The notes beneath the pieces are model-generated. The model saw nothing but the letters and a program-made list of their open reading frames with translations, made no database searches and was not told where the DNA came from. A DNA stretch of 64,000 nucleotides from an uncultured Eubacteriales bacterium (GTDB lineage: Bacteria > Bacillota > Clostridia > Oscillospirales > Oscillospiraceae). Made by a program: the position numbers and the translations under genes. Location: positions 3,070 through 67,069 of the forward strand of contig OMVL01000007.1 in the NCBI GenBank assembly GCA_900314485.1, in the 5' to 3' direction. This document shows, piece after piece, positions 1-64,000 of the stretch (position 1 is the stretch's first letter; every line of letters begins with the position of its first letter).

Positions 1-1271
1 CCGGAGAAGAGGACGTTGTTCTGGAGCACCATGCCGATGCGGCCCCGGAGGTCGTCGAGGGCATAGTCCCGCACATCCCTGCCGTCCAGCAGGATCTCGC
101 CGCCGGTCACGTCGTAGAACCGGGGGATCAGGTTGACCAGCGTGCTCTTGCCCACGCCGGTGCCGCCCACAATGGCCACGGTCTGGCCCGGCTTTGCGGT
201 AAAGCTGATGTTCCGGAGGACGTCGTCGCCGGTGCCGGCGGCCTGATACTTGAAAGAGACGTTGCGAAACTCCACCAGGCCCTTGACGTCGGCGGGCTCT
301 GCGGCGGACTTGCCGTCCTCGATGGAGGGCTCGGTATCCAGCACCTCAAAGATGCGGTCGGCGCAGGCTCTGGCACGGGTGAGCTGCAAGAGCGCCATAC
401 CCACCATCATGACAGAGAAGAGGATGTTGAAGATATAGGTAATGATGCTGGAAAGCTGTCCCACCTCCAGCTCCCCCCGGAGCACCATATTGCCGCCGTT
501 ATAGAGGATGAGCACCGTGGCCACATTGACGCCGATCATCAGCGCCGGGGCCATGAGCAGCATTTTCATCACGGCGTTCAGACCTGCCTGGGTAAATTCG
601 TCGTTGGCGGTCTTGAACTTCTGCTTCTCATAAGGCTGACGGACGAAGGCCTTGACCACCCGAATGGCCACCAGATTTTCCTGAATGACCTGATTGAGGG
701 CGTCGATCTTCTTCTGCATGGTGCGAAACAGGGGCCAGCAGACCTTCATCAAAATGCTCAGCACCACGATCAGGACGGGCAGAATGACCAGCACATAGAC
801 CGCCAGCCTGACGCTGATGGTGAGGGCCACGATAATGGCGACGATCATCATCACGGCGCTGCGCACCAGCATCCGCAGGCAGATGGAGACCACCAGCTGG
901 ATGTTGGTCACGTCGTTGGTCATCCGGGTGATGAGGGAGGCGGAGGAAAAGCGGTCGATGTCGGCAAAGGAGAAGGTGTTGATCTTCTCAAATTCCGCCT
1001 GACGCATGTTAGCGCCCAGACCCTGAGCGGCCTCGGCGGCATATCTGGCGGCGAGAACACCGCCGGCAAGGCTGAGCAGGGACACTGCCAGCATCAGCCC
1101 GCCGTTTCGCAAAATGGCGGTCATATCGCCCTTCTGAATGCCCTCGTCAATAATGGCGGCCATCAGAAGGGGCAAAATCAGCTCACAGACCGTCTCTATC
1201 GCCACTGACAGGGGGGCCAGGACAGCCTGCTTGCGATAGCCCTTGAGAAAGGGGAGCAGTCGTTTGATCAT
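1..1271 (-). CDS. ABC exporter, fused permease plus ATP-binding subunit (partial, runs off left edge)
   Basis: Manual translation from ATG at 1271 (MIKRLLPFLKGY...) gives six TM-like segments, RMTNDVTNIQ and Walker A GGTGVGKST. No stop codon in the window, so it is absent from the ORF track. Confidence 0.93.
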   Translation of the reverse strand, partial: MIKRLLPFLKGYRKQAVLAPLSVAIETVCELILPLLMAAIIDEGIQKGDMTAILRNGGLMLAVSLLSLAGGVLAARYAAEAAQGLGANMRQAEFEKINTFSFADIDRFSSASLITRMTNDVTNIQLVVSICLRMLVRSAVMMIVAIIVALTISVRLAVYVLVILPVLIVVLSILMKVCWPLFRTMQKKIDALNQVIQENLVAIRVVKAFVRQPYEKQKFKTANDEFTQAGLNAVMKMLLMAPALMIGVNVATVLILYNGGNMVLRGELEVGQLSSIITYIFNILFSVMMVGMALLQLTRARACADRIFEVLDTEPSIEDGKSAAEPADVKGLVEFRNVSFKYQAAGTGDDVLRNISFTAKPGQTVAIVGGTGVGKSTLVNLIPRFYDVTGGEILLDGRDVRDYALDDLRGRIGMVLQNNVLFS

Positions 1272-1789
1272 GGGGTCGTTACCTCTCTTTCCGCAGCGCC
1301 CTTCGGGCAGGCGCGGGAGCAGTGCTCCGCCCTGCCGCCGATGGCCTCCATGTTATGCAGCATGCGCAGGTAAAATCCCTCCAGCTGCTCCAGCTCGTCG
1401 GGAGAAAATCCCGCATAGAGCTGCTCATCTACCCGTTTAAAGACGTCGATACACCGGCGCCGGGCGTCTCTGCCCTTTTCCGTAATGGCGATCCGCTTCT
1501 TTCGCCGGTCCACCAAGTCGCTCTGCCGCACCACATAGCCCATCCGCTCCAGTGAGGAGAGAGAGTTGGCAATGGTGGCGGGGGAGACCCGGAGCCTTTG
1601 GGCCAGCTCCTGCTGGCTGGGCAGTGCGCCGTCCTCGTCCTCCTCCCCCAAAAGGAAGAGGATTCGGGGCTGACCTACGTCCTGAAGCCCCTCCGCCGCC
1701 AGGGCAGAGAAGGTGGCGTTGTGCCGGGCCCGGTTGAGCCGGAAAAAAGCGGAGTCCTGCCCCCGGAGCGGGGGAAAACAATGACCCAT
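1268..1789 (-). CDS. MarR-family transcriptional regulator
   Basis: wHTH motif SQQELAQRLRVSPATIANSLSSLERMGYV..DRRKKRIAITEKG; overlaps the start of the ABC gene. Confidence 0.92.
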   Translation of the reverse strand: MGHCFPPLRGQDSAFFRLNRARHNATFSALAAEGLQDVGQPRILFLLGEEDEDGALPSQQELAQRLRVSPATIANSLSSLERMGYVVRQSDLVDRRKKRIAITEKGRDARRRCIDVFKRVDEQLYAGFSPDELEQLEGFYLRMLHNMEAIGGRAEHCSRACPKGAAEREVTTP

Positions 1790-1819
1790 AGACAGACTCC
1801 TTTCCGCGAAACGTAAGCA

Positions 1820-1852
1820 TGCTAATCATTAGCAGGCTTAATAGTTTTAGCA
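1820..1852. promoter_or_regulatory. Probable MarR operator(s)
   Basis: Perfect palindrome TGCTAAT-C-ATTAGCA (1820-1834) plus an imperfect second copy (1836-1852), just upstream of marR. Confidence 0.6.
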
Positions 1853-1957
1853 GATGAGAAATCAAAAGTCAAGGGCTTTCTGCGGGATTTACAGAGTGTT
1901 CATAAACGAAAGGCGGGCGAGTCATGGCTCGTCCGCCTTTCAGTATTCCATGTGTAC

Positions 1958-3130
1958 TCAGATCCTCGCGACTCCCGTCTCCCGTGCTGCCTCCGCTACG
2001 GCGGCGGCCACAGCGTCGGCCACGCCCTCGTCAAAGGCCAGGGGAAGAATGTGCTGGGCATTCAGGTCCTCGTCGCTGACCAGCTCCGCCAGTGCCTGGG
2101 CGGCAGCCAGCTTCATCTGATCGTTGATGTCCGAGGCCCTCACGTCAAAGGCGCCCCGGAAGATGCCGGGGAAGGCCAGCACGTTGTTGATCTGGTTGGG
2201 GAAGTCGGAGCGGCCGGTACCGACGACGGCGGCCCCTGCAGAGAGCGCCACATCCGGCATGATCTCCGGGGTGGGGTTGGCCATGGGGAAGAGAATGGGC
2301 TTGTCCGCCATGGACTGCACCATCTCGTAAGTCACCATGCCGGGGGCGGAGACGCCGATAAACACATCGGCACCCACCAGCATCTCTGCCAGAGAGCCGG
2401 ACCTGCGCTCAAAATTGGTGATGGCGGCGATCTCCTCCTTGGCGGAATTCAGACCCTCACGGCCCTGGTAGATGGCGCCCTTGCGGTCGCACATGATGAC
2501 GTTTTTCAGACCTCTGGCCTGCAGGAGCTTGATAATGGCGATACCCGCAGCGCCCGCCCCGCAGGTGACTACCTTAATGTCCTCCATTTTCTTGCCCACG
2601 ATCTTCAGGGCGTTGGTCAGGGCGGCCAGCACCACCACGGCGGTGCCGTGCTGATCGTCGTGGAAGACGGGGATGTCGCAGCGCTCTTTCAGCTTCCGTT
2701 CGATCTCAAAGCACCGGGGCGCCGCAATGTCCTCCAGATTGACGCCGCCGAAGGAGCCGGAGAGCAGAGCGACGGTATTCACGATCTCGTCCACATCCTT
2801 GGAGCGGATGCACAGCGGCACGGCGTCCACATCGCCAAAGGCCTTGAACAGCACGCACTTGCCCTCCATCACCGGCATGCCCGCCTCGGGGCCGATGTCC
2901 CCCAGACCGAGAACGGCGGTGCCGTCGGTAACCACCGCCACCGTGTTCCAGCGGCCGGTCAGGTCATAGCTCTTATTGATGTCCTTCTGGATCTCCAGAC
3001 AGGGCTGGGCCACGCCGGGGGTATAGGCCAGAGAAAGGGCCTCCCGGTCTTTGACCTCCATCTTGGGTACAGTGGCGAGCTTGCCCGCCCACTGGTAATG
3101 CAGCTTGAGGGATTCCTCTGCGTAATTCAT
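1958..3130 (-). CDS. NAD(P)-dependent malic enzyme
   Basis: Motifs LSLAYTPGVA, VVTDGTAVLGLGDIG, GGVNLEDIAAPRCF, FHDDQHGTA, GRSDFPNQINN. Confidence 0.96.
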   Translation of the reverse strand: MNYAEESLKLHYQWAGKLATVPKMEVKDREALSLAYTPGVAQPCLEIQKDINKSYDLTGRWNTVAVVTDGTAVLGLGDIGPEAGMPVMEGKCVLFKAFGDVDAVPLCIRSKDVDEIVNTVALLSGSFGGVNLEDIAAPRCFEIERKLKERCDIPVFHDDQHGTAVVVLAALTNALKIVGKKMEDIKVVTCGAGAAGIAIIKLLQARGLKNVIMCDRKGAIYQGREGLNSAKEEIAAITNFERRSGSLAEMLVGADVFIGVSAPGMVTYEMVQSMADKPILFPMANPTPEIMPDVALSAGAAVVGTGRSDFPNQINNVLAFPGIFRGAFDVRASDINDQMKLAAAQALAELVSDEDLNAQHILPLAFDEGVADAVAAAVAEAARETGVARI

Positions 3131-3327
3131 GGTTTTTCCGCCTCTCTAAAGTAAAATGCGTATTTTTTCACAAACAAGGTCATTATAGCAATTTTGTTAT
3201 CCCGGCGCAATGGAGAAACGGAAGGAAACGGGAAAGCTTTTCGCAGAAAATCCCCGCTGATTCCGTTGAAAACTTGTGAAAAATCATGTATCCTACGACT
3301 ATATTGACGCTGCGAGGTGACCTGTCC

Positions 3328-4164
3328 ATGCCTGCCGTTCCCCACGACGCCGATAAGCGGGGCTATCTGCTGGAGGAGTACCGGCTCTTCCACCTGAAGG
3401 AGACCCGTGCCCGGCGGTTTTCCTATCACTACCACGAATTTGACAAGGTGGTGGTCTTTCTCTCCGGCCAGGTGACCTACACTGTGGAGGGGAGAGCCTA
3501 TTTTCTCTCCCCCGGCGACCTGCTGTTGGTGCCCCACCACCACATCCACCAGCCGGACATCGGCGGAGCCACCTACGAGCGGTATATCCTCTGGCTCACC
3601 CCGGACTTTCTGGAGGAGATGGGGATGGCGGACTGCTTTCACCGGGCGAGGTCGGAGGGGCATCTGCTCATCCGGCCGGGAGAGGGACAGAGACGCCGGC
3701 TGCTGGAGCTGCTGACCCGGCTGGAGGAGGCCATTGCGGACCGGGACTTCGGCCATCAGCTGCTGAGCCGGACCTACTGCCTCCAGTTCCTCATCGCCCT
3801 CAACCGGGCAGGCCGGGAGGACCGGACGGAAGAACCCTGGGAGACCTACGCCAGCGACCCCAAGATCGAGGAGATCATGGCCCACATCAACACCCACCTC
3901 GCCGACCCCCTCACTGTGACCGACCTGGCTCAGCGGTTTTATCTCTCCGCCTCCTGGCTCATGCATCGCTTTAAGGAGGTCACCGGCTGCTCTGTCCACC
4001 AGTATGTGCTGCAAAAACGGCTCATTCACGCCGCCACCCTCATTCGGGAGGGGGTCCCGGTGATGAAGGCCGCCCGGCGCAGCGGCTTTTCCGACTACTC
4101 CACCTTCCTCCGGGCCTTCCGCAGCGCCTACGGCACCGCACCCAGGAATCTGAAAAGTTCTTGA
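3328..4164 (+). CDS. AraC-family regulator with N-terminal cupin domain
   Basis: YHYHEF cupin motif; C-terminal double HTH ending SGFSDYSTFLRAFR. Start chosen after GAGGTG RBS. Confidence 0.92.
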   Translation: MPAVPHDADKRGYLLEEYRLFHLKETRARRFSYHYHEFDKVVVFLSGQVTYTVEGRAYFLSPGDLLLVPHHHIHQPDIGGATYERYILWLTPDFLEEMGMADCFHRARSEGHLLIRPGEGQRRRLLELLTRLEEAIADRDFGHQLLSRTYCLQFLIALNRAGREDRTEEPWETYASDPKIEEIMAHINTHLADPLTVTDLAQRFYLSASWLMHRFKEVTGCSVHQYVLQKRLIHAATLIREGVPVMKAARRSGFSDYSTFLRAFRSAYGTAPRNLKSS

Positions 4165-4476
4165 CAAAACTTTTCCCGTGCAAAGAGCTGTAAAGGTCAT
4201 GGGCTTTTTTGGCGGAGCCTGCCGGTTTATGAATAAAGTGTTACGTCAACCTGTCCGGTGCATAAAATTCGGCGGGCTGCGGAAGGGAAGCTGTGCAAAA
4301 CCCTGTGCAAAATGTGCAAAACTTTTGGGGTGGGGTGAATCATCTCAAAAACAGGCACATTTTTGGGGGATGCATATTTGTATATACACTCCTGCACACC
4401 GGGACATAATAAAAAAAGAAAACCGTGAGATACCCCGCAGGCGGGATATTTCACGGTTTGAACTTTTTGGCGGAAT

Positions 4477-5877
4477 TCAGCTCTTGTTCGCCATGCGCTC
4501 TGTAATGACCTGAGCCACCTTGATGCCGGAGGCGCCGGCCTGGGCCAGTCCTCTGGTGGTGCCGGCCCCGTCGCCGATGGCGAAAAAGCCGGTCATGGGG
4601 GTCTCCAGCTCGTTGGTCAGCTGGATGCGGCTGGAGTAGAACTTGACCTCCGCCCCGTAGAGCAGTGTATCATAGTTGGCGGTGCCGGGGGCCAGCTTGT
4701 CCAGAGCGTAGATCATCTCAATGATGTCGTCCAGATGCCGCTTGGGCAGGCTCAGGGACAGGTCGCCGGGCACGGCGGCCTTCAGCGTGGGCTGGACGAA
4801 GGACTTGCTCATCCGGTGGTCGTTGGTCCGCCTTCCCCCCACCAGATCGCCGAAGCGCTGGACCAGCACGCCGCCGGCCAGCATGTTGCTGAGAGAGGCC
4901 ACGTGCTTACCGTAGCGGTAGGGCTCGTTGAAGGGGGTGGAGAAGCGGTTGGAGACCAGCAGGGCGAAGTTGGTATTTTCGCTCTGGAGGGCAGGATCGG
5001 AGTAGGAGTGGCCGTTGACGGTGACGATGCCCTCCACGTTCTCCGCCACCACGTGGCCGTAGGGGTTCATGCAGAAGGTGCGGACCTGGTCTCCGTACTG
5101 CTTGGTGCGGTAGATCAGCTTGGACTCATAGACCACATCGGTGATGTGCTGAAAGACCTTGGCGGGCAGCTCCACCCGGACGCCGATGTCCACCTGGTTG
5201 TTGATGAGGGGGATGCCCAGACCCTTGCACTGGTCGGCAAACCACTCTGCGCCGGAGCGGCCGGGGGCCGCCACCAGATAACCGCAGTCAAAGTCCTCGC
5301 CCCGGGTGACCAGACGGTAGCCGCCCTCAGGGAGGACCTCGATCTTCTCCACGGCAGTGTGAAAGCGGAAGTCCACCTTGTCCTTCAGATACTCATAGAT
5401 GTTGGCCAGGATGCGCAGGTTGTTCTCCGTGCCCAGATGCTTGCACTTGGCCTGGAGGAGGTGGAGGTCATACTTCAGTGCCTCCCGTTCCAGGGCCAGG
5501 GCCTCCGGCGTGGTGGTGGAATAGACCTTGTCCGTAGCGCCGAAGCGGACGTTGACCGAGTCTACGTAGTGAATAAGGTCCATGACCTCCGTTTCTGTCA
5601 TATAGTCGGTGAGCCAGCCGCCGAAGGCGGTGGTAAAATTGAACTTGCCGTCCGAGAAAGCGCCCGCGCCGCCGAAGCCGGACATGGTGCCGCAGGTCTT
5701 GCAGCCGATGCAGTGGTCCACCTTGCCCTGGACGATGGGGCAGGTCCGGGAGTAGATGTCCGCCCCCTGCTCCAGTACAATGACCTTCAGCTGGGGACAG
5801 CGCTTTGTCAGCTCATAGCTTGCAAAGACGCCCGCCTCACCGCAGCCGATGATGACCACATCTGCTCGTGTGCTCAT
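4477..5877 (-). CDS. NAD(P)/FAD-dependent oxidoreductase (COG2509-like, Cys-cluster insert)
   Basis: Rossmann motif VVIIGCGEAG, CPI...HCIGCKTC, GFGGAGAFSDGK, GDGAGTTRGL. Confidence 0.85.
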   Translation of the reverse strand: MSTRADVVIIGCGEAGVFASYELTKRCPQLKVIVLEQGADIYSRTCPIVQGKVDHCIGCKTCGTMSGFGGAGAFSDGKFNFTTAFGGWLTDYMTETEVMDLIHYVDSVNVRFGATDKVYSTTTPEALALEREALKYDLHLLQAKCKHLGTENNLRILANIYEYLKDKVDFRFHTAVEKIEVLPEGGYRLVTRGEDFDCGYLVAAPGRSGAEWFADQCKGLGIPLINNQVDIGVRVELPAKVFQHITDVVYESKLIYRTKQYGDQVRTFCMNPYGHVVAENVEGIVTVNGHSYSDPALQSENTNFALLVSNRFSTPFNEPYRYGKHVASLSNMLAGGVLVQRFGDLVGGRRTNDHRMSKSFVQPTLKAAVPGDLSLSLPKRHLDDIIEMIYALDKLAPGTANYDTLLYGAEVKFYSSRIQLTNELETPMTGFFAIGDGAGTTRGLAQAGASGIKVAQVITERMANKS

Positions 5878-6073
5878 TTCTTTTGTCCCTCCTTAGAGAT
5901 GATCTGACCCGAAAGTCAGAATAAATTCCAAACATTTCTTACATTATAACGCATTGCGTCAACAGATGGTATCTTTTTAGAAAAATTTATGGTAAAATCC
6001 TAGATGAATTTTTGTTCCAGCCTGATGGAACAGGCGCGCTGCGCCAAAAGCCGAAAGGACGTGACTCATTACC

Positions 6074-6970
6074 ATGTATCCGCAAAACCGACGAGAACTG
6101 CGCAGCTGCTACAGCCGGGCGGCCTGGGCGCTGATGGCCTATCTGGTGCTGATGGAGCTGTTTATCTATCTGAGCTATATCCCCTATTTCCTCGGGGCCT
6201 ATGACCTGTATTACAGCGTGGGCTATGACGAGGCGGTCAATGCCGTTATTGTATTTTTCCCCGGCATCATTGCCTTCGGGCTGGTTCTCCGGCCCCTGCC
6301 AAAGCCCCGAATTCACGGCAAGCCGCCTAAGGCGAAGGACGTGATCGTCTGCCTCATTGTGGCAATGGGCTTTCTCTATATTGCCAGCACCGTCACCGAC
6401 TTCCTGCTGGCGGGTACCGAGACGGTGGACTACGCCAACGAGTCCGTGGCGGAGGAGCCGTTCTATATGGCCTTGATTTTCACTGTCATCATTGCACCCC
6501 TCTCCGAGGAGTTCCTCTTCCGCAAGCTGCTGCTGGACCGGCTGCTGTTTTTGGGTGACTGGTCTGCCCTGCTGGTCTCCGCCCTCTTTTTCGGCCTGTT
6601 CCACACCAATCTGTACCAGTTCCTCTACGCCACCGCCGTGGGCCTGGTCATGGGCTATGTCCACATCATGACCGGCAAGATGCGCTGGAATGTGGGATTG
6701 CATATGTTTATCAACCTGTTTTGCGGTGTGCTCATCGGTTACCTGCCGGACTATGACTGGGTCTGGATACTGGTGGAGCTGTTTATCTTCTTCACCATGA
6801 TCTTTGCCATCATCTATGTGCTCATCAAACGGCCCTGGCGCCGGTTCTACTCCGGACCCATGGCCAGGGTGACCCCTGGGGAAAAGCGGATCGCCTGCTT
6901 CACCTCCGTGCCCCTGTGGGTGTGTATCGTTGTCCACCTGGGGCTTTCCGTGTATTACATCAGGATCTGA
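6074..6970 (+). CDS. CPBP (CAAX/Abi) family intramembrane metalloprotease
   Basis: APLSEEFLFR, FGLFH and HMFINL motifs within a multi-TM protein. Confidence 0.9.
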   Translation: MYPQNRRELRSCYSRAAWALMAYLVLMELFIYLSYIPYFLGAYDLYYSVGYDEAVNAVIVFFPGIIAFGLVLRPLPKPRIHGKPPKAKDVIVCLIVAMGFLYIASTVTDFLLAGTETVDYANESVAEEPFYMALIFTVIIAPLSEEFLFRKLLLDRLLFLGDWSALLVSALFFGLFHTNLYQFLYATAVGLVMGYVHIMTGKMRWNVGLHMFINLFCGVLIGYLPDYDWVWILVELFIFFTMIFAIIYVLIKRPWRRFYSGPMARVTPGEKRIACFTSVPLWVCIVVHLGLSVYYIRI

Positions 6971-7512
6971 CCGAGCAGGATCTTTATCCCCAGCCCAATG
7001 AGGATCAGTCCCCCTGCCAGACCTGCCCAGCGCTGCCACCGGCCTCCCAATTGCCGGCCCAGCAGCCCCGCCAGGGCGGAGAGGGAGAAGGCCACCGCTC
7101 CGATGGTCCCGGCGGCAGAGAGCAGTCCCGTCTCCAAATAGGCCAGAGACACCCCGGCGGCCAATGCGTCCAGACTGGTGGCCAGGGCCAGAGCGGCCAG
7201 AGAGGGAACAGAGAGGTCATACCGGCCTGCGCCCTCCTCCTTCGGGGGAGAGACCGCCGCCCACACCATGCGCCCACCCAGGAAGGCCAGCAGCCCGAAG
7301 GCCAAAAGACAGCCCGCCTGCCACAGCAGCAGGCTGATCTGCCGGCCGAACAGGCCGCCCAGCAGCGTCATCCCCATCTGAAAGCCCCCAAACCAGAGGC
7401 CGATGGTCAGCCCCTCCCCCAGCCGCAGGCCGCCGGACTGGACGCCGCAGCAGAGGGCGGCGGCAAAGGCGTCCATAGCCAGGGTGAGGGCCAGCAAAAA
7501 TACAGAGAGCAT
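6955..7512 (-). CDS. mntP: Manganese efflux pump MntP family
   Basis: LAMDAFAAAL, FGGFQMGM, ATSLDALAAG, GLILIGLGIKIL. Confidence 0.85.
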   Translation of the reverse strand: MLSVFLLALTLAMDAFAAALCCGVQSGGLRLGEGLTIGLWFGGFQMGMTLLGGLFGRQISLLLWQAGCLLAFGLLAFLGGRMVWAAVSPPKEEGAGRYDLSVPSLAALALATSLDALAAGVSLAYLETGLLSAAGTIGAVAFSLSALAGLLGRQLGGRWQRWAGLAGGLILIGLGIKILLGQILM

Positions 7513-7580
7513 AGATCATTCCTCCTTATTCTGCACCTATCTTATGCAGACAAGTCCCCTTTCACACCGAGGAGTCCCAT

Positions 7581-8024
7581 ATGAGCGATGAATTTTATAT
7601 GACAGAGGCCCTCCGCCTGGCCCGGGCGGCCGGGAAGTGCGGAGATGTGCCGGTGGGTTGTGTGATCGTCCGGGGCGGGGAGATCGTCGGCCGGGGCCGT
7701 AACCGCCGGGAGGAGATCCACGACGCCACCGCCCACGCAGAGCTGGAGGCCCTGCGTCAGGCCTCCCAGTCCCTGGGCCGCTGGCGGCTGAGCGACTGCA
7801 CCCTCTACGTCACGCTGGAGCCCTGCCCCATGTGCGCCGGGGCAATCTGGAACGCCCGCATCGGACGGGTGGTCTTTGGAGCGGCGGACGAAAAGGCGGG
7901 CTGCTGCGGGTCCAGGCTCCATTTGGGCCTGGAGGGCTTCCGCCCCTCGGCGGAGATCACGGGCGGCGTCCTCCGGGAGGAGTGCGCCCAAGTGCTGGGC
8001 GAGTTCTTCCGGCAGCTGCGCTGA
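7581..8024 (+). CDS. tadA: tRNA adenosine(34) deaminase
   Basis: HAE and LEPCPMC zinc motifs, GDVPVG. Confidence 0.9.
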   Translation: MSDEFYMTEALRLARAAGKCGDVPVGCVIVRGGEIVGRGRNRREEIHDATAHAELEALRQASQSLGRWRLSDCTLYVTLEPCPMCAGAIWNARIGRVVFGAADEKAGCCGSRLHLGLEGFRPSAEITGGVLREECAQVLGEFFRQLR

Positions 8025-8248
8025 GAAAAAGTTTATTCTTTTGTAACATTTTATTGCGAACATTTGTAATAACTCTGTGGCACACTAAAAGCAGTACAAA
8101 GCAGTATTCCGTTTTTCATTTTTCTCCTCCTTTCTTGGGCCGCCGGCATTGAAAAATGCCGGCGGCTCTTTTGCGGCGGTAAAAGCACAACGCCCCCATC
8201 CCGGAACCTTCCTGTTCCGAAATGGGGGCGTTATTCTGATGCAGGGAT

Positions 8249-10060
8249 TTACTTCAGATCCGCCTGATCCACCAGTGTAATGGTGATCTCCAGCTCTTCC
8301 AGCTCCCCGTCCTCATCCGGACGGAGGATCACCAGATCCAGCTTCCCGCCGATGCCGACCTCTGCCAGCATGGGCCGGACCTCCTCTACGGAGACCACCT
8401 CCTGACCGTTGATGGAAAAGATATAGTCTCCCACCCGCAGCCCCTGCTCCTCGGCATTGGAGGCGGCGTTGATGGAGGATACATACAGCCCCTTGGTGGG
8501 CTCGCCCAGCCGCTGGGCGGTCTTTTCGTCAATGCCCACGCAGGTGATGCCCAGTACCGGGCGGCTCACCTTGCCCTCGGCGGAGAGAATGGGGATGATC
8601 GTTTTGACCACCGAGGTGGGGACGGCAAAGCCCAGCCCCTCCACAGTCACATCGGTAGAGACCATCTTCATGTTGTTCACACCCACCACCTGGCCGTAGA
8701 TGTTCAGCAGCGGACCGCCGGAGTTGCCGGAATTGAGGGCGGCGGTGGTCTGCAGCAGGGTCATGCCGTAGGTGTTCATGGTCACGTTCCGGTTGATGGC
8801 GGAGATGATGCCGTTGGTGAGGGTGCCCCGCAGCTCAGTGCCCAGAGGGTCGCCGATGGCCAGAGCCTCGTCGCCCACCGTCAGCTCGTCCGAGTCGCCG
8901 AACTCGGCGGGCTGAAGTCCCTGGGCGTCAATTTTGAGCACGGCCAGATCGGTCTGGGCGTCGCCTCCCACCAGAAGGGCGTCATAAGTCTTGCCGTCCC
9001 AGGTGGTGACCTCGCAGGAGGCGCCTCCCTGCACCACATGCTGGCAGGTGAGGATATAGCCGTCCTCAGTCATAATAATGCCGGTGCCGGTGCCGCCGCC
9101 TCCGTTGTCGTCATAGACGGTGATGGATACCGTGGAGGGCAGGCAGAGGGTGTAGATCTCCTGATAGCTCAGCGGTTCCTTGCCTGCGGCGGTGTGGACA
9201 TCCAGCGTGAGAGAGCCGTCCGGCTCCGCCCGGGGAATGGTGGTATCCCCCTGGGACTCAGAGGATTCGGAGGACTCGCCGCCCTCCTCTGAGTCGTCCC
9301 AGGGCGTACCGCTCCAGGGAAAGCCCCAGCTGCCCCGGCTGTCCTGCCCGTCGTCGTTCCCGTCGTCGTCGCGGTGAAAGTGGTCCTCCCACCGGTCCGA
9401 GCGGTCGTCATCCCAGGCATCGGAGGAGCCGGCGCTGTCCTCACTGCCGGAGGCGAAGAGATAGCGGTCAAAGACCATCCCCACGACAAACACCAGTAGC
9501 GCCAGGGCGCAGACCACAATGCCCAGCGCCACTGTGTTCCGGCTCTTCTGCCGGCCCTCCGGGGCGGGAGGGGGCGTGGGGTAGGAATAGCGCAGGCTGT
9601 TGTCCACCGGCGGCTCCGGGGGCTTGGGCGGGATGGTATAGCCGGGGAGGATGGGCTCCGGCGCCGGGCGGCCCGGCTCCACTTTCTGATCCCCGTAGAC
9701 GGGAGACCAGACCGGCGGCTGCCCCTGGGCAGGCTTGGGAGCCGCTGAAGGAGCGGCGGCGTCAAAGCGGGGCTGTGCGCCAAGATCAGGCTGGGCGTTG
9801 AAAGCGGGCTGCGCTCCCACCGAAGGCTCGGCGGTAAAGGAAGGCTGCTCCCCTACTCCGGGCTGTGCGTCAAAGGAGGGCTCAGGGCCGGCGGAGGGCG
9901 GGTCGGAAAAGTGGGTCTGATCGCCGAACGGAGTCTGATCGGCAAAGTGGGTCTGCCCCTCAAACTGAGGCGGCTGCCCCAGGGAGGGCTGGGCATAGAC
10001 GGGCCGGGGTTCCGGCCCGGTCTCTCCCGGGGAAGAGGTTTGGATCTCGTCGTCAAACAT
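8249..10060 (-). CDS. htrA: Membrane-anchored HtrA/DegP serine protease with PDZ domain and long disordered N-terminus
   Basis: Catalytic triad TCQHVV / TDLAVLK / GNSGGP; one TM helix; C-terminal PDZ. Start at ATG 10060 after an AGAGG RBS. Confidence 0.9.
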   Translation of the reverse strand: MFDDEIQTSSPGETGPEPRPVYAQPSLGQPPQFEGQTHFADQTPFGDQTHFSDPPSAGPEPSFDAQPGVGEQPSFTAEPSVGAQPAFNAQPDLGAQPRFDAAAPSAAPKPAQGQPPVWSPVYGDQKVEPGRPAPEPILPGYTIPPKPPEPPVDNSLRYSYPTPPPAPEGRQKSRNTVALGIVVCALALLVFVVGMVFDRYLFASGSEDSAGSSDAWDDDRSDRWEDHFHRDDDGNDDGQDSRGSWGFPWSGTPWDDSEEGGESSESSESQGDTTIPRAEPDGSLTLDVHTAAGKEPLSYQEIYTLCLPSTVSITVYDDNGGGGTGTGIIMTEDGYILTCQHVVQGGASCEVTTWDGKTYDALLVGGDAQTDLAVLKIDAQGLQPAEFGDSDELTVGDEALAIGDPLGTELRGTLTNGIISAINRNVTMNTYGMTLLQTTAALNSGNSGGPLLNIYGQVVGVNNMKMVSTDVTVEGLGFAVPTSVVKTIIPILSAEGKVSRPVLGITCVGIDEKTAQRLGEPTKGLYVSSINAASNAEEQGLRVGDYIFSINGQEVVSVEEVRPMLAEVGIGGKLDLVILRPDEDGELEELEITITLVDQADLK

Positions 10061-10088
10061 GGTGTTGCTTCCTCTCTGCCAGAGGTGT

Positions 10089-11525
10089 TCAGCGGGCAAG
10101 GGTCAGAGTAAAGACGAACTCTGTCACATTGTCCCGGCTGGTCACCGTGATGGTCTCTTTCAAATCGTTCAAAATGGTCTTGACCAGATACAGCCCCAGT
10201 CCGACCCCCTCCTTATCCAGACTTCTGGACCGGTCCGACTTGTGAAGCCGGTCAAAGATGAGGGGCAGCTCCTCCGGAGGGATGGTCTCTCCCGTGTCCC
10301 GGATGGAGACATGGGCCTTGCCGCCTCTGGCAGCTACGGCTACGCCGATGACAGTGCCGGGGTGGGAGAATTTGATGGCGTTATCCAGCAGGTTGTAGCA
10401 GACCTGGGTGATGGCGTCCGGGTCTCCCCAGACGTAGACGGGGTTGTCCGGCAGCCGGGCGTCCACGTCCAGCCCTTTGCCGTTGATCTTCCCCTCCAGA
10501 CTGATCAGCGTCTGGGCCAGCACCTCGGTCAGGTCGAATTCCGTCTGGCTGAGGACCATATCGTGGTTTTGGAACCTGGACATATCCAGCATCCGGCGCA
10601 CCAGCCGGCTCAGCCGCCTCGTCTCGTCGGAGATGGTCTTGAGATACTCCCGCTCCTTTTCCGGGGGGATGGTGCCGTCCAAAATGCCGTCGGCAAAGCC
10701 GGCGATGGTGGTCATGGGGGTTTTCAGCTCGTGGGAGATGTTGGCCACAAACTCGCTCCGCTTCTGTTCGGAGAGGGCGATGGAGTCCGCCATGGCATTG
10801 AAAGCCCGGGCCAGCTCCCCCACCTCGTCCTTCCGCTGACAGGTGTGCTGCTGGACCCGCAGGTCGTATTCGCCCATGCCGAACCGGCGGACCACCCCTG
10901 TCATCTCCTGCAGCGGCTTCACCTGCTGGCGGGAGGAGAGGGAGCTGGAGAGAAAGGCGATGCACAGCACCACGGCGGCGGAGAGCAGAAAGAGGTTTGC
11001 CAATAACCCCCACATCTGGGTCAGTGCGTCGTTGGAAACGGAGACCAGCACATAGCCCAGAAGAGCGTTTTGCTCCTCCCAATCCATCCGCACCGGGGCG
11101 CCGGAGACAAAACGTGGCTCGGAGAAGAGGGAGAGTGTGCTGTATTCCACATATTCCGTATCCTTGTCCAGATGGCGGAGGAAGTCCTCCGGGACAGCCG
11201 CTCCCAGCCACTGGGCGGAAAGGCCCGCCTTGTCGCTGGCGGCGAGAACGGTGCCGTCCTCATCGCAGACCAGCACATCCGCGTCAATGAGCCGGACGGC
11301 GGTGGAGAGATAGTCGTTAAAATCCTCCCCGTCCACATCCAGGCCCATGACCATCAGCCGTCCGGCCAGAACGGCCATATAGTCCGCCTTCTCGTCCAGA
11401 GCCGCCTTCCGGTCCCGGAGGGTAAACTGATAGCTCAGCGTCATAAACGAGGCGCCCAAAAGGGCGAAGGAGAGCAAAATCATGCCCGCTGTCAGGGCAA
11501 AGTGGCGCTTAAACAGGGTATTCAT
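10089..11525 (-). CDS. Sensor histidine kinase with HAMP domain
   Basis: H-box ISHELKTPMT, N-box NLLDNAIKF, G-box GLGLYLVK. Confidence 0.95.
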   Translation of the reverse strand: MNTLFKRHFALTAGMILLSFALLGASFMTLSYQFTLRDRKAALDEKADYMAVLAGRLMVMGLDVDGEDFNDYLSTAVRLIDADVLVCDEDGTVLAASDKAGLSAQWLGAAVPEDFLRHLDKDTEYVEYSTLSLFSEPRFVSGAPVRMDWEEQNALLGYVLVSVSNDALTQMWGLLANLFLLSAAVVLCIAFLSSSLSSRQQVKPLQEMTGVVRRFGMGEYDLRVQQHTCQRKDEVGELARAFNAMADSIALSEQKRSEFVANISHELKTPMTTIAGFADGILDGTIPPEKEREYLKTISDETRRLSRLVRRMLDMSRFQNHDMVLSQTEFDLTEVLAQTLISLEGKINGKGLDVDARLPDNPVYVWGDPDAITQVCYNLLDNAIKFSHPGTVIGVAVAARGGKAHVSIRDTGETIPPEELPLIFDRLHKSDRSRSLDKEGVGLGLYLVKTILNDLKETITVTSRDNVTEFVFTLTLAR

Positions 11526-11529
11526 AGGA

Positions 11530-12213
11530 TCAGGCCGTCAACTCGAACTTATAGCCCACGCCCCAGACGGTCTTGAGGCTCCACTGGTCGGAAACGCCCT
11601 CCAGCTTCTCCCGCAGACGCTTGATGTGGACGTCCACCGTCCGGCTGTCCCCAAAGTAGTCAAAGCCCCACACCTCGTCCAAAAGCTGATTTCTGGTAAA
11701 TACCCGGTTGGGAGAGGAGGCCAGATGGAACAAAAGCTCCATCTCTTTCGGGGGTGTGTCCACCCGCTTGCCGTCCACCAGCAGCTCATAGGAGTCCATG
11801 TTGATGACCAGCCTGTCAAACGAGAGCTTTTTCGCACTGGTCTCCTCCGCACCGCCGTACCGGCGGAGCACCGCACGGATGCGGGCCAGGACCTCCTTCA
11901 TCTCAAAGGGCTTTACGATGTAATCATCCGCCCCCATTTCCAGGCCGCCTACCCGGTCCTCCGTCTCACCCTTGGCGGTGAGCATAATGATGGGCGTGTC
12001 CGAGGTCTCCCGGATCTTTCGGCAGACGCCCCAGCCGTCCAGCACCGGGAGCATAATGTCCAACAGCACCAGATCCGGCTGGAAGGAGCGAAACAGCTCC
12101 ACTCCCCTGCCCCCGTCCGGGGCGGTCTGGGTCTCAAAGCCTTCCTTCTCCAGATACAGCTGTAAGAGCTGGGCGATATTGCCGTCGTCTTCGACGATAA
12201 GTACCTTGGTCAT
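11530..12213 (-). CDS. OmpR-family response regulator
   Basis: VLIVEDD, LLDIMLP, GADDYIVKPF, RTVDVHIKRLREKL. Confidence 0.96.
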   Translation of the reverse strand: MTKVLIVEDDGNIAQLLQLYLEKEGFETQTAPDGGRGVELFRSFQPDLVLLDIMLPVLDGWGVCRKIRETSDTPIIMLTAKGETEDRVGGLEMGADDYIVKPFEMKEVLARIRAVLRRYGGAEETSAKKLSFDRLVINMDSYELLVDGKRVDTPPKEMELLFHLASSPNRVFTRNQLLDEVWGFDYFGDSRTVDVHIKRLREKLEGVSDQWSLKTVWGVGYKFELTA

Positions 12214-12246
12214 GGGAAAACCCCCTTGGTTCATTTTAGAATGAGA

Positions 12247-12323
12247 CCCTCTCCGTCTGCCCTGGGGGGCGGACACCTCCTCCCCCGCCGGGGGAAACGG
12301 TCAGCGAAGCTGACTGAGAGGGC
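12247..12323. repeat. CCCTC-type palindromic dispersed repeat, inverted overlapping doublet
   Basis: CCCTCTCCGTC...GGACACCTCC, then a shared TCCCCCGCCGGGGGA hairpin, then an inverted GGTCAGCGAAGCTGACTGAGAGGG copy. Resembles 22416-22540 and 41164-41225. Confidence 0.65.
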
Positions 12324-12358
12324 AAAATCGGAGACATTCCGATCATTTTCTTCCTGAA

Positions 12359-12982
12359 TTATACGCCACCCTCCGGAAAAGGGGTGAATTTTCTGTAAAT
12401 GAGTCCCGCCAGCTTGCCTGCCGCGCCGGCCAGAGGGGGATATTGCCGCAGGGCATAGGGGAGATGCCAATAGCTGCGGATGACCGCCTCCTCCGCCCGG
12501 CCCTCGGCCAGGGCGCAGATCAGCCCTGCCGGCAGCGGGGGAGCCGGCTCGGTCCGGGGCCGCTGGGCCAGCACCCGGCAGCGCCGGATGGTATAGGAGA
12601 GCAAAAAGTCCCCGTCCTCCTCGCTGCGGGAGGCCATATCCTCTGTCTCAGGGGGCAGCTCCGGCCAGTCCTGCCTGTCCCAGCGGTCCAGCACGGCCTG
12701 CGCCCACTCTTTAGAGAGGGAGAGCGCCATCATGCCGTTTTCGGCCCGGACGGCGGAAAAGGCCGTCCCCTCCAGATAGCAGGCTCTTGCCAGCTCCTCT
12801 GCCACCGTCTGGGCATTGCCGCCCGTCCGGGCGGCCAGCAGCCGGGGCAGCGCGGAGAGAAAAATGCCCTCCTCCCTTTGCAGACGCAGGGGGACCGGGC
12901 TTGGGGCCAGATACCCCGCCCGTTCAGCGGCCCGGGCCAAAACCTCCCGGGCGGACTGCCAGCTTTCTTCCATCACCGTCAT
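12359..12982 (-). CDS. Mini ArgRS-like protein (N-terminal Add-1 domain plus DALR-like helix, no catalytic core)
   Basis: EGIFLSALPRLLAARTGGNAQTVAEEL...AVRAENGMMALSL resembles the ArgRS N-domain; DFLLSYTIRRCRVL resembles the DALR YxQYxxARxxSI motif; follows DUF1934. Confidence 0.6.
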   Translation of the reverse strand: MTVMEESWQSAREVLARAAERAGYLAPSPVPLRLQREEGIFLSALPRLLAARTGGNAQTVAEELARACYLEGTAFSAVRAENGMMALSLSKEWAQAVLDRWDRQDWPELPPETEDMASRSEEDGDFLLSYTIRRCRVLAQRPRTEPAPPLPAGLICALAEGRAEEAVIRSYWHLPYALRQYPPLAGAAGKLAGLIYRKFTPFPEGGV

Positions 12983-13413
12983 TGCCCTTCACCCCTCTCC
13001 CGTACCGAAATGCGGAAGGCGTTATAGCCCGCCAGTGCGTGGTCGATCTCCATGGAGTACTCGATTTCCAGCCGGCCCCCTTGGGGGGAGATGGTGTTTT
13101 CCAGACGGCTGGTGACAATGCCGATCTCCAGATTGCCGTAGGGGGTGGAGTAGACGGAGTGATGCCGCCGGCCCTCTTCAAATACCATCTGGGAGCAGAC
13201 CTCTCCCGTCCGCATCAGCGTCACCCGTACCCCTTCGATGAGGATCACCGTGGTGGTGCCGGCCATGCCGGTGACCTCCGTCTCCTCATACCGGAGCTCG
13301 CAGCCCCGGTCGGTGACGGTCATGGTGCCGGTGCTCATGAGCCGGATCTCGTCCGGGCCGCCCTCCAAATGGTCCTGACTGCTCAATATGGAAATGATCA
13401 CGTCTTTGGTCAT
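12979..13413 (-). CDS. DUF1934 (YwiB-like) beta-barrel protein
   Basis: LRYEET...GTTTVI, FEEGRRHHSVYSTPYGNL, LEIEYSMEI. Confidence 0.9.
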   Translation of the reverse strand: MTKDVIISILSSQDHLEGGPDEIRLMSTGTMTVTDRGCELRYEETEVTGMAGTTTVILIEGVRVTLMRTGEVCSQMVFEEGRRHHSVYSTPYGNLEIGIVTSRLENTISPQGGRLEIEYSMEIDHALAGYNAFRISVRERGEGQ

Positions 13414-13424
13414 GGGAAAAACTC

Positions 13425-14240
13425 CTAGTATTGTTCAATATCCACCAGCTCTACCGGCTCAGTGACCGGCCGGCCCAGAAAGCGGGAGGCCAGTTCCCGG
13501 AAGCCCTGCTGGCTGTCGCTGACGCACCAGCGGTGAAGGCCGGAATGGCCGTTTTCGGCTACGGCATCGTGGTCAGAGAGCCAGCGGCCCACAGCGTGGG
13601 CCACCTCTGCCCCGGAGTCCACCAGCGCCACAGACTGCCCCATAAAAGCCCCGATGACCTCCCGCAAAAGGGGATAGTGGGTGCAGCCCAGAACCAGGAC
13701 GTCCACTCCCGCCGCTTTCAGGGGGGCGAGGTAGTCCTTCACCACCGTCTCAATGACCACATCACCGGGCTGAGTCCGGCCGTTTTCCACCAGTGGGACA
13801 AAGAGGGGGCAGGCGATGGGGAAAATTTCCGCACCGGGATTCAGGGCGTGAATGGCACGCTCATAGGCTCCGGTGGAGATGGAGGCTCTTGTGGCGATCA
13901 GGCCGATTTTCCCGTTCCGGGTCAGCTCCGCCGCCCGCCGGGCAGAGGGCTCTACCACGCCGAAGACGGGGATGTCCTGCTCTGACCGCAGCACGTCGAT
14001 GGCGGTGGTGCTGACGGTGCCGCAGGCAATGACCACCGCTTTTAAGTCGAAAGAGCGGAGAAAGGCCACATCCTGCCGGGCGTAGCGGGTGATGATCTCA
14101 CGGCTGCGGCTGCCGTAGGGCACCCGGCCGGTATCTCCGAAGTAAATAATGGACTCCTGGGGCATCTGCTTTTCCAGCTCCCGCACGGCGGTCAGCCCGC
14201 CAAGCCCCGAGTCAAAAACGCCAATAGGGCGATGATCCAT
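13425..14240 (-). CDS. murI: Glutamate racemase
   Basis: IGVFDSGLGG, PYG, IACGT, LGCTHYP. Confidence 0.96.
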   Translation of the reverse strand: MDHRPIGVFDSGLGGLTAVRELEKQMPQESIIYFGDTGRVPYGSRSREIITRYARQDVAFLRSFDLKAVVIACGTVSTTAIDVLRSEQDIPVFGVVEPSARRAAELTRNGKIGLIATRASISTGAYERAIHALNPGAEIFPIACPLFVPLVENGRTQPGDVVIETVVKDYLAPLKAAGVDVLVLGCTHYPLLREVIGAFMGQSVALVDSGAEVAHAVGRWLSDHDAVAENGHSGLHRWCVSDSQQGFRELASRFLGRPVTEPVELVDIEQY

Positions 14241-14408
14241 AATAAAAAACTCCTCTTGAACGAAAGATAGTTTCCTACTCCTATACTATACGTCATCCCA
14301 GCGGCGAAAACAAGGAAAACATTTCAAAGGCCGTGACAATTGACAACGGCGGGAAATATAATATACTATATCAATAGAGTCCAGACCTTATGAGAGGAGG
14401 TCGCTATC

Positions 14409-14825
14409 ATGGAATTAAAGCTGACCACCAAGCAGTTTCGCCGGCTGCTGGATATGGCTTACATCGGCAATTGGATCTTAAACTCCGCCCGGGGAGACGA
14501 CCGGTTTCAGGACTACGACCAGGTACAGCACCTGCTGTTTCAAAAGGCGGAGGAGGAGGGATTGGACGCCCTGACCCTCCGGCTGGGGCCTGTGTGTATG
14601 CCCAGCCCCGCCTACATCAACGGCGGCATCCACGATGCCATTGCCGACTATGAGGACGCCATCTTCTTCCGCATCCTGGCTGAGGAGCTGGCCCGCCGGG
14701 ACATGGACGACGTGCCCATTGATGAGAGCAATATGGAGGAGCTGCACCAGCGGATGGACGCCTATATGGAGGAATTCGAGCTCCACGGCACCGACCATGT
14801 GATGGTGGAGACGGAGGAGAATTGA
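14409..14825 (+). CDS. Conserved-looking acidic hypothetical protein
   Basis: GAGGAGG RBS, upstream TTGACA and TATAAT-like promoter hexamers, own terminator, genome-like codon usage. Confidence 0.75.
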   Translation: MELKLTTKQFRRLLDMAYIGNWILNSARGDDRFQDYDQVQHLLFQKAEEEGLDALTLRLGPVCMPSPAYINGGIHDAIADYEDAIFFRILAEELARRDMDDVPIDESNMEELHQRMDAYMEEFELHGTDHVMVETEEN

Positions 14826-14830
14826 GACGT

Positions 14831-14864
14831 AAAATGCCCCGCCCGAAATCGGGCGGGGCATTTT
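14831..14864. terminator. Bidirectional intrinsic terminator
   Basis: AAAATGCCCCGCCCG-aaat-CGGGCGGGGCATTTT between convergent genes. Confidence 0.85.
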
Positions 14865-14882
14865 GATGATAAGGCAGTCGGC

Positions 14883-14953
14883 GGGTCGTTCATGAACGAC
14901 CCCTACGAACCGATTTGGGGCAGATGGGCGTAGGGGCAATTCACGAATCGCCC
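14883..14953. repeat. GTAG-family REP doublet (REPIN-like)
   Basis: GGGTCGTTCATGAACGACCCCTAC, 23-bp spacer, GTAGGGGCAATTCACGAATCGCCC. Confidence 0.8.
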
Positions 14954-14982
14954 GTCGTTTCGCATTGTACCACGGAATCAAT

Positions 14983-15969
14983 TCACGCCAGCGCCGCCGT
15001 AATAATCGCCATGGAATAGACTTCCATCCCGTTGCAGCCCCGGGACAGGTCGTTAACGGGGGCGTTGAGGCCCAGCAGAATGGGGCCGTAGGCGTCAAAC
15101 TTGCCCAGACGCTGGGCGATCTTGTAGCCGATGTTGCCGGAATTGATGTCGGGGAAGATAAACACGTTGGCATGACCGGCCACGGCGGAGCTGGGGCACT
15201 TGGTCTGGGCCACACGGGGGGAGACGGCTGCGTCAAACTGCAGCTCGCCGTCGATGGCCAGGTCCGGGCGCATGCCTCCGGCCAGATGGGCGGCCTCCCG
15301 CATCTTGTCCACGTCCTCCCCAAAGCCGGAGCCGTGGGTGGAATAGCTGAGGAAAGCAATTTTCGGATCAATGCCGAAGATCTTGCCGCACTCGGCGCAG
15401 TGGATGCCGGTCTCTGCGATCTCCTGCACCGAGGGCTTGATGTTGATGGCGCAGTCGCCGAAGGCCAGTACCTCGTTTTCACCCGAGGCAGAGGGGCGGA
15501 CCAGAATGAAGCAGGAGGAGACACTGGTATAGCCCGGCTTGGTCTTGATGATCTGGAGGGCGGGCCGGACGGTGTCGGCGGTGGAGTATGTAGCGCCGCC
15601 CAGCAGCGCATCGGCAACGCCCATCTTCACCAGCATGGTGCCGAAGTAGTTGGGCTGCTTCAGGAGGGGGAGGGCCTTTTCCTTGGTCATGCCCTTGCTT
15701 TTCCGCAGCTCGCAGAAGAACTCCACCATCTCGTCAAAGCGCTCATAGTTGTCCGGGTCGATGATTTGGGCGCCCCGGACGTTGTAGCCCGCCTCCTCTG
15801 CGGCGGCCCAGACCACATCGGGCTTGCCGATGAGGACGGGGGTCAAAAAGGTGCTGGCCAGCAGCCGGGAGGCCGCCTCCAGAATACGGGGGTCTGCGCC
15901 CTCGGTAAAAACGATGGTCTTGGGGTTTTTCTTCAGCTGCTCGATCATGGAGCCAAAACCGAATGCCAT
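14983..15969 (-). CDS. pta: Phosphate acetyltransferase
   Basis: VFTEGADPRIL, TADTVRPALQII, IDGELQFDAA, FPDINSGNIGYKIAQR, NDLSRGC. Confidence 0.95.
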   Translation of the reverse strand: MAFGFGSMIEQLKKNPKTIVFTEGADPRILEAASRLLASTFLTPVLIGKPDVVWAAAEEAGYNVRGAQIIDPDNYERFDEMVEFFCELRKSKGMTKEKALPLLKQPNYFGTMLVKMGVADALLGGATYSTADTVRPALQIIKTKPGYTSVSSCFILVRPSASGENEVLAFGDCAINIKPSVQEIAETGIHCAECGKIFGIDPKIAFLSYSTHGSGFGEDVDKMREAAHLAGGMRPDLAIDGELQFDAAVSPRVAQTKCPSSAVAGHANVFIFPDINSGNIGYKIAQRLGKFDAYGPILLGLNAPVNDLSRGCNGMEVYSMAIITAALA

Positions 15970-16092
15970 AGTATGTCCTCCTCCATATTCCACGGCCGTC
16001 TCTCTGGGACAGCCGCATTTTTCTGTTTAACAATTTAGCACTTTTCCTCTACCATTGCAAGGGTTCTGTTGGGCATTTTGTGAAATTTGCTT

Positions 16093-16110
16093 TTGTTAAC
16101 TTTTTGACAA
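16093..16110. promoter_or_regulatory. Candidate Rex operator upstream of pta
   Basis: TTGTTAA-CTTT-TTGACAA, one mismatch to the clostridial Rex consensus TTGTTAANNNNTTAACAA. Confidence 0.5.
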
Positions 16111-16196
16111 AGTTTTGACCCTTCCGCCGCTTTACTTTTTTGGGACAAACAGGTATCATAATATGGAAAATCAATTTCCTGTGAGGAGATTCTCAT

Positions 16197-16295
16197 ATGA
16201 ACCAAGATCACATTCGCAACTTTTCCATCATCGCCCACATTGACCACGGCAAGTCGCATTCCCAAACGGCGGACCGTTTGGGAGCCCTTTCTTGA
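16197..16295 (+). pseudogene. Duplicated lepA 5' end forming a 32-aa ORF ([32 protein letters not shown])
   Basis: 16210-16255 matches 16427-16472 at 44 of 46 nt; has its own GAGGAG RBS. Confidence 0.85.
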
Positions 16296-16413
16296 TTTGA
16301 CATCCTCGGCGGAAATGAATTCCGCCTGCGGCAAGGTTTTGCTTCGCAAAACGCTTGTGACGCCGCACCTGCGGCGAAGCGTAGACTTGCCATAAAAAGA
16401 CTGGAGAATGATT

Positions 16414-18219
16414 ATGGATCAATCGAACATTCGCAACTTTTCTATCATCGCCCATATTGACCACGGCAAGTCTACGCTGTCCGACCGACTGATCGAGCTC
16501 TGCGGCGCTGTGGCGGAGCGGGACATGGAGAGCCAGCTTCTGGACAACATGGACTTAGAGCGGGAGCGGGGCATCACCATCAAGGCGAGAGCCGTCACGC
16601 TGCACTACAAGGCGGACGACGGGGAGGAGTATCAGCTTAACCTGATCGACACCCCGGGTCACGTGGACTTTAACTACGAGGTCAGCCGGTCTCTCGCCGC
16701 CTGCGAGGGGGCGGTTCTGGTGGTGGACGCCAGTCAGGGCGTGGAGGCCCAGACGCTGGCCAATACCTACCTGGCCCTGGACCACGATTTGGAAATTCGC
16801 CCGGTGGTGAACAAGATCGACCTCCCTGCCGCCGACCCGAAGCGGGTGAAGGAGGAGATTGAGAACATCATCGGCCTTCCCGCCGAGGACGCCCCGGAAA
16901 TTTCCGCCAAGGCGGGCATCAATATCCCCGCTGTGCTGGAGGATGTGGTGACGAACGTCCCCGCCCCCTCCGGAGATCCGGACGCTCCTCTGAAAGCGCT
17001 GATCTTCGACAGCCAGTACGACGCCTATCGGGGGGTCATCGTGCTGGTCCGGGTCATTGACGGAAAAATTGAGGTGGGCACCGAGGTCAAAATGATGGCC
17101 TCCGGCGCTTCCTACAAGGTGGTGGAGTGCGGTCATATGCTGCCCATCGGGCTGGACCCCTGCGGGACGCTCTCCGCCGGCGAGGTGGGCTACTTTACCG
17201 CCAGCATCAAAAACGTCCGGGATACCAACGTGGGCGACACGGTGACAGAGGCACAGAATCCCACCGCAGAACCGCTCCCCGGCTACCGTCCCGCCCAGCC
17301 CATGGTCTACTGCGGCATTTACACCGAGGACGGCTCCAAATACCCCGACCTGCGGGACGCCTTGGAGAAGCTGCAGCTCAACGACGCATCCCTTGTCTTT
17401 GAGCCGGAGTCCTCGGCGGCATTGGGCTTCGGCTTCCGCTGCGGATTTTTGGGCCTGCTGCACATGGAGATCATTCAGGAGCGGTTGGAGCGGGAGTTTG
17501 ATCTCGATCTGGTCACGACGCTCCCCAACGTCATCTATGAGATTGAGAAGACGGACGGCACTGTCCTGCGGGTGGACAACCCCCACGACTACCCGGACCC
17601 CGGCTCCATCCGGGAGGCCAGGGAGCCCTATGTCAACGTCTCCATCATCACCCCCAACACCTATGTGGGCGACATTATGCCCATCTGTCAGGAGCGCCGG
17701 GGCGAGTATCAGGACATGCAGTATCTGGACGCCAGTCTGGTGGAGCTTCACTATCAGCTGCCCCTGAACGAGACCATCTTTGACTTTTTCGACACCCTGA
17801 AAGCCAACACCAAGGGCTACGCCTCGTTGGACTATGAGCTCTCGGACTACCGCCCCAGCAATCTGGTGAAGGTAGACCTGCTGCTAAACGGCGACAAGGT
17901 GGACGCCCTCAGCTTTATCGTCCACAAGGACAAGGCCTACGCCCGGGCACGCCGCATCTGCGAGAAGCTGAAGGAGAACATTCCCCGTCAGCAGTTCGAG
18001 GTGCCCATTCAGGCGGCCATCGGCGGCAAGATCATCGCAAGAGAGACGGTGAAGGCGCTGCGGAAGGACGTCCTTGCCAAGTGCTACGGCGGCGACATCA
18101 CCCGGAAGAAGAAGCTGCTGGAAAAGCAGAAGCGGGGCAAGAAGAAGATGCGCTCGCTGGGTACGGTGCAGCTGCCGACGGAGGCGTTTATGGCTGTGCT
18201 GAAACTGGACAGTCAATAA
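16414..18219 (+). CDS. lepA: Elongation factor 4
   Basis: [52 protein letters not shown]. Confidence 0.98.
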
Positions 18220-18228
18220 GGAGGGCCT

Positions 18229-19506
18229 ATGCCGGAAGATGATCGCCGTCCGAGACGGCGCAGACGCAAAAAATGGAGCGCCAAACGCTGGCGCTTTGAG
18301 CTGACCCGGGCGGGTATCCTGCTGGGGATGATCCTGCTCATCGTCCTGCTGGTGAAGGGCTGTCAGGCGGTGTTGAACCGGCCGGTGAAGGAAGATCCAC
18401 CTGCCGATACCGTGGAGACGCTGCCCCGGGAACAGACGCAGGAGCAGGTGACTGACGCCCCTCCGGAGCCGGAGGAAAAGACCATCTCCCTCATTATGGT
18501 GGGAGACATCCTGCTCCACACCCCCTTGCAGGACAGCGGCCTGCAGCCGGACGGCAGCTACAATTACGATCACTTTTTCACCCACACGAAAGACCTGATC
18601 TCTCAGGCTGACCTTGCGCTGGTCAATCAGGAGGTCATTCTGGGCGGCACCGAGCTGGGGCTCTCCGGCTATCCCGCCTTTAACGGGGCCTACGAGGTGG
18701 GAGATGCGTTGGTAAAGGCCGGCTTCGACGTGATTTTACACGCCACCAACCACGCCGTGGACAAGGGAGAGCGGGGCATTTTGAACTGCCTGCACTTCTG
18801 GCAGACCAGTTACCCGGACATTGCCGTCCTGGGCATCCACGACAGTCAGGAGAGCCAGGACGAGATTTATATTTATGAGCAGGAGGGTGTAAAAATTGCC
18901 ATCCTGAACTACACCTACGGCACCAACGGCATTGCCGTCCCCCAAAGCTATGAGGTGGATCTGCTGGAGGAGGACCGGGTCATCTCTGATCTGGACTGGG
19001 CGGAGGAGCTGGCGGACTTTACCATTGTCGTCCCCCACTGGGGCACAGAGTACACCCATGAGGTCTCCGCCTCACAGGAGCGGTGGACCCAGATATTTCT
19101 GGCCCACGGGGCGGATCTGGTCATCGGCGCACACCCCCACGTCATCCAGCCTGTGGAGTGGGTGGAGGACGATGCGGGGCATAAAATGCTGGTCTATTAC
19201 TCCCTCGGCAACTTCATCAACTTTACCAGCGGCTCCGGCGACGGCGTCCGCCAGCGGGCGGTGGGAGCCATGGCGACAGTTACCCTTTCCGTGGAGAACG
19301 GGGAGGTCACTATATCCGATTACGGCGTCATTCCCCTGGTTGCCCACATGGTGGAGGGGACGGGGAATCCCACCGTCTACCCCCTCAGCGAATATACGGA
19401 GGAACTGCTGGCCGAGAACGCCATGACCCAAAAGGACCCGGGCTTTACCCTGGAATACTGCAAACAGCTCTGCCGGGACGTGTTTGGGGAGCTGTATCAG
19501 GAATAA
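18229..19506 (+). CDS. CapA/PGA_cap family metallophosphatase-fold membrane protein
   Basis: MVGDILLH, LVNQE, ATNHAVD, PHWGTEY, IGAHPHVIQP, YSLGNF. Confidence 0.9.
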   Translation: MPEDDRRPRRRRRKKWSAKRWRFELTRAGILLGMILLIVLLVKGCQAVLNRPVKEDPPADTVETLPREQTQEQVTDAPPEPEEKTISLIMVGDILLHTPLQDSGLQPDGSYNYDHFFTHTKDLISQADLALVNQEVILGGTELGLSGYPAFNGAYEVGDALVKAGFDVILHATNHAVDKGERGILNCLHFWQTSYPDIAVLGIHDSQESQDEIYIYEQEGVKIAILNYTYGTNGIAVPQSYEVDLLEEDRVISDLDWAEELADFTIVVPHWGTEYTHEVSASQERWTQIFLAHGADLVIGAHPHVIQPVEWVEDDAGHKMLVYYSLGNFINFTSGSGDGVRQRAVGAMATVTLSVENGEVTISDYGVIPLVAHMVEGTGNPTVYPLSEYTEELLAENAMTQKDPGFTLEYCKQLCRDVFGELYQE

Positions 19507-19680
19507 AAGACAGTCTTTCCTCTCTGTGAAAGGTCAAAAATCCCGCCTGAATGTACAGGCGGGATTTTTCATGTCCTACAATGCAAGGTCCGAACGAGAG
19601 GCCTGACCCACTGCAAGGGGTGGCCCGCTTGACTACCTAAACGCAAAATAAAAAGGCTCTCTATTGAGAGCCTTTTCAAG

Positions 19681-19754
19681 TGGACGATACTGGACTCGAA
19701 CCAGTGGCCTTCCGCACGTCAAGCGGATGCTCTAGCCAACTGAGCTAATCGTCC
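19681..19754 (-). tRNA. tRNA-Val(GAC), CCA not encoded
   Basis: Acceptor stem GGACGAT/ATCGTCC, anticodon arm TCCGC-TTGACGT-GCGGA, TTCGAGT T-loop; TTGACA-17-TATACT promoter upstream. Confidence 0.96.
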
Positions 19755-19801
19755 GAATCGGACTTTGTTAGTATACCCACTTCGTCCGTTTTTGTCAACC
19801 C

Positions 19802-20797
19802 TTATTTTTCATTTTCCTGCGTTTTTTCTTCTCCCAGCGCAGCCTTCAGCTCCTCAGTGATCTGTTCCACCTGCTCCATGGTGGCCAGCTGACTCATACG
19901 GGTCTTCCACTTTGTACCGTTTCGCACGCCCTTTAAATACCAGGCATAGCTTTTCCGTGCCTCCAGACAGGCGATGTGCTCCCCCTTCCACTGACGGGCC
20001 ATGCGGAACTGCCGCAGGGCGGTGTCGCACCGCTCCGAGACGGTGGGCGCCGGCGGGAGGGGCCTGCCCTCCAAAAGCGCCTTGGCCTCCCGAAACAGCC
20101 AGGGATTTCCGCAGGCTCCCCGGCCGATCATGACTCCGTCGGCCCCGGTGACGCGTAAAATCTCCGCCGCATCCTGCGCCGCAAACACGTCTCCGTTGGC
20201 AAAGACGGGGATGGAGACCGCCTCTTTAACCTGCCGGATGATGTCCCAGTCCGCCTTTCCGGCGTACATCTGAGTGCGGGTACGGCCGTGGACGGTGAGG
20301 GCAGAAACTCCCGCCGATTCCAGCATTTTGCCAAACTCCACGGCGTTCAAACTGTTTGCGTCCCAGCCCTTGCGGAACTTCACCGTCACCGGACGTCCCG
20401 CTCCCCGAATCACCGCCTCCGCCACCTTGCAGGCCAGGTCCGGGGTCTTCATCAGGGCGGAACCGTCGCCGCTGCCCACGATCTTGTGGACGGGACAGCC
20501 CATATTGATGTCAATGACGGCGGGACCTGCCAGCTCTGCCACCTTTGCCGCCGCCTCTTCCATGCAGACAGGGTCGCTGCCGAACAGCTGCACCGCCGCC
20601 GGCGTCTCTCCAGGGTCCAGCGCCATGAGGGGGATGGTCTTTTTGTCCTGATAGCACAGCGCCTTGGCGCTGACCATCTCCGTGACGGTATAGTCCGCCC
20701 CCAGCTCCCGGCAGATGACCCGAAACGCCCGATCCGTCACCCCCGCCATGGGGGCAAGGGCCAGCTTTCCCGGCAGCTTGACCGTTCCGATCTTCAT
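19802..20797 (-). CDS. dusB: tRNA-dihydrouridine synthase
   Basis: [35 protein letters not shown]. Confidence 0.93.
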
Positions 20798-21067
20798 GAC
20801 AGTTCCCCTCCGCTCTGATACAGTTCCCGAACAGAATACCATAAATGGGCGAAATCGGCAAGGACGGGTACAGCTCGGAAAAACCGCGAAACCCGCTGCC
20901 GGAGCTTGCATCCTCCGGCAGCGGGTTTTAGCTTTGGAAATGCCCCCTGCGTACACCTTGCAGGACAAGGCCCTCGTCAAAAGATTTTGTAAAAATCAAA
21001 AACTTTTCCTTGACAAAAGCAGGAAATCTGATAGAATAATCAGGCACGACCATCTGAAATGGTCGGA

Positions 21068-21123
21068 ACTTTCTTGCCCTTTTCGGCGGAAGAGGGCCAT
21101 ATAGTCCACAAGGAGGTGCAAAC
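21068..21123 (+). promoter_or_regulatory. S6:S18-binding rpsF leader RNA
   Basis: CTTGCCC...GGGCC...TAGTCC..AAGGAGGTGCAAAC closely resembles the Firmicutes rpsF leader as I recall it. Confidence 0.8.
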
Positions 21124-21420
21124 ATGGCAAAGGTCAATGGCAAGTACGAGGCAGTGTATATCATCGACGCCGCTCTGACGGAGGAGGCAATCGCTGCTAT
21201 CGTCGAAAAGTTCAAGTCTCTGGTAGAGGCGAACGGCACGCTGGCTGAGGTCAACGAGTGGGGTAAGCGTCATCTGGCATATCCCATCGATCACAAGAAT
21301 GAGGGTTACTACGTCCTCATGACCTTCGACTCCGCTCCTACGTTCCCCTACGAGCTGAATCGTAACTTCAACATCACCGACGGCGTTATCCGCTCCATGA
21401 TCGTGGATCTCGCTGAGTAA
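21124..21420 (+). CDS. rpsF: 30S ribosomal protein S6
   Basis: KYEAVYII, WGKRHLAYPI, EGYYVLMTF. Confidence 0.97.
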   Translation: MAKVNGKYEAVYIIDAALTEEAIAAIVEKFKSLVEANGTLAEVNEWGKRHLAYPIDHKNEGYYVLMTFDSAPTFPYELNRNFNITDGVIRSMIVDLAE

Positions 21421-21432
21421 GGAGGCCGGAAC

Positions 21433-21930
21433 ATGCTCAACCGCATTGTGCTCATGGGCCGTCTGACCCGTGATCCCGAGCTGCGGCGGACCCAGTCCGG
21501 CACCGCAGTGGCTTCCTTCACCCTGGCAGTAGACCGGGATTTCGCCGACAAGGCAACCGGCAACCGCCCCACCGATTTCATCGACATTGTGGCCTGGCGG
21601 GGTACTGCCGAGTTTGTCAGCCGCTATTTCACCAAGGGCCGCATGGCCGTGGTGGAGGGCCGGCTGCAGATCCGGGACTGGCAGGATCGGGACGGCAATA
21701 AGCGCCGCAGCGCTGAGGTCGTGGCCGAAAACGTCTATTTCGGCGACTCCCGTCGGGATGGCGACAGCGGCGGCAGCTATGCTCCCCGCACGGGTTCCGC
21801 CTATCCCGCCGGCAACAGCGGCTATGCCCCTGCTGCCCCTCAGGCCAGCAGCTATGACAACGTCCCCGCCGCTCCCATTGTCTCTGAATTTGCAGAGCTC
21901 AGCGACGACGACGGCGAGCTGCCGTTCTGA
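21433..21930 (+). CDS. ssb: Single-stranded DNA-binding protein
   Basis: MLNRIVLMGRLTRDPELR; C-terminal DDDGELPF. Confidence 0.97.
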   Translation: MLNRIVLMGRLTRDPELRRTQSGTAVASFTLAVDRDFADKATGNRPTDFIDIVAWRGTAEFVSRYFTKGRMAVVEGRLQIRDWQDRDGNKRRSAEVVAENVYFGDSRRDGDSGGSYAPRTGSAYPAGNSGYAPAAPQASSYDNVPAAPIVSEFAELSDDDGELPF

Positions 21931-21971
21931 TTTTAAGTTACGAAACATCTCAATGAAAGGAGACCAATACA

Positions 21972-22205
21972 ATGGCTTTTGATAAGACCCGTTCTCGTAA
22001 GCGCAGAAAGGTCTGCTCTTTCTGTGCCGATAAGGTCGAGAAGATCGACTATAAGGACACCGGCAAGCTCCGCCGCTATCTGTCCGAGCGTGGCAAGATC
22101 CTGCCCCGCCGGACCACTGGCACCTGCGCCATGCATCAGCGTGAGCTGACCGTGGCCATTAAGCGTGCCCGGCAGATCGCTCTGCTGCCCTACGTCAACG
22201 ACTAA
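21972..22205 (+). CDS. rpsR: 30S ribosomal protein S18 (zinc-binding form)
   Basis: [23 protein letters not shown]. Confidence 0.97.
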
Positions 22206-22415
22206 GCTGCAGCCAACCCCCGTCTGCTCTTGCAGGCGGGGCATTTTTGTTTTGATGCCTCATGCGCCGCAAACGGCGGACCCGGTCCGCTTTCTGAAGT
22301 TTCTCTAAAATCTGCCCCCTCTCGCCCTCACAAGCTTGAAAGCACTCCTATTGTCTGATATAATTACAATATATTACAACGTGGATATCCAGATCACTCA
22401 GCCAGAGAATACGGA

Positions 22416-22540
22416 CTCCCTCCGTCACCTTCGGTGACACCTCCCTCGGAGAGGGAGGCGCTGGCGAAACTCGTTCGTCTTTTCATCATTGCCAATGGCC
22501 CCCTCTTTGAGGGGGCTGTCACGAAGTGACTGGGGGAGTG
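22416..22540. repeat. CCCTC-type palindromic repeat, inverted doublet in the miaA 5' UTR
   Basis: Copy 1 CTCCCTCCGTCACCTTCGGTGACACCTCCCTCGGAGAGGGAGG; inverted copy 2 at 22497-22540. Lies downstream of a TTGAAA-17-TATAAT promoter. Confidence 0.75.
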
Positions 22541-22608
22541 TCCCCCTAAGCTGACTAAAATGGATAACCAGATATTACAATTACCCCGCCCCGGAGAAAG
22601 GAGACGCC

Positions 22609-23550
22609 ATGGCCCCAAAGATCATCGTCATCGCCGGGCCCACCGCCTCCGGCAAGACCGCCCTCAGCATTGCACTGGCCAAGCGCTTCGGCGGGGAAGT
22701 GGTGAGCGCCGACTCCATGCAGATCTATCGGCGGATGGACATCGGCACGGCCAAGCCTACTTTCGAAGAGCGGGACGGCATCCCCCACCACATGCTGGAT
22801 GTGGCCGACCCGGAGGAGTCCTTTTCCGTAGCCCGGTATGTGGACATGGCAAGCGCCTGCGTGGACGACATCCTTGCCCGGGGCAAAATGCCCATCGTGG
22901 CAGGGGGGACCGGACTTTATATCGACTCCCTACTCTCCGGGCGCACCTTTGCCCCCTTCCCCTCCAGCGGGTGGAGAGAACGGCTCCAGGCACGGGCCAA
23001 GTCGGAGGGCATCGGCGTTTTGATGGAAGAGCTCCGTCAGATCGACCCCCAAGCCGCCGGGCGGCTGCACCTGAATGACGAAAAGCGGATCATTCGGGCT
23101 CTGGAGGTCTGGCACGAGACGGGAAAGACCATCACCCGGCACAATGAGGAGACAGCGGCGATCCCGCCCCGGTATGAGGGCTGTCGTATCGGCCTGAATT
23201 TTGCCCAGCGCTCCGACCTCTGGCGGCGCATCGACTGCCGGGTAGACGAGATGATGGCTCAGGGCCTGCTGGCGGAGGTACAGTCCCTGCTGCGCAGCGG
23301 CATCGACCCCGGCTGCACCAGCATGCAGGCCATCGGCTACAAGGAGCTGGCGGACGCTGCCAGAGGGCTGGCTCCCGTGGAGACGGCAGTGGAGGAGATC
23401 AAGCTCCGCAGCCGGCAGTACGCCAAGCGGCAGGTGACCTGGTTCCGGCGAAACAACGAGACCCAGTGGTATCTCTGGGGCCGGGAGCCGGATTTTACGC
23501 AGGCCTTACAGTTTGCGACAGAAAAAATAGGGGAAATGGGTATAGGATGA
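22609..23550 (+). CDS. miaA: tRNA dimethylallyltransferase
   Basis: GPTASGKT, SADSMQIYRRMDIGTAKP, QAIGYKE, RQYAKRQVTWFR. Confidence 0.97.
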   Translation: MAPKIIVIAGPTASGKTALSIALAKRFGGEVVSADSMQIYRRMDIGTAKPTFEERDGIPHHMLDVADPEESFSVARYVDMASACVDDILARGKMPIVAGGTGLYIDSLLSGRTFAPFPSSGWRERLQARAKSEGIGVLMEELRQIDPQAAGRLHLNDEKRIIRALEVWHETGKTITRHNEETAAIPPRYEGCRIGLNFAQRSDLWRRIDCRVDEMMAQGLLAEVQSLLRSGIDPGCTSMQAIGYKELADAARGLAPVETAVEEIKLRSRQYAKRQVTWFRRNNETQWYLWGREPDFTQALQFATEKIGEMGIG

Positions 23551-23628
23551 CAGGGAGGACAAGCCCTGTCAGCGCCTTCCCCTTTTATCGGGCACGTCCT
23601 CGACTACATAGAAAAGGATGTGTCATCT

Positions 23629-23877
23629 ATGCCTAAGAACAACAATTTACAAGAGATCTTTTTGACCAAGGTGCGGCGGAGCCGTACCTCCGTCACCGTT
23701 TTTCTCGTCAACGGCTTTCAGCTGCGGGGCATCGTCACCGGATTTGATGCCTTTGTGGTGGTCGTGAATTCCGAGGGACGGCAGCAGGTCATTTACAAAC
23801 ACGCAATTTCCACCATCGTCCCCGTCCGGCCCCTGGAGCTGGAGGAGACCGGCATTCCGGACGCACAGGAGGTCTGA
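23629..23877 (+). CDS. hfq: RNA chaperone Hfq
   Basis: [27 protein letters not shown]; follows miaA. Confidence 0.95.
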
Positions 23878-23915
23878 TTCCCCGGCCTCCTCCCCCCGGG
23901 GCAAGGAGGCGGCTT

Positions 23916-25157
23916 ATGAAGCCCAGTAAATATCTTTCCCGCATCATTATGCTGCTGCTCTTTCTGGCGGCGGTGGCCTATTTCGGCGTCTATGCCTACC
24001 GCACCTTCTACGGCAGTTATGAGACTGCCACTGTCTATGAATATACCGGCGAGAGCACCCTCCCCGCAGAGGGCTGGCTCATCCGCCGGGAAGAGGTGCT
24101 GCCTACCGGCGGCAATCTGGAGGAGATCGTGGTGGCCGAGGGCGAGAATGTGGCCGCCGGCGATGTGGTGGCCCGGGTGTACAGCACGCAGGAGGCTCTG
24201 GAACAGCATCGGGAGCTGGACCGGCTGGAGACCGAGCTGGAGCGGCTGAACTATATCCACACCAGAGGCGCTGAGGAGTCTGACGCCATGCGTCTGGGGG
24301 ACGAGATCGTCTCTTCCATGACCACCCTGCGCTACAGCGCCAGCCGGAATGATCTGGCCCAGCTGGGAGACCAGCTGGACGGCCTGCAGGAGCTGGTCTT
24401 TCGCCGGGACTATACCTACAGCACCAGCTCCGCCCTCTCCGAACAGATCGCCGCGCTGAACAACCAGATCGTGGAGCTTCAAACCGCCACCCAGAGCGCC
24501 ACATCCACCGTCTGCTCCCCAGCGGCGGGCATCTTTTCCTCCACCGTGGACGGGTATGAAGCCGCCCTCACCTTTGACCTCTTAGCGGATGTGACCCCTG
24601 AGTCCCTCCGAGAGGCCGCCGGCCGGCGCAGCGCCGCCTCCGGCCAGGAACTGGGAAAGATCATCACCTCCTTTGACTGGTACTTTGCCGCCATTATGGA
24701 CCAGTCCGTTACCAAGCGGCTGAGTACCGGCAGCAGCGCCAATATCTTTCTGGAGGGCGCCTCCGGCGCTCAGAAGATGACCGTCTCCTACATCAGCCCC
24801 CCCAATGCCGACGGCCAGGTGGTCATTGTCTTCCACTCCAACAAGAACCTCTCCGCCATTACCCAGCTCCGGGAGCAGAACATCAACGTGAGCTACGGCA
24901 GCTATACCGGCCTGCGCATCCCCGCCCGTGCCCTTCGGGCCGATCAGGAGACGGGGCAGCTGGGGGTCTACCGCCTCAGCGGCACCCAGGCCGAGTGGGT
25001 CCCGGTGGAGCTGGTCTACTCCGGCAGCGACTATTACCTCATCCGCTCGGAGCATGAGGGAGAGCTGAGTCAGCTCGGGCAGGCCAAGGAGCTCCGCCCC
25101 GGAGACCAGGTGCTGGTCCGGGGCAAGGATATTTATGACGGGAAGGTGATCGAGTGA
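23916..25157 (+). CDS. HlyD/membrane-fusion-like periplasmic adaptor protein
   Basis: N-terminal TM helix, barrel-sandwich motif VAEGENVAAGDVVA, coiled coil, SPAAGIFS. Confidence 0.65.
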   Translation: MKPSKYLSRIIMLLLFLAAVAYFGVYAYRTFYGSYETATVYEYTGESTLPAEGWLIRREEVLPTGGNLEEIVVAEGENVAAGDVVARVYSTQEALEQHRELDRLETELERLNYIHTRGAEESDAMRLGDEIVSSMTTLRYSASRNDLAQLGDQLDGLQELVFRRDYTYSTSSALSEQIAALNNQIVELQTATQSATSTVCSPAAGIFSSTVDGYEAALTFDLLADVTPESLREAAGRRSAASGQELGKIITSFDWYFAAIMDQSVTKRLSTGSSANIFLEGASGAQKMTVSYISPPNADGQVVIVFHSNKNLSAITQLREQNINVSYGSYTGLRIPARALRADQETGQLGVYRLSGTQAEWVPVELVYSGSDYYLIRSEHEGELSQLGQAKELRPGDQVLVRGKDIYDGKVIE

Positions 25158-25867
25158 TGTCGTTACAGCAGAATATCGCAGCCGTCCGGGCCGCCATTGA
25201 CGAGGCCGCCCGCCGGGCCGGGAGAGACCCAAAAGAGGTGACTCTGGTGGCCGCCACCAAGGTTCAGACCTCAGACACCATCCGTCAGGCCATTGCCGCC
25301 GGCATCACCGTCTGCGGTGAGAACCGGGTCCAGGAGTTCAACGCCCACTGGGCGGACGGAGCCTATGAGGGGGCGGAGGTCCACTTTATCGGCCACCTGC
25401 AAAAGAACAAGGTGAAGTATCTGGTGGGCAAGGTCAGCCTGATCGAGTCTGTGGACTCGGAGGAACTGATGCGGGCCATCGACCAGAGAGCCCGGAAGGT
25501 GGGCGTTGTGCAGGACATTCTCATTGAAGTGAACATCGGCGGGGAGGCCAGTAAGTCCGGCGTGCCCCCCCAGGAGGCGGAAAAACTGGCAAAGCTGGCC
25601 ATGCAGCTTCCCGGCGTGGGGCTGCGTGGATTGATGGCAATCCCCCCTGTGGCAGAACTTTCCGGGGGAAACAGCCGATATTTTGCCGAAATGCATCAGC
25701 TTTTTGTTGACATCAGGGCAAAAACGTATGATAATAAGAGTAGTATGGACTGCCTGTCCATGGGCATGAGCGGAGACTTTGCCGACGCCATTGCCAATGG
25801 CTCCACCCAGGTCCGTATCGGCACCGCCCTGTTCGGGCAGCGGCCGCCCATGCGGGCCAACGGCTAA
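25157..25867 (+). CDS. yggS: PLP homeostasis protein (YggS/PLPBP)
   Basis: LVAATKV, GENRVQE, HFIGHLQKNKVK, LSMGMSGDF, VRIGTALFG. Confidence 0.95.
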   Translation: MSLQQNIAAVRAAIDEAARRAGRDPKEVTLVAATKVQTSDTIRQAIAAGITVCGENRVQEFNAHWADGAYEGAEVHFIGHLQKNKVKYLVGKVSLIESVDSEELMRAIDQRARKVGVVQDILIEVNIGGEASKSGVPPQEAEKLAKLAMQLPGVGLRGLMAIPPVAELSGGNSRYFAEMHQLFVDIRAKTYDNKSSMDCLSMGMSGDFADAIANGSTQVRIGTALFGQRPPMRANG

Positions 25868-25910
25868 TTGATAGAAACAGAAAAATCACCTGTACAGGAG
25901 GAATAGGAAA

Positions 25911-26387
25911 ATGGGCTTTATGGATGAACTGAAGCGTCTGGCACGTCCCTATGAGGACGAGGACGATTATGTCGAGGAATTGGAGGACGAAGTCGCTGAC
26001 GAGCCCCGCGAGCGTCCCCGCCGTGCCTCCCGTGAGGAGCGCAGCAGCTATGCCGAGGCAGACACCTCTGACCGCCGCAGCACCGGCAATGTGGTGAACA
26101 TCAACACCACTACCCAGCTGCAGGTCGTTTTGGTCAAGCCGGTGGAGTTTGAGGATGCCTCTAACATCGCAAACCACCTGCGGGACAAGCGGACCGTGGT
26201 GCTGAATCTGGAATCTGCCAACAAGGAGATCTCCCGCCGTATGGTGGACTTCCTCTCCGGCGTTGCCTACGCTCTGGAGGGCAAGATCAAGAAGGTGGCC
26301 ATCTCCACCTATATCATTACGCCCTATAACGTGGATATTATCGGCGACGTGCTGGACGAACTGGAGAACAACGGCGTCCACTTCTGA
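25911..26387 (+). CDS. sepF: Cell division protein SepF
   Basis: VVLNLE, RRMVDFLSGVAYALEG, ITPYNVDI. Confidence 0.95.
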   Translation: MGFMDELKRLARPYEDEDDYVEELEDEVADEPRERPRRASREERSSYAEADTSDRRSTGNVVNINTTTQLQVVLVKPVEFEDASNIANHLRDKRTVVLNLESANKEISRRMVDFLSGVAYALEGKIKKVAISTYIITPYNVDIIGDVLDELENNGVHF

Positions 26388-26427
26388 GCTGACCGACTGA
26401 CAGACAAGATATAAAGGGGGATTTACC

Positions 26428-27141
26428 GTGCTGACACCGCAACAAGTGGCTGAGCAGACCTTCAACCCGGTGGGCCGGGGCAAGAACAGCGGCTACAATA
26501 TGGAGGAAGTGGATAACTTCCTGGACCAGATCACCGCAGATTATACCGCTCTGGCGAATGAGAACACCGATCTGAAAAACAAGCTGAAGATCCTGGCCGA
26601 CAAGATCACCGAGTACCGTGAGACCGAGGACATGATGCGCTCCACCCTCCGCAGCGCTCAGAAGACCGCCAACGACATGGTGGCCGAGGCTGAGCAGAAG
26701 CGGGAGGGCATCCTGGACGCCCTGGAGCAGGACATCCGCGCCCGCAAGGCCGCCTATGACGACGAGATTGCCATTTGCCGCGCCCAGCTGGCCGCCGCCC
26801 GGAAGGAGACTGCCGACTACATCTCCTCCATTCAGGCCCTCACCGACCGGCAGCAGAGCTTTTTGGATACGCTGCCTGACCTGGGTCTGGACGGCGAGCT
26901 GGAGGGAGAGACCGAATTGGAGACTCCCGAGGTCCCCGCAGAGGAGCCTGCTGCGGAAGAGGCTGTGGCTGAGCCCGAAACCGCCGATTCCATCGGAGAC
27001 CTGATCGCAGACGAGGCTGCCGAGGCCATTGAAGAAGAGGAGGAGGCTCCCGCTCCCCAGCCCGAGCCCGTGGCAAGCTCCGCCACCAGCCGGATCGACT
27101 TCTCCAACCTGAAGTTTGGCAAGGATTATAAGATCAAATAA
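26428..27141 (+). CDS. divIVA: DivIVA domain protein
   Basis: LTPQQV..F...GYNMEEVDNFLDQI followed by a coiled coil; GTG start. Confidence 0.92.
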   Translation: MLTPQQVAEQTFNPVGRGKNSGYNMEEVDNFLDQITADYTALANENTDLKNKLKILADKITEYRETEDMMRSTLRSAQKTANDMVAEAEQKREGILDALEQDIRARKAAYDDEIAICRAQLAAARKETADYISSIQALTDRQQSFLDTLPDLGLDGELEGETELETPEVPAEEPAAEEAVAEPETADSIGDLIADEAAEAIEEEEEAPAPQPEPVASSATSRIDFSNLKFGKDYKIK

Positions 27142-27231
27142 GTTCCGACTGCATAAGACATTTTCAGTCACATAGCCCTCCAAAAGAGGGCTATGTGATT
27201 GTGTTGTATTTTATCGAGAGGAGAAACAAGG

Positions 27232-29757
27232 ATGCCGGATTACAACAAGACCATCCTGCTGCCCAAGACCGACTTCCCCATGCGGGCCGCTCTGGCCAAG
27301 CGGGAGCCGGATATGCTGGCAGAGATGTACCGCAAGGACATCTACAACAAGCTGATGAAAAAGAACGGGGGCAAGCCCTCCTTCATCCTCCACGACGGAC
27401 CTCCCTACGCCAATGGCAATATCCACATCGGCACCGCCATGAACAAGGTGCTCAAGGACTTCATCGTCCGGTCCAAGAATATGCTGGGCTACAAGGCACC
27501 CTATATCCCCGGCTGGGACACCCACGGCATGCCCATTGAGACCGCCATTCAGAAGCAGGGCGTCAAGCGCAACGAGATGCCCGTTCCCGAGTTTCGGAAC
27601 AAGTGCTATTCCTTTGCCATGGAGCAGGTGGACAAGCAGCGCACCGACTTTAAGCGTCTGGGCGTCATCGGCGACTGGGATAACCCCTATATCACCCTCA
27701 AGCCCGAATTCGAGGCCAAGCAGGTGGAGGTCTTCGGCGCTATGGCCCTCAAGGGGCTGATCTACCAGGGTCTGAAGCCCACCTACTGGTGCCCCACCTG
27801 CGAGACTGCTCTGGCCGAGGCCGAAGTTGAGTACGCAGAGGACCCCGTCACCACCATCTTTGTCAAGTTCCGGGTGCATGACGACAAGGGCAAGCTCGCC
27901 CAGTACGGCGATCTCAGCAAGATGTACTTCGTCATCTGGACCACCACCACCTGGACGCTGCCCGGCAACATGGCCATCTGCCTGAATCCCCAGCTGGAGT
28001 ACTCTCTGGTCAAGATCGGCACCGGCGACATCCTCATCATCGCCACCGATCTGGTCTCCAGCGTCATGTCGGAGAGCGGCATTTCGGACTATGAGACGGT
28101 TGCCACCCTGTTTGGCGACGAATTTGAGTATATGACCGCCTACCATCCCTTTATGGAGCGGGATTCTCTGGTCATTCTGGGCGACCACGTCACCCTGGAT
28201 GCCGGCTCCGGCTGTGTCCACACCGCCCCCTCCTTCGGTCTGGACGACTTCTATGTCTGCCAGCGGTACAAGGAGATCCCCACCGACATCACCATGGAGG
28301 TCTCCGTAGACGCCAAGGGATTCCTCAACGACTTTGCCGGCAAGTACAAGGGCCTCCACGTCCAGAAGGCCCACCCCGTCATCTTCGCCGATCTGGTAGA
28401 GAGCGGCGCGCTGCTCAGCAGCAAGGACATTACCCACAGCTATCCTCATTGCTGGCGCTGCAAGCAGCCGGTCATCTTCCGGGCCACTCAGCAGTGGTTT
28501 GCCAGCGTGGACGGCATTAAGGATCAGGCCGTTGCCGCCTGCGACAACATCTGGTGGAAGCCGGAGTGGGGCAAGGAGCGGATGATCTCTATGATCCGGG
28601 AGCGGTCTGACTGGTGCATCTCCCGTCAGCGCACCTGGGGCGTGCCCATCCCCATCTTCTTCTGCGAGACCTGCGGCAAGCCCTACTGCACCGAGGCGTC
28701 CATTGCAAAAGTCTCCTCCGTCTTTAAGGAGGAGGGTTCGAATGCCTGGTGGGCACGCTCTGTGGAGGAGTTGATGCCTGAGGGCGCAGCCTGCGCCTGC
28801 GGCGGCACCAGGTTCCGCAAGGAAAAGGACATTCTGGACGTCTGGTTCGACTCCGGCTCCACCTGGAAGGCCGTCTGTGAGGAGCGGGAGGAGCTGACCT
28901 ACCCCGCCGACCTCTATCTGGAGGGCGGCGACCAGTACAGAGGCTGGTTCCAGTCCTCCATGCTGACCTCCATTGCGGCCAACGGCATCGCCCCCTACAA
29001 GCAGATCGTCACCCACGGCTGGACGGTGGACGGCCAGGGCCGGGTCATGCACAAGAGCCTGGGCAATGCCATCTCTCCCCAGGACACCATCAAGGAGTAC
29101 GGCGCTGACATCTTCCGCCTGTGGGTCTCCTCCGCCGACTATACCCAGGATATGCGGCTTTCAAAACCCATCCTGAAGCAGCTGGCCGACACCTATCTGA
29201 AGATCCGCAACACCGCCCGGTATATTCTGGGAAATCTCCACGGCTTTGACCCCAACACCGATCTGGTGGCCTTTGGCGACATGATGGAGCTGGATCAATG
29301 GGCGGTATCTGTCCTGAACAAGCTGGTCGCTAAGGTGCGTTCCTCCTATGAGGTGTACGATTTCCACACCATTTACCGGAATATTTACAACTTCTGCGTG
29401 GTGGAGATGTCCAACTTCTATTTGGACATCATTAAGGACCGGCTGTACTGCGAGGGCAAGGACTCCTTCGAGCGCCGCAGCGCCCAGTCCGCCATCTTCC
29501 ACATTCTGGACGGTCTGGTGCGGATGATCGCCCCCATCCTGGCCTTCACCTCGGAGGAGATCTGGCAGGCCATGCCTCACCTGGCCTCCGACGATAGTGA
29601 GGCGGTGCTGTTTAACGACATTCCCGCCGCCAACGATGCCTGGGTGCTCTCTGAGGAGCAGGAGGCCAAGTGGGCCGCCCTCCTCAGCTTCAAGGCAGAC
29701 GTCAATCTGGCCCTGGAGCAGGCCCGTGCCTCTAAGCTCTGCAAGAAGAGCACGTAG
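27232..29757 (+). CDS. ileS: Isoleucyl-tRNA synthetase (type 1), ends prematurely at TAG before the zinc finger
   Basis: LHDGPPYANG, GWDTHGMP, HSYPHCWRCK, WCISRQR, DVWFDSG, QYRGWFQSS. Confidence 0.93.
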   Translation: MPDYNKTILLPKTDFPMRAALAKREPDMLAEMYRKDIYNKLMKKNGGKPSFILHDGPPYANGNIHIGTAMNKVLKDFIVRSKNMLGYKAPYIPGWDTHGMPIETAIQKQGVKRNEMPVPEFRNKCYSFAMEQVDKQRTDFKRLGVIGDWDNPYITLKPEFEAKQVEVFGAMALKGLIYQGLKPTYWCPTCETALAEAEVEYAEDPVTTIFVKFRVHDDKGKLAQYGDLSKMYFVIWTTTTWTLPGNMAICLNPQLEYSLVKIGTGDILIIATDLVSSVMSESGISDYETVATLFGDEFEYMTAYHPFMERDSLVILGDHVTLDAGSGCVHTAPSFGLDDFYVCQRYKEIPTDITMEVSVDAKGFLNDFAGKYKGLHVQKAHPVIFADLVESGALLSSKDITHSYPHCWRCKQPVIFRATQQWFASVDGIKDQAVAACDNIWWKPEWGKERMISMIRERSDWCISRQRTWGVPIPIFFCETCGKPYCTEASIAKVSSVFKEEGSNAWWARSVEELMPEGAACACGGTRFRKEKDILDVWFDSGSTWKAVCEEREELTYPADLYLEGGDQYRGWFQSSMLTSIAANGIAPYKQIVTHGWTVDGQGRVMHKSLGNAISPQDTIKEYGADIFRLWVSSADYTQDMRLSKPILKQLADTYLKIRNTARYILGNLHGFDPNTDLVAFGDMMELDQWAVSVLNKLVAKVRSSYEVYDFHTIYRNIYNFCVVEMSNFYLDIIKDRLYCEGKDSFERRSAQSAIFHILDGLVRMIAPILAFTSEEIWQAMPHLASDDSEAVLFNDIPAANDAWVLSEEQEAKWAALLSFKADVNLALEQARASKLCKKST

Positions 29758-29939
29758 CTGCTCAGAAGGGCGAGGGCGAAGGCGTGACCGGCACCAACGT
29801 GGAGGGTCTCACCGTCCTGGTTGAGGTGGATACCGACTTTAAGTGCCCCCGCTGCTGGCTGCACAATGCCGCCATCACGGAAGAGGGCGGACTCTGCCCC
29901 CGGTGCGCCAAGGTCGTGGAAGGCCTGGCAATAGAGTAA
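29754..29939 (+). pseudogene. ileS: Out-of-frame IleRS C-terminal zinc-finger fragment
   Basis: A different frame from the main ORF reads VAAQKGEGEG...KCPRCW...GLCPRCAKVVEGLAIE*. Confidence 0.85.
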
Positions 29940-30105
29940 GACCGCAAGAACAGAAAAACGGCTCTACGTCAATAGTTGGGGTAGAGAAAAAATAAGCCTA
30001 AAGAAAATGTACCGGCACTGCAAAGTGCAGGTACATTTTCTTTAGGAAGCACAAAGAACCGGAGGCGCCGACGGCGCCTCCGGGAAAGGGAAAAGATGGG
30101 GGAAA

Positions 30106-31542
30106 TTAATCGACAATGCTCTTGTAAATATCCAAATACTCCGCAGCGGACTTATTCCAGCTGAAGTCGGCCTGCATACCCCGCTTCATCAGTCCGGTCC
30201 AGGCCTCCTTGTCCTCAAAGACGGCCAGTGCGCGGTCGATGGCGCCCAGCATATCCTCGCCGTTGATGTTGCCGAAGGTAAAGCCCAGGCCCTCATTGGT
30301 TTCGGGATTGTATGCGGGGACGGAGTCCTTCAATCCGCCGGTAAGACGGACGATGGGAATGGTGCCGTAGCGCAGGGCGATCATCTGGCTCAGGCCGCAG
30401 GGCTCTGCAATGGAGGGCATGAGGAACACGTCAGCGCCGGCATAGATGGCGGAGGAGAGGGGAGCGGAATAGGTGATGTTGGCAGAGACACGGCCTGGAT
30501 AGCGGGCCTGAGCGTTGCGGAAGAACTCCTCGAAGCTCCAGTCACCGGTGCCCAGCAGGACAAACTGCACCTTGGGATTTTCCATGATCCGGTCAAAGGC
30601 GTAGGTGATGAGATCATAGCCCTTGTGGCCCACCAGGCGGGAGATGCTGCCGATAATGACGGCGTCGGGGTCCACCTCCAGACCCAGCTGATCCTGAAGG
30701 GCCCGCTTGCACTCGGCCTTGCCGGAGAGATCGTCCACAGAGAAGTTGGCGGCGATCTTGGGGTCCTTTTCGGGGTCGTATGCCTCCATGTCGATGCCGT
30801 TCAAAATGCCCTTCATCTTAAAGGACTGCTCGAAGATGACGCCCTCCAGACCGTGGGCATAGAAGGCATACTGCAGCTCTCTGGCATAGGTGGGGGAGAC
30901 GGTGGTGACGAAGTTGGAGGCCATAATGGCGCCCTTCATCATATTCACATCGTTGTAGAAGGAGAGCATGCCCTCGTTAAAGTAGGAGTAGTTCAGGCCA
31001 AACACGTCAATGAGCACGGAGTTGCCGTAGCGGCCCTGATACTCGATGTTGTGGATGGTGTAGACGCTCTTGGCGTGGGCCAGCTCCGGAATGGCCCAGC
31101 GGGCCTCCAGCAGATAGACGGGGACCAGGGCGGTCTGCCAGTCGTTGCAGTGAATGATGTCCGGCGCCCAGCCGATCTGGGCGGGAACCTCAATGACGGC
31201 GCGGGAGAAATAGGCGAAGCGCTCGCCGTCGTCAAAGTGGCCGTAGAGCCCGCCCCGCTTGAAGTAGGTCTCGTTGTCCACAAAGTAGTAGGTGACGCCA
31301 AACCGTTTCAGCTCAAACAGGCCGCAGTAGCAGCTGCGCCAGCCCAGCTGGAAATAGAAGTACTTGATAAAGGTCATCTGGCTGCGCCAGTCGTCGCCGA
31401 TGGCGGCATAGAGGGGCAGAATGACCCGGACGTCGTTGTCCTCGTAGGCTGCAAGGGCGCGGGGAAGAGACCCGGCCACGTCTGCCAGACCGCCGGTCTT
31501 GATAAAGGGAACGACCTCAGGGGACGCAAAGAGGATATTCAT
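30106..31542 (-). CDS. glgA: Glycogen synthase
   Basis: KTGGLADV, IHCNDWQT, TIHNIEYQG, EPCGLSQMIA. Confidence 0.97.
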   Translation of the reverse strand: MNILFASPEVVPFIKTGGLADVAGSLPRALAAYEDNDVRVILPLYAAIGDDWRSQMTFIKYFYFQLGWRSCYCGLFELKRFGVTYYFVDNETYFKRGGLYGHFDDGERFAYFSRAVIEVPAQIGWAPDIIHCNDWQTALVPVYLLEARWAIPELAHAKSVYTIHNIEYQGRYGNSVLIDVFGLNYSYFNEGMLSFYNDVNMMKGAIMASNFVTTVSPTYARELQYAFYAHGLEGVIFEQSFKMKGILNGIDMEAYDPEKDPKIAANFSVDDLSGKAECKRALQDQLGLEVDPDAVIIGSISRLVGHKGYDLITYAFDRIMENPKVQFVLLGTGDWSFEEFFRNAQARYPGRVSANITYSAPLSSAIYAGADVFLMPSIAEPCGLSQMIALRYGTIPIVRLTGGLKDSVPAYNPETNEGLGFTFGNINGEDMLGAIDRALAVFEDKEAWTGLMKRGMQADFSWNKSAAEYLDIYKSIVD

Positions 31543-31560
31543 ACGATCGACTCCTTTTCG

Positions 31561-32682
31561 TTAAATTTTGGTGCCCTTGGCGTAGACAATGGGATAGGTC
31601 TCGCAGCCGGACAGGGTGCGGTTTGCGCCGATGGAGACGGACTTGTCGCAGATGACGCAGTTCAGGCTGGCGTTTGGTCCCACCTCCACGTCCTTCATCA
31701 GGATGCAGTTTTTGACCACGGCGCCCTTGGCGATCTTCACGTTGCGGAAGATGATGGAATTTTCCACCGTGCCCTCAATAACACAGCCGTCCGAGATCAT
31801 AGAACCCACCACCTTGGACTCCGGGCCGTAATAGGCGGCGGGGTCGGAGCGGTCCTTGGAGCGGATGGGATGGGCGGGATTGAACAGGTCGTCCCGGACC
31901 TCCTTCTTCAGCAGATCCATGCTCTTTGCAAAGTAGTCTGCCACAGTGGGGAACCGGGCGGCATAGCCCTGGAAGAGATAGGGTACCACCCTCAGCCCCA
32001 GTTTATCCTTCAGGGGCAGCACCTGACGGGAGAAGGAGTTGAGTCCCCGGGCGGCGGAGTAGTCCACCAGCTCGATCATCTTGTTCTTGCTGAGGACATA
32101 GATGCTGAGAGACTCATAGCAGTCTCCCTCCGGCCGGGTCAGCACCTGGTCGGCGGAGCCGTCTTCCTTCAGGGTGAAGTAGGTGGCGTAGTCCGGGCTG
32201 TCCGTAAACTTTTTGGAGCAGACTACGGAGACATCGGCTCCGGAGGCGATGTGCTTTTCAAACACATCCTCCAAAGAGATGTTCAGCACGATGTCGGCGT
32301 CGGCTACGATCAGGTACTCCTGCTTGATTTCGCTCAGGTAGTCCTTCAGGCCGATGAGCGCCTCCATCTTGCCCTGATAGATCCGCCGCTGGGAGTTGGA
32401 ATTGACCATGGAGAAGGGGGGCAGCAGCCGCAGGCCGCCCCGGCGGCGGGCCAGATCCCAGTCCTTACCGGAGCCCAGATGGTCCAGCAGCGACTGATAG
32501 CCCTGCTGGAGGACAACGCCGATGTCGGTAATGCCGTCGTCCACCATGTTGGAGAGGACAAAGTCCACCAGACGATACCGGCCGCCGTAGGGCACGGAAG
32601 AGATGGAGCGGATGGAGGACAGGTCCTTCAGATTATAACCGGGCTGGTTGGTCATCAAAATACCATGAACATTGTTCAGCAT
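31561..32682 (-). CDS. glgD: Glucose-1-phosphate adenylyltransferase subunit GlgD
   Basis: [27 protein letters not shown]; C-terminal beta-helix. Confidence 0.93.
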
Positions 32683-33878
32683 GACGCATCACCGCCTTTC
32701 GATTCTTCGGTATACATGGCTCCGGCAGACACCTCGGCGCCTGCGTCCACTACGACGCCGCCGGCCACCACGGCAATGGGGCCTTTGTCCTCGCCTACTA
32801 CGGCGTTTTCTTCCACCACGGCGTTCTCTGCCAAAATGGCGTATTCCACATGGGCGCCGGCCTTGATCACGGTGCCGGGCATCAGCACGGAATAGCGCAC
32901 CTCAGCGCCGGCCTCAATGGTCACATTTTCAAAAATGACCGAATTGTCCACCGTGCCGTCAATGCTGCAGCCGCCGGCCACCAGAGAGTGGGTGATGACG
33001 GCATCGGGGCCGGAGACATGGGGCGGGCAGATGTTGGTCCGGGCGAAGATGGGCCAGCTCTTGTCAAACACCCGGATGCCGGAGTTGATGTCCAGCAGGT
33101 CCATATTGGCGTCCCACAGAGAGGCGATGGTACCCACATCCTTCCAGTAGCCGCTGAAGCGATAGGCCACACAGGTCTCCCCCTTGGCGATCAGGTTGGG
33201 AATAATGTTGCCGCCGAAGTCATTTTTGGAGGCGGGGTCGTTCTCGTCCTCGATCAGAGCCTGACGGAGCTTAGACCAGGTGAAGATGTAGATGCCCATA
33301 GAGGCCAGATTGCTCTTCGGGTGCTTGGGCTTTTCCTCGAACTCGTAGATGACGTCGTTCTCGTCCACGTTCATAATGCCGAAGCGGGTGGCCTCCTCCA
33401 GGGTGACCTCCAGCACGGAGATGGTGGCGGCGGCATGCTGACGCTTGTGGTAGTCCAGCATCTTGTCGTAGTCCATCTTGTAAATGTGGTCGCCGGAGAG
33501 GATGAGGACATATTCCGGGTCGTACATGTCGATGAAGTCGATGTTCTGATAGATGGCGTTGGCGGTGCCCTTGTACCAGGAGCCCTGCTCGCCGGCGCCC
33601 AGATAGGGGGGCAGCACATGGACGCCGCCGTCAGATTTGTCCAGGTCCCAGGGCTGGCCGTTGCCCAGATAGGCGTTGAGCTCCATGGGGCGGTACTGGG
33701 TCAGTACGCCTACCGTATCAATGCCGGAGTTGACGCAGTTGGACAGGGGAAAGTCGATGATCCTGTACTTGGAGCCGAAGGGGACGGCGGGTTTTGCCAC
33801 GTTGCGGGTCAGTGCGTACAGCCGGGAGCCCTGTCCGCCGGCCAGCAGCATGGCGACACATTCCTTCTTCATGTTCAT
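32676..33878 (-). CDS. glgC: Glucose-1-phosphate adenylyltransferase
   Basis: [37 protein letters not shown]. Confidence 0.96.
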
Positions 33879-33884
33879 TCACCT

Positions 33885-35810
33885 CTATATTATTGTGATT
33901 CGTGCAGGCTGAGTCATGCTTAAAATGTTATATTCAGACGCAGGGCGCCGAAATATACGCAGATCCGCCAAAATGGAGTCTGGACGGTCGTGACAGGCCA
34001 GGGGGGCGCTGGGGATCTGCTGCCTGGACACCCGGCTGCAGCCGCCGAACTCGGTGCTGTCGGTGTGGAAGACCACCTGATACACCCCCGGCCTGGGGAC
34101 GCCCAGCCGATAGCCGATGCGGTCCGTCAGGGAGAAATTGAGCACCACCAGAAGGCTGTTTCCCGCCTTGTCACGGCGGAGATAAGCGATGATATTGCGG
34201 GGAGCGTCGTCCGAGCTGATCCACTGGAAGCTGTCCGAACTGTCGTCAATGTCCCAGAGAGGAGCGTTTTCCAGATAGAACCGATTGGCCGAGCGGAAAA
34301 ACGCCTGATGCTGGCGGAAGGGCTGGTACTCCAGCAGATGCCAGTCCAGAGAATAGTTGTGATCCCACGGCCGGAACTGGCCGAACTCCGTTCCCATCAT
34401 CACCAGCTTTTTTCCGGGATGGGTGAGCATATAGAGGTAAAACGCCCGCACACCGGCGAATTTCATAGCGTCCTCACAGGAGGTGTACTCCATCAGCGAG
34501 TGATTGCGGCAGACGGTCTCGTCATGGGAGATGGGGAGAATAAACTGCTGGTCAAAGGCAAACTCCAGCGGTTTGGTCAGATCCCCGTGGTTGCTCTGGC
34601 GGTAAATGGGGTCCAAATGGGCGTAGTGAAGTGCGTCGTGGGCCCAGCCCATGTTCCACTGGAAGGTAAAGCCCAGGGCAAAGGGGCCGGACTCCGGCTC
34701 GGAGGTCATGCTGCGCCAGACGGTGGTCTCCTCTGCGGCGGTAATGACGGCGGGGAACTGGCTGTGAATGGCGGTGTTCAGATGGCGGAGGAAAACCACC
34801 GCCTGCAAATTCCGCTCTCCATCCGTCCAGTCCGGATGCCACAGGCCCTTGTCGTAGCCCAGATAGATCACAGAGGAAGCGCCGTCCATCCGCAGTCCGT
34901 CGATGTGGTACTGCCGAATCCAAAACAGGGCGCAGGAGGTGAGAAAGGACTGCACCTCGCCCTTGCCAAAGTCGAAGCACTTAGTGCGCCAGACCGGCAG
35001 GTCGGCCTGTTTGGGGTCGTCGCTTTCAAAGCAGGGCGTACCGTCAAACTGGGCCAGTCCGTGGGGATCCGTGGGGAAATGAGCCGGCACCCAGTCCAGC
35101 AGTACGGCGACGCCCGCCTGATGGAGCTGGTCAACGAGGTACATAAAGTCGTGAGGCGTACCAAAGCGGCTGGTGGGAGCAAAATAGCCGGTACACTGAT
35201 AGCCCCACGTAGCATCCGCAGAATGTTCCATCACGGGAAGAAATTCCACGGCAGTAAAGCCCATCTCCTTGACGTAGGGAACCAGCCATTTGGCAATTTC
35301 CCGATAGGACAGGTACCGCCCGTCCCCCGTCCGGCGCCAGGAGCCAAGGTGCAGCTCGTAGATATTCAGCGCCTGACGCCTGACGTCCCGGCGGCTGCGA
35401 AATTCCAGCCACGGCCCGTCATTCCAGTCGTAGCCGGACAGATCAAACAGCTTGGAGCAGACACCCGGCCGGGTCTCGGCATGGAAAGCGAAGGGGTCGG
35501 ACTTCCGGATCCGCTTGCCGCTCTGAGTCTCAATCAGATACTGATAGCTGTCAAAGGTTTGCAGACCGGGGGCAAAGCACTCCCAAATGCCGCCGGAAAG
35601 GGCGTGCATGGGGTAGTTGTCCGCCGTCCAGCCGTTGAAGGGGCCGGCAACATGGACGGACCGGGCGTTAGGCGCCCAGACACGAAAAAGCCAGCCGGAC
35701 TGCTCTTCCCGCCGGGCGGGATGCGCACCGAAAAATTCGTATGCGCAGTCACAGCTGCCGCTCAAAAAAGCATCAATGTGGGTACTGGTCAGGGATTGTA
35801 CTGCCTTCAT
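33885..35810 (-). CDS. glgB: 1,4-alpha-glucan branching enzyme (diverged)
   Basis: WGYQCTGYFAPTSRFG, DWVPAHFP, GLRMDG, AEE, ISHDE, HPGKKL. Confidence 0.9.
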   Translation of the reverse strand: MKAVQSLTSTHIDAFLSGSCDCAYEFFGAHPARREEQSGWLFRVWAPNARSVHVAGPFNGWTADNYPMHALSGGIWECFAPGLQTFDSYQYLIETQSGKRIRKSDPFAFHAETRPGVCSKLFDLSGYDWNDGPWLEFRSRRDVRRQALNIYELHLGSWRRTGDGRYLSYREIAKWLVPYVKEMGFTAVEFLPVMEHSADATWGYQCTGYFAPTSRFGTPHDFMYLVDQLHQAGVAVLLDWVPAHFPTDPHGLAQFDGTPCFESDDPKQADLPVWRTKCFDFGKGEVQSFLTSCALFWIRQYHIDGLRMDGASSVIYLGYDKGLWHPDWTDGERNLQAVVFLRHLNTAIHSQFPAVITAAEETTVWRSMTSEPESGPFALGFTFQWNMGWAHDALHYAHLDPIYRQSNHGDLTKPLEFAFDQQFILPISHDETVCRNHSLMEYTSCEDAMKFAGVRAFYLYMLTHPGKKLVMMGTEFGQFRPWDHNYSLDWHLLEYQPFRQHQAFFRSANRFYLENAPLWDIDDSSDSFQWISSDDAPRNIIAYLRRDKAGNSLLVVLNFSLTDRIGYRLGVPRPGVYQVVFHTDSTEFGGCSRVSRQQIPSAPLACHDRPDSILADLRIFRRPASEYNILSMTQPARITII

Positions 35811-36036
35811 GTGGTCCTCTCCTTTTCAAGCACGGGGAGAAGGCCATTGCACGGGTAGGCAGTATCCCCTGTCCTAAAAACAGAAAGTTGTTTGTAAGAA
35901 TTATACAACGGAAAAAATCAACCGTCAAGGGGAGAGGGGAGAAGTGCACAATAATTTAGAAAAAACAAGAAACAAACGGGGCAATCCGACAAAAAACGCC
36001 CTCCGCTTCAGCAGAGGGCGTTTCGCTTGCGTCCGG

Positions 36037-37779
36037 TTACAGGACATATTTCTGAGAGAAGTGCTCGTAATCCGCATGATAGTCCCCGTCTGCGGAGTGG
36101 TGAACGGAGTGGACATACCGGTGGGGATCGTAGCTGTTGTGCTGCATCTCCACCACGCAGGCGGCGATGTTGGAGCAGTGGTCGGAGACGCGGCAGAAGT
36201 TAGAGATCAGATCGGTGAAGATAAATCCGCTGTCCACGGAGCAACGGCCTGCCTTGAGCCGGTCAATGTGGTGGTTTCTCAGCTGGTCGCCCATCTCGTC
36301 CACCACTTCCTCCAGCGGCTCCACCCGGCGGGCGGCCTCGACGTTGTTGGTGGAGAAGGAGGCGATGCAGAGACTCAGGGCTTCGGAGACAGCGGAGGCC
36401 ATCCGTTTCAGCTCCTCCTTTGCGTGGTCAGAAAAGGTGTTGGGCTTGCTTGCGGCGGCGTGGAGAGAGATGAGGATGCTCACTGCGTGGTCACTGATGC
36501 GCTCGAAGTCGCTGATGGTGTGGAGCATGGTGGACAGGGCTCGATTCTCCGTCTCGGTCAGGTTGAGGCCGGAGAGCTTGACCAGGTAAGTGCCCAGCAC
36601 GTCCTCCCGCACATCGATGGTCTTTTCCAGCTCACGGACCCGCTCCGCCACCTTGTCATCCCACGCATCCAGCAGGGAGACGGCGTCGTTGAAGGTGTCC
36701 TGGGCCATGAGGGCGGTCTCTACCGTGACCCGCTGCGCCTGGGCCAGGGCCACGGCGGGGGTTGCCATGAGACGCTCGTCCAAAAGGGGCTTTTCCGCCT
36801 CCTTGTTGTCCTTGACAGTCAGGCAGACCAGCTTTTCCAGCAGCCCGGTAAAGGGCAGCATAGCCACGCCGCAGATCAGCTTATAGGCGGTGTGGAACAC
36901 GGCGATGCTCACGGGACTGACTGCGCTGTCCAAAATCGTCAGGGGGAAGAACAGGTCCGCAATGACGAAGATGAGCATAAACAGCAGCATATTGATGATG
37001 TTAAAATAGAGGTAGACAAAGCTGGTCCGGCGGGCCTCCTTGCTGGCGCCGATGGAGGAGAGAAGGATGGGGACAGAGGCGCCGATGTTCATGCCCAGGA
37101 TCAGGGGGATAGCGGCGCCCAGAGTGATGCTGCCCGTGACAGAGAGAGCCTGTAAAACGCCGATAGAGGCGGAGGAAGACTGCATAATGGCGGTGAGCAC
37201 AGCGCCCACCAGCACGCCGATGACCGGGTTTGAGAAAAGGACAAAGAGATTGGTAAAGGCGGGAACGTCCTTCAGTCCTTCCACGGCGGTGGACATGGTG
37301 TCCATGCCCACCATTAAAACGGCAAAGCCCAGCAGCACTCCGGCCACATTCTTCCGCCGTCCGGATTTTTCAAAAACCAGGAAGTACACGCCGGCCAGGG
37401 CCAAGATGGGCACCCAGGAGGAGGGCTTGAGCAGCTGGATGAAAAAGCCGGCTCCGTTGATGCTGGTCAGCGACACCAGCCAGCCGGTGACGGTGGTACC
37501 CACGTTTGCGCCGATGATCAGGCTGATGGCCTGCTGCAGGGTCATGATGCCGGAGTTGACGAAGCCCACCACCATCACCGAGGTGGCGGAGGAGGACTGG
37601 ATAATGGCCGTGACAACAAAGCCGAGAAAGAAGCCCCGGAGAGGGCTGGCGGTCAGCTTTTCCAAGATGCCCTGCAGCCGTCCGCCGGCGCAGCTCTCCA
37701 GTCCGTCGCCCATGTAGTCCATGCCGAAAAGAAACATGGCAAGGCCCAGGAAAAAGCTCAGGAGATCGAATATGTCCAT
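36037..37779 (-). CDS. Na/Pi cotransporter family protein with PhoU domains
   Basis: Two QSSS repeats, GANVGTT/GMNIGAS, DFERISDH, RVSDHCSNIA. Confidence 0.93.
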   Translation of the reverse strand: MDIFDLLSFFLGLAMFLFGMDYMGDGLESCAGGRLQGILEKLTASPLRGFFLGFVVTAIIQSSSATSVMVVGFVNSGIMTLQQAISLIIGANVGTTVTGWLVSLTSINGAGFFIQLLKPSSWVPILALAGVYFLVFEKSGRRKNVAGVLLGFAVLMVGMDTMSTAVEGLKDVPAFTNLFVLFSNPVIGVLVGAVLTAIMQSSSASIGVLQALSVTGSITLGAAIPLILGMNIGASVPILLSSIGASKEARRTSFVYLYFNIINMLLFMLIFVIADLFFPLTILDSAVSPVSIAVFHTAYKLICGVAMLPFTGLLEKLVCLTVKDNKEAEKPLLDERLMATPAVALAQAQRVTVETALMAQDTFNDAVSLLDAWDDKVAERVRELEKTIDVREDVLGTYLVKLSGLNLTETENRALSTMLHTISDFERISDHAVSILISLHAAASKPNTFSDHAKEELKRMASAVSEALSLCIASFSTNNVEAARRVEPLEEVVDEMGDQLRNHHIDRLKAGRCSVDSGFIFTDLISNFCRVSDHCSNIAACVVEMQHNSYDPHRYVHSVHHSADGDYHADYEHFSQKYVL

Positions 37780-38070
37780 GAGTTGATCTACCTCCAAATG
37801 TGTCTCAGAAAAGACAGGGGGTGGCGGAAGTGACAAAATTTCGTTGGCGCACCGCATTTTCAGCGATACAACAATATTATAAACGAAAGGGCGAGAAAAA
37901 GTAAATAGCAAACTAAAACTTTGTTAAAAGTACAAAAAATGAGACCTGCTGTCGGGGCAAGCAGGCAGATCTTTGGGTAAAAAAGCAAAACGCCGGGAAA
38001 ACTTGCGCTTTTTCCGAAGAAGCGGTATGATAAAAGCCGAAAGCAACAGAACTGATTCGAGGGAAAAGGG

Positions 38071-38346
38071 ATGAATTACGTGTATATCCTCCGCTGCGCT
38101 GACGGCACTTTGTATACCGGCAGCACGACCGATTTAGACCGCCGTCTGGCTGTCCATAACTCCGGCAAGGGAGCGAAATATACCCGTTCCCGCCGCCCGG
38201 TAGAGCTGATCTACCACGAGGAGCTGGAGAGCTGGTCTGCCGCTCTGCGGCGGGAAGCTGCCATCAAAAAGCTGACCCGGGAGGAGAAGCTGGGTTTGGT
38301 GGAGCGCAACAGAAAAACGCCGCCCCCGGAAGAAATTACCGGTTGA
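38071..38346 (+). CDS. Small GIY-YIG nuclease family protein (UPF0213/YhbQ-like)
   Basis: YVYILRCADGTLYTGST..RR...HNSGKGAKYTRSRRPV. Confidence 0.93.
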   Translation: MNYVYILRCADGTLYTGSTTDLDRRLAVHNSGKGAKYTRSRRPVELIYHEELESWSAALRREAAIKKLTREEKLGLVERNRKTPPPEEITG

Positions 38347-38377
38347 CGGCGGGGATACATTCTATATATAATTGCCA

Positions 38378-38457
38378 TCAGAAAGAGAGCAGCGCACCCC
38401 CGTGCGCCCGGGCAGACCCAGCGTTGTACCGTCGGAGGTTTCCGGCGGTATCTTTTT
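38378..38457 (+). ncRNA. Candidate ~80-nt small RNA
   Basis: TTGACG-18-TATAAT promoter at 38343-38372; terminator TACCGTCGG-aggttt-CCGGCGGTA plus T-tract; no credible ORF. Confidence 0.4.
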
Positions 38458-38469
38458 GTCCTGCCCAAA

Positions 38470-38700
38470 CAAAAAGCTGAACTCCCGTCCTCTTCTTCCT
38501 GTGGACGGGAGCTCAGCGGGCTTCCTTGGGTTCTACCATATTGTTCATAACCTCTCTTTCTACAGATTTTGCCTTGCCCTCCCGCATCTGATTCCTCAGC
38601 GTTCCCTGCGGCTTCGGGCCGGTGAGACGGCGATCCGTCCGGAAAGCCATTCACCAATGGGCTTTGTTCCTGTACATTGGAATCACCCTTTCTGTTTGTG
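38470..38700 (-). ncRNA. Candidate ~230-nt small transcript carrying mini-ORFs
   Basis: TTGACA-17-TAATAT promoter at 38734-38706; strong 15-bp terminator at 38474-38517 plus T-tract. Confidence 0.5.
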
Positions 38701-38960
38701 CTATTATATTACCACGGCCCTCTGATTCTGTCAATACTTTTTTGAAAAATAATTTAAAAAAGTTTTCGCTGCGCCGAACGGAATGAATGTGACGGACGAC
38801 TTGCAAAAATGAAAGTTGAATCATGCACGGGCAGCAAAAATGACGGATGACCTGCATGAAAAAGGTTCATAAAAGAGGAAGAAAGCGGCGGTAAACGGCA
38901 TTATTTGAAAAAACTACAAAAAAATATGAAATTCATCTTGCATAAAATTGCATTTGCGAG

Positions 38961-40487
<1,527 letters not shown>

Positions 40488-40508
40488 TTTAACCCCTATA
40501 AACTGTTT

Positions 40509-40541
40509 CGAGCGCCTCCCGCAAGGGAGGCGCTCGTTCTT
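40509..40541 (+). terminator. gdhA terminator
   Basis: CGAGCGCCTCCC-gcaa-GGGAGGCGCTCG followed by TTCT. Confidence 0.8.
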
Positions 40542-40563
40542 CGTAAGTGCGGCGGTTGTCGGC

Positions 40564-40632
40564 GGGCGATTCATGAATCGCCCCTACGAATGTCTACCGG
40601 AAACGGTTTGTGGGGCCGTTCACGAACGGCCC
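40564..40632. repeat. GTAG-family REP doublet (second locus)
   Basis: GGGCGATTCATGAATCGCCCCTAC, 22-bp spacer, GTGGGGCCGTTCACGAACGGCCC. Confidence 0.8.
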
Positions 40633-40639
40633 ACCTGTT

Positions 40640-40801
40640 TCAGGACTGCTCCTCCCCGCCGGTATACACCTCCTCCGCCTCCAGCAGCGCCTCTTGCAGC
40701 ACTGCCCGGCCCAGTCGGTTGCCGTCATTCTCCGGCAGAAGATCCAACGCTTTGGAAGCCGCCGTGCATAAAATCTGGTACATCGTCTTGTAGTCGATCA
40801 T
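40640..40801 (-). CDS. 53-aa small acidic helical protein (MIDYKTMYQILCTAASKAL...)
   Basis: GGGGGTG RBS; divergent from the XRE gene; tail of track ORF 40640..41044. Confidence 0.7.
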   Translation of the reverse strand: MIDYKTMYQILCTAASKALDLLPENDGNRLGRAVLQEALLEAEEVYTGGEEQS

Positions 40802-40822
40802 ATCATCACCCCCCTGTTGCGT

Positions 40823-40871
40823 GCTACTAAATTGTAGCATATTTCCAAGAGAAAAGCTACAGAATAGTAGC
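40823..40871. promoter_or_regulatory. Twin palindromic operators GCTAC-N6-GTAGC
   Basis: Copies at 40823-40838 and 40856-40871, 33 bp apart, between the divergent genes. Confidence 0.7.
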
Positions 40872-40893
40872 ATTCCTCTTGGAGGGATGTGAC

Positions 40894-41097
40894 ATGTACT
40901 TTCAAAGATTGGAAGACCTGCGCACTGACGCAGATAAGACACAGCAGGAGATTGCGGATATTCTTCACTGCAAGCGAGAGGTATATCGCCGCTACGAAAA
41001 GGGCATCCACGAGATCCCTGTATGGGCTGTGATTGAGCTGGCAAAATATTACCATGTCAGCACGGACTATCTTTTGGGACTATCCGACAAGCGTTAA
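40894..41097 (+). CDS. XRE/HTH_3 transcriptional regulator (67 aa)
   Basis: RLEDLR...TQQEIADIL...YRRYEKG..EIP...LAKYYHVSTDYLLGL; GGAGGG RBS. Confidence 0.92.
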   Translation: MYFQRLEDLRTDADKTQQEIADILHCKREVYRRYEKGIHEIPVWAVIELAKYYHVSTDYLLGLSDKR

Positions 41098-41163
41098 GAA
41101 CATAAGAAGCGCCTCCCCGTCCGGGGGGGCGCTCGTTTTATGCTTAGAGTACGGAGGTAATCG

Positions 41164-41225
41164 ACCTCATCCACCATTGGCGGCTGATGAGCCGCCAATG
41201 GTTCCCCTTCCCCAGAGGGGAAGGC
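41164..41225. repeat. CCTC-type double-hairpin repeat (single copy)
   Basis: ACCTCATCC, hairpin ACCATTGGCGGC/GCCGCCAATGGT, then CCTTCCCC-aga-GGGGAAGG. Confidence 0.55.
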
Positions 41226-41245
41226 TTTTTTCTCTTTAGATGCCC

Positions 41246-41827
41246 TCAGTTTTCCCCCTCCAGGAAATAGGTCGCCTCCATGTCGGCAACGGAGAGGGCG
41301 AAGGCCAGGGGGAACATCTGAAACGCCTTGCCCACGCTGCCCTTGTCCTCATTTCCGGAAAAGCCCATGTGATAGCGGATGGCGAAGGCCTCCTCCCTTG
41401 TCAGCCGGAGGTAGCCGTTGACGATGTAGACGCTCTTCTCCCCGTGGCCATAGGGCAGGGGGTCGTCAAACTGGTAGGAGGGCACCTTTGTCCACTGCCC
41501 GTCCTCCCCCTTGACGTTGCGGAAGGTCTTCTTATAGCACCCCGCCTTGCACACGTCGTGTAAGAGCGCCACCAAAGCGATGGTCTCCGGGGTGTACTCC
41601 AATCCGTACAGCTCGTTCACCCGCTCCCGGCTCAAATAGTCCGCCAGACAGTGGTAGACGTTGAGGCTGTGCTCACACAGTCCCCCCTCATAGGCCCCGT
41701 GATACCGGGCGGAGGCGGGGGCGGTGAAAAAATCGCTCTTATTGGTCAGGTAGTCCAGCAGAGCGTCCGCTCCCGGGCGGGTGATGTTCTCTTTAAAAAT
41801 CTCAATAAATTCCTCTTTGCAGGACAT
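41246..41827 (-). CDS. HD-domain hydrolase
   Basis: APASARYH, GGLCEHS, LLHDVCK, HGEKSV, AIRYHMG. Confidence 0.88.
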   Translation of the reverse strand: MSCKEEFIEIFKENITRPGADALLDYLTNKSDFFTAPASARYHGAYEGGLCEHSLNVYHCLADYLSRERVNELYGLEYTPETIALVALLHDVCKAGCYKKTFRNVKGEDGQWTKVPSYQFDDPLPYGHGEKSVYIVNGYLRLTREEAFAIRYHMGFSGNEDKGSVGKAFQMFPLAFALSVADMEATYFLEGEN

Positions 41828-41969
41828 GAGGTATCCTCCTTGTCGTATTGTTTGGCATGATTATAGCATAGGCAAAGTCCCATAGTAAGCCCCATCCGCC
41901 AAAAAGGAACCAAAAAAGCCGCCGTCACATAGGATAAACCAGCCGCATATTGCGGTAAGGAGGCCTTAC

Positions 41970-42524
41970 ATGGAACAAGGACTGATGCTGGCTCTGCTGC
42001 TGGTGACGGCGAACCTGGACACCTTGCTGCTGGCGGCTGTCTGGCACAGCGACGGACGGCGCATTACATGGCAGGAGGCGGGGATTTTGACCCTCACGAC
42101 CTCGCTGATGACGGGGCTTGCGCTGCTTTTGGGGCAATGCGGCAGCGGACTGTGGAGCGTGACGGCGGCAAAGCGGATCTCTGCCCTGCTGCTGGTGGGC
42201 ATGGGGCTGTGGATGCTGCTGGACTGGCTGCGTCAGCTGGGCGAGACTGCGGCGGAGACTGCCCCGAAGAATCCTCACAGCCTCGCATCCAGCCTGCTGC
42301 TGGGTCTGGCGCTGGGGGCGAACAACAGCGGACTGGGACTGGCGGCGGGACTGGCAGGCATCTCCCCTGTCTGGGCAGTGCTGGGCAACGCCGTCGTCAC
42401 GCTGGCTGCCCTGGCCTTGGGCGGCTGTCTCGCCGGCAGGTGGCTGGGCAAGGTATTGGGAGACTGGCAGGTGCCGATCTCCGGAGCGCTGCTCATTGTA
42501 ATGGGTGCGCTGGCGGGCATATAA
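41970..42524 (+). CDS. MntP/YtaF-family membrane protein
   Basis: ANLDTL and LALGANNSGLGLAAG motifs within six TM helices, YtaF-like. Confidence 0.7.
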   Translation: MEQGLMLALLLVTANLDTLLLAAVWHSDGRRITWQEAGILTLTTSLMTGLALLLGQCGSGLWSVTAAKRISALLLVGMGLWMLLDWLRQLGETAAETAPKNPHSLASSLLLGLALGANNSGLGLAAGLAGISPVWAVLGNAVVTLAALALGGCLAGRWLGKVLGDWQVPISGALLIVMGALAGI

Positions 42525-42592
42525 ATATACGAAAAGCATCCCCTTTGGCTTTTGCGGCTAAAGGGGATGCGTGCGTTATTATAATGTATGGC

Positions 42593-45500
42593 TCACTTTT
42601 TTCTGGGATTCAGCACAACGCTCCCCACGGCAGTCTCCTCCGCTCTCCCCAGAAAGAGGGCGTGCTCCACGCCCCGGCGGCCGCAGTCCAGTGCGGCGTC
42701 AGACCAGGGCTTGTAGCCCAGCTTCCGGGCGGCGGCCATGGCCAGCTCCTCGGGAGAGAGGGCCAGCTGCTCTTTCAAAACGGCGCAGACGGCGTTGGCG
42801 CTTTCCTGGCAGGGCACATCTTCCGGACGGCGGAAATGCTCTCCCGTGCCGGAGCGGCGGAAGAGGCGATACCGGTCCGGGTCCTGCGAGGGCAGCCAGA
42901 CATAGTCCCGCTCTTCCTCGTGAGTGATGCGCAGCCCCAGCTTTTGCCACAGACTTGCACAGCGGGCCGCCAGTTCCTCGTCCTGATCGTCCAGTCCGAA
43001 GGCCTTCAGCATCCGCTCGGTCAGCTGCGGCACCGCCATGGGGGCCTCCTGGAGCAAAATCTCTTCCACCACCCGGTAGACCCGGTTCTGGAAGGCGGGA
43101 CTGGATACTTCGCCGGAGCGGATGCCCATGACAGTCAGCTTCGCCCTGGTGTAGAGGGGGACAGGCTCCTCCCGGGGGACCTTGGCTGCCGGGACGGTAC
43201 GGGCCGGCTTGCGGGTGCAGAGCCGATCCATCTGCTGCGCCACCGCATCCAGCACATAACGGCGGCTGCGCCACCAGTCCAGAGTCCACACCCGGCACAG
43301 GGGCCAGCCCTGAGCTCGCAGCAGCTCTGGAATGGTCACCTCCCGCTCCCGGGTGCGCAAAATACGGCCGTAGTCGGCGTCGTCCAGCAGCAAGCCCAGG
43401 GGCGGCAGGTCCGGCCGATCCTTGCTGCGTACCTGCACGGAGACAGGCCGGGGGCCGGGGGTGGCCAGATAGCCCAGCTCACTTAGCCCCTGGCACAGCT
43501 CTGACTGGATCCGGTCACGGGGGACGGGGATTTGGCAAGGCGCCTGTTCCTGCCGCACATAGGAGAGGAACCGGGCCAGGGGGGCGGAGACTGCCTCCGC
43601 CTGGGGCCGGTCCTGCTCGTCCAGAGAGGAGAAGACCCAGACCTCCCCGGTTGCGGCGGCGAGGATGTGGGAAAAGAGCAGATCGTCCTTCCAGCCGGCG
43701 GCCACCGCCTTGGCGTCCGTCAGCTGCTCGTTGCTGTTTGCCCCGATGGTCAGGGACAGGAGCACCCGCTGCCACTTGCCGCAGACCGCCTCCTCCGGGG
43801 TCAGCACTTCAATGCCGTCCCCTCCCGACTGGGCCAGCAGCAGACGGATCAGGTCCGCCTGCTCCCAGGTCATGGCAATGATGACAAAGGAGGGGCTGTC
43901 CTCTCCGGAGAGGAGCAGCGCCTGCTCTGCCACTGCGGCGGCCTCGGCGGGATTGACAGGTCCGTCCATCCGGCCCACCACCGTCTTGTAGCGGAAAGCC
44001 GAGCGCTCCGGCCGGGGACTGGGCAGGGGCCTTGTGCCGTAAAGGTCCCGGTCCGGCTGTCCCAGAGACTCCGGCCGGGTGAGATAGCACTGCTCCAGGG
44101 AAACGGCGGGCAGTCCCAGCTCCTTGCAGCCCACGGTCAGGCTGACCTCCCTGCCAAAGAGGGGGTGATCCGTTTCGCCCTTGGCCGCAGAGAGGAGCAG
44201 GGCAGTCCTGCCCAGACCCAGCACCGCCTGGCCCAGAGGCAGGGGCAGCTGTCCGGCGTGGTCGATGACAACATAGTCAAAGGGAATATTGCCCTCCAGA
44301 TCCGGGCCAAAGCAGCGCAGGGCGTCGGCGGGGCTTGCGATGACGCAGGGAAAGAGCAGGGCGGTCAGCTTGGGAAGCCCCCGGAGCAGTCCGCTCAGGG
44401 CGATGTCCTTTGCTCCCGTGCGGTTGGCCCAGCGCAGGAGATTCAGCTCCTCCTGCAGTTCCTCGTCCTGAGGGATGTTTGGAATGGCCGCCGCAGCCAC
44501 GTGGAACAGCTCCTCCCGGGTGCGCCGGGTGAACTGGCGCTCCATAAGGGTGTACTGCCCCAGGGTCTCCCCGAACTGGCGGGAAGAGAACTGCTTGCGG
44601 GAGGGCGCCCGCTCCAGCTCCTGCAATACCAGCGCCCGGTACAGGCTCTTGCGAAACAGCTTTGCCGTGTCCTCCCCTTCCGGGACGGGCTTGGCGTAAT
44701 GCTCGGCAAAGGAGCCGAGTCCCAGCCCCTCCGCCTGACGGCACAGACCGTGCCAGCGCATCCACAGCTCCAGCTGGTCCAGATGGTCGATGATGGTGCG
44801 GCTGTTGTCCTGCAATTCGACGAGCCAGTCGCCCCCCTCCCGGGAGAGTCGGGCGGAGACCAGAGCCTCCATCTCCCCTTCCGCCGCCTGAACGGCCTCG
44901 ATCGCATCAGCCAGCTCGGCGGAGAGGGACAAAATCTCCTCGTTGCGGGCAAACTTGGCCCGCAGCTCCAGATCGCCGGTATTCTCCGCAATCCGGTCGT
45001 CAGACTCCACCGCCTGCAGGCTGAGGGGATAAAGGGTGTCCCAATCGGTCTCCGTCCCCTCGTACAGGCCGGCCAGTTCGTGCTCCCAGCGGTGATAGAG
45101 GGCGTCCAGCGCCTCCTCCTCCCGCTGACGACGGGCGAGGGCGGAGAGCACGCCGGCAATTTCGCCCAGAGGGACAGGCTCTGTGGCCAGCTCCTCCAAA
45201 TGATTGCGGATTTTGATCAGGTTCCGGAGCCGGCGGCAGTCGTTGCGCCGGTCTGAGAGCCAGTCCTTGCTGTCCGGCTGCCCGGTCCGGCCGATCATCA
45301 CGTCCAGCCGGCCCAGCACCTCCCGGGACCGCTCCCACAGCTCCTGCAGCTCCCCGGCGGCAGCCACCGCCTCCCGGTCGCTGCCGTATCGGAGGAGGAA
45401 ATCCTCACTGCCGGTCAGCTCGCTGAGCCAGTCGTGGCTCTCTGCCGCCACCCGGCGGGCGGCCTCCAGCCAGACCCAGACCGTCTCCTCCCGCCGGTAG

Positions 45501-47749
45501 ACGGAGCGCAGCTCCCGCTCCCAGCGGTGGTAAATTTCGTCGCACTGGGCCAGCTCCTCCTGATAATCCGCCAGCCAGCGCAGACCGCTCTCGGCCAGGT
45601 CGGTGGTCAGCTTCGTCTTGCAGAAAGGCTCGATGACGGCCCGGGTGCTGTTCTGCCGCTTCAACAGGCCGAGTCCCCAGCTGCCGCCCTCTGTCTCCCA
45701 GTCGGCCAGCAGCTCTTTGCCGTTCTGGGAGAGAAACGCCTCCGTCCAGTCCCGGAGCAGCACTTCCTTGCTCTCCTTAGCCTGCTTGCCGGCGTCGATC
45801 AGCTCGCCCACATCCCACAGCAGAGCCTGCAGCCCCTTGCAGCTGCCCCACTCGCTGGGGATCTCCTTCCAGCGGGCCAGTTCGACGGCTACCTCATAAT
45901 ACCGCTCCCAGCTGTCCCGGGTGCCGGGGACGGGGACATTGACGCATTTGGACCAGCGGCGTCCGCACTGCTCCAGGCGGTTCAGCAGCGCCTCTGCCTC
46001 CACGGACAAGCGCCGGAAGGCGCTCTCCCGGTCCGGCTCCGAGGGCAGGGACCATTCCGCCTTGTGGAACTTCCACTGCTGCTCCAGAGAGACGGCGTCC
46101 AGAGAGAGGATGTCCTCCCCCCACTGTTCCGCAATCTCCCGGCGGAGCTTGTCCGCCAGATCCGTCCGGCTCTTCAGCTCCTGCACCGTGTCGCTCAGCA
46201 GCGGAACCCGGGGCGAATCCGCCCAATGGTCGGGATAGTCCCGCCATTTGACCAGCAGCCTTGCCGCCTGGGCCAGCTTGCCCCAGTCCTCCCGGGTGCT
46301 GGGCCGGGTCACGCCCGTCTCGTCCAGCCAGGTCCAGGCTGCCTCGTTGAGCCGGAAAATGGCGGAGCGGAGGGCATCTTCCGCCTGGGGCAGCTGTGCT
46401 GCCCGCTCCGGGTCGTAGGTCTCGCCCTGAATGAGGGCCAGAGGATGGTTCCAGGGAGTTCCCAGCGCCCCGGCGGCGTCGGTGAGATCGTCGATGCAGG
46501 AAAGCCGACGGGAAAGCCCGTCCGGATCCAGTTCGGCGGCAACATGCTCGGAGATGGGAAGATACCCCTCTGCCTCCCGCTCCTCGGAGTAGCGGCAGAC
46601 CAGCTCAAAGGGGGTCAGTCCGCAGCGGCAGGGGGTGTGCAGGTCGGCTGCGGTCCGGTCCAGCTGACCGGAGAGAGACAAAACGGCGGCGGCCAGAGAA
46701 AAGTAGTCCTCGGCGGCGGTGGTGGGCCGAAGCTGAGCCGCCACATTAAACTGGTGCAGTACGGTACGGCGGCTGTCGCCCCGGACGGGAAGAGAGAGGC
46801 AGAGCCGGTCAAGGCCCATCTCCTCCATCCGCTCCAATGCCGAGCGGCGGTCGGCCACCGACGGGGAGACCAGCAGCACCCGCTTCCGGTCTCCTATGGC
46901 GTTGGCCATGAGGGCTGCGGCCAGCTGAGTCTTGCCGGTGCCGTGATGTCCCTCTGCAATAAGAGAGTTTCCCTCCAGCACATAGCGGAGGGCGGACATT
47001 TGGCCGCCGTCCAAGGGCAGGGGGGCCAGTACGTTGGCCTCGCCCTGTATATCGTCCCGCTCCGGAAGGGGAGCCGGGTCTATAAGAGCCCCGTCCTGCA
47101 GCCGGGCGCCGAAGCTGTCCGCCGGCAGCAGCTGCTCCGGGTCAGGCCGCTCTAAGAGCCACAGAGGAAAGTCCCCCAGCCACAGACCGTTCTGCCGCCG
47201 CCAGTCCGGGGCGTCAGCCAGAATTTGGTCGATCTGCCGGTACAGCGGCTCCCGATTCAGGCTCCACTCCTCCTCCGGCGGGGTTGCCGCCTGTGCCAGA
47301 CGGTCCAAAGCCGGGCGGTTGAGCAGCTGCCCCTCTCCGCTGCGCACGAGCTGCCAGCCCTCCGGGCGCTGTTCCAGCTGAACCGGCCAGAGGAGCAGGG
47401 GGGCGGAGACGCCCTCTACGGAAAAAAGCCGCCCCTCGGCCAGGCATAGGCCGCTGTGACCGTAGACGCTGCTCTCCCGCCGGGTGCGGGCGGAGAGTGC
47501 GGCAAGGGCGGCGGACAGCCTGTCCCCGTTCAGATCGGCCACCGCCACAGGGGTGTCCAGGCCCTCCGCCGGGGTTTCCCTCGGGCAGAGCGGCACCGGC
47601 CGCCCCTCGGTCAGGGCGGCGGTGAGCGCCTCCCCGCCGGGCTGGCCCAGAGGGATGAGGGGCTCTGCCTGCTCCAGATGGCAGAGCGGGCCGCTGTATG
47701 CCGTTTGATCCATGAGCAGTGCCCAGGGATGGATGGTCTCGTCTTTCAT
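42593..47749 (-). CDS. DUF4011 - SF1 helicase-like - Vsr/REase-like - DUF3320 protein (Hhe-like), motifs degenerate
   Basis: APLLLWPVQL (DUF4011), GHHGTGKT, LFPCVIASP, VVIDHAGQL, GWPLCRVWTLDWW, C-terminal winged-helix-like region. Confidence 0.75.
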   Translation of the reverse strand: MKDETIHPWALLMDQTAYSGPLCHLEQAEPLIPLGQPGGEALTAALTEGRPVPLCPRETPAEGLDTPVAVADLNGDRLSAALAALSARTRRESSVYGHSGLCLAEGRLFSVEGVSAPLLLWPVQLEQRPEGWQLVRSGEGQLLNRPALDRLAQAATPPEEEWSLNREPLYRQIDQILADAPDWRRQNGLWLGDFPLWLLERPDPEQLLPADSFGARLQDGALIDPAPLPERDDIQGEANVLAPLPLDGGQMSALRYVLEGNSLIAEGHHGTGKTQLAAALMANAIGDRKRVLLVSPSVADRRSALERMEEMGLDRLCLSLPVRGDSRRTVLHQFNVAAQLRPTTAAEDYFSLAAAVLSLSGQLDRTAADLHTPCRCGLTPFELVCRYSEEREAEGYLPISEHVAAELDPDGLSRRLSCIDDLTDAAGALGTPWNHPLALIQGETYDPERAAQLPQAEDALRSAIFRLNEAAWTWLDETGVTRPSTREDWGKLAQAARLLVKWRDYPDHWADSPRVPLLSDTVQELKSRTDLADKLRREIAEQWGEDILSLDAVSLEQQWKFHKAEWSLPSEPDRESAFRRLSVEAEALLNRLEQCGRRWSKCVNVPVPGTRDSWERYYEVAVELARWKEIPSEWGSCKGLQALLWDVGELIDAGKQAKESKEVLLRDWTEAFLSQNGKELLADWETEGGSWGLGLLKRQNSTRAVIEPFCKTKLTTDLAESGLRWLADYQEELAQCDEIYHRWERELRSVYRREETVWVWLEAARRVAAESHDWLSELTGSEDFLLRYGSDREAVAAAGELQELWERSREVLGRLDVMIGRTGQPDSKDWLSDRRNDCRRLRNLIKIRNHLEELATEPVPLGEIAGVLSALARRQREEEALDALYHRWEHELAGLYEGTETDWDTLYPLSLQAVESDDRIAENTGDLELRAKFARNEEILSLSAELADAIEAVQAAEGEMEALVSARLSREGGDWLVELQDNSRTIIDHLDQLELWMRWHGLCRQAEGLGLGSFAEHYAKPVPEGEDTAKLFRKSLYRALVLQELERAPSRKQFSSRQFGETLGQYTLMERQFTRRTREELFHVAAAAIPNIPQDEELQEELNLLRWANRTGAKDIALSGLLRGLPKLTALLFPCVIASPADALRCFGPDLEGNIPFDYVVIDHAGQLPLPLGQAVLGLGRTALLLSAAKGETDHPLFGREVSLTVGCKELGLPAVSLEQCYLTRPESLGQPDRDLYGTRPLPSPRPERSAFRYKTVVGRMDGPVNPAEAAAVAEQALLLSGEDSPSFVIIAMTWEQADLIRLLLAQSGGDGIEVLTPEEAVCGKWQRVLLSLTIGANSNEQLTDAKAVAAGWKDDLLFSHILAAATGEVWVFSSLDEQDRPQAEAVSAPLARFLSYVRQEQAPCQIPVPRDRIQSELCQGLSELGYLATPGPRPVSVQVRSKDRPDLPPLGLLLDDADYGRILRTREREVTIPELLRAQGWPLCRVWTLDWWRSRRYVLDAVAQQMDRLCTRKPARTVPAAKVPREEPVPLYTRAKLTVMGIRSGEVSSPAFQNRVYRVVEEILLQEAPMAVPQLTERMLKAFGLDDQDEELAARCASLWQKLGLRITHEEERDYVWLPSQDPDRYRLFRRSGTGEHFRRPEDVPCQESANAVCAVLKEQLALSPEELAMAAARKLGYKPWSDAALDCGRRGVEHALFLGRAEETAVGSVVLNPRKK

Positions 47750-47782
47750 GGTGTGCTCCTGACTGGGTGTAAGGGTGGTGAT

Positions 47783-48715
47783 TTATTCGGCAGAGGCTTG
47801 CGCCGAAGCCTCTTGCGCCTGTTCTGCCTGGGCGGCAAAATAGTTGTCAATGCCGTCTGCGATGCCGGAGGCCAGCAGCAGCTGGTATTCCTCCGTTGCC
47901 ATCTTTCTGTCCTCCTCGGGGTTGGTCATATAGCCCATCTCCACAATGGTCACCGGCACCTCGCACCAGTTGATGCCGGTCATGGTGTCCGTCTCCCAGA
48001 CGTATTCTTTTTTTGCCCCGGTGGCGGCCACCAGAGCGTCCAGCACGGCGTCGGAGAGGGCTCTGGACTGCTCATAGAGATAGGCGTTGTAGGGATTGGA
48101 GGGGGTCATGCAGATGGTCATGGCGCCGTTGGCCTTCTGGCTCTCCGAGCCGTTGGCGTGAATGCGGATAAAGGCATCCGCTCCCGCCTCGTTTGCCACC
48201 TGGCTCCGCTCCACGTTGCTGATGTCCACGTCGTTTTCCGTCCGGACCATGACCACTTTGTAGCCCCGGCTTTCCAGCTCCGCCTGAAGCTTGAGGGATA
48301 CCTGCAGCGTCAGCTCGTACTCATACAGCCCAGTGGACACGCCCCGGGTGCCGCCGGTCACTCTCGCCTTCATGGTGGATGAGCCCGGGCCGTTGGGCTC
48401 TTTGGCATTGCTGCCCTTCTGCTGGTGTCCGGCGTCAATGCAGATGATGAGCGGTTCGGGTTCAGGCTCAGTCTCCGGCTCAGTCTCCGGCTCAGGTTCC
48501 GGTTCGGGCTCCGGCTCTGGCTCCTGAGCGGCCCGGGCGGCCGCTTCCGCCTCCTCCGTCAGGTCCTCCAGAGCGGGAGCGTCGGATGTCTCTGACTCCG
48601 CTGTCTGCGGGGGATCGTTGGCCTGGGAGGGCTGAGCGGTCTCCTCTGAGGCGGCGCAGCCGGCGCAGGAGAGAAGAAGAGCAAGGGCAAGAAGAAAAAG
48701 GACAGATCGTTTCAT
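47783..48715 (-). CDS. N-acetylmuramoyl-L-alanine amidase (Amidase_3) lipoprotein
   Basis: Lipobox-like signal peptide, (EP)n linker, [24 protein letters not shown]. Confidence 0.92.
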
Positions 48716-49070
48716 GGAAAGGTCTCCTTCCGAGTGGAATTCTTTTTTCCAATTGTATCATTTCCTGCCCTGTTTCGCAATAGACCCGGCGGTCAGGAGG
48801 GACGGATACTTCTTAAATGTAATGAATTTTGAGCGCCGGAGCGTGAGGCGGGAAAACGGCGAAGGCAGAGAAAAGAATGAATTTTGTTGCCGGAAAGTGG
48901 TTTTTAGAACTCTTTTTTCGGTCAAAAGACCGTCAAACAGATGGAAGACGGCAGCCTTGAAAAAAGCAAAAATGTCATTTTGTCCATTGCAATTGAAAAA
49001 GGGAACTGCTATACTATAGCTGGGTATCCATCAAACGCTGGGCAGAGTCTGCCCAAAGGAGGAGATACAT

Positions 49071-49850
49071 ATGTATTTCGATACCCACGCTCATTACGAC
49101 AGCTCTGCTTTCCGGGACGACCGGGAGCAGTTATTATCCTCCCTGCCTGAGCAAGGGGTGGAGTTGGTGCTCAATCCCGGCTGCGAGCTGGAAAGCTCCA
49201 AAGCCGCCCTCAGCTATGCCCATGCCTTTCCCCATGTCTATGCCGCAGTGGGGTTTCATCCCTCTGACATTGAAAAGCTGGACGACGTGGCCGTGGAGGA
49301 GCTGCGGCGCATGGCGGCGGACCCCAAGGTGAAGGCCATTGGCGAGATCGGCCTGGACTACTACTGGGAGGACTACGCCGGCCGTGAGACCCAGTTGGCG
49401 GGCCTGTATCGCCAGATGGAGCTGGCGGAGGAGCTGGATCTCCCCGTCATCTTCCACGACCGGGAGGCGCATGCCGATTCCATGACGGCGGTCCGGGACC
49501 ATCCCAATGTCCGGGGCGTGTTCCACTGCTATTCCGGCGCTCTGGAGCAGGCGAGGGAGCTGATTGACCGGGGCTGGATGATCTCCTTTACGGGAGCGCT
49601 CACCTTTCCCAACGCCAAGCGTCCCCCGGAGGTGGCCGCAGCCATTCCCCGGGACCGGGTGATGATCGAGACGGATTCGCCTTATATGATCCCCTATCCC
49701 CGCACCCCTGAAGACAAGAAATTCCGGCGCAATTCCTCCCTCCGGGTTTGGCAGGTGGCCCAGAAGCTCTCTGAGCTTTGGGACATGCCTTTGGAGGAGG
49801 TTGCCCGAATCACGACCGAAAACGGGAAGCGGTTTTTCCGCATCCCCTGA
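49071..49850 (+). CDS. tatD: TatD-family nuclease
   Basis: FDTHAHY, GFHP, IGEIGLDYY, FHCYSG, IETDSPY. Confidence 0.93.
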   Translation: MYFDTHAHYDSSAFRDDREQLLSSLPEQGVELVLNPGCELESSKAALSYAHAFPHVYAAVGFHPSDIEKLDDVAVEELRRMAADPKVKAIGEIGLDYYWEDYAGRETQLAGLYRQMELAEELDLPVIFHDREAHADSMTAVRDHPNVRGVFHCYSGALEQARELIDRGWMISFTGALTFPNAKRPPEVAAAIPRDRVMIETDSPYMIPYPRTPEDKKFRRNSSLRVWQVAQKLSELWDMPLEEVARITTENGKRFFRIP

Positions 49851-49902
49851 GTACTATGCCGTTCCTCCCGACCCTGCGCTGTGAGTAAAAGGAGTGTCAT
49901 CT

Positions 49903-52900
49903 GTGAAGCATCCATTTTTAAAACGATCCATCTGCCTGCTTCTGGCAGTGCTGAGCGTGCTGGCAATGCCGGCCTATGCCCTGGAGGGCGTCGCTCAGGC
50001 GGAAGAGGCACAAAGCGACGGACAGAAGACGGTCCAGAGCGATCCCTTTGACCCGTCAGGGGAGGCAACCGAGAAAGAGACGCCGAATGTACCTGAGGTG
50101 GAAGTGCCCACCGTCTTTGTCAACGAGGACGGCAGCTACCGGGCCCCCGAGGACATCGCCGTATATGTCATGCGGCACATGCAGGAGACCTCCCTGTCCA
50201 ACCCCTCTCAGGCGGACGAACGGTATACCGGCGTCGTGGCCTTCTATGACTACGCTGAGGGCAATGAAAAGACCCGTCTGGAGCACCCCTATTTCTTCTA
50301 CTACGAAAAGGGCGAGCTGCAGGACAAGGACCCCGCTTTCTATCTGGCCAAGGGCTATCTGGATCTGACCGAGGCTCCCGTGGCGGACAGCAGCATCAAT
50401 CCTGCGGCCGGCGAGGAAGAGGACCGGCTGGTCTACGTGGCGGAGGAGCGCTATGTGGACGAGAATGCCGAGGAGCATCCCGCCTATCTCTTTGCCTTTC
50501 ATCAGGAAGAGGGCGAAAACGGCCTGTTTACCGGCGATTATGAAGAGACCGCCTATGTGGACGGTCTTGCCGTGACGGCGGAGGGGCCGGGGGCGGCAGA
50601 GCCTGTTCAGCCGGAGACTGTTCAGGAGACGCAGGCGGCAGAGAGCATTGACCCCGCTGGGCCGGCCAAGGCGCCTGCGGCTGACCCTGAGGACCCCTCT
50701 GATCCGTCTGACCCTACCGATCCTGAGCCGCAGGGACCCACCGTCGTGCATACGGTTCCGACAGTCACGGTAAAGACGGTCTCCGCCGGCATCCAGATTG
50801 CCTGGGGCGCGGATGAATACGCAACCGGCTTCCGTGTGTACCGCAAAAACGGAAACGGGGACTGGGGAAGGATTGCGGACCTGACCGATGGCAATGCGGT
50901 CTCCTACGTAGATACCCGTGCTCCCAGCAACGCAAACCTTTCCTACACCGTCCGTGCCTACTATGGGGACACGGCGAATATAAGCAACAATCCCTATGGC
51001 AGCGGCGATTGGAGCGGCTTTGCCGGCACCGGCCCGCTGTACTACCTGGCGGCCCCTGTGCCCAGCGCATTCGGCGCGGCTTCCAAGATCACCGTCTCTT
51101 GGAAGGCAGTGGCCGGCGCTGACTACTACATTGTCTATCGAACAGAGAGCGACGGCTCCTGGAAGCGCGTGGCAATGGTCACAGCCGACAAGCTGAGCTA
51201 TGTGGACACCACCGCCGTGAGCGGCTCCAGCTACTATTACACCCTCCGGGCTTATAACAAGGCGCGTGACGCATGGAGCCTCTTTTACGATACCCGTCAG
51301 GACAGCATCAACCGTGTATCGCTCCACGCAACCCCGGTGGTGAAGCTGATACCTACGACTACCGGCATCAATGTCACCTGGAACAAGGATGCCGCCGCTA
51401 CCGGCTATCGGATCTACCGGAGCCTTTCCGACGGCACCACGATTGTGCTTGCGAACATCACCTCCGGCAACACCACAAGCTATATGGATACCAAGGTGAC
51501 CAACGGACAGAGCTATTCCTACGGAGTCCGTGCCTACTACGGCGATGTGACCAAGCTCTCCACTGCCACTGTAGCGTCCGCCGCTGCGATGTGGAGCGAT
51601 GTGATCGCCGTCCGGACGATCTTTATGAAGACGCCCCAGTTTACCACGACCTACAGTGATAACGCCGGCATGGTCGTTCAGTGGACGGCAGTGGCCGGTG
51701 CAACGGGCTATTTGCTCTACCGCCGTTCCTCCACCGCGGAGAACTGGACTCGGCTGGCGTTTGTGACCAACGGCACCACCTATCAGGATAAGAGCGTAAC
51801 GAACGGCAAGCCCTATTACTATGCGATCCGGGCATATAAGACGGACGCAAAGGGCACCAAGTATTTCAGCGTTGACACCGATCAGACTACGGCCACGGTC
51901 TACCATGCGACGGTGAATACCACGGTGGCGGCTGTTCCTGCCGGCCTCCGGATCAGCTGGAACCTGGATTCCAGGGCCGTTGGCTACCGCGTCTACCGTC
52001 TGCACGGCAACGACGCGAAGGTCGTTGCGAACATTTCGGCATCCTCGCTGAAGGCCGGCCAGACACTTGCCTATGTTGACGATCCCGCCACCGATCTCAA
52101 GGCGGGTGATACCTATTATTACACCGTCCGAGCCTATTACGGCACAGGCTCGATCAACGTTGTCAGAGCGGATGTCCGTACCGACTGGAACGGATTTGTC
52201 TGGAAAGCGGCAGTCTATATGGCCACGCCCCATATGGCGGAGTTTGCTACCAACGAGCCTACCGGCATCAAGGTCAAGTGGAACACCGTTGCCGGCGCTG
52301 CAGGCTACTACATTTACCGCCGGACCGCCACGGGCAACTGGCATGGGGTCGGTAGCGTTCAGGGCGGAACCACCAATGCCTATATTGACACCACTGCCAC
52401 GAAACTGCCCGCAGGCACGGTATGCTATTATACGGTCCGGGCCTTTTCCGCGAAGGGAGTTTCCATCAGTTATTTTGAGCCCACAGGCTCCTATGCCCTC
52501 TATCTGCCCAAGCCCGGCGGAGTAAAGGTAGCGCCTGCCACCTCCAGGGGCACCACAGTGACCTGGAACAGCGTCAAGGGCGCAACCAGCTATACTGTGT
52601 TCCGCCATCCCCAGGGCGGCGGTTCCTGGACCCAACTGGGCACGGTGACGGGAACCAGCTATGTGGATGCCAGCGCCAATAAGACCACCGACCGTTATAT
52701 TTACACCATTCGTCCCAGCGCCGCAGTTACGGTCAACGGGAAAAAGGTGACCATCGTGGGCGATTATGACCGCACAGGTTACCAATCCGGTATTACCTGG
52801 AGCGGCGAGGAGCGCAACGACTGGGTGAAGAAAAACGGAAACACCTACTATGTGGATAAAAACGGCTTTCTGCTCACCGGCTGGCAGTATCTCAAGCGCA

Positions 52901-53589
52901 ACGGCAGACAGTACAAGTATTACTTTGACGAGGAGACCGGCGCACTGGTGACCAATCTGTATTCCTACTTCGGCAAGGAGTACCGGAGCATGAAGTGCCG
53001 CATCGAGGTGTACATCAATGCCAAGAGCAGCAGTAATCCCAGCTTCATGACCATCTATGTCTACGATGGGGCCACGGATTCTTACTGCATCCCCACGGTT
53101 TCCGTCCGCTGTATCGGCAGTCCGGTCAATAGCATTGCCACCAACTCGGGCTATCTGGGCAGAGGCGGCGGTTCCCGCTGGGCCTCTCACATGGAAGGTC
53201 TGCAGTACGCAACCTATATCCACGGTACCCCCAGCTATTTCCACTCGGTCATGTTCCGGAGCAATTCCAACCATGCCCTGGCCTACAGCACCTATAACAG
53301 CCTGGCCAACAACCGGAACAACTCCAACGGCTGCATCCGCATGCAGTGCATCTATGCGTATCTGATTCAGGACATCACCCATAACGGCTACGGCCTGCAC
53401 AACAGAGTCCCGGTCAGGATCTACAAAAACGGCTCTCAGCCCGGCCCCTTCGGTGTGCCTAAGATGGACAAAATCTCCAGCCGAAGCACAGAACCTACGG
53501 ATCCCTCCATTACCGGAAAGTTCTTCTACAGCACCAGCACGGTCGGCGTCAAGGTGACCGGCGGCGCTCCGGCCTGGACCTATTATTGA
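49903..53589 (+). CDS. Secreted FN3-repeat cell-wall protein with C-terminal L,D-transpeptidase (YkuD)-like domain
   Basis: Signal peptide (GTG start after AAGGAG); about seven to eight I.W.....GY.VYR...Y.D.....Y.Y.VRAY repeats; choline-binding-like YYVDKNG..LTGWQ; FHSV...SNGCIRM. Confidence 0.8.
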   Translation: MKHPFLKRSICLLLAVLSVLAMPAYALEGVAQAEEAQSDGQKTVQSDPFDPSGEATEKETPNVPEVEVPTVFVNEDGSYRAPEDIAVYVMRHMQETSLSNPSQADERYTGVVAFYDYAEGNEKTRLEHPYFFYYEKGELQDKDPAFYLAKGYLDLTEAPVADSSINPAAGEEEDRLVYVAEERYVDENAEEHPAYLFAFHQEEGENGLFTGDYEETAYVDGLAVTAEGPGAAEPVQPETVQETQAAESIDPAGPAKAPAADPEDPSDPSDPTDPEPQGPTVVHTVPTVTVKTVSAGIQIAWGADEYATGFRVYRKNGNGDWGRIADLTDGNAVSYVDTRAPSNANLSYTVRAYYGDTANISNNPYGSGDWSGFAGTGPLYYLAAPVPSAFGAASKITVSWKAVAGADYYIVYRTESDGSWKRVAMVTADKLSYVDTTAVSGSSYYYTLRAYNKARDAWSLFYDTRQDSINRVSLHATPVVKLIPTTTGINVTWNKDAAATGYRIYRSLSDGTTIVLANITSGNTTSYMDTKVTNGQSYSYGVRAYYGDVTKLSTATVASAAAMWSDVIAVRTIFMKTPQFTTTYSDNAGMVVQWTAVAGATGYLLYRRSSTAENWTRLAFVTNGTTYQDKSVTNGKPYYYAIRAYKTDAKGTKYFSVDTDQTTATVYHATVNTTVAAVPAGLRISWNLDSRAVGYRVYRLHGNDAKVVANISASSLKAGQTLAYVDDPATDLKAGDTYYYTVRAYYGTGSINVVRADVRTDWNGFVWKAAVYMATPHMAEFATNEPTGIKVKWNTVAGAAGYYIYRRTATGNWHGVGSVQGGTTNAYIDTTATKLPAGTVCYYTVRAFSAKGVSISYFEPTGSYALYLPKPGGVKVAPATSRGTTVTWNSVKGATSYTVFRHPQGGGSWTQLGTVTGTSYVDASANKTTDRYIYTIRPSAAVTVNGKKVTIVGDYDRTGYQSGITWSGEERNDWVKKNGNTYYVDKNGFLLTGWQYLKRNGRQYKYYFDEETGALVTNLYSYFGKEYRSMKCRIEVYINAKSSSNPSFMTIYVYDGATDSYCIPTVSVRCIGSPVNSIATNSGYLGRGGGSRWASHMEGLQYATYIHGTPSYFHSVMFRSNSNHALAYSTYNSLANNRNNSNGCIRMQCIYAYLIQDITHNGYGLHNRVPVRIYKNGSQPGPFGVPKMDKISSRSTEPTDPSITGKFFYSTSTVGVKVTGGAPAWTYY

Positions 53590-53859
53590 TCTTCGCTGAT
53601 CCCGGCTTCGTTTCCCCGGAACTTCGGTTCCGGGGAAATTCTTTTGATACAGCCAAAAATATTCGGAAAATGCGGCTTGGCCCGTAAAAATTTCGGAAAC
53701 TAAAACGTCAAACAAAACAATTTCTTGACGTGCAGAGAAGCCTCTTTTGAACAGTTCGCTGAAAGCGCGGCAAAATTTACGGAAAACAGGGCGATTTCTT
53801 GACATAGAGGGTGCATTTCAACTAAAATAATGCCATCAAAACTTTGGTGGAATCAATCC

Positions 53860-53933
53860 GCTTGCTGAAACAAAAATATGCAGCATAAGCCTTCAAAGAC
53901 GCAGGCATTGCCATATTTGGCGATGCCTTTTTG
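53860..53933 (+). promoter_or_regulatory. ANTAR-like dual hairpin overlapping an intrinsic terminator
   Basis: GCCTTC-AAAGAC-GCAGGC hairpin shares AGGC with terminator AGGCATTGCCA/TGGCGATGCCT-TTTT; upstream degenerate hairpin TGCTG...CAGCA. Confidence 0.6.
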
Positions 53934-54003
53934 TATATCCGGCTATCGATGGATCCATTCATCGTTTATATAGATGAGAATTGAGAGAAAAGAGGTATTT
54001 TTT

Positions 54004-55506
54004 ATGCTGGAAGTCGTTACAAATATCAACAACGCAGTGAATAATGTTGTCTGGGGCTGGCCTGCGCTCATCCTGCTCTTTGCGGTCGGCCTTCTGATGA
54101 CGATCCTGACCAAAGGATTCCAGTTCACCCATTTTGGCCACTGGATGAAGAACACCATCGGTGCTATCTTTCGTGACAAGCATGTGGTGGGCCACACAAA
54201 GGATAAGTCAATCTCCCAGTTTCAGTCTCTCTGTACTGCCCTGGCTGCTACGGTAGGCACAGGCAACATTGTCGGCGTTTCCGGCGCAATTATCGTCGGT
54301 GGCCCCGGCGCTGTGTTCTGGATGTGGCTGATCGCCCTGCTGGGTATGATGACCAACTATTCGGAAAATGTGCTGGGCATTTATTACCGGCGGAAGAACT
54401 CCTTCGGCGAGTGGTCCGGCGGCGCCATGTACTATCTGCGTGACGGTCTCGGCTCCTATAAAAACTGCAAGACCATCGGCAAGGTGCTGGCGGTACTGTT
54501 CTCTGTGTTCTGCTTCCTTGCCTCCTTCGGCATTGGCAACATGACCCAGGTCAACTCTATCTCCGGCGACATGGAGTCTGTCTTCCACGTTCCCACTTGG
54601 ATCACCGGCGTTGTGGTCCTGATCGTGGCCGGCCTGGTCATCGTGGGCGGCCTGAAGCGGATCGCCTCTGTGACGGAGAAGATCGTTCCCTTCATGGTGG
54701 TCATCTACATCATCGGCAGCCTCTTCATTTTCTTTACCAATCTTCATCAGATCCCTGCCGTCTTTGCCGCCATCTTTAAGGGCGCCTTCGGGTTCAAGGC
54801 TGCCTCCGGCGGTGTTGTGGGCTACGGCATCAAGCTGGCCATCGAGATGGGCATGAAGCGGGGCGTGTTCTCCAACGAGGCGGGCCTTGGCTCCTCTGTT
54901 ATGGTCCACTCCAACTCCAACGTGAGAGAGCCTGTACGTCAGGGCATGTGGGGCATCTTTGAGGTGTTTGCGGATACCATTGTGGTGTGCACCCTGACTG
55001 CCTTCTCCGTGCTGTCCTCCGGGCTGGTGGATCTGGATACCGGCGTTGCGGCCACCGAGTACGCAGGCGTGGAGATCACCAAGGCGAATATGATCAGCAC
55101 AGTCTTCTTCATCCGGTTCGGCTATATTGGCGGCGTATTTGTGGCGATTGCCATCATGCTGTTTGCCTTCTCCACCGTCCTCGGCTGGAGCCACTACGGC
55201 ACGAAGGCCTGCGAGTTCCTGTTCGGTGAAAAATATACCATTATCTATCGGGTGATCTTTGTCGCTGCCATTTTCGGCGGCGCTGTCATGGGCGATAACC
55301 TGGCCTGGGATATTGCCGACACCCTCAACGGCATGATGATGATCCCCAACCTGATCGGCGTCATTGCCCTGGCCCCCACCGTCATGCGCATTACCAGCAA
55401 CTATGTGGCTCGTAAGCTCCGCGGCAAGGATGTGGAGCCGATGATCTCCAACTGGGAGGATATTCAGGCGGAGCAGGCAGCGGAAGTGAAGCTGGGAGCA
55501 GAGTAA
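54004..55506 (+). CDS. Alanine/glycine:cation symporter (AGCS)
   Basis: LAATVGTGNI, GGPGAVFWMW, GGAMYY, RGVFSNEAGLGS, DTIVVCTLT. Confidence 0.95.
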   Translation: MLEVVTNINNAVNNVVWGWPALILLFAVGLLMTILTKGFQFTHFGHWMKNTIGAIFRDKHVVGHTKDKSISQFQSLCTALAATVGTGNIVGVSGAIIVGGPGAVFWMWLIALLGMMTNYSENVLGIYYRRKNSFGEWSGGAMYYLRDGLGSYKNCKTIGKVLAVLFSVFCFLASFGIGNMTQVNSISGDMESVFHVPTWITGVVVLIVAGLVIVGGLKRIASVTEKIVPFMVVIYIIGSLFIFFTNLHQIPAVFAAIFKGAFGFKAASGGVVGYGIKLAIEMGMKRGVFSNEAGLGSSVMVHSNSNVREPVRQGMWGIFEVFADTIVVCTLTAFSVLSSGLVDLDTGVAATEYAGVEITKANMISTVFFIRFGYIGGVFVAIAIMLFAFSTVLGWSHYGTKACEFLFGEKYTIIYRVIFVAAIFGGAVMGDNLAWDIADTLNGMMMIPNLIGVIALAPTVMRITSNYVARKLRGKDVEPMISNWEDIQAEQAAEVKLGAE

Positions 55507-55687
55507 TCTCTCCTGAGCATATATAGACGGAGCACAGGCGGTCTGCCTGTGCTCCGTTTTTGCCTGATGGAGGGATGCACCGAAAATGGGCGTCGGGGCA
55601 GCAAAGTACGGGAAAAACTAAATTCCAAATGTTATTTATGGGTTGACAACAGGGGCATCCTGTCATACTATAGTACAGAGAAGTTAA

Positions 55688-55842
55688 TTCGTCCGGTAGG
55701 TAAGGCTACCACAAGGATATGGGTTGCTGCCGCAAAGTCGTGGAGACACGATTCGTTGGTTTGAGCAGTTGGTATCGCCCTCAAGGTATCATCTAATGCA
55801 ACTTCACCGCCTTGTGATGCTAAAGCTTGAACGGTGGGAAGA
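55688..55842 (+). ncRNA. M-box (ykoK) Mg2+ riboswitch
   Basis: GGTAGGTAAGGCT, GTTGCTGCC, AAGGT...TAATGCAAC, GCTAAAGCT; terminator at 55875-55915; upstream of mgtE. Confidence 0.9.
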
Positions 55843-55995
55843 GCGCCCCTTTGCAGGGTGGTCCGAAGACGCTCAATACATCTGATGCCGGAGGCGGTGT
55901 CAGGTGTTTTTTTATGATTACGGCAATGGTTCCCGTAGACGGTATTCCGCTGGGAATACAAATTGCCGGTTTTATATCTTTGAGGAGGTGGCAGT

Positions 55996-57387
55996 ATGGC
56001 TGATTTTGAGAGCAGAAGAGAGAAAATGGTCCATATCGTAGGGGATCTGCTGAAGCGAAAACAGTACGCCCAGCTGCGCGGTCTGCTGCTGCCTCTGGAG
56101 CCGGCGGACGTTGCTCAGCTTATGGAGGATGTGGACGAGACGAGCATCCCGTTGATCTTTCGGCTGCTGCCCAAGGAGGATGCGGCGGAGGTCTTTGTCG
56201 AGCTGAGTCCGGAGCATCAGGAGGCGCTGATCCGCAGCTTCTCCAACAGCGAGCTGAAGGAAGTGCTGGATGAGCTGTATCTGGACGATGCCGTTGACAT
56301 TGTGGAGGAAATGCCTGCCAACGTGGTCAAGCGCATCCTGGCCCACTCCGACCCGGAGATGCGCAAGAGCATCAACGAGATTTTGAAGTATCCGGAGGAC
56401 TCTGCCGGCTCCATCATGACCACCGAGTTCATCGACCTCAAGGGGGACATGACGGTGGAGGACTGCTTTAAGCGCATCCGCCGCAACGCCTCTGATGTGG
56501 AGACGATCAGCGTCTGCTTCGTGCTGGACAGAGACCGCAAACTCCGGGGCTATGTGACGATTCGGGACCTGTTTCTTGCCGCCTACGAGGACGAGGTACG
56601 GGAGATCATGGACACGAATATCGTCTCCGTCACCACGCTGGAGGATCAGGAATCCGTCGCCCAGAAATTCAGCAAGTACGACTTTCTGACCATGCCCGTC
56701 GTAGATGGAGAGGGCCGTCTGGTGGGCATTATCACCGTCGATGACGTCATGGACGTCATGCAGGCGGAGGCCACCGAGGACATTGAGAAGATGGCCGCTA
56801 TGCTGCCCAGCGACAAGCCCTACCTCCGCACCGGCGTCTTTGAGACCTGGAGAAGCCGTATTCCCTGGCTGCTGCTGCTGATGGTTTCGGGCACCTTTAC
56901 CAGTCTGATCATCACGAAATTTGAGACGGCGCTGCTTGCCTGCGCTGTGCTCAGCGCCTATATTCCCGTCCTCACGGACACCGGCGGCAACGCCGGCTCT
57001 CAGGCGTCTGTCGCCGTTATCCGCTCCCTGTCCTTGCAGGAGGTGCATTTCAGCGACATTGCCAAGGTCGTCTGGAAGGAGATCCGGGTGGCGGTATTCT
57101 GCGGGCTGACGCTGGCTACGGCCAACTTCTTTAAGCTGTTGCTGGTGGACGGGATGCTCTTTCACAATCCGGCGGTGACGCCGCTAGTGGCCTTTGTGGT
57201 CTGTGTGGCGCTGGCTTGCACCGTGGTCACCGCTAAGGCGGTGGGCTGCACGCTGCCGCTCCTTGCCGATAAGCTGGGCCTCGACCCGGCAGTTGTGGCA
57301 AGTCCCTTCATCACCACCATTGTGGATGTGCTGGCGCTGCTGATCTACTTCGGCTTTGCCACCATATTCATTCCGGGCGTGGGGTAA
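55996..57387 (+). CDS. mgtE: Magnesium transporter MgtE
   Basis: DDAVDIVEEMP, YPEDSAGSIMT, CBS pair, GGNAGSQ, DPAVVASPFITTIVD. Confidence 0.97.
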   Translation: MADFESRREKMVHIVGDLLKRKQYAQLRGLLLPLEPADVAQLMEDVDETSIPLIFRLLPKEDAAEVFVELSPEHQEALIRSFSNSELKEVLDELYLDDAVDIVEEMPANVVKRILAHSDPEMRKSINEILKYPEDSAGSIMTTEFIDLKGDMTVEDCFKRIRRNASDVETISVCFVLDRDRKLRGYVTIRDLFLAAYEDEVREIMDTNIVSVTTLEDQESVAQKFSKYDFLTMPVVDGEGRLVGIITVDDVMDVMQAEATEDIEKMAAMLPSDKPYLRTGVFETWRSRIPWLLLLMVSGTFTSLIITKFETALLACAVLSAYIPVLTDTGGNAGSQASVAVIRSLSLQEVHFSDIAKVVWKEIRVAVFCGLTLATANFFKLLLVDGMLFHNPAVTPLVAFVVCVALACTVVTAKAVGCTLPLLADKLGLDPAVVASPFITTIVDVLALLIYFGFATIFIPGVG

Positions 57388-57462
57388 ACGAAACATATGC
57401 ACGAAAAGACCGGAGCAGGCGGCTGCCTGCTCCGGTGCTGTGCGTTTTTGGGCGCCGATCCG

Positions 57463-58527
57463 TTAAACCTCTGTCCCGTCCTCCAGATCCCGGTACTTTT
57501 CCTTGATCCACGCCTGCCGTTGCTTGACGCCGTATTTGGTGAGTCTCCAGAAGGGGTACATAATGGCGCACTCTACCACGAGCATCAGAACGATGAAAAA
57601 GATGACATCTTCCAAACCGCCAAAACCGTCAAAATGTGCGGCATAGAGGGCGCTGCCCATAGTCACGACCGGAGGTGTGAGAAGATAAAACCATTTTATC
57701 TTTAAGGCACGGCGGCAGTCCCGCTCCTCCTTTTCCAAAAACGCTGCATAGTTTAGCTCCCCCTTGCCCTTTTTGACGCTCCGCGCGTTGGCCTTCTGAT
57801 ACTTCTTCTCCATCTCTTTGGGGAATTCCTTTGCCGCTTCCGCATTTACCAGTTCCCCGAACTTTACCTGCGTCTCTTTATGTTTCGCCAGCCGCTTGCG
57901 GTTGAGGAGGTAGTAGATACCCAGATAGACGCAGCAGACTGCTGCCGCCACCCACGGGGGAATGGGGAAGGAGGACTCGGTGTTGAAAATGAAGGCAAAC
58001 AGGGCGACCATAGCCACAAAGGCCACTACGGCCGTGACGATCTGCAGCGCCCGCATGGACACCTTTTTCAGCCGGAACATGGTGCGCCGGGTGAGAGTGC
58101 CCACCAGTGCGCCGACCAGAGCGCAGATGGCCATGCCCACAAGATAGCCGAAATAGTTTGTGACATCGGTGGGGTTCAGGAGGGCGGAAAATCCGCCGTC
58201 CCACACGGCGATGAGCATATCCAGTACGGAGAAGATCAGCAGAAACCACGCCACCCGCTTTGTGTAGTCGGCAAAGTAGAGCAGCCGGTTCTTCCAGCCA
58301 AATTCCGACACAAAGCTGCGGCAGAAATACTCCATATTGCCGCCGGTGATGCGCTTGACCGGCCTGCCTGCGGTCTGGGCGGTGAGGAACAGGTCGAACA
58401 GGTCACCCAGCTGTTCGTCTTTGGTCACCTCGTCGATCGTTTCGGTACTCAGATAGGTCACCACCTGATCGAAGGCCTCGGTATATTCCTTGTTCAGCTT
58501 ATCTGCGTACATCGCATAGCTCTTCAT
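57463..58527 (-). CDS. Membrane protein with DUF1048-like N-terminus (PadR operon partner)
   Basis: LNKEY..AF..V..Y...DLFL.AQ..G helical N-terminus plus TM helices; overlaps padR. Confidence 0.7.
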   Translation of the reverse strand: MKSYAMYADKLNKEYTEAFDQVVTYLSTETIDEVTKDEQLGDLFDLFLTAQTAGRPVKRITGGNMEYFCRSFVSEFGWKNRLLYFADYTKRVAWFLLIFSVLDMLIAVWDGGFSALLNPTDVTNYFGYLVGMAICALVGALVGTLTRRTMFRLKKVSMRALQIVTAVVAFVAMVALFAFIFNTESSFPIPPWVAAAVCCVYLGIYYLLNRKRLAKHKETQVKFGELVNAEAAKEFPKEMEKKYQKANARSVKKGKGELNYAAFLEKEERDCRRALKIKWFYLLTPPVVTMGSALYAAHFDGFGGLEDVIFFIVLMLVVECAIMYPFWRLTKYGVKQRQAWIKEKYRDLEDGTEV

Positions 58528-58856
58528 TGCTCTTCCACCTTTCCATTCAAAATGTTGTCTGCGGAGACGGAAATTCTGCGATAGCTGTCCCGAAAGGCGG
58601 CCAAATACCCGCTTCCCGCCTCGGTCACTGAGAAGTATTTCCGAATCGGCCCGTAAGGGGACTTCTCCTTCCGGCAGGAGATCAGCCCCTTCTTTTCCAG
58701 CCGGGTCAAAATGGGGTACAGCGTCCCCTCCATCAGTCCCTCAAAGCCGCTCTCACTCAGCTCGGTGAGAATTTCGTATCCGTAGGTCTCGCCACGTTGG
58801 ATGATGGCCAGCACGCAACCCTCCAAAACGCCCCGCAGTAATTGAGATTCTTCCAT
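58524..58856 (-). CDS. PadR-family regulator
   Basis: QLLRGVLE, YGYEI, EGTLYPILTRLE, RKYFSVT. Confidence 0.95.
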   Translation of the reverse strand: MEESQLLRGVLEGCVLAIIQRGETYGYEILTELSESGFEGLMEGTLYPILTRLEKKGLISCRKEKSPYGPIRKYFSVTEAGSGYLAAFRDSYRRISVSADNILNGKVEEQ

Positions 58857-58874
58857 CGGGATTCCCCCTTTCAG

Positions 58875-58935
58875 CTACTTGGTGTTGCTAAGTAGTGTGG
58901 ACAGTATAGCAGTGCTACTTGGCGTTGTCAAGTAG
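58875..58935 (-). promoter_or_regulatory. padR promoter with two operator copies
   Basis: CTACTTGG-N7-AAGTAG at 58875 and 58915, flanking or overlapping TTGACA-17-TATACT. Confidence 0.7.
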
Positions 58936-59027
58936 GTGAGAAAAATTTTGGGTAAGTAAGAGGCATCTGCCCCACAAAAAACCCGCCGCCCCAAATGGGA
59001 CGGCGGGTTATCCTGTCTGCAATATCC

Positions 59028-60731
59028 TTACTTCTGCCCGTTTTCCAGCTGTTTCTCCAACTTCTTTCCCCGGTTGATGGCGCAGAGAATCGCCTTGATG
59101 GAGGCCATGGAGATGTTATGGTCGATGCCCACGCCAAAGACGTCAATGCCGTCCTTTGTCCGCAGCTGGATGTAGGACACGGCCTGAGAGTCGGAGCCCT
59201 GGCTGATGGCGTGCTCCTTGTAGTCGATGAACTGATAGCGGTTCATCCGCTCGTCATGGATGGCGTTGAAGAAGGCGTCGATGGGGCCGTTGCCGTTGCC
59301 GGAGACCTCGAAGATCGTGTCCTTATGCTGAAGCCGTCCCCAGAAATGGGAGTGGGCCACGCCGTTTTCCACGTCGGCGCCCAGACGGTTGTTAATGAGC
59401 CGATAGGGCCCGTCCACCTTGAGGTATTCGTTCTCGAACAGCTCGTAGATGGTGTCCGCCTTCAGCTCCACGCCCGCCTCGTCAGAGGCCTTCTGAACGA
59501 CAGCGCCGAACTCCGGGTGCATGGCCTTGGGCATATCAAATCCGAACTTGTGGTTCATAATAAAGGCGGCCCCGCCCTTGCCGGACTGGGAGTTGATGCG
59601 CACCGGCTCATAGGCTCTGCCCAGATCCTCCGGGTTAATGGGGAGATAGGGCACCATCCACTTGTCCGTCCCGGTCTCCTGCATGTAGTTAAAGCCCTTG
59701 TTGATGGCGTCCTGATGACTGCCCGAGAAGGCGGTAAAGACCAGATCGCCGGCGTAGGGCTGCCGGGCGGGAACCGGCATCTTGGTGCAGCGCTCGTACA
59801 TGGCGATAATGCGCTCCATATGGCTGAAATCCAGTTCCGGGTCAACGCCCTGGACGTACATATTCATGGCAACCGTGATCATGTCCACATTGCCGGTGCG
59901 CTCGCCGTTTCCGAAGAGGCAGGCCTCCACCCGCTCCGCGCCGGCAAGCAATCCGGCTTCTGTGGTAGCCACGCCGCAGCCCCGGTCGTTGTGGGGGTGG
60001 AGGGAGATGATGGCCCGCTCCCTGCCGGGGAGATTGCGGATAAAATACTCCATCTCGTCGGCAAACTGGTTGGGCATACAGTTCTCCACGGTGGTGGGAA
60101 GGTTGAGGATGACCCTGTGGTCAGCATCGGCGTGGAGGTGATCCAGCACGGCGGCGCAGATCTCCACGGCGGCGTCCATCTCCGTGCCCATAAAGGATTC
60201 CGGGGAGTATTCATACCGCAGATCGACTCCGGAGGCGATGACCGGCTGGGCCATCTCGTAGATGAGGTCGGCGGCGTCCACGGCGATCTGCTTCACGCCC
60301 TGCACGTCGGTGCGGAAGACCACCTCCCGCTGGAGGGTGGAGGTGGAGTTGTAGAAGTGGAAGATGACGTGCTTTGCGCCCTGAATGGCCTCAAAGGTCT
60401 TTTTGATGAGGTGGGGCCGGGCCTGGACCAGGACCTGAATGGTCACATCGTCAGGGATGTGCCCTCCCTCGATCAGTTCCCGGCAGATCTCGTAGTCCGT
60501 GTCCGAGGCGGAGGGGAAGCCGATCTCCACCTCTTTCACGCCGATCTCGTCCACCAGCATGTGGAACATCTCCAGCTTCTCGTCCATGTTCATGGGGTCG
60601 ATGAGGGCCTGGTTGCCGTCCCGGAGATCCACGGAGCACCAGACGGGCGCTTTTGTAATGGTGTTGTCCGGCCAGGTCCGGTTCTGGATGGGCTGGGGGA
60701 CAAAGGGGATATACTTTTCGTAGCCTTTCAT
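59028..60731 (-). CDS. leuA: 2-isopropylmalate synthase (actinobacterial/yeast-type)
   Basis: WCSVDLRDGNQAL, EYSPESF, HPHNDRG, GNGERTGNVD, FTAFSGSHQDAI, GNGPIDAF. Confidence 0.96.
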   Translation of the reverse strand: MKGYEKYIPFVPQPIQNRTWPDNTITKAPVWCSVDLRDGNQALIDPMNMDEKLEMFHMLVDEIGVKEVEIGFPSASDTDYEICRELIEGGHIPDDVTIQVLVQARPHLIKKTFEAIQGAKHVIFHFYNSTSTLQREVVFRTDVQGVKQIAVDAADLIYEMAQPVIASGVDLRYEYSPESFMGTEMDAAVEICAAVLDHLHADADHRVILNLPTTVENCMPNQFADEMEYFIRNLPGRERAIISLHPHNDRGCGVATTEAGLLAGAERVEACLFGNGERTGNVDMITVAMNMYVQGVDPELDFSHMERIIAMYERCTKMPVPARQPYAGDLVFTAFSGSHQDAINKGFNYMQETGTDKWMVPYLPINPEDLGRAYEPVRINSQSGKGGAAFIMNHKFGFDMPKAMHPEFGAVVQKASDEAGVELKADTIYELFENEYLKVDGPYRLINNRLGADVENGVAHSHFWGRLQHKDTIFEVSGNGNGPIDAFFNAIHDERMNRYQFIDYKEHAISQGSDSQAVSYIQLRTKDGIDVFGVGIDHNISMASIKAILCAINRGKKLEKQLENGQK

Positions 60732-60767
60732 GTTAGGTTCCTCCAATTTTGGCCTGAGGATAAAGAA

Positions 60768-61040
60768 AACCCCTGACCATGTATCTGGTCAGGGGTGAAA
60801 AAATTACACGGTACCACCCTGTTTTAGCGATCGCTTACACGAACGCCCTCTGCGGCCTCTGACAAGGCCTGTGCCGATAACGGGGCATGCCGGATGACCC
60901 TACTGCGCTTGATTCAGGCCATCGACTCCGGGAACAGTTATCCATGGAAAGCCGCATACCGGTTTACAGCAGCCACCGGCTCTCTGAAATGGGACAGATC
61001 CATCTTTTTTCCCTTCAACGTCTGTTGCAATTTGGTATTA
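60768..61040 (-). ncRNA. Leucine T-box riboswitch
   Basis: AGAGAG box, specifier CUG at the stem I base (GGATAA-CTG-TTCCC), T-box GGGTGGTACCGTG, terminator ACCCCTGACCA/TGGTCAGGGGT-TTT. Confidence 0.9.
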
Positions 61041-61177
61041 TAGCGGATGCCGGTTTCCTTGTCAACCTCTTTTTCTGCCCTCTGTTTCCGAAATGTGTCG
61101 GATTTTGTCGGTAAAAAGTGCTTTCCAAGGCGGAAAAGGTGTGTTACCGTAGACAGGAAGAAAGACAGAGGTGACGT

Positions 61178-61543
61178 ATGAGAGAGAACGACTACACACT
61201 GAGAGCCAGAGTCCTGCTGCGGAGTATGGGCATGCCGCCGAACTGCAAAGGATACCGCTATCTGACCTGCGCCGTCGCCCTCACGGCGGAGACTCTGGAC
61301 CGGGAGGGCAGACTGCCGGACGGACTGTACCGCCGGGTGGGTGTTTGCTGCGCTGCCGGGCCGGAGACGGTAGAGCGGAGCTGCCGCTATGCCGCGGGCC
61401 GGCTGTGGAAGGAGGGGAACAGGGCGGTGCGGAGCCGCTGGTTTCCCAAAAGCACCGCAGTGGGGAAAAACGGACCGCCTGTCGCCGTTTTTGTCCGCAT
61501 CCTGGCCCAGGTGCTGCTGCAGGAGTGGCGGAATTTTGGATAA
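61178..61543 (+). CDS. Stand-alone Spo0A C-terminal-domain-like protein
   Basis: MGMPPNCKGYRYL...LYRRVG...VERSCRYA..RLW resembles Spo0A HIKGYQYL...LYP...VERAIRHAIEVAW; no receiver domain. Confidence 0.75.
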   Translation: MRENDYTLRARVLLRSMGMPPNCKGYRYLTCAVALTAETLDREGRLPDGLYRRVGVCCAAGPETVERSCRYAAGRLWKEGNRAVRSRWFPKSTAVGKNGPPVAVFVRILAQVLLQEWRNFG

Positions 61544-61673
61544 AATGGATCGTTGGCACATTTTCAGTTCATGTTCCCCTTGCAAAACGGGGAAAAATAG
61601 GATAAAATAAAAGCGTATATAGACCCCGGCCGGTTATGGGCTGGAAGAGAACAAGATATTGGAGGCTATCAAT

Positions 61674-62243
61674 ATGGCTACTATCACTGCAGGCGATTTC
61701 AGAAATGGCGTCACCTTTGAATACGAGGGTAAAGTCATGCAGGTCGTGGAATTCCAGCACGTCAAGCCCGGCAAGGGCGCCGCTTTCGTGCGTACCAAGA
61801 TGAAGAACGTCATCACCGGCGCTGTCACCGAGACTTCCTTCAACCCCACTGCCAAGTTCGAGTCGGCATATATCGAGCGCAAGGTCATGGAGTACAGCTA
61901 TTCTGACGGCGATCTGTACTATTTCATGGACGTGGAGACCTACGACATGATCCCCCTGAACCGGGATCAGCTGGGCGACGCCTTCCGCTTCGTGAAGGAG
62001 AACACCGAGTGCAAGGTCCTGTCCTACAAGGGCAGCGTATTCGGCATCGAGGCGCCCAACTTCATGGACCTGGAGGTCACTGAGACCGAGCCGGGTCTGG
62101 CCGGCAACACCGCCACCAACACCCTGAAGCCTGCCACGCTGGAGACCGGCGCTGAGGTGCGTGTGCCGCTGTTCATCAACATCGGCGACCGCATCACCGT
62201 GGATACCCGCACCGGCGAATATCTGTCCCGCTGCAAGGATTAA
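61674..62243 (+). CDS. efp: Elongation factor P
   Basis: [40 protein letters not shown]. Confidence 0.98.
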
Positions 62244-62316
62244 GCTTGCTGATTCTGTCAAACCTAAGGCTGTCGAAGTTTTTCGGCAGCCTTTTATAAC
62301 AAAGGAGTGATCTCAA

Positions 62317-62736
62317 ATGTCATTGACTGAAAGAGCTGCCTACCTCCGGGGCCTGGCTGACGGGCTGAAGCTGGGGGAGGATCCCACCGAGGAGGGCAAG
62401 GTGCTGCTGGCCGTTTTGGACGTGCTGGGCGACATTGCCGCCAATGTGGAGGCCAACAATGAGTCCATTTCCTCCCTGGCCGACGAGCTGGACGAGCTGG
62501 ACGACGTGGTGTCCGGCATGGAGGAGGTCCTCCTGGGCGAGGACACCTTCAATGAGGATGAGGACGAAGAAGAGGAGGACGATGAGGAGATCATCGAGTA
62601 CGAGATGGAGTGTCCCGAGTGCGGCAAGCCGGTGGTACTGGATGAGGAGACCATTGAGGAAGGCGAGATCATCTGCCCTCACTGCCGGCAGAAGCTGACC
62701 ATTGACATCGGATTTGAGGACGACGAGGAAGAATAA
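62317..62736 (+). CDS. CD1247-like acidic zinc-ribbon protein
   Basis: ERAAYLRGLADG N-terminus; CPECG and CPHC motifs; follows efp. Confidence 0.8.
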   Translation: MSLTERAAYLRGLADGLKLGEDPTEEGKVLLAVLDVLGDIAANVEANNESISSLADELDELDDVVSGMEEVLLGEDTFNEDEDEEEEDDEEIIEYEMECPECGKPVVLDEETIEEGEIICPHCRQKLTIDIGFEDDEEE

Positions 62737-62855
62737 TGTCTCTCTGCCCTGCGGCATCAAGCCGCAGGGCATTCTTTTGCCGTGAAAAAGGATTGCTAAA
62801 ACCCCGGCAATATGCTATAATAACCCTGATTCTAAATACAAAGGAGACTTCGCCC

Positions 62856-64000
62856 ATGATCTTCAACGAAGAGACTCAGGAACTGCTCTCTCTTGTGCGG
62901 GAGTTTGTCGATAAAGAGATCATCCCCACGGTGGGTGAGTACGAAAAGCGGGACGAATTCCCCGTGGAGCTGCTGGACAAGGCCTGCGCCATGGGGCTGA
63001 ATCAGCTGTGCATCCCCGCCGAGTACGGCGGGCCGGGCCTTTCCAACGTGCAGGTCTTTGCCATTGCCGAACAGATCGCCCGAGGCGACATCGGCGTGGG
63101 CACCACCCTCATTGCCAACGCTCTGGCCTCCTATCCCGTGCTGATCGCCGGTACGGACGCACAGAAAAAGCTGTGGTTTGACACCATGGTGGAGAAGAAG
63201 TTCGCCGCCTTCTGCCTGACCGAGCCCAATGCCGGCTCCGACGCCGGCGGCGTCCAGACCACCGCCGTGGAGGACGGGGACTGCTACGTCATCAACGGCA
63301 CCAAGAGCTTCATCTCCAACGGCCCCATTGCGGGCATCTACACCGTTCTGGCCTCCACCCGGAAGACTGCCGGGATCATGGGCCTGTCCGCCTTCATTGT
63401 CGAGCGGGACCGCCCCGGCGTCTCCATCGGCAAGGAGGAGGACAAGATGGGTATGCGCTTAAGCTGCACCTCCGAGGTCATCTTTGACAACGTCCGCATC
63501 CCCAAGGACCACCTTCTGGGCAAGAAAAACCGTGGCTTTAAGTATATCATGGAGACCCTGGACCACTCCCGTGCGGGCGTGGGCGCATTTGGCGTCGGCA
63601 TCGGCCAGCGAGTCGTTGAGGAGGCCACGAAGTACGCAAAGCAGCGCAAGCAGTTCGGTCAGCCCGTCGCCAACTTCCAGGCGGTGGAGATCATGCTGGC
63701 GGATATGGAGATCCAGGTCCAGGCCGCCCGGCAGATGTACCTCCACGCAGCTGAGCTGATGGACGAGGGCCTGCCCTTTACCATGGAGGCCGCCATTGCC
63801 AAGACCTTCGGCACCGACACCGGCATGAAGTGCGCCGTGGACGGCGTTCAGGTCATGGGCGGCTACGGCTACATGAAGGACTACCCCATGGAGAAGCTGA
63901 TGCGGGATGCCAAGATCCTTCAGATCTACGAGGGCACCAACCAGATCCAGCGCTCCGTCATCGCCGGCCAGCTGAAGAAGAAGTATACCGACGACCCCAA
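62856..64000 (+). CDS. Acyl-CoA dehydrogenase (partial, runs off right edge)
   Basis: AFCLTEPNAGSDA, INGTKSFISNG, EDKMGMR, RKQFGQP, GGYGYMKDYPMEKLMRDAKILQIYEGTNQIQR. Confidence 0.93.
   Translation, partial: MIFNEETQELLSLVREFVDKEIIPTVGEYEKRDEFPVELLDKACAMGLNQLCIPAEYGGPGLSNVQVFAIAEQIARGDIGVGTTLIANALASYPVLIAGTDAQKKLWFDTMVEKKFAAFCLTEPNAGSDAGGVQTTAVEDGDCYVINGTKSFISNGPIAGIYTVLASTRKTAGIMGLSAFIVERDRPGVSIGKEEDKMGMRLSCTSEVIFDNVRIPKDHLLGKKNRGFKYIMETLDHSRAGVGAFGVGIGQRVVEEATKYAKQRKQFGQPVANFQAVEIMLADMEIQVQAARQMYLHAAELMDEGLPFTMEAAIAKTFGTDTGMKCAVDGVQVMGGYGYMKDYPMEKLMRDAKILQIYEGTNQIQRSVIAGQLKKKYTDDP

Follow-up and report, generated by a model that had tools for sequence, protein, structure and literature searches.

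A dispersed, protein-less mobile repeat with a target-complementary segment at the 5' end of lepA in Oscillospiraceae

The lepA locus

The DNA analysed here, referred to as the window, is a stretch of 64,000 nucleotides from an uncultured Oscillospiraceae bacterium, and all positions are window positions. lepA starts twice. The first ATG, at 16197, is preceded by GAGGAG (16183-16188) and opens a 32-codon orphan ORF (16197-16295), which consists of the first 20 LepA codons followed by 12 residues encoded by an insert and extends through the perfect hairpin TCCCAAACGG-cgga-CCGTTTGGGA (16260-16283) to a stop located 3' of it. Further hairpins follow in the order GGCGGAA-atgaa-TTCCGCC, GTTTTGC-ttc-GCAAAAC and CGCCGC-acct-GCGGCG, and 3' of these a second ribosome binding site (GGAGA, 16403-16407) precedes full-length lepA (16414-18219). 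The two starts belong to a 60-nt direct repeat (16196-16255 and 16413-16472, 87% identity) with a 46-nt core (16210-16255 and 16427-16472). The two mismatches of the core, TCC/TCT at 16226 and CAC/CAT at 16238, are both synonymous and in the third codon position. A preliminary description made from the sequence had listed both starts with their ribosome binding sites, the hairpin read through by the short ORF, the further hairpins and the 46-nt repeat, and all were confirmed.

Additionally, the insert carries a 14-nt segment (16378-16391, AGCGTAGACTTGCC) which is the perfect complement of lepA positions 16465-16478, straddling the end of the repeat. This is the only such pair in the 64 kb, and two matches were obtained in 0 of 100 shuffles. 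The features of the locus are as follows, where Y and Y' are the two repeat copies, E is the scaffold and g is the complementary segment.

16131-16159, plus strand: native promoter-like site of lepA, TTTACT-17-TATCAT, upstream of the orphan start (consensus scan)
16183-16189, plus strand: native lepA ribosome binding site GAGGAGA, read in the sequence; it precedes the sole lepA start of alleles lacking E
16196-16255, plus strand: repeat copy 1 (Y), native lepA 5' end, now severed from the gene
16197-16295, plus strand: orphan ORF, native lepA codons 1-20 (MNQDH...HGKS) and 12 element codons
16256-16472, minus strand: inserted unit of 217 nt, missing in alleles of the same species
16256-16382, minus strand: family scaffold (E), covariance model score 108.7 bits, E = 1.4e-30
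16259-16284, minus strand: hairpin A, CCC..GGG type, directly beside repeat copy 1, with a stem sequence that differs in every family copy
16303-16331, minus strand: hairpin B, inner stem GGCGGAA/TTCCGCC with a 5-nt loop, and an outer stem
16332-16357, minus strand: hairpin C, invariant family core, CAAGGTTTTGC-loop-GCAAAACGCTTG on the plus strand (pattern scan and alignment)
16361-16376, minus strand: hairpin D, CGCCGC-acct-GCGGCG, stem covarying between copies
16378-16391, no strand assigned: anti-target segment g, perfect complement of 16465-16478
16392-16413, plus strand: spacer with the element-borne ribosome binding site, differing from the native leader
16413-16472, plus strand: repeat copy 2 (Y'), replacement lepA start ATG GAT CAA TCG AAC..., joined to the gene
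16465-16478, plus strand: intact target GGCAAGTC|TACGCT, spanning the insertion point and pairing with g (14-bp stem in the predicted mRNA fold)
16414-18219, plus strand: lepA (EF4) as expressed now, 601 aa, starting MDQSN

The 217-nt unit, whose register is ambiguous within the repeat, thus comprises the hairpin scaffold, the anti-target segment, the spacer with the new ribosome binding site and start, and repeat copy 2. The scaffold has a predicted folding energy of -56.3 kcal/mol (z = -4.3). Within the window no second family copy was found by blastn or nhmmer; the covariance model gave one weak match in the rest of the window, at 19537-19656.

Assembly and empty alleles

An assembly duplication, which the preliminary description had raised against its own reading, was rejected, since the duplication is spanned by independent contigs and runs. 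Contigs of four independent bovine-gut runs cover it with at most one difference each: X1 (15900-16766) and X10 (15900-16674) with none, X6 (15900-16800) with one, and X2 in two overlapping contigs, again with none. The stretch was found in at least 20 runs from 11 studies, and LepA with the second start (MDQSN) is encoded on more than 250 contigs. The contigs lacking E are also real, because the repeat is shorter than the k used by the assemblers.

Two alleles of the same species, L130 and L131, show 99.1-99.6% identity along roughly 4.4 kb and lack exactly the 217 nt, having the order promoter, ribosome binding site, ATGAACCAAGATCAC... GGCAAGTC|TACGCT. Their region upstream of the start is identical to that upstream of the orphan start. 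A third contig with the same protein, L129, has a run of N in the lepA 5' region and was excluded from the evidence. Remoter relatives (L124-L128 and L132) likewise have no insert at lepA, and the covariance model found no match in L124-L128 or L130-L132. The 5' sequence of the orphan ORF is the genuine lepA start in L124-L127, L130 and L131, and a same-species protein that is 99% identical and starts with MNQDH (P0018) is found on three contigs. Since the alleles of the same species lacking E start with MNQDH, the native start is that of copy 1, and the working MDQSN start came with the insert. The latter is similar to the MTDQSK-type lepA of other lineages. The working start and its ribosome binding site are therefore element-borne and of foreign origin, and the earlier suggestion that an element integrated into the lepA 5' end while supplying a replacement start holds.

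Alleles lacking E are common among relatives, and empty and occupied alleles coexist in one species, so that presence of the unit is polymorphic within that species. At the two positions where the repeat copies differ, the window has C,C in Y and T,T in Y', whereas L130 has T,T and L131 has C,T. The empty alleles are chimeras of both repeat copies; therefore the unit is gained and lost through recombination inside the duplicated gene end. Such chimeras are the expected outcome of either gain or loss by this route, and general homologous recombination alone can account for them.

A repeat family in Oscillospiraceae

The sequence at 16256-16472 belongs to a dispersed family of mobile, protein-less repeats in Oscillospiraceae, of which it is a single copy. 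When the core was searched for as an exact pattern, at least 120 loci were found, nearly all in Oscillospiraceae and with several copies per genome; the repeat is about 125-190 nt long. The copies that were aligned had been retrieved with the pattern of the hairpin C core, which is invariant in the resulting alignment of 66 sequences. Many copies sit at contig ends, and there is a tRNA-linked subfamily (L003, L010 and L011). In phage and plasmid collections, copies were found only on unannotated gut contigs and on two Oscillospiraceae chromids, at sites without annotation; 7 of 10 pattern matches on viral contigs are real copies, and a partner gene was near none of them. A full-text literature search found no description of the family.

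Direct repeats of host sequence, 25-130 nt long, flank 102 of 135 copies. In the 89 copies analysed further, the inner repeat end lies 60-90 nt (mostly 72-79) before the core. Most of these (69) sit at the 3' end of a gene that runs on the other strand, and about ten at the 5' end of a gene on the same strand. The intact gene lies on the hairpin-D side in all classifiable copies (80/89). The gene ends used are many and include those of lepA, infB, truB, uvrB, a hisS-like gene and an ABC ATPase gene, and the host duplication stops at the stop codon in far more cases than randomly placed second nicks would produce. The junction at hairpin A is always precise, and the other junction has 0-26 extra bases. 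A weak preference for T-C-C at +1 to +3 of the insertion site is partly inflated by orthologous sites, and the first bases of the element resemble those of the target over 2-3 nt. Tandem arrays of the form Y-E-Y-E-Y occur. Hairpins A and D were considered as copies of the target and rejected, as they match their own and foreign flanks alike, except in arrays.

Differences between the repeat copies fall mostly in the third codon position (143, against 37 in the first and 23 in the second). Substitutions are symmetric and rich in transitions (A>G 42, G>A 40, C>T 40, T>C 25). These differences are as expected if one copy derives from a diverged orthologue. The mismatch gradient toward the junction is slight, with 2.9% near the junction and 4-6% further off.

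The description of the lepA insert as non-autonomous fits the family: the insert is free of ORFs, and the 8-kb flanks of 120 copies contain no recurrent recombinase. Its classification as the scar of an integrase attachment site does not, given the 89 duplication-flanked copies at many gene ends, each with its own duplication and its own segment. Nor was the larger, integrase-bearing version seen; a large insert between the repeats was found in 0 of 135 copies.

Scaffold structure and strand

The scaffold has four to five conserved hairpins. In the 66-sequence alignment 91.8% of cells are paired, compared with 79.2% in shuffles, and 264 cells are changed on both sides, compared with 101; the observed pairing values were reached by 0 of 500 shuffles, and slid controls were 32-52% paired. 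In hairpin B, compensatory changes at 16311/16323 and 16304/16331 are seen in a second family copy from the same metagenomes. Covariation also indicates which strand is structured. In the orientation first used, the mismatches were 45 A·C against 2 G·T in hairpin A and 11 against 3 in hairpin B, and one scaffold pair is G·U in 36 sequences, A·U in 20 and G·C in 9. Because of the G·U pairs, the structured strand is the one antisense to lepA in the window.

No minus-strand promoter was predicted over 16256-16600, and in 5'-end copies like that of lepA an RNA copy of the structured strand could arise only from a dedicated promoter. Metatranscriptome contigs, which are unstranded and may include DNA, run through E into lepA. 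The covariance models of Rfam 15 gave no relevant match at E <= 10 over 15800-16700, the only matches being sub-threshold on the lepA coding sequence (AsrC, 35 bits against a gathering score of 111) or chance snoRNA matches.

The anti-target segment

In about half of the copies a segment of 10-17 nt adjoins the scaffold and complements the uninterrupted target across the insertion point; the other half has no clear segment of this kind. The longest exact complement to the junction has a mean length of 9.3 nt, compared with 5.25 nt at a control site, and a match at 11 or more of 14 positions is seen for 42 of 88 copies, compared with 3 of 437 cases in the null set. This complementarity belongs to each copy and its own target. 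The lepA target differs between species (GGCAAGTC|TACGCT in the window, GGTAAATCC|ACGCTG in L026, GGCAAGTCC|ACGC in L112), as does that of infB (GCCC|TCCTTGA, GCCT|TCCTTG and GCCC|TCTTTG), and the segment tracks each of them. No clear trend of decay was seen as the flanking repeats diverge from 0 to 9%, and copies without an orphan repeat (L112, L004) have kept a segment matching the local target. The register relative to the junction varies, the left end lying between -14 and -2 and the right end between +1 and +9. Such a register is looser than a fixed guide would suggest, and a by-product templated during insertion could account for it.

Comparison with known systems

The locus resembles gene-end integrative elements (prophages, ICEs and CIMEs) in occupying the end of a housekeeping gene, in direct repeats of the target that flank the element while the gene is restored by an element-borne copy, and in strain polymorphism. 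Unlike these, the repeat has no integrase and is about 200 nt long, its repeat length varies with the target, and each copy carries a segment complementary to its own target. Instead of one conserved attachment site for the family, the 89 copies occupy many gene ends. The group of REP/BIME, BOX, RUP, Correia and RPE repeats is likewise short, structured, multi-copy, unannotated and near gene ends; they are built on terminal inverted repeats or single palindromes, their duplications measure 0-9 bp, and none has a target-specific segment or a replacement gene end. A MITE of a DDE transposon was rejected, as the duplications are 25-130 nt and variable rather than short and fixed. The 66-sequence alignment showed no terminal inverted repeats, the ends being hairpin A on one side and hairpin D/E with the target-specific segment on the other.

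Group I and II introns are also structured, pair through an internal sequence (IGS or EBS-IBS) with both sides of the insertion point, home into empty alleles and import flanks as in co-conversion. The segment found here spans about -8 to +6 and so also pairs with both sides, which is a likeness of action and not of membership. The family differs in that the gene is saved by duplication of its end, with no hint of splicing, and in that the repeat is often antisense; its scaffold is 125 nt, and no Rfam match to an intron catalytic core (Intron_gpI or group II) was found.

Hairpin-rich, strand-specific, ORF-less and dispersed sequences are also known from IS200/IS605 elements, PATEs and the omega or re-RNAs of TnpB/IscB, and in that family a structured RNA beside a target-derived guide drives homing by cutting empty sites. 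IS200/IS605-type elements differ by making no target duplication, and their guide is the adjacent flank, not an inverted copy. A derivative of these was rejected: the duplications here are long, and there is only the weak T-C-C preference, not a fixed motif of 4-5 nt. No TnpA, TnpB or IscB gene was found in the 8-kb flanks, and the window copy had no Rfam match to HEARO or omega-RNA. The bridge (seek) RNAs of IS110/IS1111 are alike as non-coding RNAs that pick a target by pairing around the crossover. They have two bipartite loops (target and donor), lie beside the recombinase gene and go without long duplications; this candidate was rejected, as here there are long duplications, no bipartite loops were seen, and the 8-kb flanks have no recurrent DEDD or serine recombinase. 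A diversity-generating retroelement (TR/VR) was rejected as well, with transitions that are symmetric and not confined to adenine, and no reverse transcriptase seen in the 8-kb flanks.

Non-LTR retrotransposons and SINEs share variable target duplications, one precise and one untidy junction, and a non-autonomous character. The family has no poly-A and no reverse transcriptase, and its inverted target copy and gene-end rule have no counterpart there. To our knowledge this class is not known in bacteria.

Proposed mechanism and alternatives

The reading we prefer is that the family is a protein-less mobile repeat, sitting inside gene ends, which spreads as a nucleic-acid-guided homing element; we give it a probability of roughly 0.6, the homing part being what we infer from the anatomy. 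A unit would consist of the scaffold, the adjacent target-complementary segment and a copy of the displaced gene end that keeps the gene whole. In lepA the unit sits after codon 20, and EF4 would be made from the element-borne ribosome binding site and start. The scaffold, as RNA or as a single DNA strand, would find an unoccupied or already occupied target through its anti-target segment, and the target would probably be cut by a putative trans-acting enzyme. The break would then be repaired from an occupied allele, the orphan copy and the gene body serving as its two homology arms, and scaffold, guide and replacement end would be copied into the target. Re-cutting of a regenerated target would yield tandem arrays.

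No nuclease, recombinase or reverse transcriptase recurred within 8 kb of 120 copies, and clustering of all ORFs at these loci returned only the target genes; the guided-cleavage step is for this reason left without an enzyme. Furthermore, no mechanism that we considered accounts for the way in which a newly colonised target comes by a duplication as well as a segment that matches it, or for the frequency with which the duplication ends exactly at the stop codon. Simple target-primed reverse transcription, Campbell integration and staggered DDE cuts each explain a part only, and the same applies to fold-back priming and prime-editing-like priming with respect to the anatomy. To arrive at the observed orientation of all four parts (scaffold, spacer, inverted copy of the target and copy of the gene end), each of them needs an extra step. 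A bolder version, in which the family is a new class of programmable homing element whose RNA or ssDNA scaffold of about 125 nt, with a copy-specific guide, directs a trans-acting enzyme of the host or of the element to cut the intact target, is put forward tentatively and is itself rather doubtful. Such an element would be harmless by carrying the displaced gene end and not by splicing, which would add a third strategy to those of introns and inteins. On colonising a new gene it would have a means of generating a fresh guide and gene-end patch.

The repeat might instead be passive. Insertion would then be rare, the inverted target copy would be a by-product of it (templated snap-back or a strand switch at a staggered break), and spread and loss would be left to ordinary homologous recombination, with duplicated ends lying in conserved coding sequence and the segment without function. 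We regard this as unlikely, though it is the alternative with most in its favour: each empty allele is a simple chimera of Y and Y', the segment varies in register and length and cannot be made out clearly in about half of the copies, the 8-kb flanks yielded no partner enzyme, and the differences between repeat copies resemble orthologue divergence. It does not lead one to expect that complementarity stays while the flanking repeats diverge, that the segment follows species differences at lepA and infB and still fits the local target where the orphan repeat is gone, or that the scaffold is under strong strand-specific structural constraint, for which a passive scar has no need. A SINE-like retroelement, in which target-primed reverse transcription of the structured-strand RNA begins at a nick in the insertion point, would obtain its long duplication from a distant nick on the opposite strand, and the spacer and inverted copy from template jumps at the RNA 5' end. 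It would place the precise junction at hairpin A, the would-be RNA 3' end, and the untidy one opposite, and it agrees with the variable duplication length, with the 2-3 nt similarity of first bases and with the G·U evidence, which would identify the template strand. It is nevertheless improbable, as no reverse transcriptase lies in the flanks, the plain version needs an extra jump across the nick to place the inverted target copy, the stop-codon ends exceed what random second nicks predict, and the pattern of L130 and L131 requires later recombination anyway.

Very little weight is left for the proposal that the insert is the attachment-site scar, or a cis-mobilisable mini-element, of a tyrosine-integrase island targeting lepA, perhaps kept as a uORF or attenuator tuning EF4. 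Gene-end direct repeats with a replacement start are a classic integrase signature, a tRNA-linked subfamily exists, and the uORF passes through a hairpin with a T-rich stretch behind it. One integrase could not place a scaffold at many gene ends with copy-specific complementarity, though, and neither an integrase nor a larger element was found between any repeat pair. The domesticated leader of the preliminary description also fails: the orphan ORF is missing or decayed in the lepA copies L112 and L002 and differs in length and stop position in L001, CCC separates the hairpin stem from the T-tract, the constrained strand is antisense to lepA, and alleles with and without E share one species.

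Implications

If the inferred mechanism is true, the family constitutes a compact mobile module that encodes no protein, finds its target through base pairing and shields the host gene with a spare gene end, and we know of no description of this design among bacterial repeats. Its partner enzyme would then be a candidate programmable DNA-targeting activity. On the conservative reading, it is a common unannotated repeat of major gut and rumen Oscillospiraceae which generates orphan ORFs and breaks assemblies, and gene callers and pangenome tools will mis-handle such loci. It rewrites the first or last 10-40 codons, and with them the ribosome binding site or the 3' UTR, of housekeeping genes, including lepA, infB, truB and uvrB, and carries short foreign gene ends between lineages.

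The lepA locus

The 5' end of lepA is duplicated around an insert with the following features, in window coordinates.

16196-16255 (+), left (orphan) repeat copy, Y
16197-16295 (+), orphan ORF, 32 codons, opened by its own GAGGAG and ATG
16256-16472 (-), inserted unit, 217 nt
16259-16284 (-), hairpin A; the orphan ORF reads across a perfect 10-bp hairpin at 16260-16283
16303-16331, 16332-16357 and 16361-16376 (-), hairpins B, C (the core) and D
16378-16391, anti-target segment
16413-16472 (+), right (gene-joined) repeat copy, Y'
16414-18219 (+), full lepA, preceded by a second GGAGA

The 60-nt copies are 87% identical, with a 46-nt core carrying two mismatches. Re-reading the sequence confirmed the duplication, orphan ORF, hairpins and second RBS of the preliminary description, which had overlooked the segment at 16378-16391, a perfect 14-nt complement of lepA 16465-16478 that straddles the repeat end. 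This pair is unique in the 64 kb, and two matches occurred in 0 of 100 shuffles. An assembly duplication, the doubt raised earlier, is ruled out by contigs from four independent bovine-gut runs, which span the repeat with at most one difference; the stretch is present in at least 20 runs from 11 studies.

Transcripts of lepA from the native promoter must traverse the orphan ORF and the scaffold (the hairpins) before the new RBS. Metatranscriptome contigs cover 16215 to 16857 continuously; they are unstranded and possibly include DNA. The predicted fold in mRNA sense has a 14-bp stem (16378-16391 with 16465-16478) enclosing the new RBS and start, and the insert may possibly affect output of EF4, the LepA product. 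A uORF or attenuator tuning EF4, as formerly suggested, gains no support as a conserved role at lepA, because the orphan ORF is unconserved among lepA copies and alleles with and without the insert coexist.

An Rfam match to AsrC (antisense RNA of rseC mRNA) at 16405-16501 (-) is taken as spurious, scoring 35 bits against a gathering score of 111 and falling within lepA's conserved 5' coding region.

Alleles without the unit

The LepA proteins of the species (P0001-P0017, more than 250 contigs) start MDQSN, except P0013, called from a later start. P0018, a 99% identical LepA, starts MNQDH. Two contigs encoding it, L130 and L131, share 99.1-99.6% identity with the window (over about 4.4 kb in the case of L130) and read pta, the same promoter and RBS, then ATGAACCAAGATCAC... 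GGCAAGTC/TACGCT (slash, repeat end), the 217 nt being absent. A third P0018 contig, L129, was excluded as evidence for a run of N in the lepA 5' region. The covariance model described below had no match in L124-L128 or L130-L132, and relatives at 98%, 94%, 93%, 91% and 85% LepA identity are likewise empty.

Judged from the same-species alleles that lack the 217 nt and start MNQDH, copy 1 is the native lepA start, and the RBS and start in use came with the element. The proposal of an element supplying a replacement start was thereby upheld. Elsewhere, L001 shows the same architecture at lepA as the window, and L112 carries the element. The element-borne first codons, ATG GAT CAA TCG AAC, resemble MTDQSK-type lepA, e.g. 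that of L112.

Table. Nucleotides at two repeat positions
Sequence; 16226; 16238
Window Y; C; C
Window Y'; T; T
L130 (empty); T; T
L131 (empty); C; T

Both empty patterns are those expected from Y x Y' crossovers at different points (excision), or from circle integration via a crossover inside Y. Scaffold, anti-target segment, spacer and replacement gene end come and go together as one unit, through recombination inside the duplicated gene end.

In runs X26 and X28, RNA contigs match the window (at least 97% identity) from 16294 onwards into lepA. Upstream of 16294 they differ, a hairpin ..CTCTGACC-TTCG-GGTCAGAG standing where the window has hairpin A and the orphan copy, apparently a strain variant with that unit end replaced. 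Two dense SNP clusters among same-species lepA alleles (17241-17274 and 17349-17391, 13 and 8 differences, the rest of the gene being 99% identical) mark tracts of mosaic recombination that have nothing to do with the insert. Between pta and lepA, L127 (GCA_000421005.1, 300-1200) has a spacer of about 900 nt, against about 200 nt in empty alleles, and an HTH-domain gene, not pta, precedes lepA in other lineages (L128, L001 and L002 examined upstream).

A family of repeats

Three gut contigs sharing the hairpin set came from a distant BLAST against phage records: L001, L002 (upstream of lepA, duplication absent) and L003 (tandem, behind a tRNA). The family core is AGGTTTTGC-N3-7-GCAAAACGCTTG, and an exact-pattern scan of one genome per species returned at least 120 stretches. 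What had been described as one integrative element does belong to a mobile family; it lies at many gene ends and is not specific to lepA. Hosts among the matches listed are nearly all Oscillospiraceae (Flavonifractor, Pseudoflavonifractor, Lawsonibacter, Intestinimonas, Oscillibacter, Dysosmobacter, Vescimonas, Enterenecus, Flintibacter), with several copies per genome and many at contig ends. Rfam 15 had no match to the window copy, and no feature is annotated at the family sites of two annotated replicons.

A second copy, roughly 90% identical with other flanks and two compensatory changes in hairpin B, occurs in the same metagenomes. It is a 207-nt contig in runs X1, X2 and X10 (compared with window 16258-16376) at comparable depth, with flanks that match a different gene of rumen MAG 1815 (L060) at its 3' end, and it may sit in the same genome as the window copy. 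In Flavonifractor plautii ATCC 29863 (single-organism run), word depth over the invariant core at L039 3062-3097 is 5-7x that of the flanks, which suggests at least 5-7 copies with identical core.

In a tRNA-linked subfamily (L003, L006, L010, L011, L046, L048, L073, L098, L113, L119) the scaffold lies behind a tRNA gene or tRNA 3' fragment, whose terminator replaces hairpin A; hairpin D frequently terminates in a T-run, many copies stand in tandem, and gene-end duplication is mostly absent. Viral-classed contigs also carry copies (L133, L136, L138/L139, L141, L142 and two in L137, both with the same hairpin A, each between co-directional genes directly 5' of an RBS, without duplication). Among copies such as L013, L034 and L110 (about 280-560), some hold additional sequence inside the scaffold (in L110 ~70 nt between hairpins B and C) and others have unusually long segments separating scaffold from repeat; these may be nested insertions or subfamilies.

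Unit order and gene-end duplication

Read in core-pattern orientation (+ in the window), the order is Y, A, T-rich linker, B, C, D, sometimes a short hairpin E, variable segment, Y', gene. Hairpin A has the form CCCC-stem-GGGG-N-CCCC with a stem that differs in every copy, and hairpin C is invariant. Direct repeats of host sequence (25-130 nt, 0-11 mismatches) flank 102 of 135 copies. The left repeat ends 60-90 nt, mostly 72-79, before the core, i.e. at hairpin A (n=89). In this set 69 copies lie at the 3' end of an opposite-strand gene and about 10 at the RBS and start of a same-strand gene (this window, L001, L034 at uvrB, L035/L074/L121 at hisS-like genes, L062/L123 at truB), and the hairpin-D side holds the intact gene in every classifiable copy (80/89). 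An annotated Vescimonas replicon has one copy just 3' of infB in the gene's sense and another just 5' of truB in antisense. Targets hit repeatedly in different species are infB, with 11 loci, an ABC ATPase with 7, truB/ribF with 6, a mutS region with 5 and lepA with at least 5.

In 31 of the 69 copies at 3' ends, the duplication has its outer edge 0-2 nt from the stop codon; in L055 it stops there even though the repeats match exactly and the terminator of the gene itself comes later. Tandem arrays Y-E-Y-E-Y (here E is the scaffold) occur in L040, L055, L084, L088 and L093. Repeat differences across the family fall at third codon positions in 143 cases, against 37 and 23 at the others, with symmetric transitions. 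This bias fits one repeat copy having been imported from a diverged orthologue, and is a misfit with DGR-type mutagenesis or free decay of the orphan.

Scaffold structure and strand

Covariation was assessed on a 66-sequence alignment with a five-helix structure, 500 column shuffles and slid-partner controls. Paired cells reached 91.8%, against 79.2% in column shuffles and 32-52% with slid partners; both-sided changes numbered 264 cells against 101 expected, in 18 pairs, and the observed values were reached in 0 of 500 shuffles. RNAalifold recovers helices A, B and C unaided. Helix C contributes no covariation, since it does not vary within the alignment, whose members were collected by its sequence; it looks like a putative binding site.

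In + orientation, mismatches are A·C rather than G·T (45 vs 2 in hairpin A, 11 vs 3 in hairpin B), and a single hairpin-A pair, read on the other strand, occurs as G·U in 36 sequences, as A·U in 20 and as G·C in 9. These patterns argue that the constrained strand is the reverse of the core pattern, minus in the window and antisense to lepA; that strand is the host-gene sense strand in 3'-end copies, roughly three-quarters of copies. The assignment holds equally for RNA or single-stranded DNA.

With a covariance model derived from this alignment, the window copy reaches 108.7 bits (minus strand), and no other convincing copy emerges within the 64 kb. A weak match at 19537-19656 (-), 17.7 bits with a rough E of about 8e-4, lies just 3' of a CapA-like ORF (18229-19506) and has CAAGCG..CCTTG and a terminator-like hairpin AAAAATCCCGCCTG..CAGGCGGGATTTT; L129 shows the same weak match. 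It may be a degenerate relative or chance.

The anti-target segment

In most copies hairpin D or E is directly followed by 10-17 nt that form a perfect complement of the intact target at the Y'/gene junction, typically covering about -8 to +6. The longest match averages 9.3 nt, against 5.25 at a control site 60 nt further in, and at least 11 of 14 positions match in 42/88 copies, against 3/437 with junctions swapped between copies. At lepA and infB the segment tracks the local target.

Table. Targets (slash, junction) and segments
Locus; target; segment
lepA, window; GGCAAGTC/TACGCT; AGCGTA-GACTTGCC
lepA, L001/L026; GGTAAATCC/ACGCTG; CAGCGT-GGATTTACC
lepA, L112; GGCAAGTCC/ACGC; GCGT-GGACTTGCC
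infB, L051; GCCC/TCCTTGA; TCAAGGA-GGGC...
infB, L095; GCCT/TCCTTG; CAAGGA-AGGC...
infB, L094; GCCC/TCTTTG; CAAAGA-GGGC...

The segment is retained where the orphan repeat is gone (L112 at lepA, L004 at truB), and its complementarity does not drop over flanking-repeat divergence of 0 to 9%.

Known systems and proposed mechanism

Like integrative elements that restore the target gene end, this unit restores a gene end; introns and guide-RNA-assisted transposons home by base pairing, and the likeness to them is in how the unit would work. The family failed the defining tests of integrase elements, MITEs, IS200/IS605 derivatives, IS110 bridge RNAs, group I/II introns, DGRs and leader attenuators. 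We found no description of it in Rfam or the literature, which leaves its absence there unproven, and have filed it as a non-autonomous mobile repeat or homing element.

Our preferred reading, which we infer, is a homing element. The scaffold strand and the adjacent target-complementary segment would mark the intact target for a trans-acting enzyme, and the occupied allele would serve as repair template, its orphan copy and its gene body providing the homology arms, so that the unit is copied in. The target would be regenerated beside the insert, repeated rounds thereby giving arrays, and later loss of the orphan would fix the insert. None of the mechanisms that we derived gives a new target both a matching segment and a duplication, or explains why duplications so often end at the stop codon.

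One rival is a passive repeat: the unit would move through general recombination only and the inverted target copy would be a by-product. The segment's register is variable, its left end lying anywhere from -14 to -2 and its right end from +1 to +9, and no clear segment is seen in about half of the copies; both points count against a strict guide. A SINE-like retroelement is a further rival, as is the integrase scar or uORF leader of the preliminary description. The 8-kb flanks show no recurrent transposase, integrase or reverse transcriptase, and targets are many different genes, so an att scar is very unlikely.

We regard it as possible, at a probability of about 0.3, that the family is a new class of programmable homing element. 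The unit brings in sequence of other lineages and leaves the target gene intact.

What the first reader, a model, noticed from the sequence alone, without database searches (positions are those of the whole stretch)
42593..47749. Intact 1718-aa Hhe-like helicase-nuclease with catalytic motifs substituted
The domain order matches DUF4011-helicase-Vsr-like-DUF3320 proteins of the Hhe anti-phage system. Compared with family motifs as I recall them, Walker A GPPGTGKS is GHHGTGKT and Walker B DEASQ is DHAGQ. HYRS is CYLT, motif VI RRLNVAITRA (arginine finger) is LLFSHILAAA, and the nuclease IDL...IECDG is VQV...LLDDA. The frame stays open for 5.1 kb with host-like codon usage among housekeeping genes. 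Inference: a domesticated pseudo-enzyme acting as scaffold, sensor or decoy, rather than an active defence nuclease.
Basis: partly seen in the sequence, partly recalled or inferred. Interest (0 to 1): 0.68.

Follow-up and report, generated by a model that had tools for sequence, protein, structure and literature searches.

The report
Catalytically dead ProA-type defence helicase relative
A 1718-residue gene in a cattle-gut Oscillospiraceae bacterium is an intact, selected and probably transcribed offshoot of the ProA/PDC-S37 anti-phage helicase-nuclease family that keeps the fold but has lost almost all catalytic residues, so it most likely works without enzymatic activity.

Summary
The ORF (42593-47749, minus strand, 1718 aa) is real and intact. 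A profile-profile alignment (E 4e-100, end to end) shows it is homologous to DUF4011/SF1B-helicase/Vsr-like/DUF3320 proteins. The nearest named family is ProA (NCBIfam NF058533, equal to PADLOC PDC-S37), not Hhe, and it fails both curated cut-offs.

Lost: the Walker B Glu, motifs III, V and VI, and both nuclease acidic residues. Walker A (GHHGTGKT) still fits GxxxxGK[ST], although it and the Walker B Asp decay in other members of the clade. The nuclease Glu is also missing from about half of the bona fide ProA proteins sampled.

Intact orthologues (46-72% identity) occur in 15 species-level genomes of animal-gut Oscillospiraceae, partly at the same amidase/HD locus. dN/dS is about 0.25, against 0.04-0.16 for most neighbours. 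Synonymous codon usage matches the host. AlphaFold models are confident and match Upf1-like helicases. Constraint has moved from the helicase core to a duplicated Trp-rich helical insertion and the C-terminal domains.

Verdict: a maintained pseudo-helicase/pseudo-nuclease and a new variant of a known family. A scaffold or sensor role is inferred, not shown.

The parts
42593..47749 (-). Whole ORF: 1718 aa plus stop. A ProA/PDC-S37-derived pseudo-helicase/pseudo-nuclease.
   Evidence: hhalign E 4e-100; NCBIfam ProA 417 bits against a cut-off of 1500; PADLOC PDC-S37 2.6e-81
47756..47760 (-). Shine-Dalgarno AGGAG, 6 nt upstream of the ATG at 47749-47747.
47030..47539 (-). DUF4011-like N-terminal domain (aa 71-240). 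The core LCLAEGRL...SAPLLLWPVxL is conserved across the clade.
   Evidence: Pfam DUF4011 18.3 bits, below the gathering score; aligned to the ProA DUF4011 region; invariant columns
46730..47029 (-). RecA-like domain 1A, N-terminal half (aa 241-340), carrying the Q-like motif DGGQ (247-250) and motif Ia.
   Evidence: Pfam DEAD/AAA_30 sub-threshold hits at 246-332
46928..46951 (-). Walker A GHHGTGKT (aa 267-274). It still fits GxxxxGK[ST]. In other clade members it is K->R (6 of 18) or T->R (3 of 18).
44360..46729 (-). All-helical insertion inside domain 1A (aa 341-1130). It contains tandem duplicated modules: 480-600 resembles 600-720, and 720-860 resembles 860-1000. Residues ~524-650 have no counterpart in ProA.
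   Evidence: AF2 secondary structure; shuffle z-scores 12.7 and 17.4; hhalign gap
45170..45979 (-). Trp-rich core of the insertion (aa 591-860). This is the most conserved part of the protein in the clade: 34% invariant columns, dN/dS 0.16.
44150..44359 (-). Domain 1A, C-terminal half (aa 1131-1200). Walker B is FDYVVIDHAGQ: Asp1163 is kept and the catalytic Glu is replaced by His. Motif III is lost (ALLLSAAKGETD).
43550..44149 (-). RecA-like domain 2A (aa 1201-1400). Motifs IV, V and VI are degenerate and the arginine fingers are lost (LLFSHILAAAT). This is the least constrained folded domain (dN/dS 0.54, 9% invariant columns).
   Evidence: fold matches Dna2, Sen1, Upf1 and IGHMBP2
43250..43489 (-). 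Vsr/MTES_1575-like domain (aa 1421-1500). It lacks the first Asp (VSVQV) and the Glu (LLLDD). It keeps Asp1456, Tyr, RTRERE and CRVWTLDWW.
   Evidence: Pfam MTES_1575 25.1 bits against 38.2; alpha-beta-beta-beta-alpha-beta pattern in the AF2 model
42596..43159 (-). DUF3320-like C-terminal region (aa 1531-1718). It is predicted as two helix-helix-helix-hairpin units and is well conserved (25% invariant columns, dN/dS 0.17).
   Evidence: hhalign to the ProA C-terminus
47783..48715 (-). Upstream co-oriented gene: a lipoprotein-type N-acetylmuramoyl-L-alanine amidase (Amidase_3), 33 nt from the ORF. It is probably co-transcribed. The neighbour is conserved in window, L004, L007, L008 and L018.
48752..48780 (-). 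Sigma-70-like promoter match upstream of the amidase gene. This is a consensus match only.
41246..41827 (-). Downstream co-oriented HD-domain protein (193 aa). In L004 and L008 it lies 9-13 nt after the orthologue. Here it is separated by an opposite-strand YtaF/MntP-like gene (41970-42524).

Best explanation
The gene encodes a maintained pseudo-enzyme. It is a lineage-specific offshoot of the single-gene ProA/PDC-S37 family, the relatives of Hhe with the architecture DUF4011, split Upf1-like SF1B helicase with a long helical insertion, Vsr-like nuclease and DUF3320.

Shown:
- Full-length homology and a retained fold.
- Loss of the Walker B Glu, motifs III, V and VI (the arginine fingers), and both acidic residues of the nuclease motif.
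- Within the clade even the P-loop Lys/Thr and the Walker B Asp are replaced in a third to a half of the species, so ATP hydrolysis is not a conserved property and ATP binding probably is not either.
- The reading frame, length and domain order are preserved over 46-72% identity in at least 15 species, partly at one syntenic locus, under purifying selection.
- The strongest constraint now lies in a Trp-rich, internally duplicated helical insertion and in the C-terminal nuclease-like and DUF3320 regions, not in the motor.

Inferred: the protein acts non-catalytically, as a nucleic-acid- or partner-binding scaffold or sensor that uses the dead helicase/nuclease folds and the expanded helical insertion as binding surfaces. 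RecC and AddB are precedents for this use of dead helicase and nuclease folds. Whether it still serves phage defence (with an effector supplied in trans) or has a cellular role is open.
For: Homology and architecture:
- hhalign probability 100%, E 4e-100, over residues 22-1715.
- ProA 417 bits and PDC-S37 272 bits are the best library hits.
- Canonical relatives score 1590-2190 bits on ProA and over 1100 on PDC-S37.

Motif loss.

Fold retained:
- AF2 pLDDT 88.9 and 89.6.
- Foldseek probability 1.0 to Aquarius, Dna2, Sen1, Upf1 and IGHMBP2.

Not decaying:
- 15 GTDB species carry it, intact wherever the contig allows.
- At least 12 distinct 1718-aa variants in independent assemblies.
- dN/dS 0.25 against L007, with dS 0.75.
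- Polymorphism is 7-8 synonymous to 3 non-synonymous between assemblies, and 8:8 in RNA contigs.
- Host-like synonymous codon usage.
- Shine-Dalgarno sequence and a 33-nt gap to the upstream amidase.
- Metatranscriptome contigs cover the gene at depth 2-9, similar to the amidase.

Shift of constraint: insertion core dN/dS 0.16 with 34% invariant columns, against domain 2A at 0.54 and 9%.

Synteny: TatD-amidase-gene-HD is shared down to 47-49% identity.

Not phage-borne in IMG/VR.

Precedent: RecC and AddB use dead helicase or nuclease folds as DNA-recognition scaffolds (PMC1185551, PMC3321194, PMC4824097).
Against: - No biochemical data exist. In this particular species Walker A, the Q-like Gln and the Walker B Asp are intact, so nucleotide binding, or even slow hydrolysis through a non-canonical base, is not excluded.
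- About half of the canonical ProA relatives sampled also lack the nuclease Glu, so the catalytic residues of that domain may not be the ones assumed.
- dN/dS is 2-6 times that of most neighbours, and amino-acid divergence far exceeds theirs (47% against 71-94%). Part of the protein is therefore weakly constrained.
- RNA evidence comes from assembled metatranscriptome contigs at low depth, and DNA carry-over cannot be excluded.
- No conserved partner gene was found across all loci, and no binding activity was tested.
Confidence: 0.7

Rival explanations
1. It is still an active anti-phage ProA-type enzyme whose active sites are merely non-canonical. ATP would be bound by the retained P-loop and hydrolysed with a displaced catalytic residue (for example the Glu or Asp two positions after the Walker B Asp in DxAEQ/DxADQ orthologues). 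The Vsr-like domain would cut DNA with its remaining Asp.
For: - Walker A, the Q-like Gln and the Walker B Asp are intact in the window protein.
- Many orthologues carry an acidic residue at Walker B +3.
- 104 ProA-type relatives with intact helicase motifs also lack the nuclease Glu.
- Rapid evolution at a fixed locus resembles arms-race genes.
Against: - Motifs III, V and VI, including both arginine fingers, are gone in all clade members.
- The P-loop Lys or Thr is replaced in 9 of 18 orthologues, and the Walker B Asp in 6 of 18.
- The window protein has Gly, not an acid, at Walker B +3.
- The first nuclease Asp, kept in nearly all ProA, is absent in every clade member.
- The helicase 2A domain is the least constrained part.
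Confidence: 0.1
2. It is a nucleotide-binding but non-hydrolysing switch that regulates its operon partners, the cell-wall amidase upstream and the HD phosphohydrolase downstream. That would be a housekeeping role unrelated to phage defence.
For: - A 33-nt gap to the co-oriented amidase, with no terminator between.
- Amidase-gene-HD adjacency is conserved in window, L004, L007, L008 and L018 down to 47% identity, with 9-13 nt between the gene and HD in L004 and L008.
- The P-loop is intact in exactly these syntenic genomes.
Against: - Other orthologues (L003, L005, L009-L015, L019-L021) sit in different neighbourhoods without these partners.
- L008, which is syntenic, has lost the Walker B Asp.
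- No known functional link exists between such proteins and amidases.
- The neighbours are far more conserved than the gene.
Confidence: 0.12
3. It is a relic: a defence gene that lost function and is drifting towards pseudogenisation. The long open frame would be favoured by high GC content.
For: - Loss of nearly all catalytic motifs.
- Divergence much faster than the neighbours.
- dN/dS of 0.54 in domain 2A and about 1 in one linker.
- One MAG carries a split copy of 662 + 1055 aa.
- All public annotations read 'hypothetical protein'.
Against: - A 5.1-kb frame is kept intact, with conserved length, in 15 species at 46-72% identity.
- Overall dN/dS is 0.25, and 0.16-0.17 in the insertion core and the DUF3320 region.
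- 34% of insertion-core columns are invariant.
- The gene has a Shine-Dalgarno sequence, host codon usage and RNA contigs.
Confidence: 0.05

Closest known systems
ProA (NCBIfam NF058533 'anti-phage protein ProA'), the same family as PADLOC candidate system PDC-S37
   Same: - Full-length homology and the same domain order: DUF4011, SF1B helicase split by a long helical insertion, Vsr/MTES_1575-like domain, DUF3320.
- It gives the best hit in both libraries.
- It is a stand-alone gene, as ProA is.
- The 'LLD' form of the nuclease motif is shared with a large ProA subgroup.
- Some bona fide ProA proteins also lack the roughly 350-residue N-terminal extension (P0108).
   Different: - It scores 417 bits against a cut-off of 1500.
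- It lacks the Walker B Glu, motifs III, V and VI, and the first nuclease Asp. All of these are near-invariant in ProA.
- It has an extra duplicated module of about 130 residues in the insertion.
- Conservation is concentrated in the insertion instead of the motor.
- It is restricted to animal-gut Oscillospiraceae.
- I could not find the paper that named ProA, so its mechanism is unknown to me.
Hhe (NCBIfam NF042953; PADLOC PDLC02194), a DUF4011 helicase-nuclease anti-phage protein
   Same: The same general architecture, and detectable similarity around the P-loop region (residues 247-336).
   Different: It scores only 74 bits against a cut-off of 2000 and 44 bits in PADLOC. Canonical ProA proteins themselves score about 740-860 bits on Hhe, so Hhe is a cousin family, one step further away. 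The catalytic motifs are absent here.
RecC of RecBCD and AddB of AddAB (dead SF1 helicase and nuclease folds reused as DNA-recognition scaffolds)
   Same: This is a functional analogy only. A helicase fold has lost its motor motifs (AddB keeps a Walker A, my recollection), and in RecC an inactivated PD-(D/E)xK nuclease-like domain is retained. These folds are kept under selection as binding or scanning surfaces (PMC1185551, PMC3321194, PMC4824097).
   Different: - They belong to a different helicase subfamily (SF1A, against Upf1-like SF1B here).
- RecC and AddB work as subunits of an active motor complex, and no partner is known here.
- There is no sequence relationship.
Upf1-like SF1B helicases (Upf1, IGHMBP2, Sen1/SETX, Dna2, Aquarius)
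   Same: They give the best structural matches for the two RecA-like domains (Foldseek probability 1.0, 280-430 aligned columns). The canonical ProA profile hits them by sequence.
   Different: The clade profile hits PDB helicases only weakly, and only over the P-loop segment (E 0.002). The catalytic motifs are absent, and the 790-residue insertion and the C-terminal domains have no counterpart.

Membership tests
ProA / PDC-S37 | Whole-protein score above the curated NCBIfam cut-off (NF058533, 1500 bits) | tested here: not met
   417.4 bits in 4 stretches. Controls P0012, P0014, P0019, P0057, P0104, P0108 and P0111 score 1591-2194 bits.
ProA / PDC-S37 | Domain order: DUF4011, helicase 1A with a long insertion, 2A, Vsr-like domain, DUF3320 | tested here: met
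   hhalign probability 100%, E 4e-100, query 22-1715 against template 333-1883. The AF2 models are consistent with this.
ProA / PDC-S37 | Intact SF1B motor motifs: Walker A GPPGTGKS, Walker B DEASQ, III GDxxQLPP, V QGDERD, VI RRLNVAxTRAR | tested here: not met
   Only Walker A (GHHGTGKT) and the Walker B Asp survive. All other motifs are replaced. About 195 of about 210 relatives keep all of them.
ProA / PDC-S37 | Nuclease-domain acidic residues: the Asp in RxDhhV and the hE/LxDG motif | tested here: not met
   The first Asp is absent (VSVQV) in all clade members and present in about 200 of 210 relatives. The Glu is absent, but it is also absent in 104 ProA-type relatives. The Asp of the LLD motif is kept.
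ProA / PDC-S37 | Confers phage resistance | not testable with these tools
   The library labels are taken as given. No paper on ProA was found.
Hhe | Whole-protein score above the NCBIfam NF042953 cut-off (2000 bits), or a strong PADLOC Hhe hit | tested here: not met
   74.2 bits and 44.3 bits, covering only residues 247-336.
Pfam DUF4011 / AAA_11 / AAA_12 / MTES_1575 / DUF3320 | Hits above the gathering thresholds | tested here: not met
   MTES_1575 25.1 against 38.2; DUF4011 18.3 against 22.2; DEAD 22.3 against 26; no AAA_11, AAA_12 or DUF3320 hit.
Upf1-like SF1B helicase fold | Two RecA-like domains superposable on solved SF1B helicases | tested here: met
   Foldseek probability 1.0, E 1e-8 to 1e-6, to Dna2, Sen1, Upf1, IGHMBP2 and Aquarius, using models with pLDDT 89.
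Pseudo-enzyme (maintained, non-catalytic homologue of an enzyme) | Catalytic residues lost, while the gene stays under purifying selection and is expressed | tested here: met
   Motif loss; dN/dS 0.25 and intact orthologues in 15 species. Expression is supported only by low-depth metatranscriptome contigs. Lack of activity itself is not testable here.

The most novel reading that the evidence does not exclude
A single-gene anti-phage helicase-nuclease (ProA type) was captured by a gut Oscillospiraceae lineage and converted into a non-enzymatic chromosomal factor. Its function would now reside in an expanded, duplicated Trp-rich helical insertion and in tandem winged-helix-like C-terminal domains. 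Two forms of this reading are possible. In one, it is a DNA- or RNA-binding sensor, or a 'guard/decoy' that phage anti-ProA factors engage. In the other, it is a structural partner of the co-transcribed cell-wall amidase and HD phosphohydrolase. Either would be a documented case of a defence enzyme turned into a dead scaffold, with a traceable stepwise decay: Glu lost first in the LLDG subgroup, then the motor motifs, then the P-loop in sublineages.
Probability: 0.2. Interest if true: 0.7.

Novelty: new variant of a known kind. Interest (0 to 1): 0.45.

Why it matters
Large single-gene helicase-nuclease defence proteins such as Hhe and ProA/PDC-S37 are widespread, but I found no mechanistic study of ProA. 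A natural variant that keeps the entire architecture under selection while discarding both catalytic centres helps separate what the non-catalytic parts do: the DUF4011 domain, the helical insertion and the DUF3320 region. It also shows that annotation pipelines miss such derivatives, since every public copy is labelled 'hypothetical protein'. If the protein proves to be a sensor, decoy or scaffold, it would be a bacterial example of an immune enzyme turned pseudo-enzyme, comparable to RecC and AddB in DNA repair. If it proves inert, it still documents how such genes decay in steps.

Tried and rejected
- **Hhe membership.** Rejected. The scores are tiny compared with ProA.
- **Recent horizontal acquisition, suggested by the +10-point GC excess.** Rejected. 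GC3 and synonymous codon fractions match the host. Every orthologue shows the same GC excess over its own flanks. The locus is syntenic down to 47% identity.
- **Phage or mobile origin.** There are no relatives in IMG/VR and no mobile-element genes beside it.
- **A conserved partner gene across all loci.** My crude ORF-based neighbourhood clustering was noisy, because antisense ORFs in GC-rich DNA were picked up. It found only the amidase group and a second group sharing an upstream gene of about 250 aa. There is no universal partner.
- **Placing the clade within ProA by a neighbour-joining tree.** The clade joined other long-branch degenerate lineages (P0047, P0081, P0050). This is probably long-branch attraction and disagrees with the E-value ranking, which favours the LLDG subgroup. 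I do not rely on it.
- **Literature on ProA/PDC-S37.** Four searches found nothing, and one broad search was wasted on HHEX hits.
- **JGI metagenome scan for closer relatives.** It returned only one partial locus, so dN/dS rests on GTDB and ENA loci with dS of 0.75 or more.
- **PDB sequence search.** There is no solved ProA or Hhe structure.
- **Taxon labels for the nearest active relatives.** These were mostly unavailable. One cluster includes a Methanocorpusculum MAG.
Full report
**1. The observation**

An AGGAG Shine-Dalgarno sequence lies 6 nt upstream of the ATG. The stop codon of a co-oriented Amidase_3 lipoprotein gene lies only 33 nt upstream, with a sigma-70-like match ahead of that gene and no terminator between them.

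The rest of the window is ordinary chromosome: malic enzyme, an HtrA-like protease, a sensor kinase, LepA, Dus, MiaA, a class I tRNA synthetase, the glgBCDA genes, gdhA, TatD, MgtE and leuA.

**2. Family assignment**

Pfam alone barely recognises the protein. MTES_1575, DEAD and DUF4011 are all below their gathering scores, and there are no AAA_11, AAA_12 or DUF3320 hits.

The defence libraries give a clearer answer:
- PADLOC: best hit is PDC-S37 (2.6e-81), with Hhe only 9e-13.
- NCBIfam: best hit is 'anti-phage protein ProA', NF058533, at 417 bits against a cut-off of 1500. Hhe scores 74 bits against a cut-off of 2000.

The more distant homologues from the big protein search have 22-30% identity, about 1950-2000 aa, and the Pfam set DUF4011 + AAA_11/12 + MTES_1575 + DUF3320. 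They score 1590-2190 bits on ProA and over 1100 on PDC-S37. ProA and PDC-S37 are therefore the same family, and it is the nearest named one. Hhe is a cousin one step further away.

A profile of the window protein's clade aligns end to end with a profile of 20 canonical ProA proteins. hhalign gives probability 100% and E 4e-100, aligning residues 22-1715 against 333-1883. The protein lacks the roughly 330-residue N-terminal extension of most ProA proteins, but so do some bona fide members (P0108).

**3. The motifs**

In the profile alignment the quoted strings fall opposite the canonical motifs:

| Motif | Canonical | Window protein | Status |
|---|---|---|---|
| Q-like | DSSQ | DGGQ | Gln kept |
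| Walker A | GPPGTGKSQ | GHHGTGKTQ | kept |
| Walker B | FDEASQ | IDHAGQ | Asp kept, Glu lost |
| III | GDxxQLPP | SAAKGETD | lost |
| IV | HYRSRHESL | CYLTRPESL | degenerate |
| V | QGDERD | CGKWQR | lost |
| VI | GGERRLNVAVTRAR | KDDLLFSHILAAAT | both Arg lost |
| Nuclease 1 | YRVDLAV | PVSVQVR | Asp lost |
| Nuclease 2 | GIECDGASYH | GLLLDDADYG | Glu lost, Asp and Tyr kept |
| Nuclease 3 | RVWSTDWW | RVWTLDWW | kept |

Two qualifications come from wider sampling. I classified about 210 family members with full coverage of these motifs:
- 78 carry hExDG and all motor motifs.
- 104 carry all motor motifs and the first nuclease Asp, but lack the Glu; their motif is hLLDG, hMLDG or a similar Glu-less form.
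- The window protein's best-scoring active relatives, at E about 1e-76, belong to the second group.

Loss of the Glu is thus shared with about half of the canonical relatives sampled, probably ancestrally. Loss of the first Asp and of the motor motifs is specific to this clade. A few other lineages (P0115, P0050, P0208) show partial motor decay and also fall below the ProA cut-off.

**4. The clade**

An exhaustive HMMER search of 1.84 billion representatives finds only about four 50%-level clusters of this type. There is then a gap to E 1e-76.

Fifteen GTDB species-level genomes carry an orthologue at 46-72% identity. All are animal-gut Oscillospiraceae/Ruminococcaceae: Candidatus Onthomonas, the cultured isolate Clostridiales bacterium NK3B98, and rumen, goat and chicken MAGs. 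The window sequence itself occurs at 99-100% of sampled words in many bovine gut metagenomes. Its 90% cluster includes an NCBI record labelled 'hypothetical protein [Candidatus Onthomonas sp.]'.

Every orthologue is open over its full length wherever the contig allows. At least 12 distinct 1718-aa variants exist in independent assemblies. One MAG carries a split copy of 662 + 1055 aa, which is either a real lesion or an assembly error. No relative is found on IMG/VR viral contigs.

Within the clade the ATP site is not conserved:
- The P-loop Lys is Arg in 6 of 18 sequences.
- The P-loop Thr is Arg in 3 of 18.
- The Walker B Asp is Ser, Leu or Glu in 6 of 18.

**5. Composition**

The gene's GC (0.67) exceeds its flanks (0.57). 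This is not a sign of foreign origin. GC3 (0.83) lies within the neighbours' range of 0.73-0.86, and synonymous codon fractions are nearly identical to the pooled neighbours. The excess lies in GC1 and GC2 and reflects a protein rich in Leu, Arg, Glu, Ala, Pro and Trp. All orthologues show the same excess over their own flanks.

**6. Selection and synteny**

The order TatD - amidase - gene - (YtaF/MntP-like, opposite strand, only in the window species and L007) - HD protein is shared by the window, L007 (72% identity), L004 (49%) and L008 (47%). The amidase is also upstream in L018. In L004 and L008 the HD gene follows the orthologue after 9-13 nt.

Other orthologues sit in different neighbourhoods, so there is no universal partner. 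Canonical ProA genes are likewise stand-alone: one lies among housekeeping genes and one in a mobile region.

The neighbours are far more conserved than the gene. In L008 the identities are HD 94%, GdhA 91%, TatD 77% and amidase 71%, against 47% for the gene.

Nei-Gojobori estimates against L007 give dS 0.75, dN 0.19 and dN/dS 0.25. Neighbours range from 0.04 to 0.16, and the adjacent surface protein is at 0.36. More distant pairs are saturated. Within-species differences are 7-8 synonymous to 3 non-synonymous between assemblies, and 8:8 among RNA contigs. The neutral expectation is roughly 1:3.

Per-domain results:

| Region | Invariant columns | dN/dS |
|---|---|---|
| Trp-rich core of the insertion (aa 591-860) | 34% | 0.16 |
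| DUF3320-like region | 25% | 0.17 |
| Nuclease-like domain | 24% | 0.23 |
| RecA-like domain 2A | 9% | 0.54 |

In canonical ProA the pattern is the opposite. The motor motifs are invariant and the insertion is poorly conserved.

**7. Structure**

AlphaFold2 was run with alignments of the clade plus ProA sequences. It gives confident models for residues 200-1399 (pLDDT 88.9) and 1100-1718 (pLDDT 89.6).

The models show:
- Two RecA-like domains that superpose on Upf1-like SF1B helicases (Aquarius, Dna2, Sen1, Upf1, IGHMBP2, ZNFX1) with Foldseek probability 1.0.
- An all-helical insertion of about 790 residues inside domain 1A.
- An alpha-beta-beta-beta-alpha-beta unit at the Vsr-like position.
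- Two helix-helix-helix-hairpin units in the DUF3320 region. The winged-helix reading is mine, from the secondary structure alone.

The insertion contains two pairs of tandem duplicated modules: 480-600 resembles 600-720 (z 12.7), and 720-860 resembles 860-1000 (z 17.4). Residues ~524-650 have no counterpart in ProA. An extra module has therefore been added in this clade, and it now carries the most conserved sequence. No ProA or Hhe structure is in the PDB by sequence.

**8. Expression**

Several bovine gut metatranscriptome runs hold 30-97% of the gene's sampled words. Their contigs cover the ORF at depth 2-9. That is similar to the amidase and below TatD, and it is orders of magnitude below gdhA. 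This fits low-level transcription, but DNA carry-over cannot be excluded.

**9. Interpretation**

Shown: this is a full-length, fold-retaining homologue of a defence-type helicase-nuclease. It has lost the residues needed for ATP hydrolysis, for coupling and for metal-dependent cleavage, yet it is kept intact under purifying selection in a gut Oscillospiraceae lineage, and constraint has moved to non-catalytic parts.

Inferred: it acts by binding rather than catalysis. The closest functional precedents are RecC and AddB, where dead helicase and nuclease folds serve as DNA-recognition scaffolds (PMC1185551, PMC3321194, PMC4824097).

Not resolved: whether the role is still in phage defence (as a sensor or decoy with an effector supplied in trans) or cellular (for example linked to the co-transcribed amidase and HD genes in part of the clade).

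The rivals are listed with their tests: a non-canonical active enzyme, a nucleotide-binding switch for operon partners, and a decaying relic. The relic reading is largely excluded.

**10. Novelty and score**

The protein fails the membership tests of ProA and Hhe: the curated cut-offs, the motor motifs and the nuclease Asp. It clearly descends from the ProA family, so I class it as a new variant of a known kind.

Pseudo-enzyme derivatives are common in general. A specialist would find this a useful lead rather than a surprise. Interest: 0.45.

Noticed in passing
window 44360-46729 (aa 341-1130 of the ORF): The helical insertion contains two pairs of tandem duplicated modules: aa 480-600 resembles 600-720 (z 12.7), and aa 720-860 resembles 860-1000 (z 17.4). 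One example is the repeated YHRWExEL..Y...ET.W. Residues ~524-650 are an extra module with no counterpart in ProA.
   Followed up: partly
L003, L010, L013, L017, L020, L021 and L009, L011, L014 (orthologues), at the position of window aa 267-274: The P-loop decays in lineage-specific ways: GGRGSGRT (Lys to Arg) in one subclade and GGIGTGKR or GAIASGKR (Thr to Arg) in another. In L008, L009, L011, L014, L018 and L019 the Walker B Asp is Ser, Leu or Glu. This suggests stepwise loss of the ATP site.
   Followed up: partly
proteins P0115, P0050, P0208: Other ProA-family lineages show partial motor decay, for example LDGASQ or VDGATQ at Walker B and a decayed motif VI. They score 929-1180 bits, below the ProA cut-off. 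Motif loss has therefore happened more than once in this family.
   Followed up: partly
about 104 ProA-type proteins, e.g. P0104-P0135: About half of the canonical ProA/PDC-S37 relatives sampled have a Glu-less motif (mostly hLLDG or hMLDG) instead of hECDG in the Vsr-like domain, while keeping all helicase motifs. Either the nuclease is inactive in this subgroup or the Glu is not essential.
   Followed up: no
window 41970-42524 (+): A YtaF/MntP-like membrane protein gene lies on the opposite strand between the ORF and the HD gene in the window species and in L007. It is absent in L004 and L008, where the HD gene follows directly. It is probably an insertion into an older amidase-gene-HD unit.
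   Followed up: partly
window 49894-53589 (+): A 1231-aa surface protein (fn3 repeats, GH85_C, a choline-binding repeat) evolves even faster than the ORF: 54% identity to L007, 37-38% to L004 and L008, and dN/dS 0.36-0.52.
   Followed up: no
window 39138-40487 (+), gdhA: Glutamate dehydrogenase reaches very high contig depth in rumen metatranscriptomes, up to about 4900 against 2-9 for the ORF. Many partly matching contigs there come from related species.
   Followed up: no
cluster of P0009: proteins P0277 and P0278 (MBQ9165950.1, MBQ9165951.1): One Oscillospiraceae MAG carries the orthologue as two adjacent ORFs of 662 and 1055 aa on one 6.4-kb contig. This is either a genuine disruption or an assembly or frameshift error.
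   Followed up: no
window 38071-38346 (+) and the 67-aa HTH gene between the HD gene and gdhA (seen in L001 at 16653-16856): A small stand-alone GIY-YIG protein (91 aa) and an HTH_3/HTH_31 protein (67 aa) lie within 5 kb of the ORF. No link to it was established.
   Followed up: no
window 42068-47155, both strands: Several long ORFs of 470-574 aa overlap the gene: 42068-43486, 43532-45256 and 45434-47155, all on the opposite strand. They are typical of GC-rich coding DNA and have no independent support.
   Followed up: no
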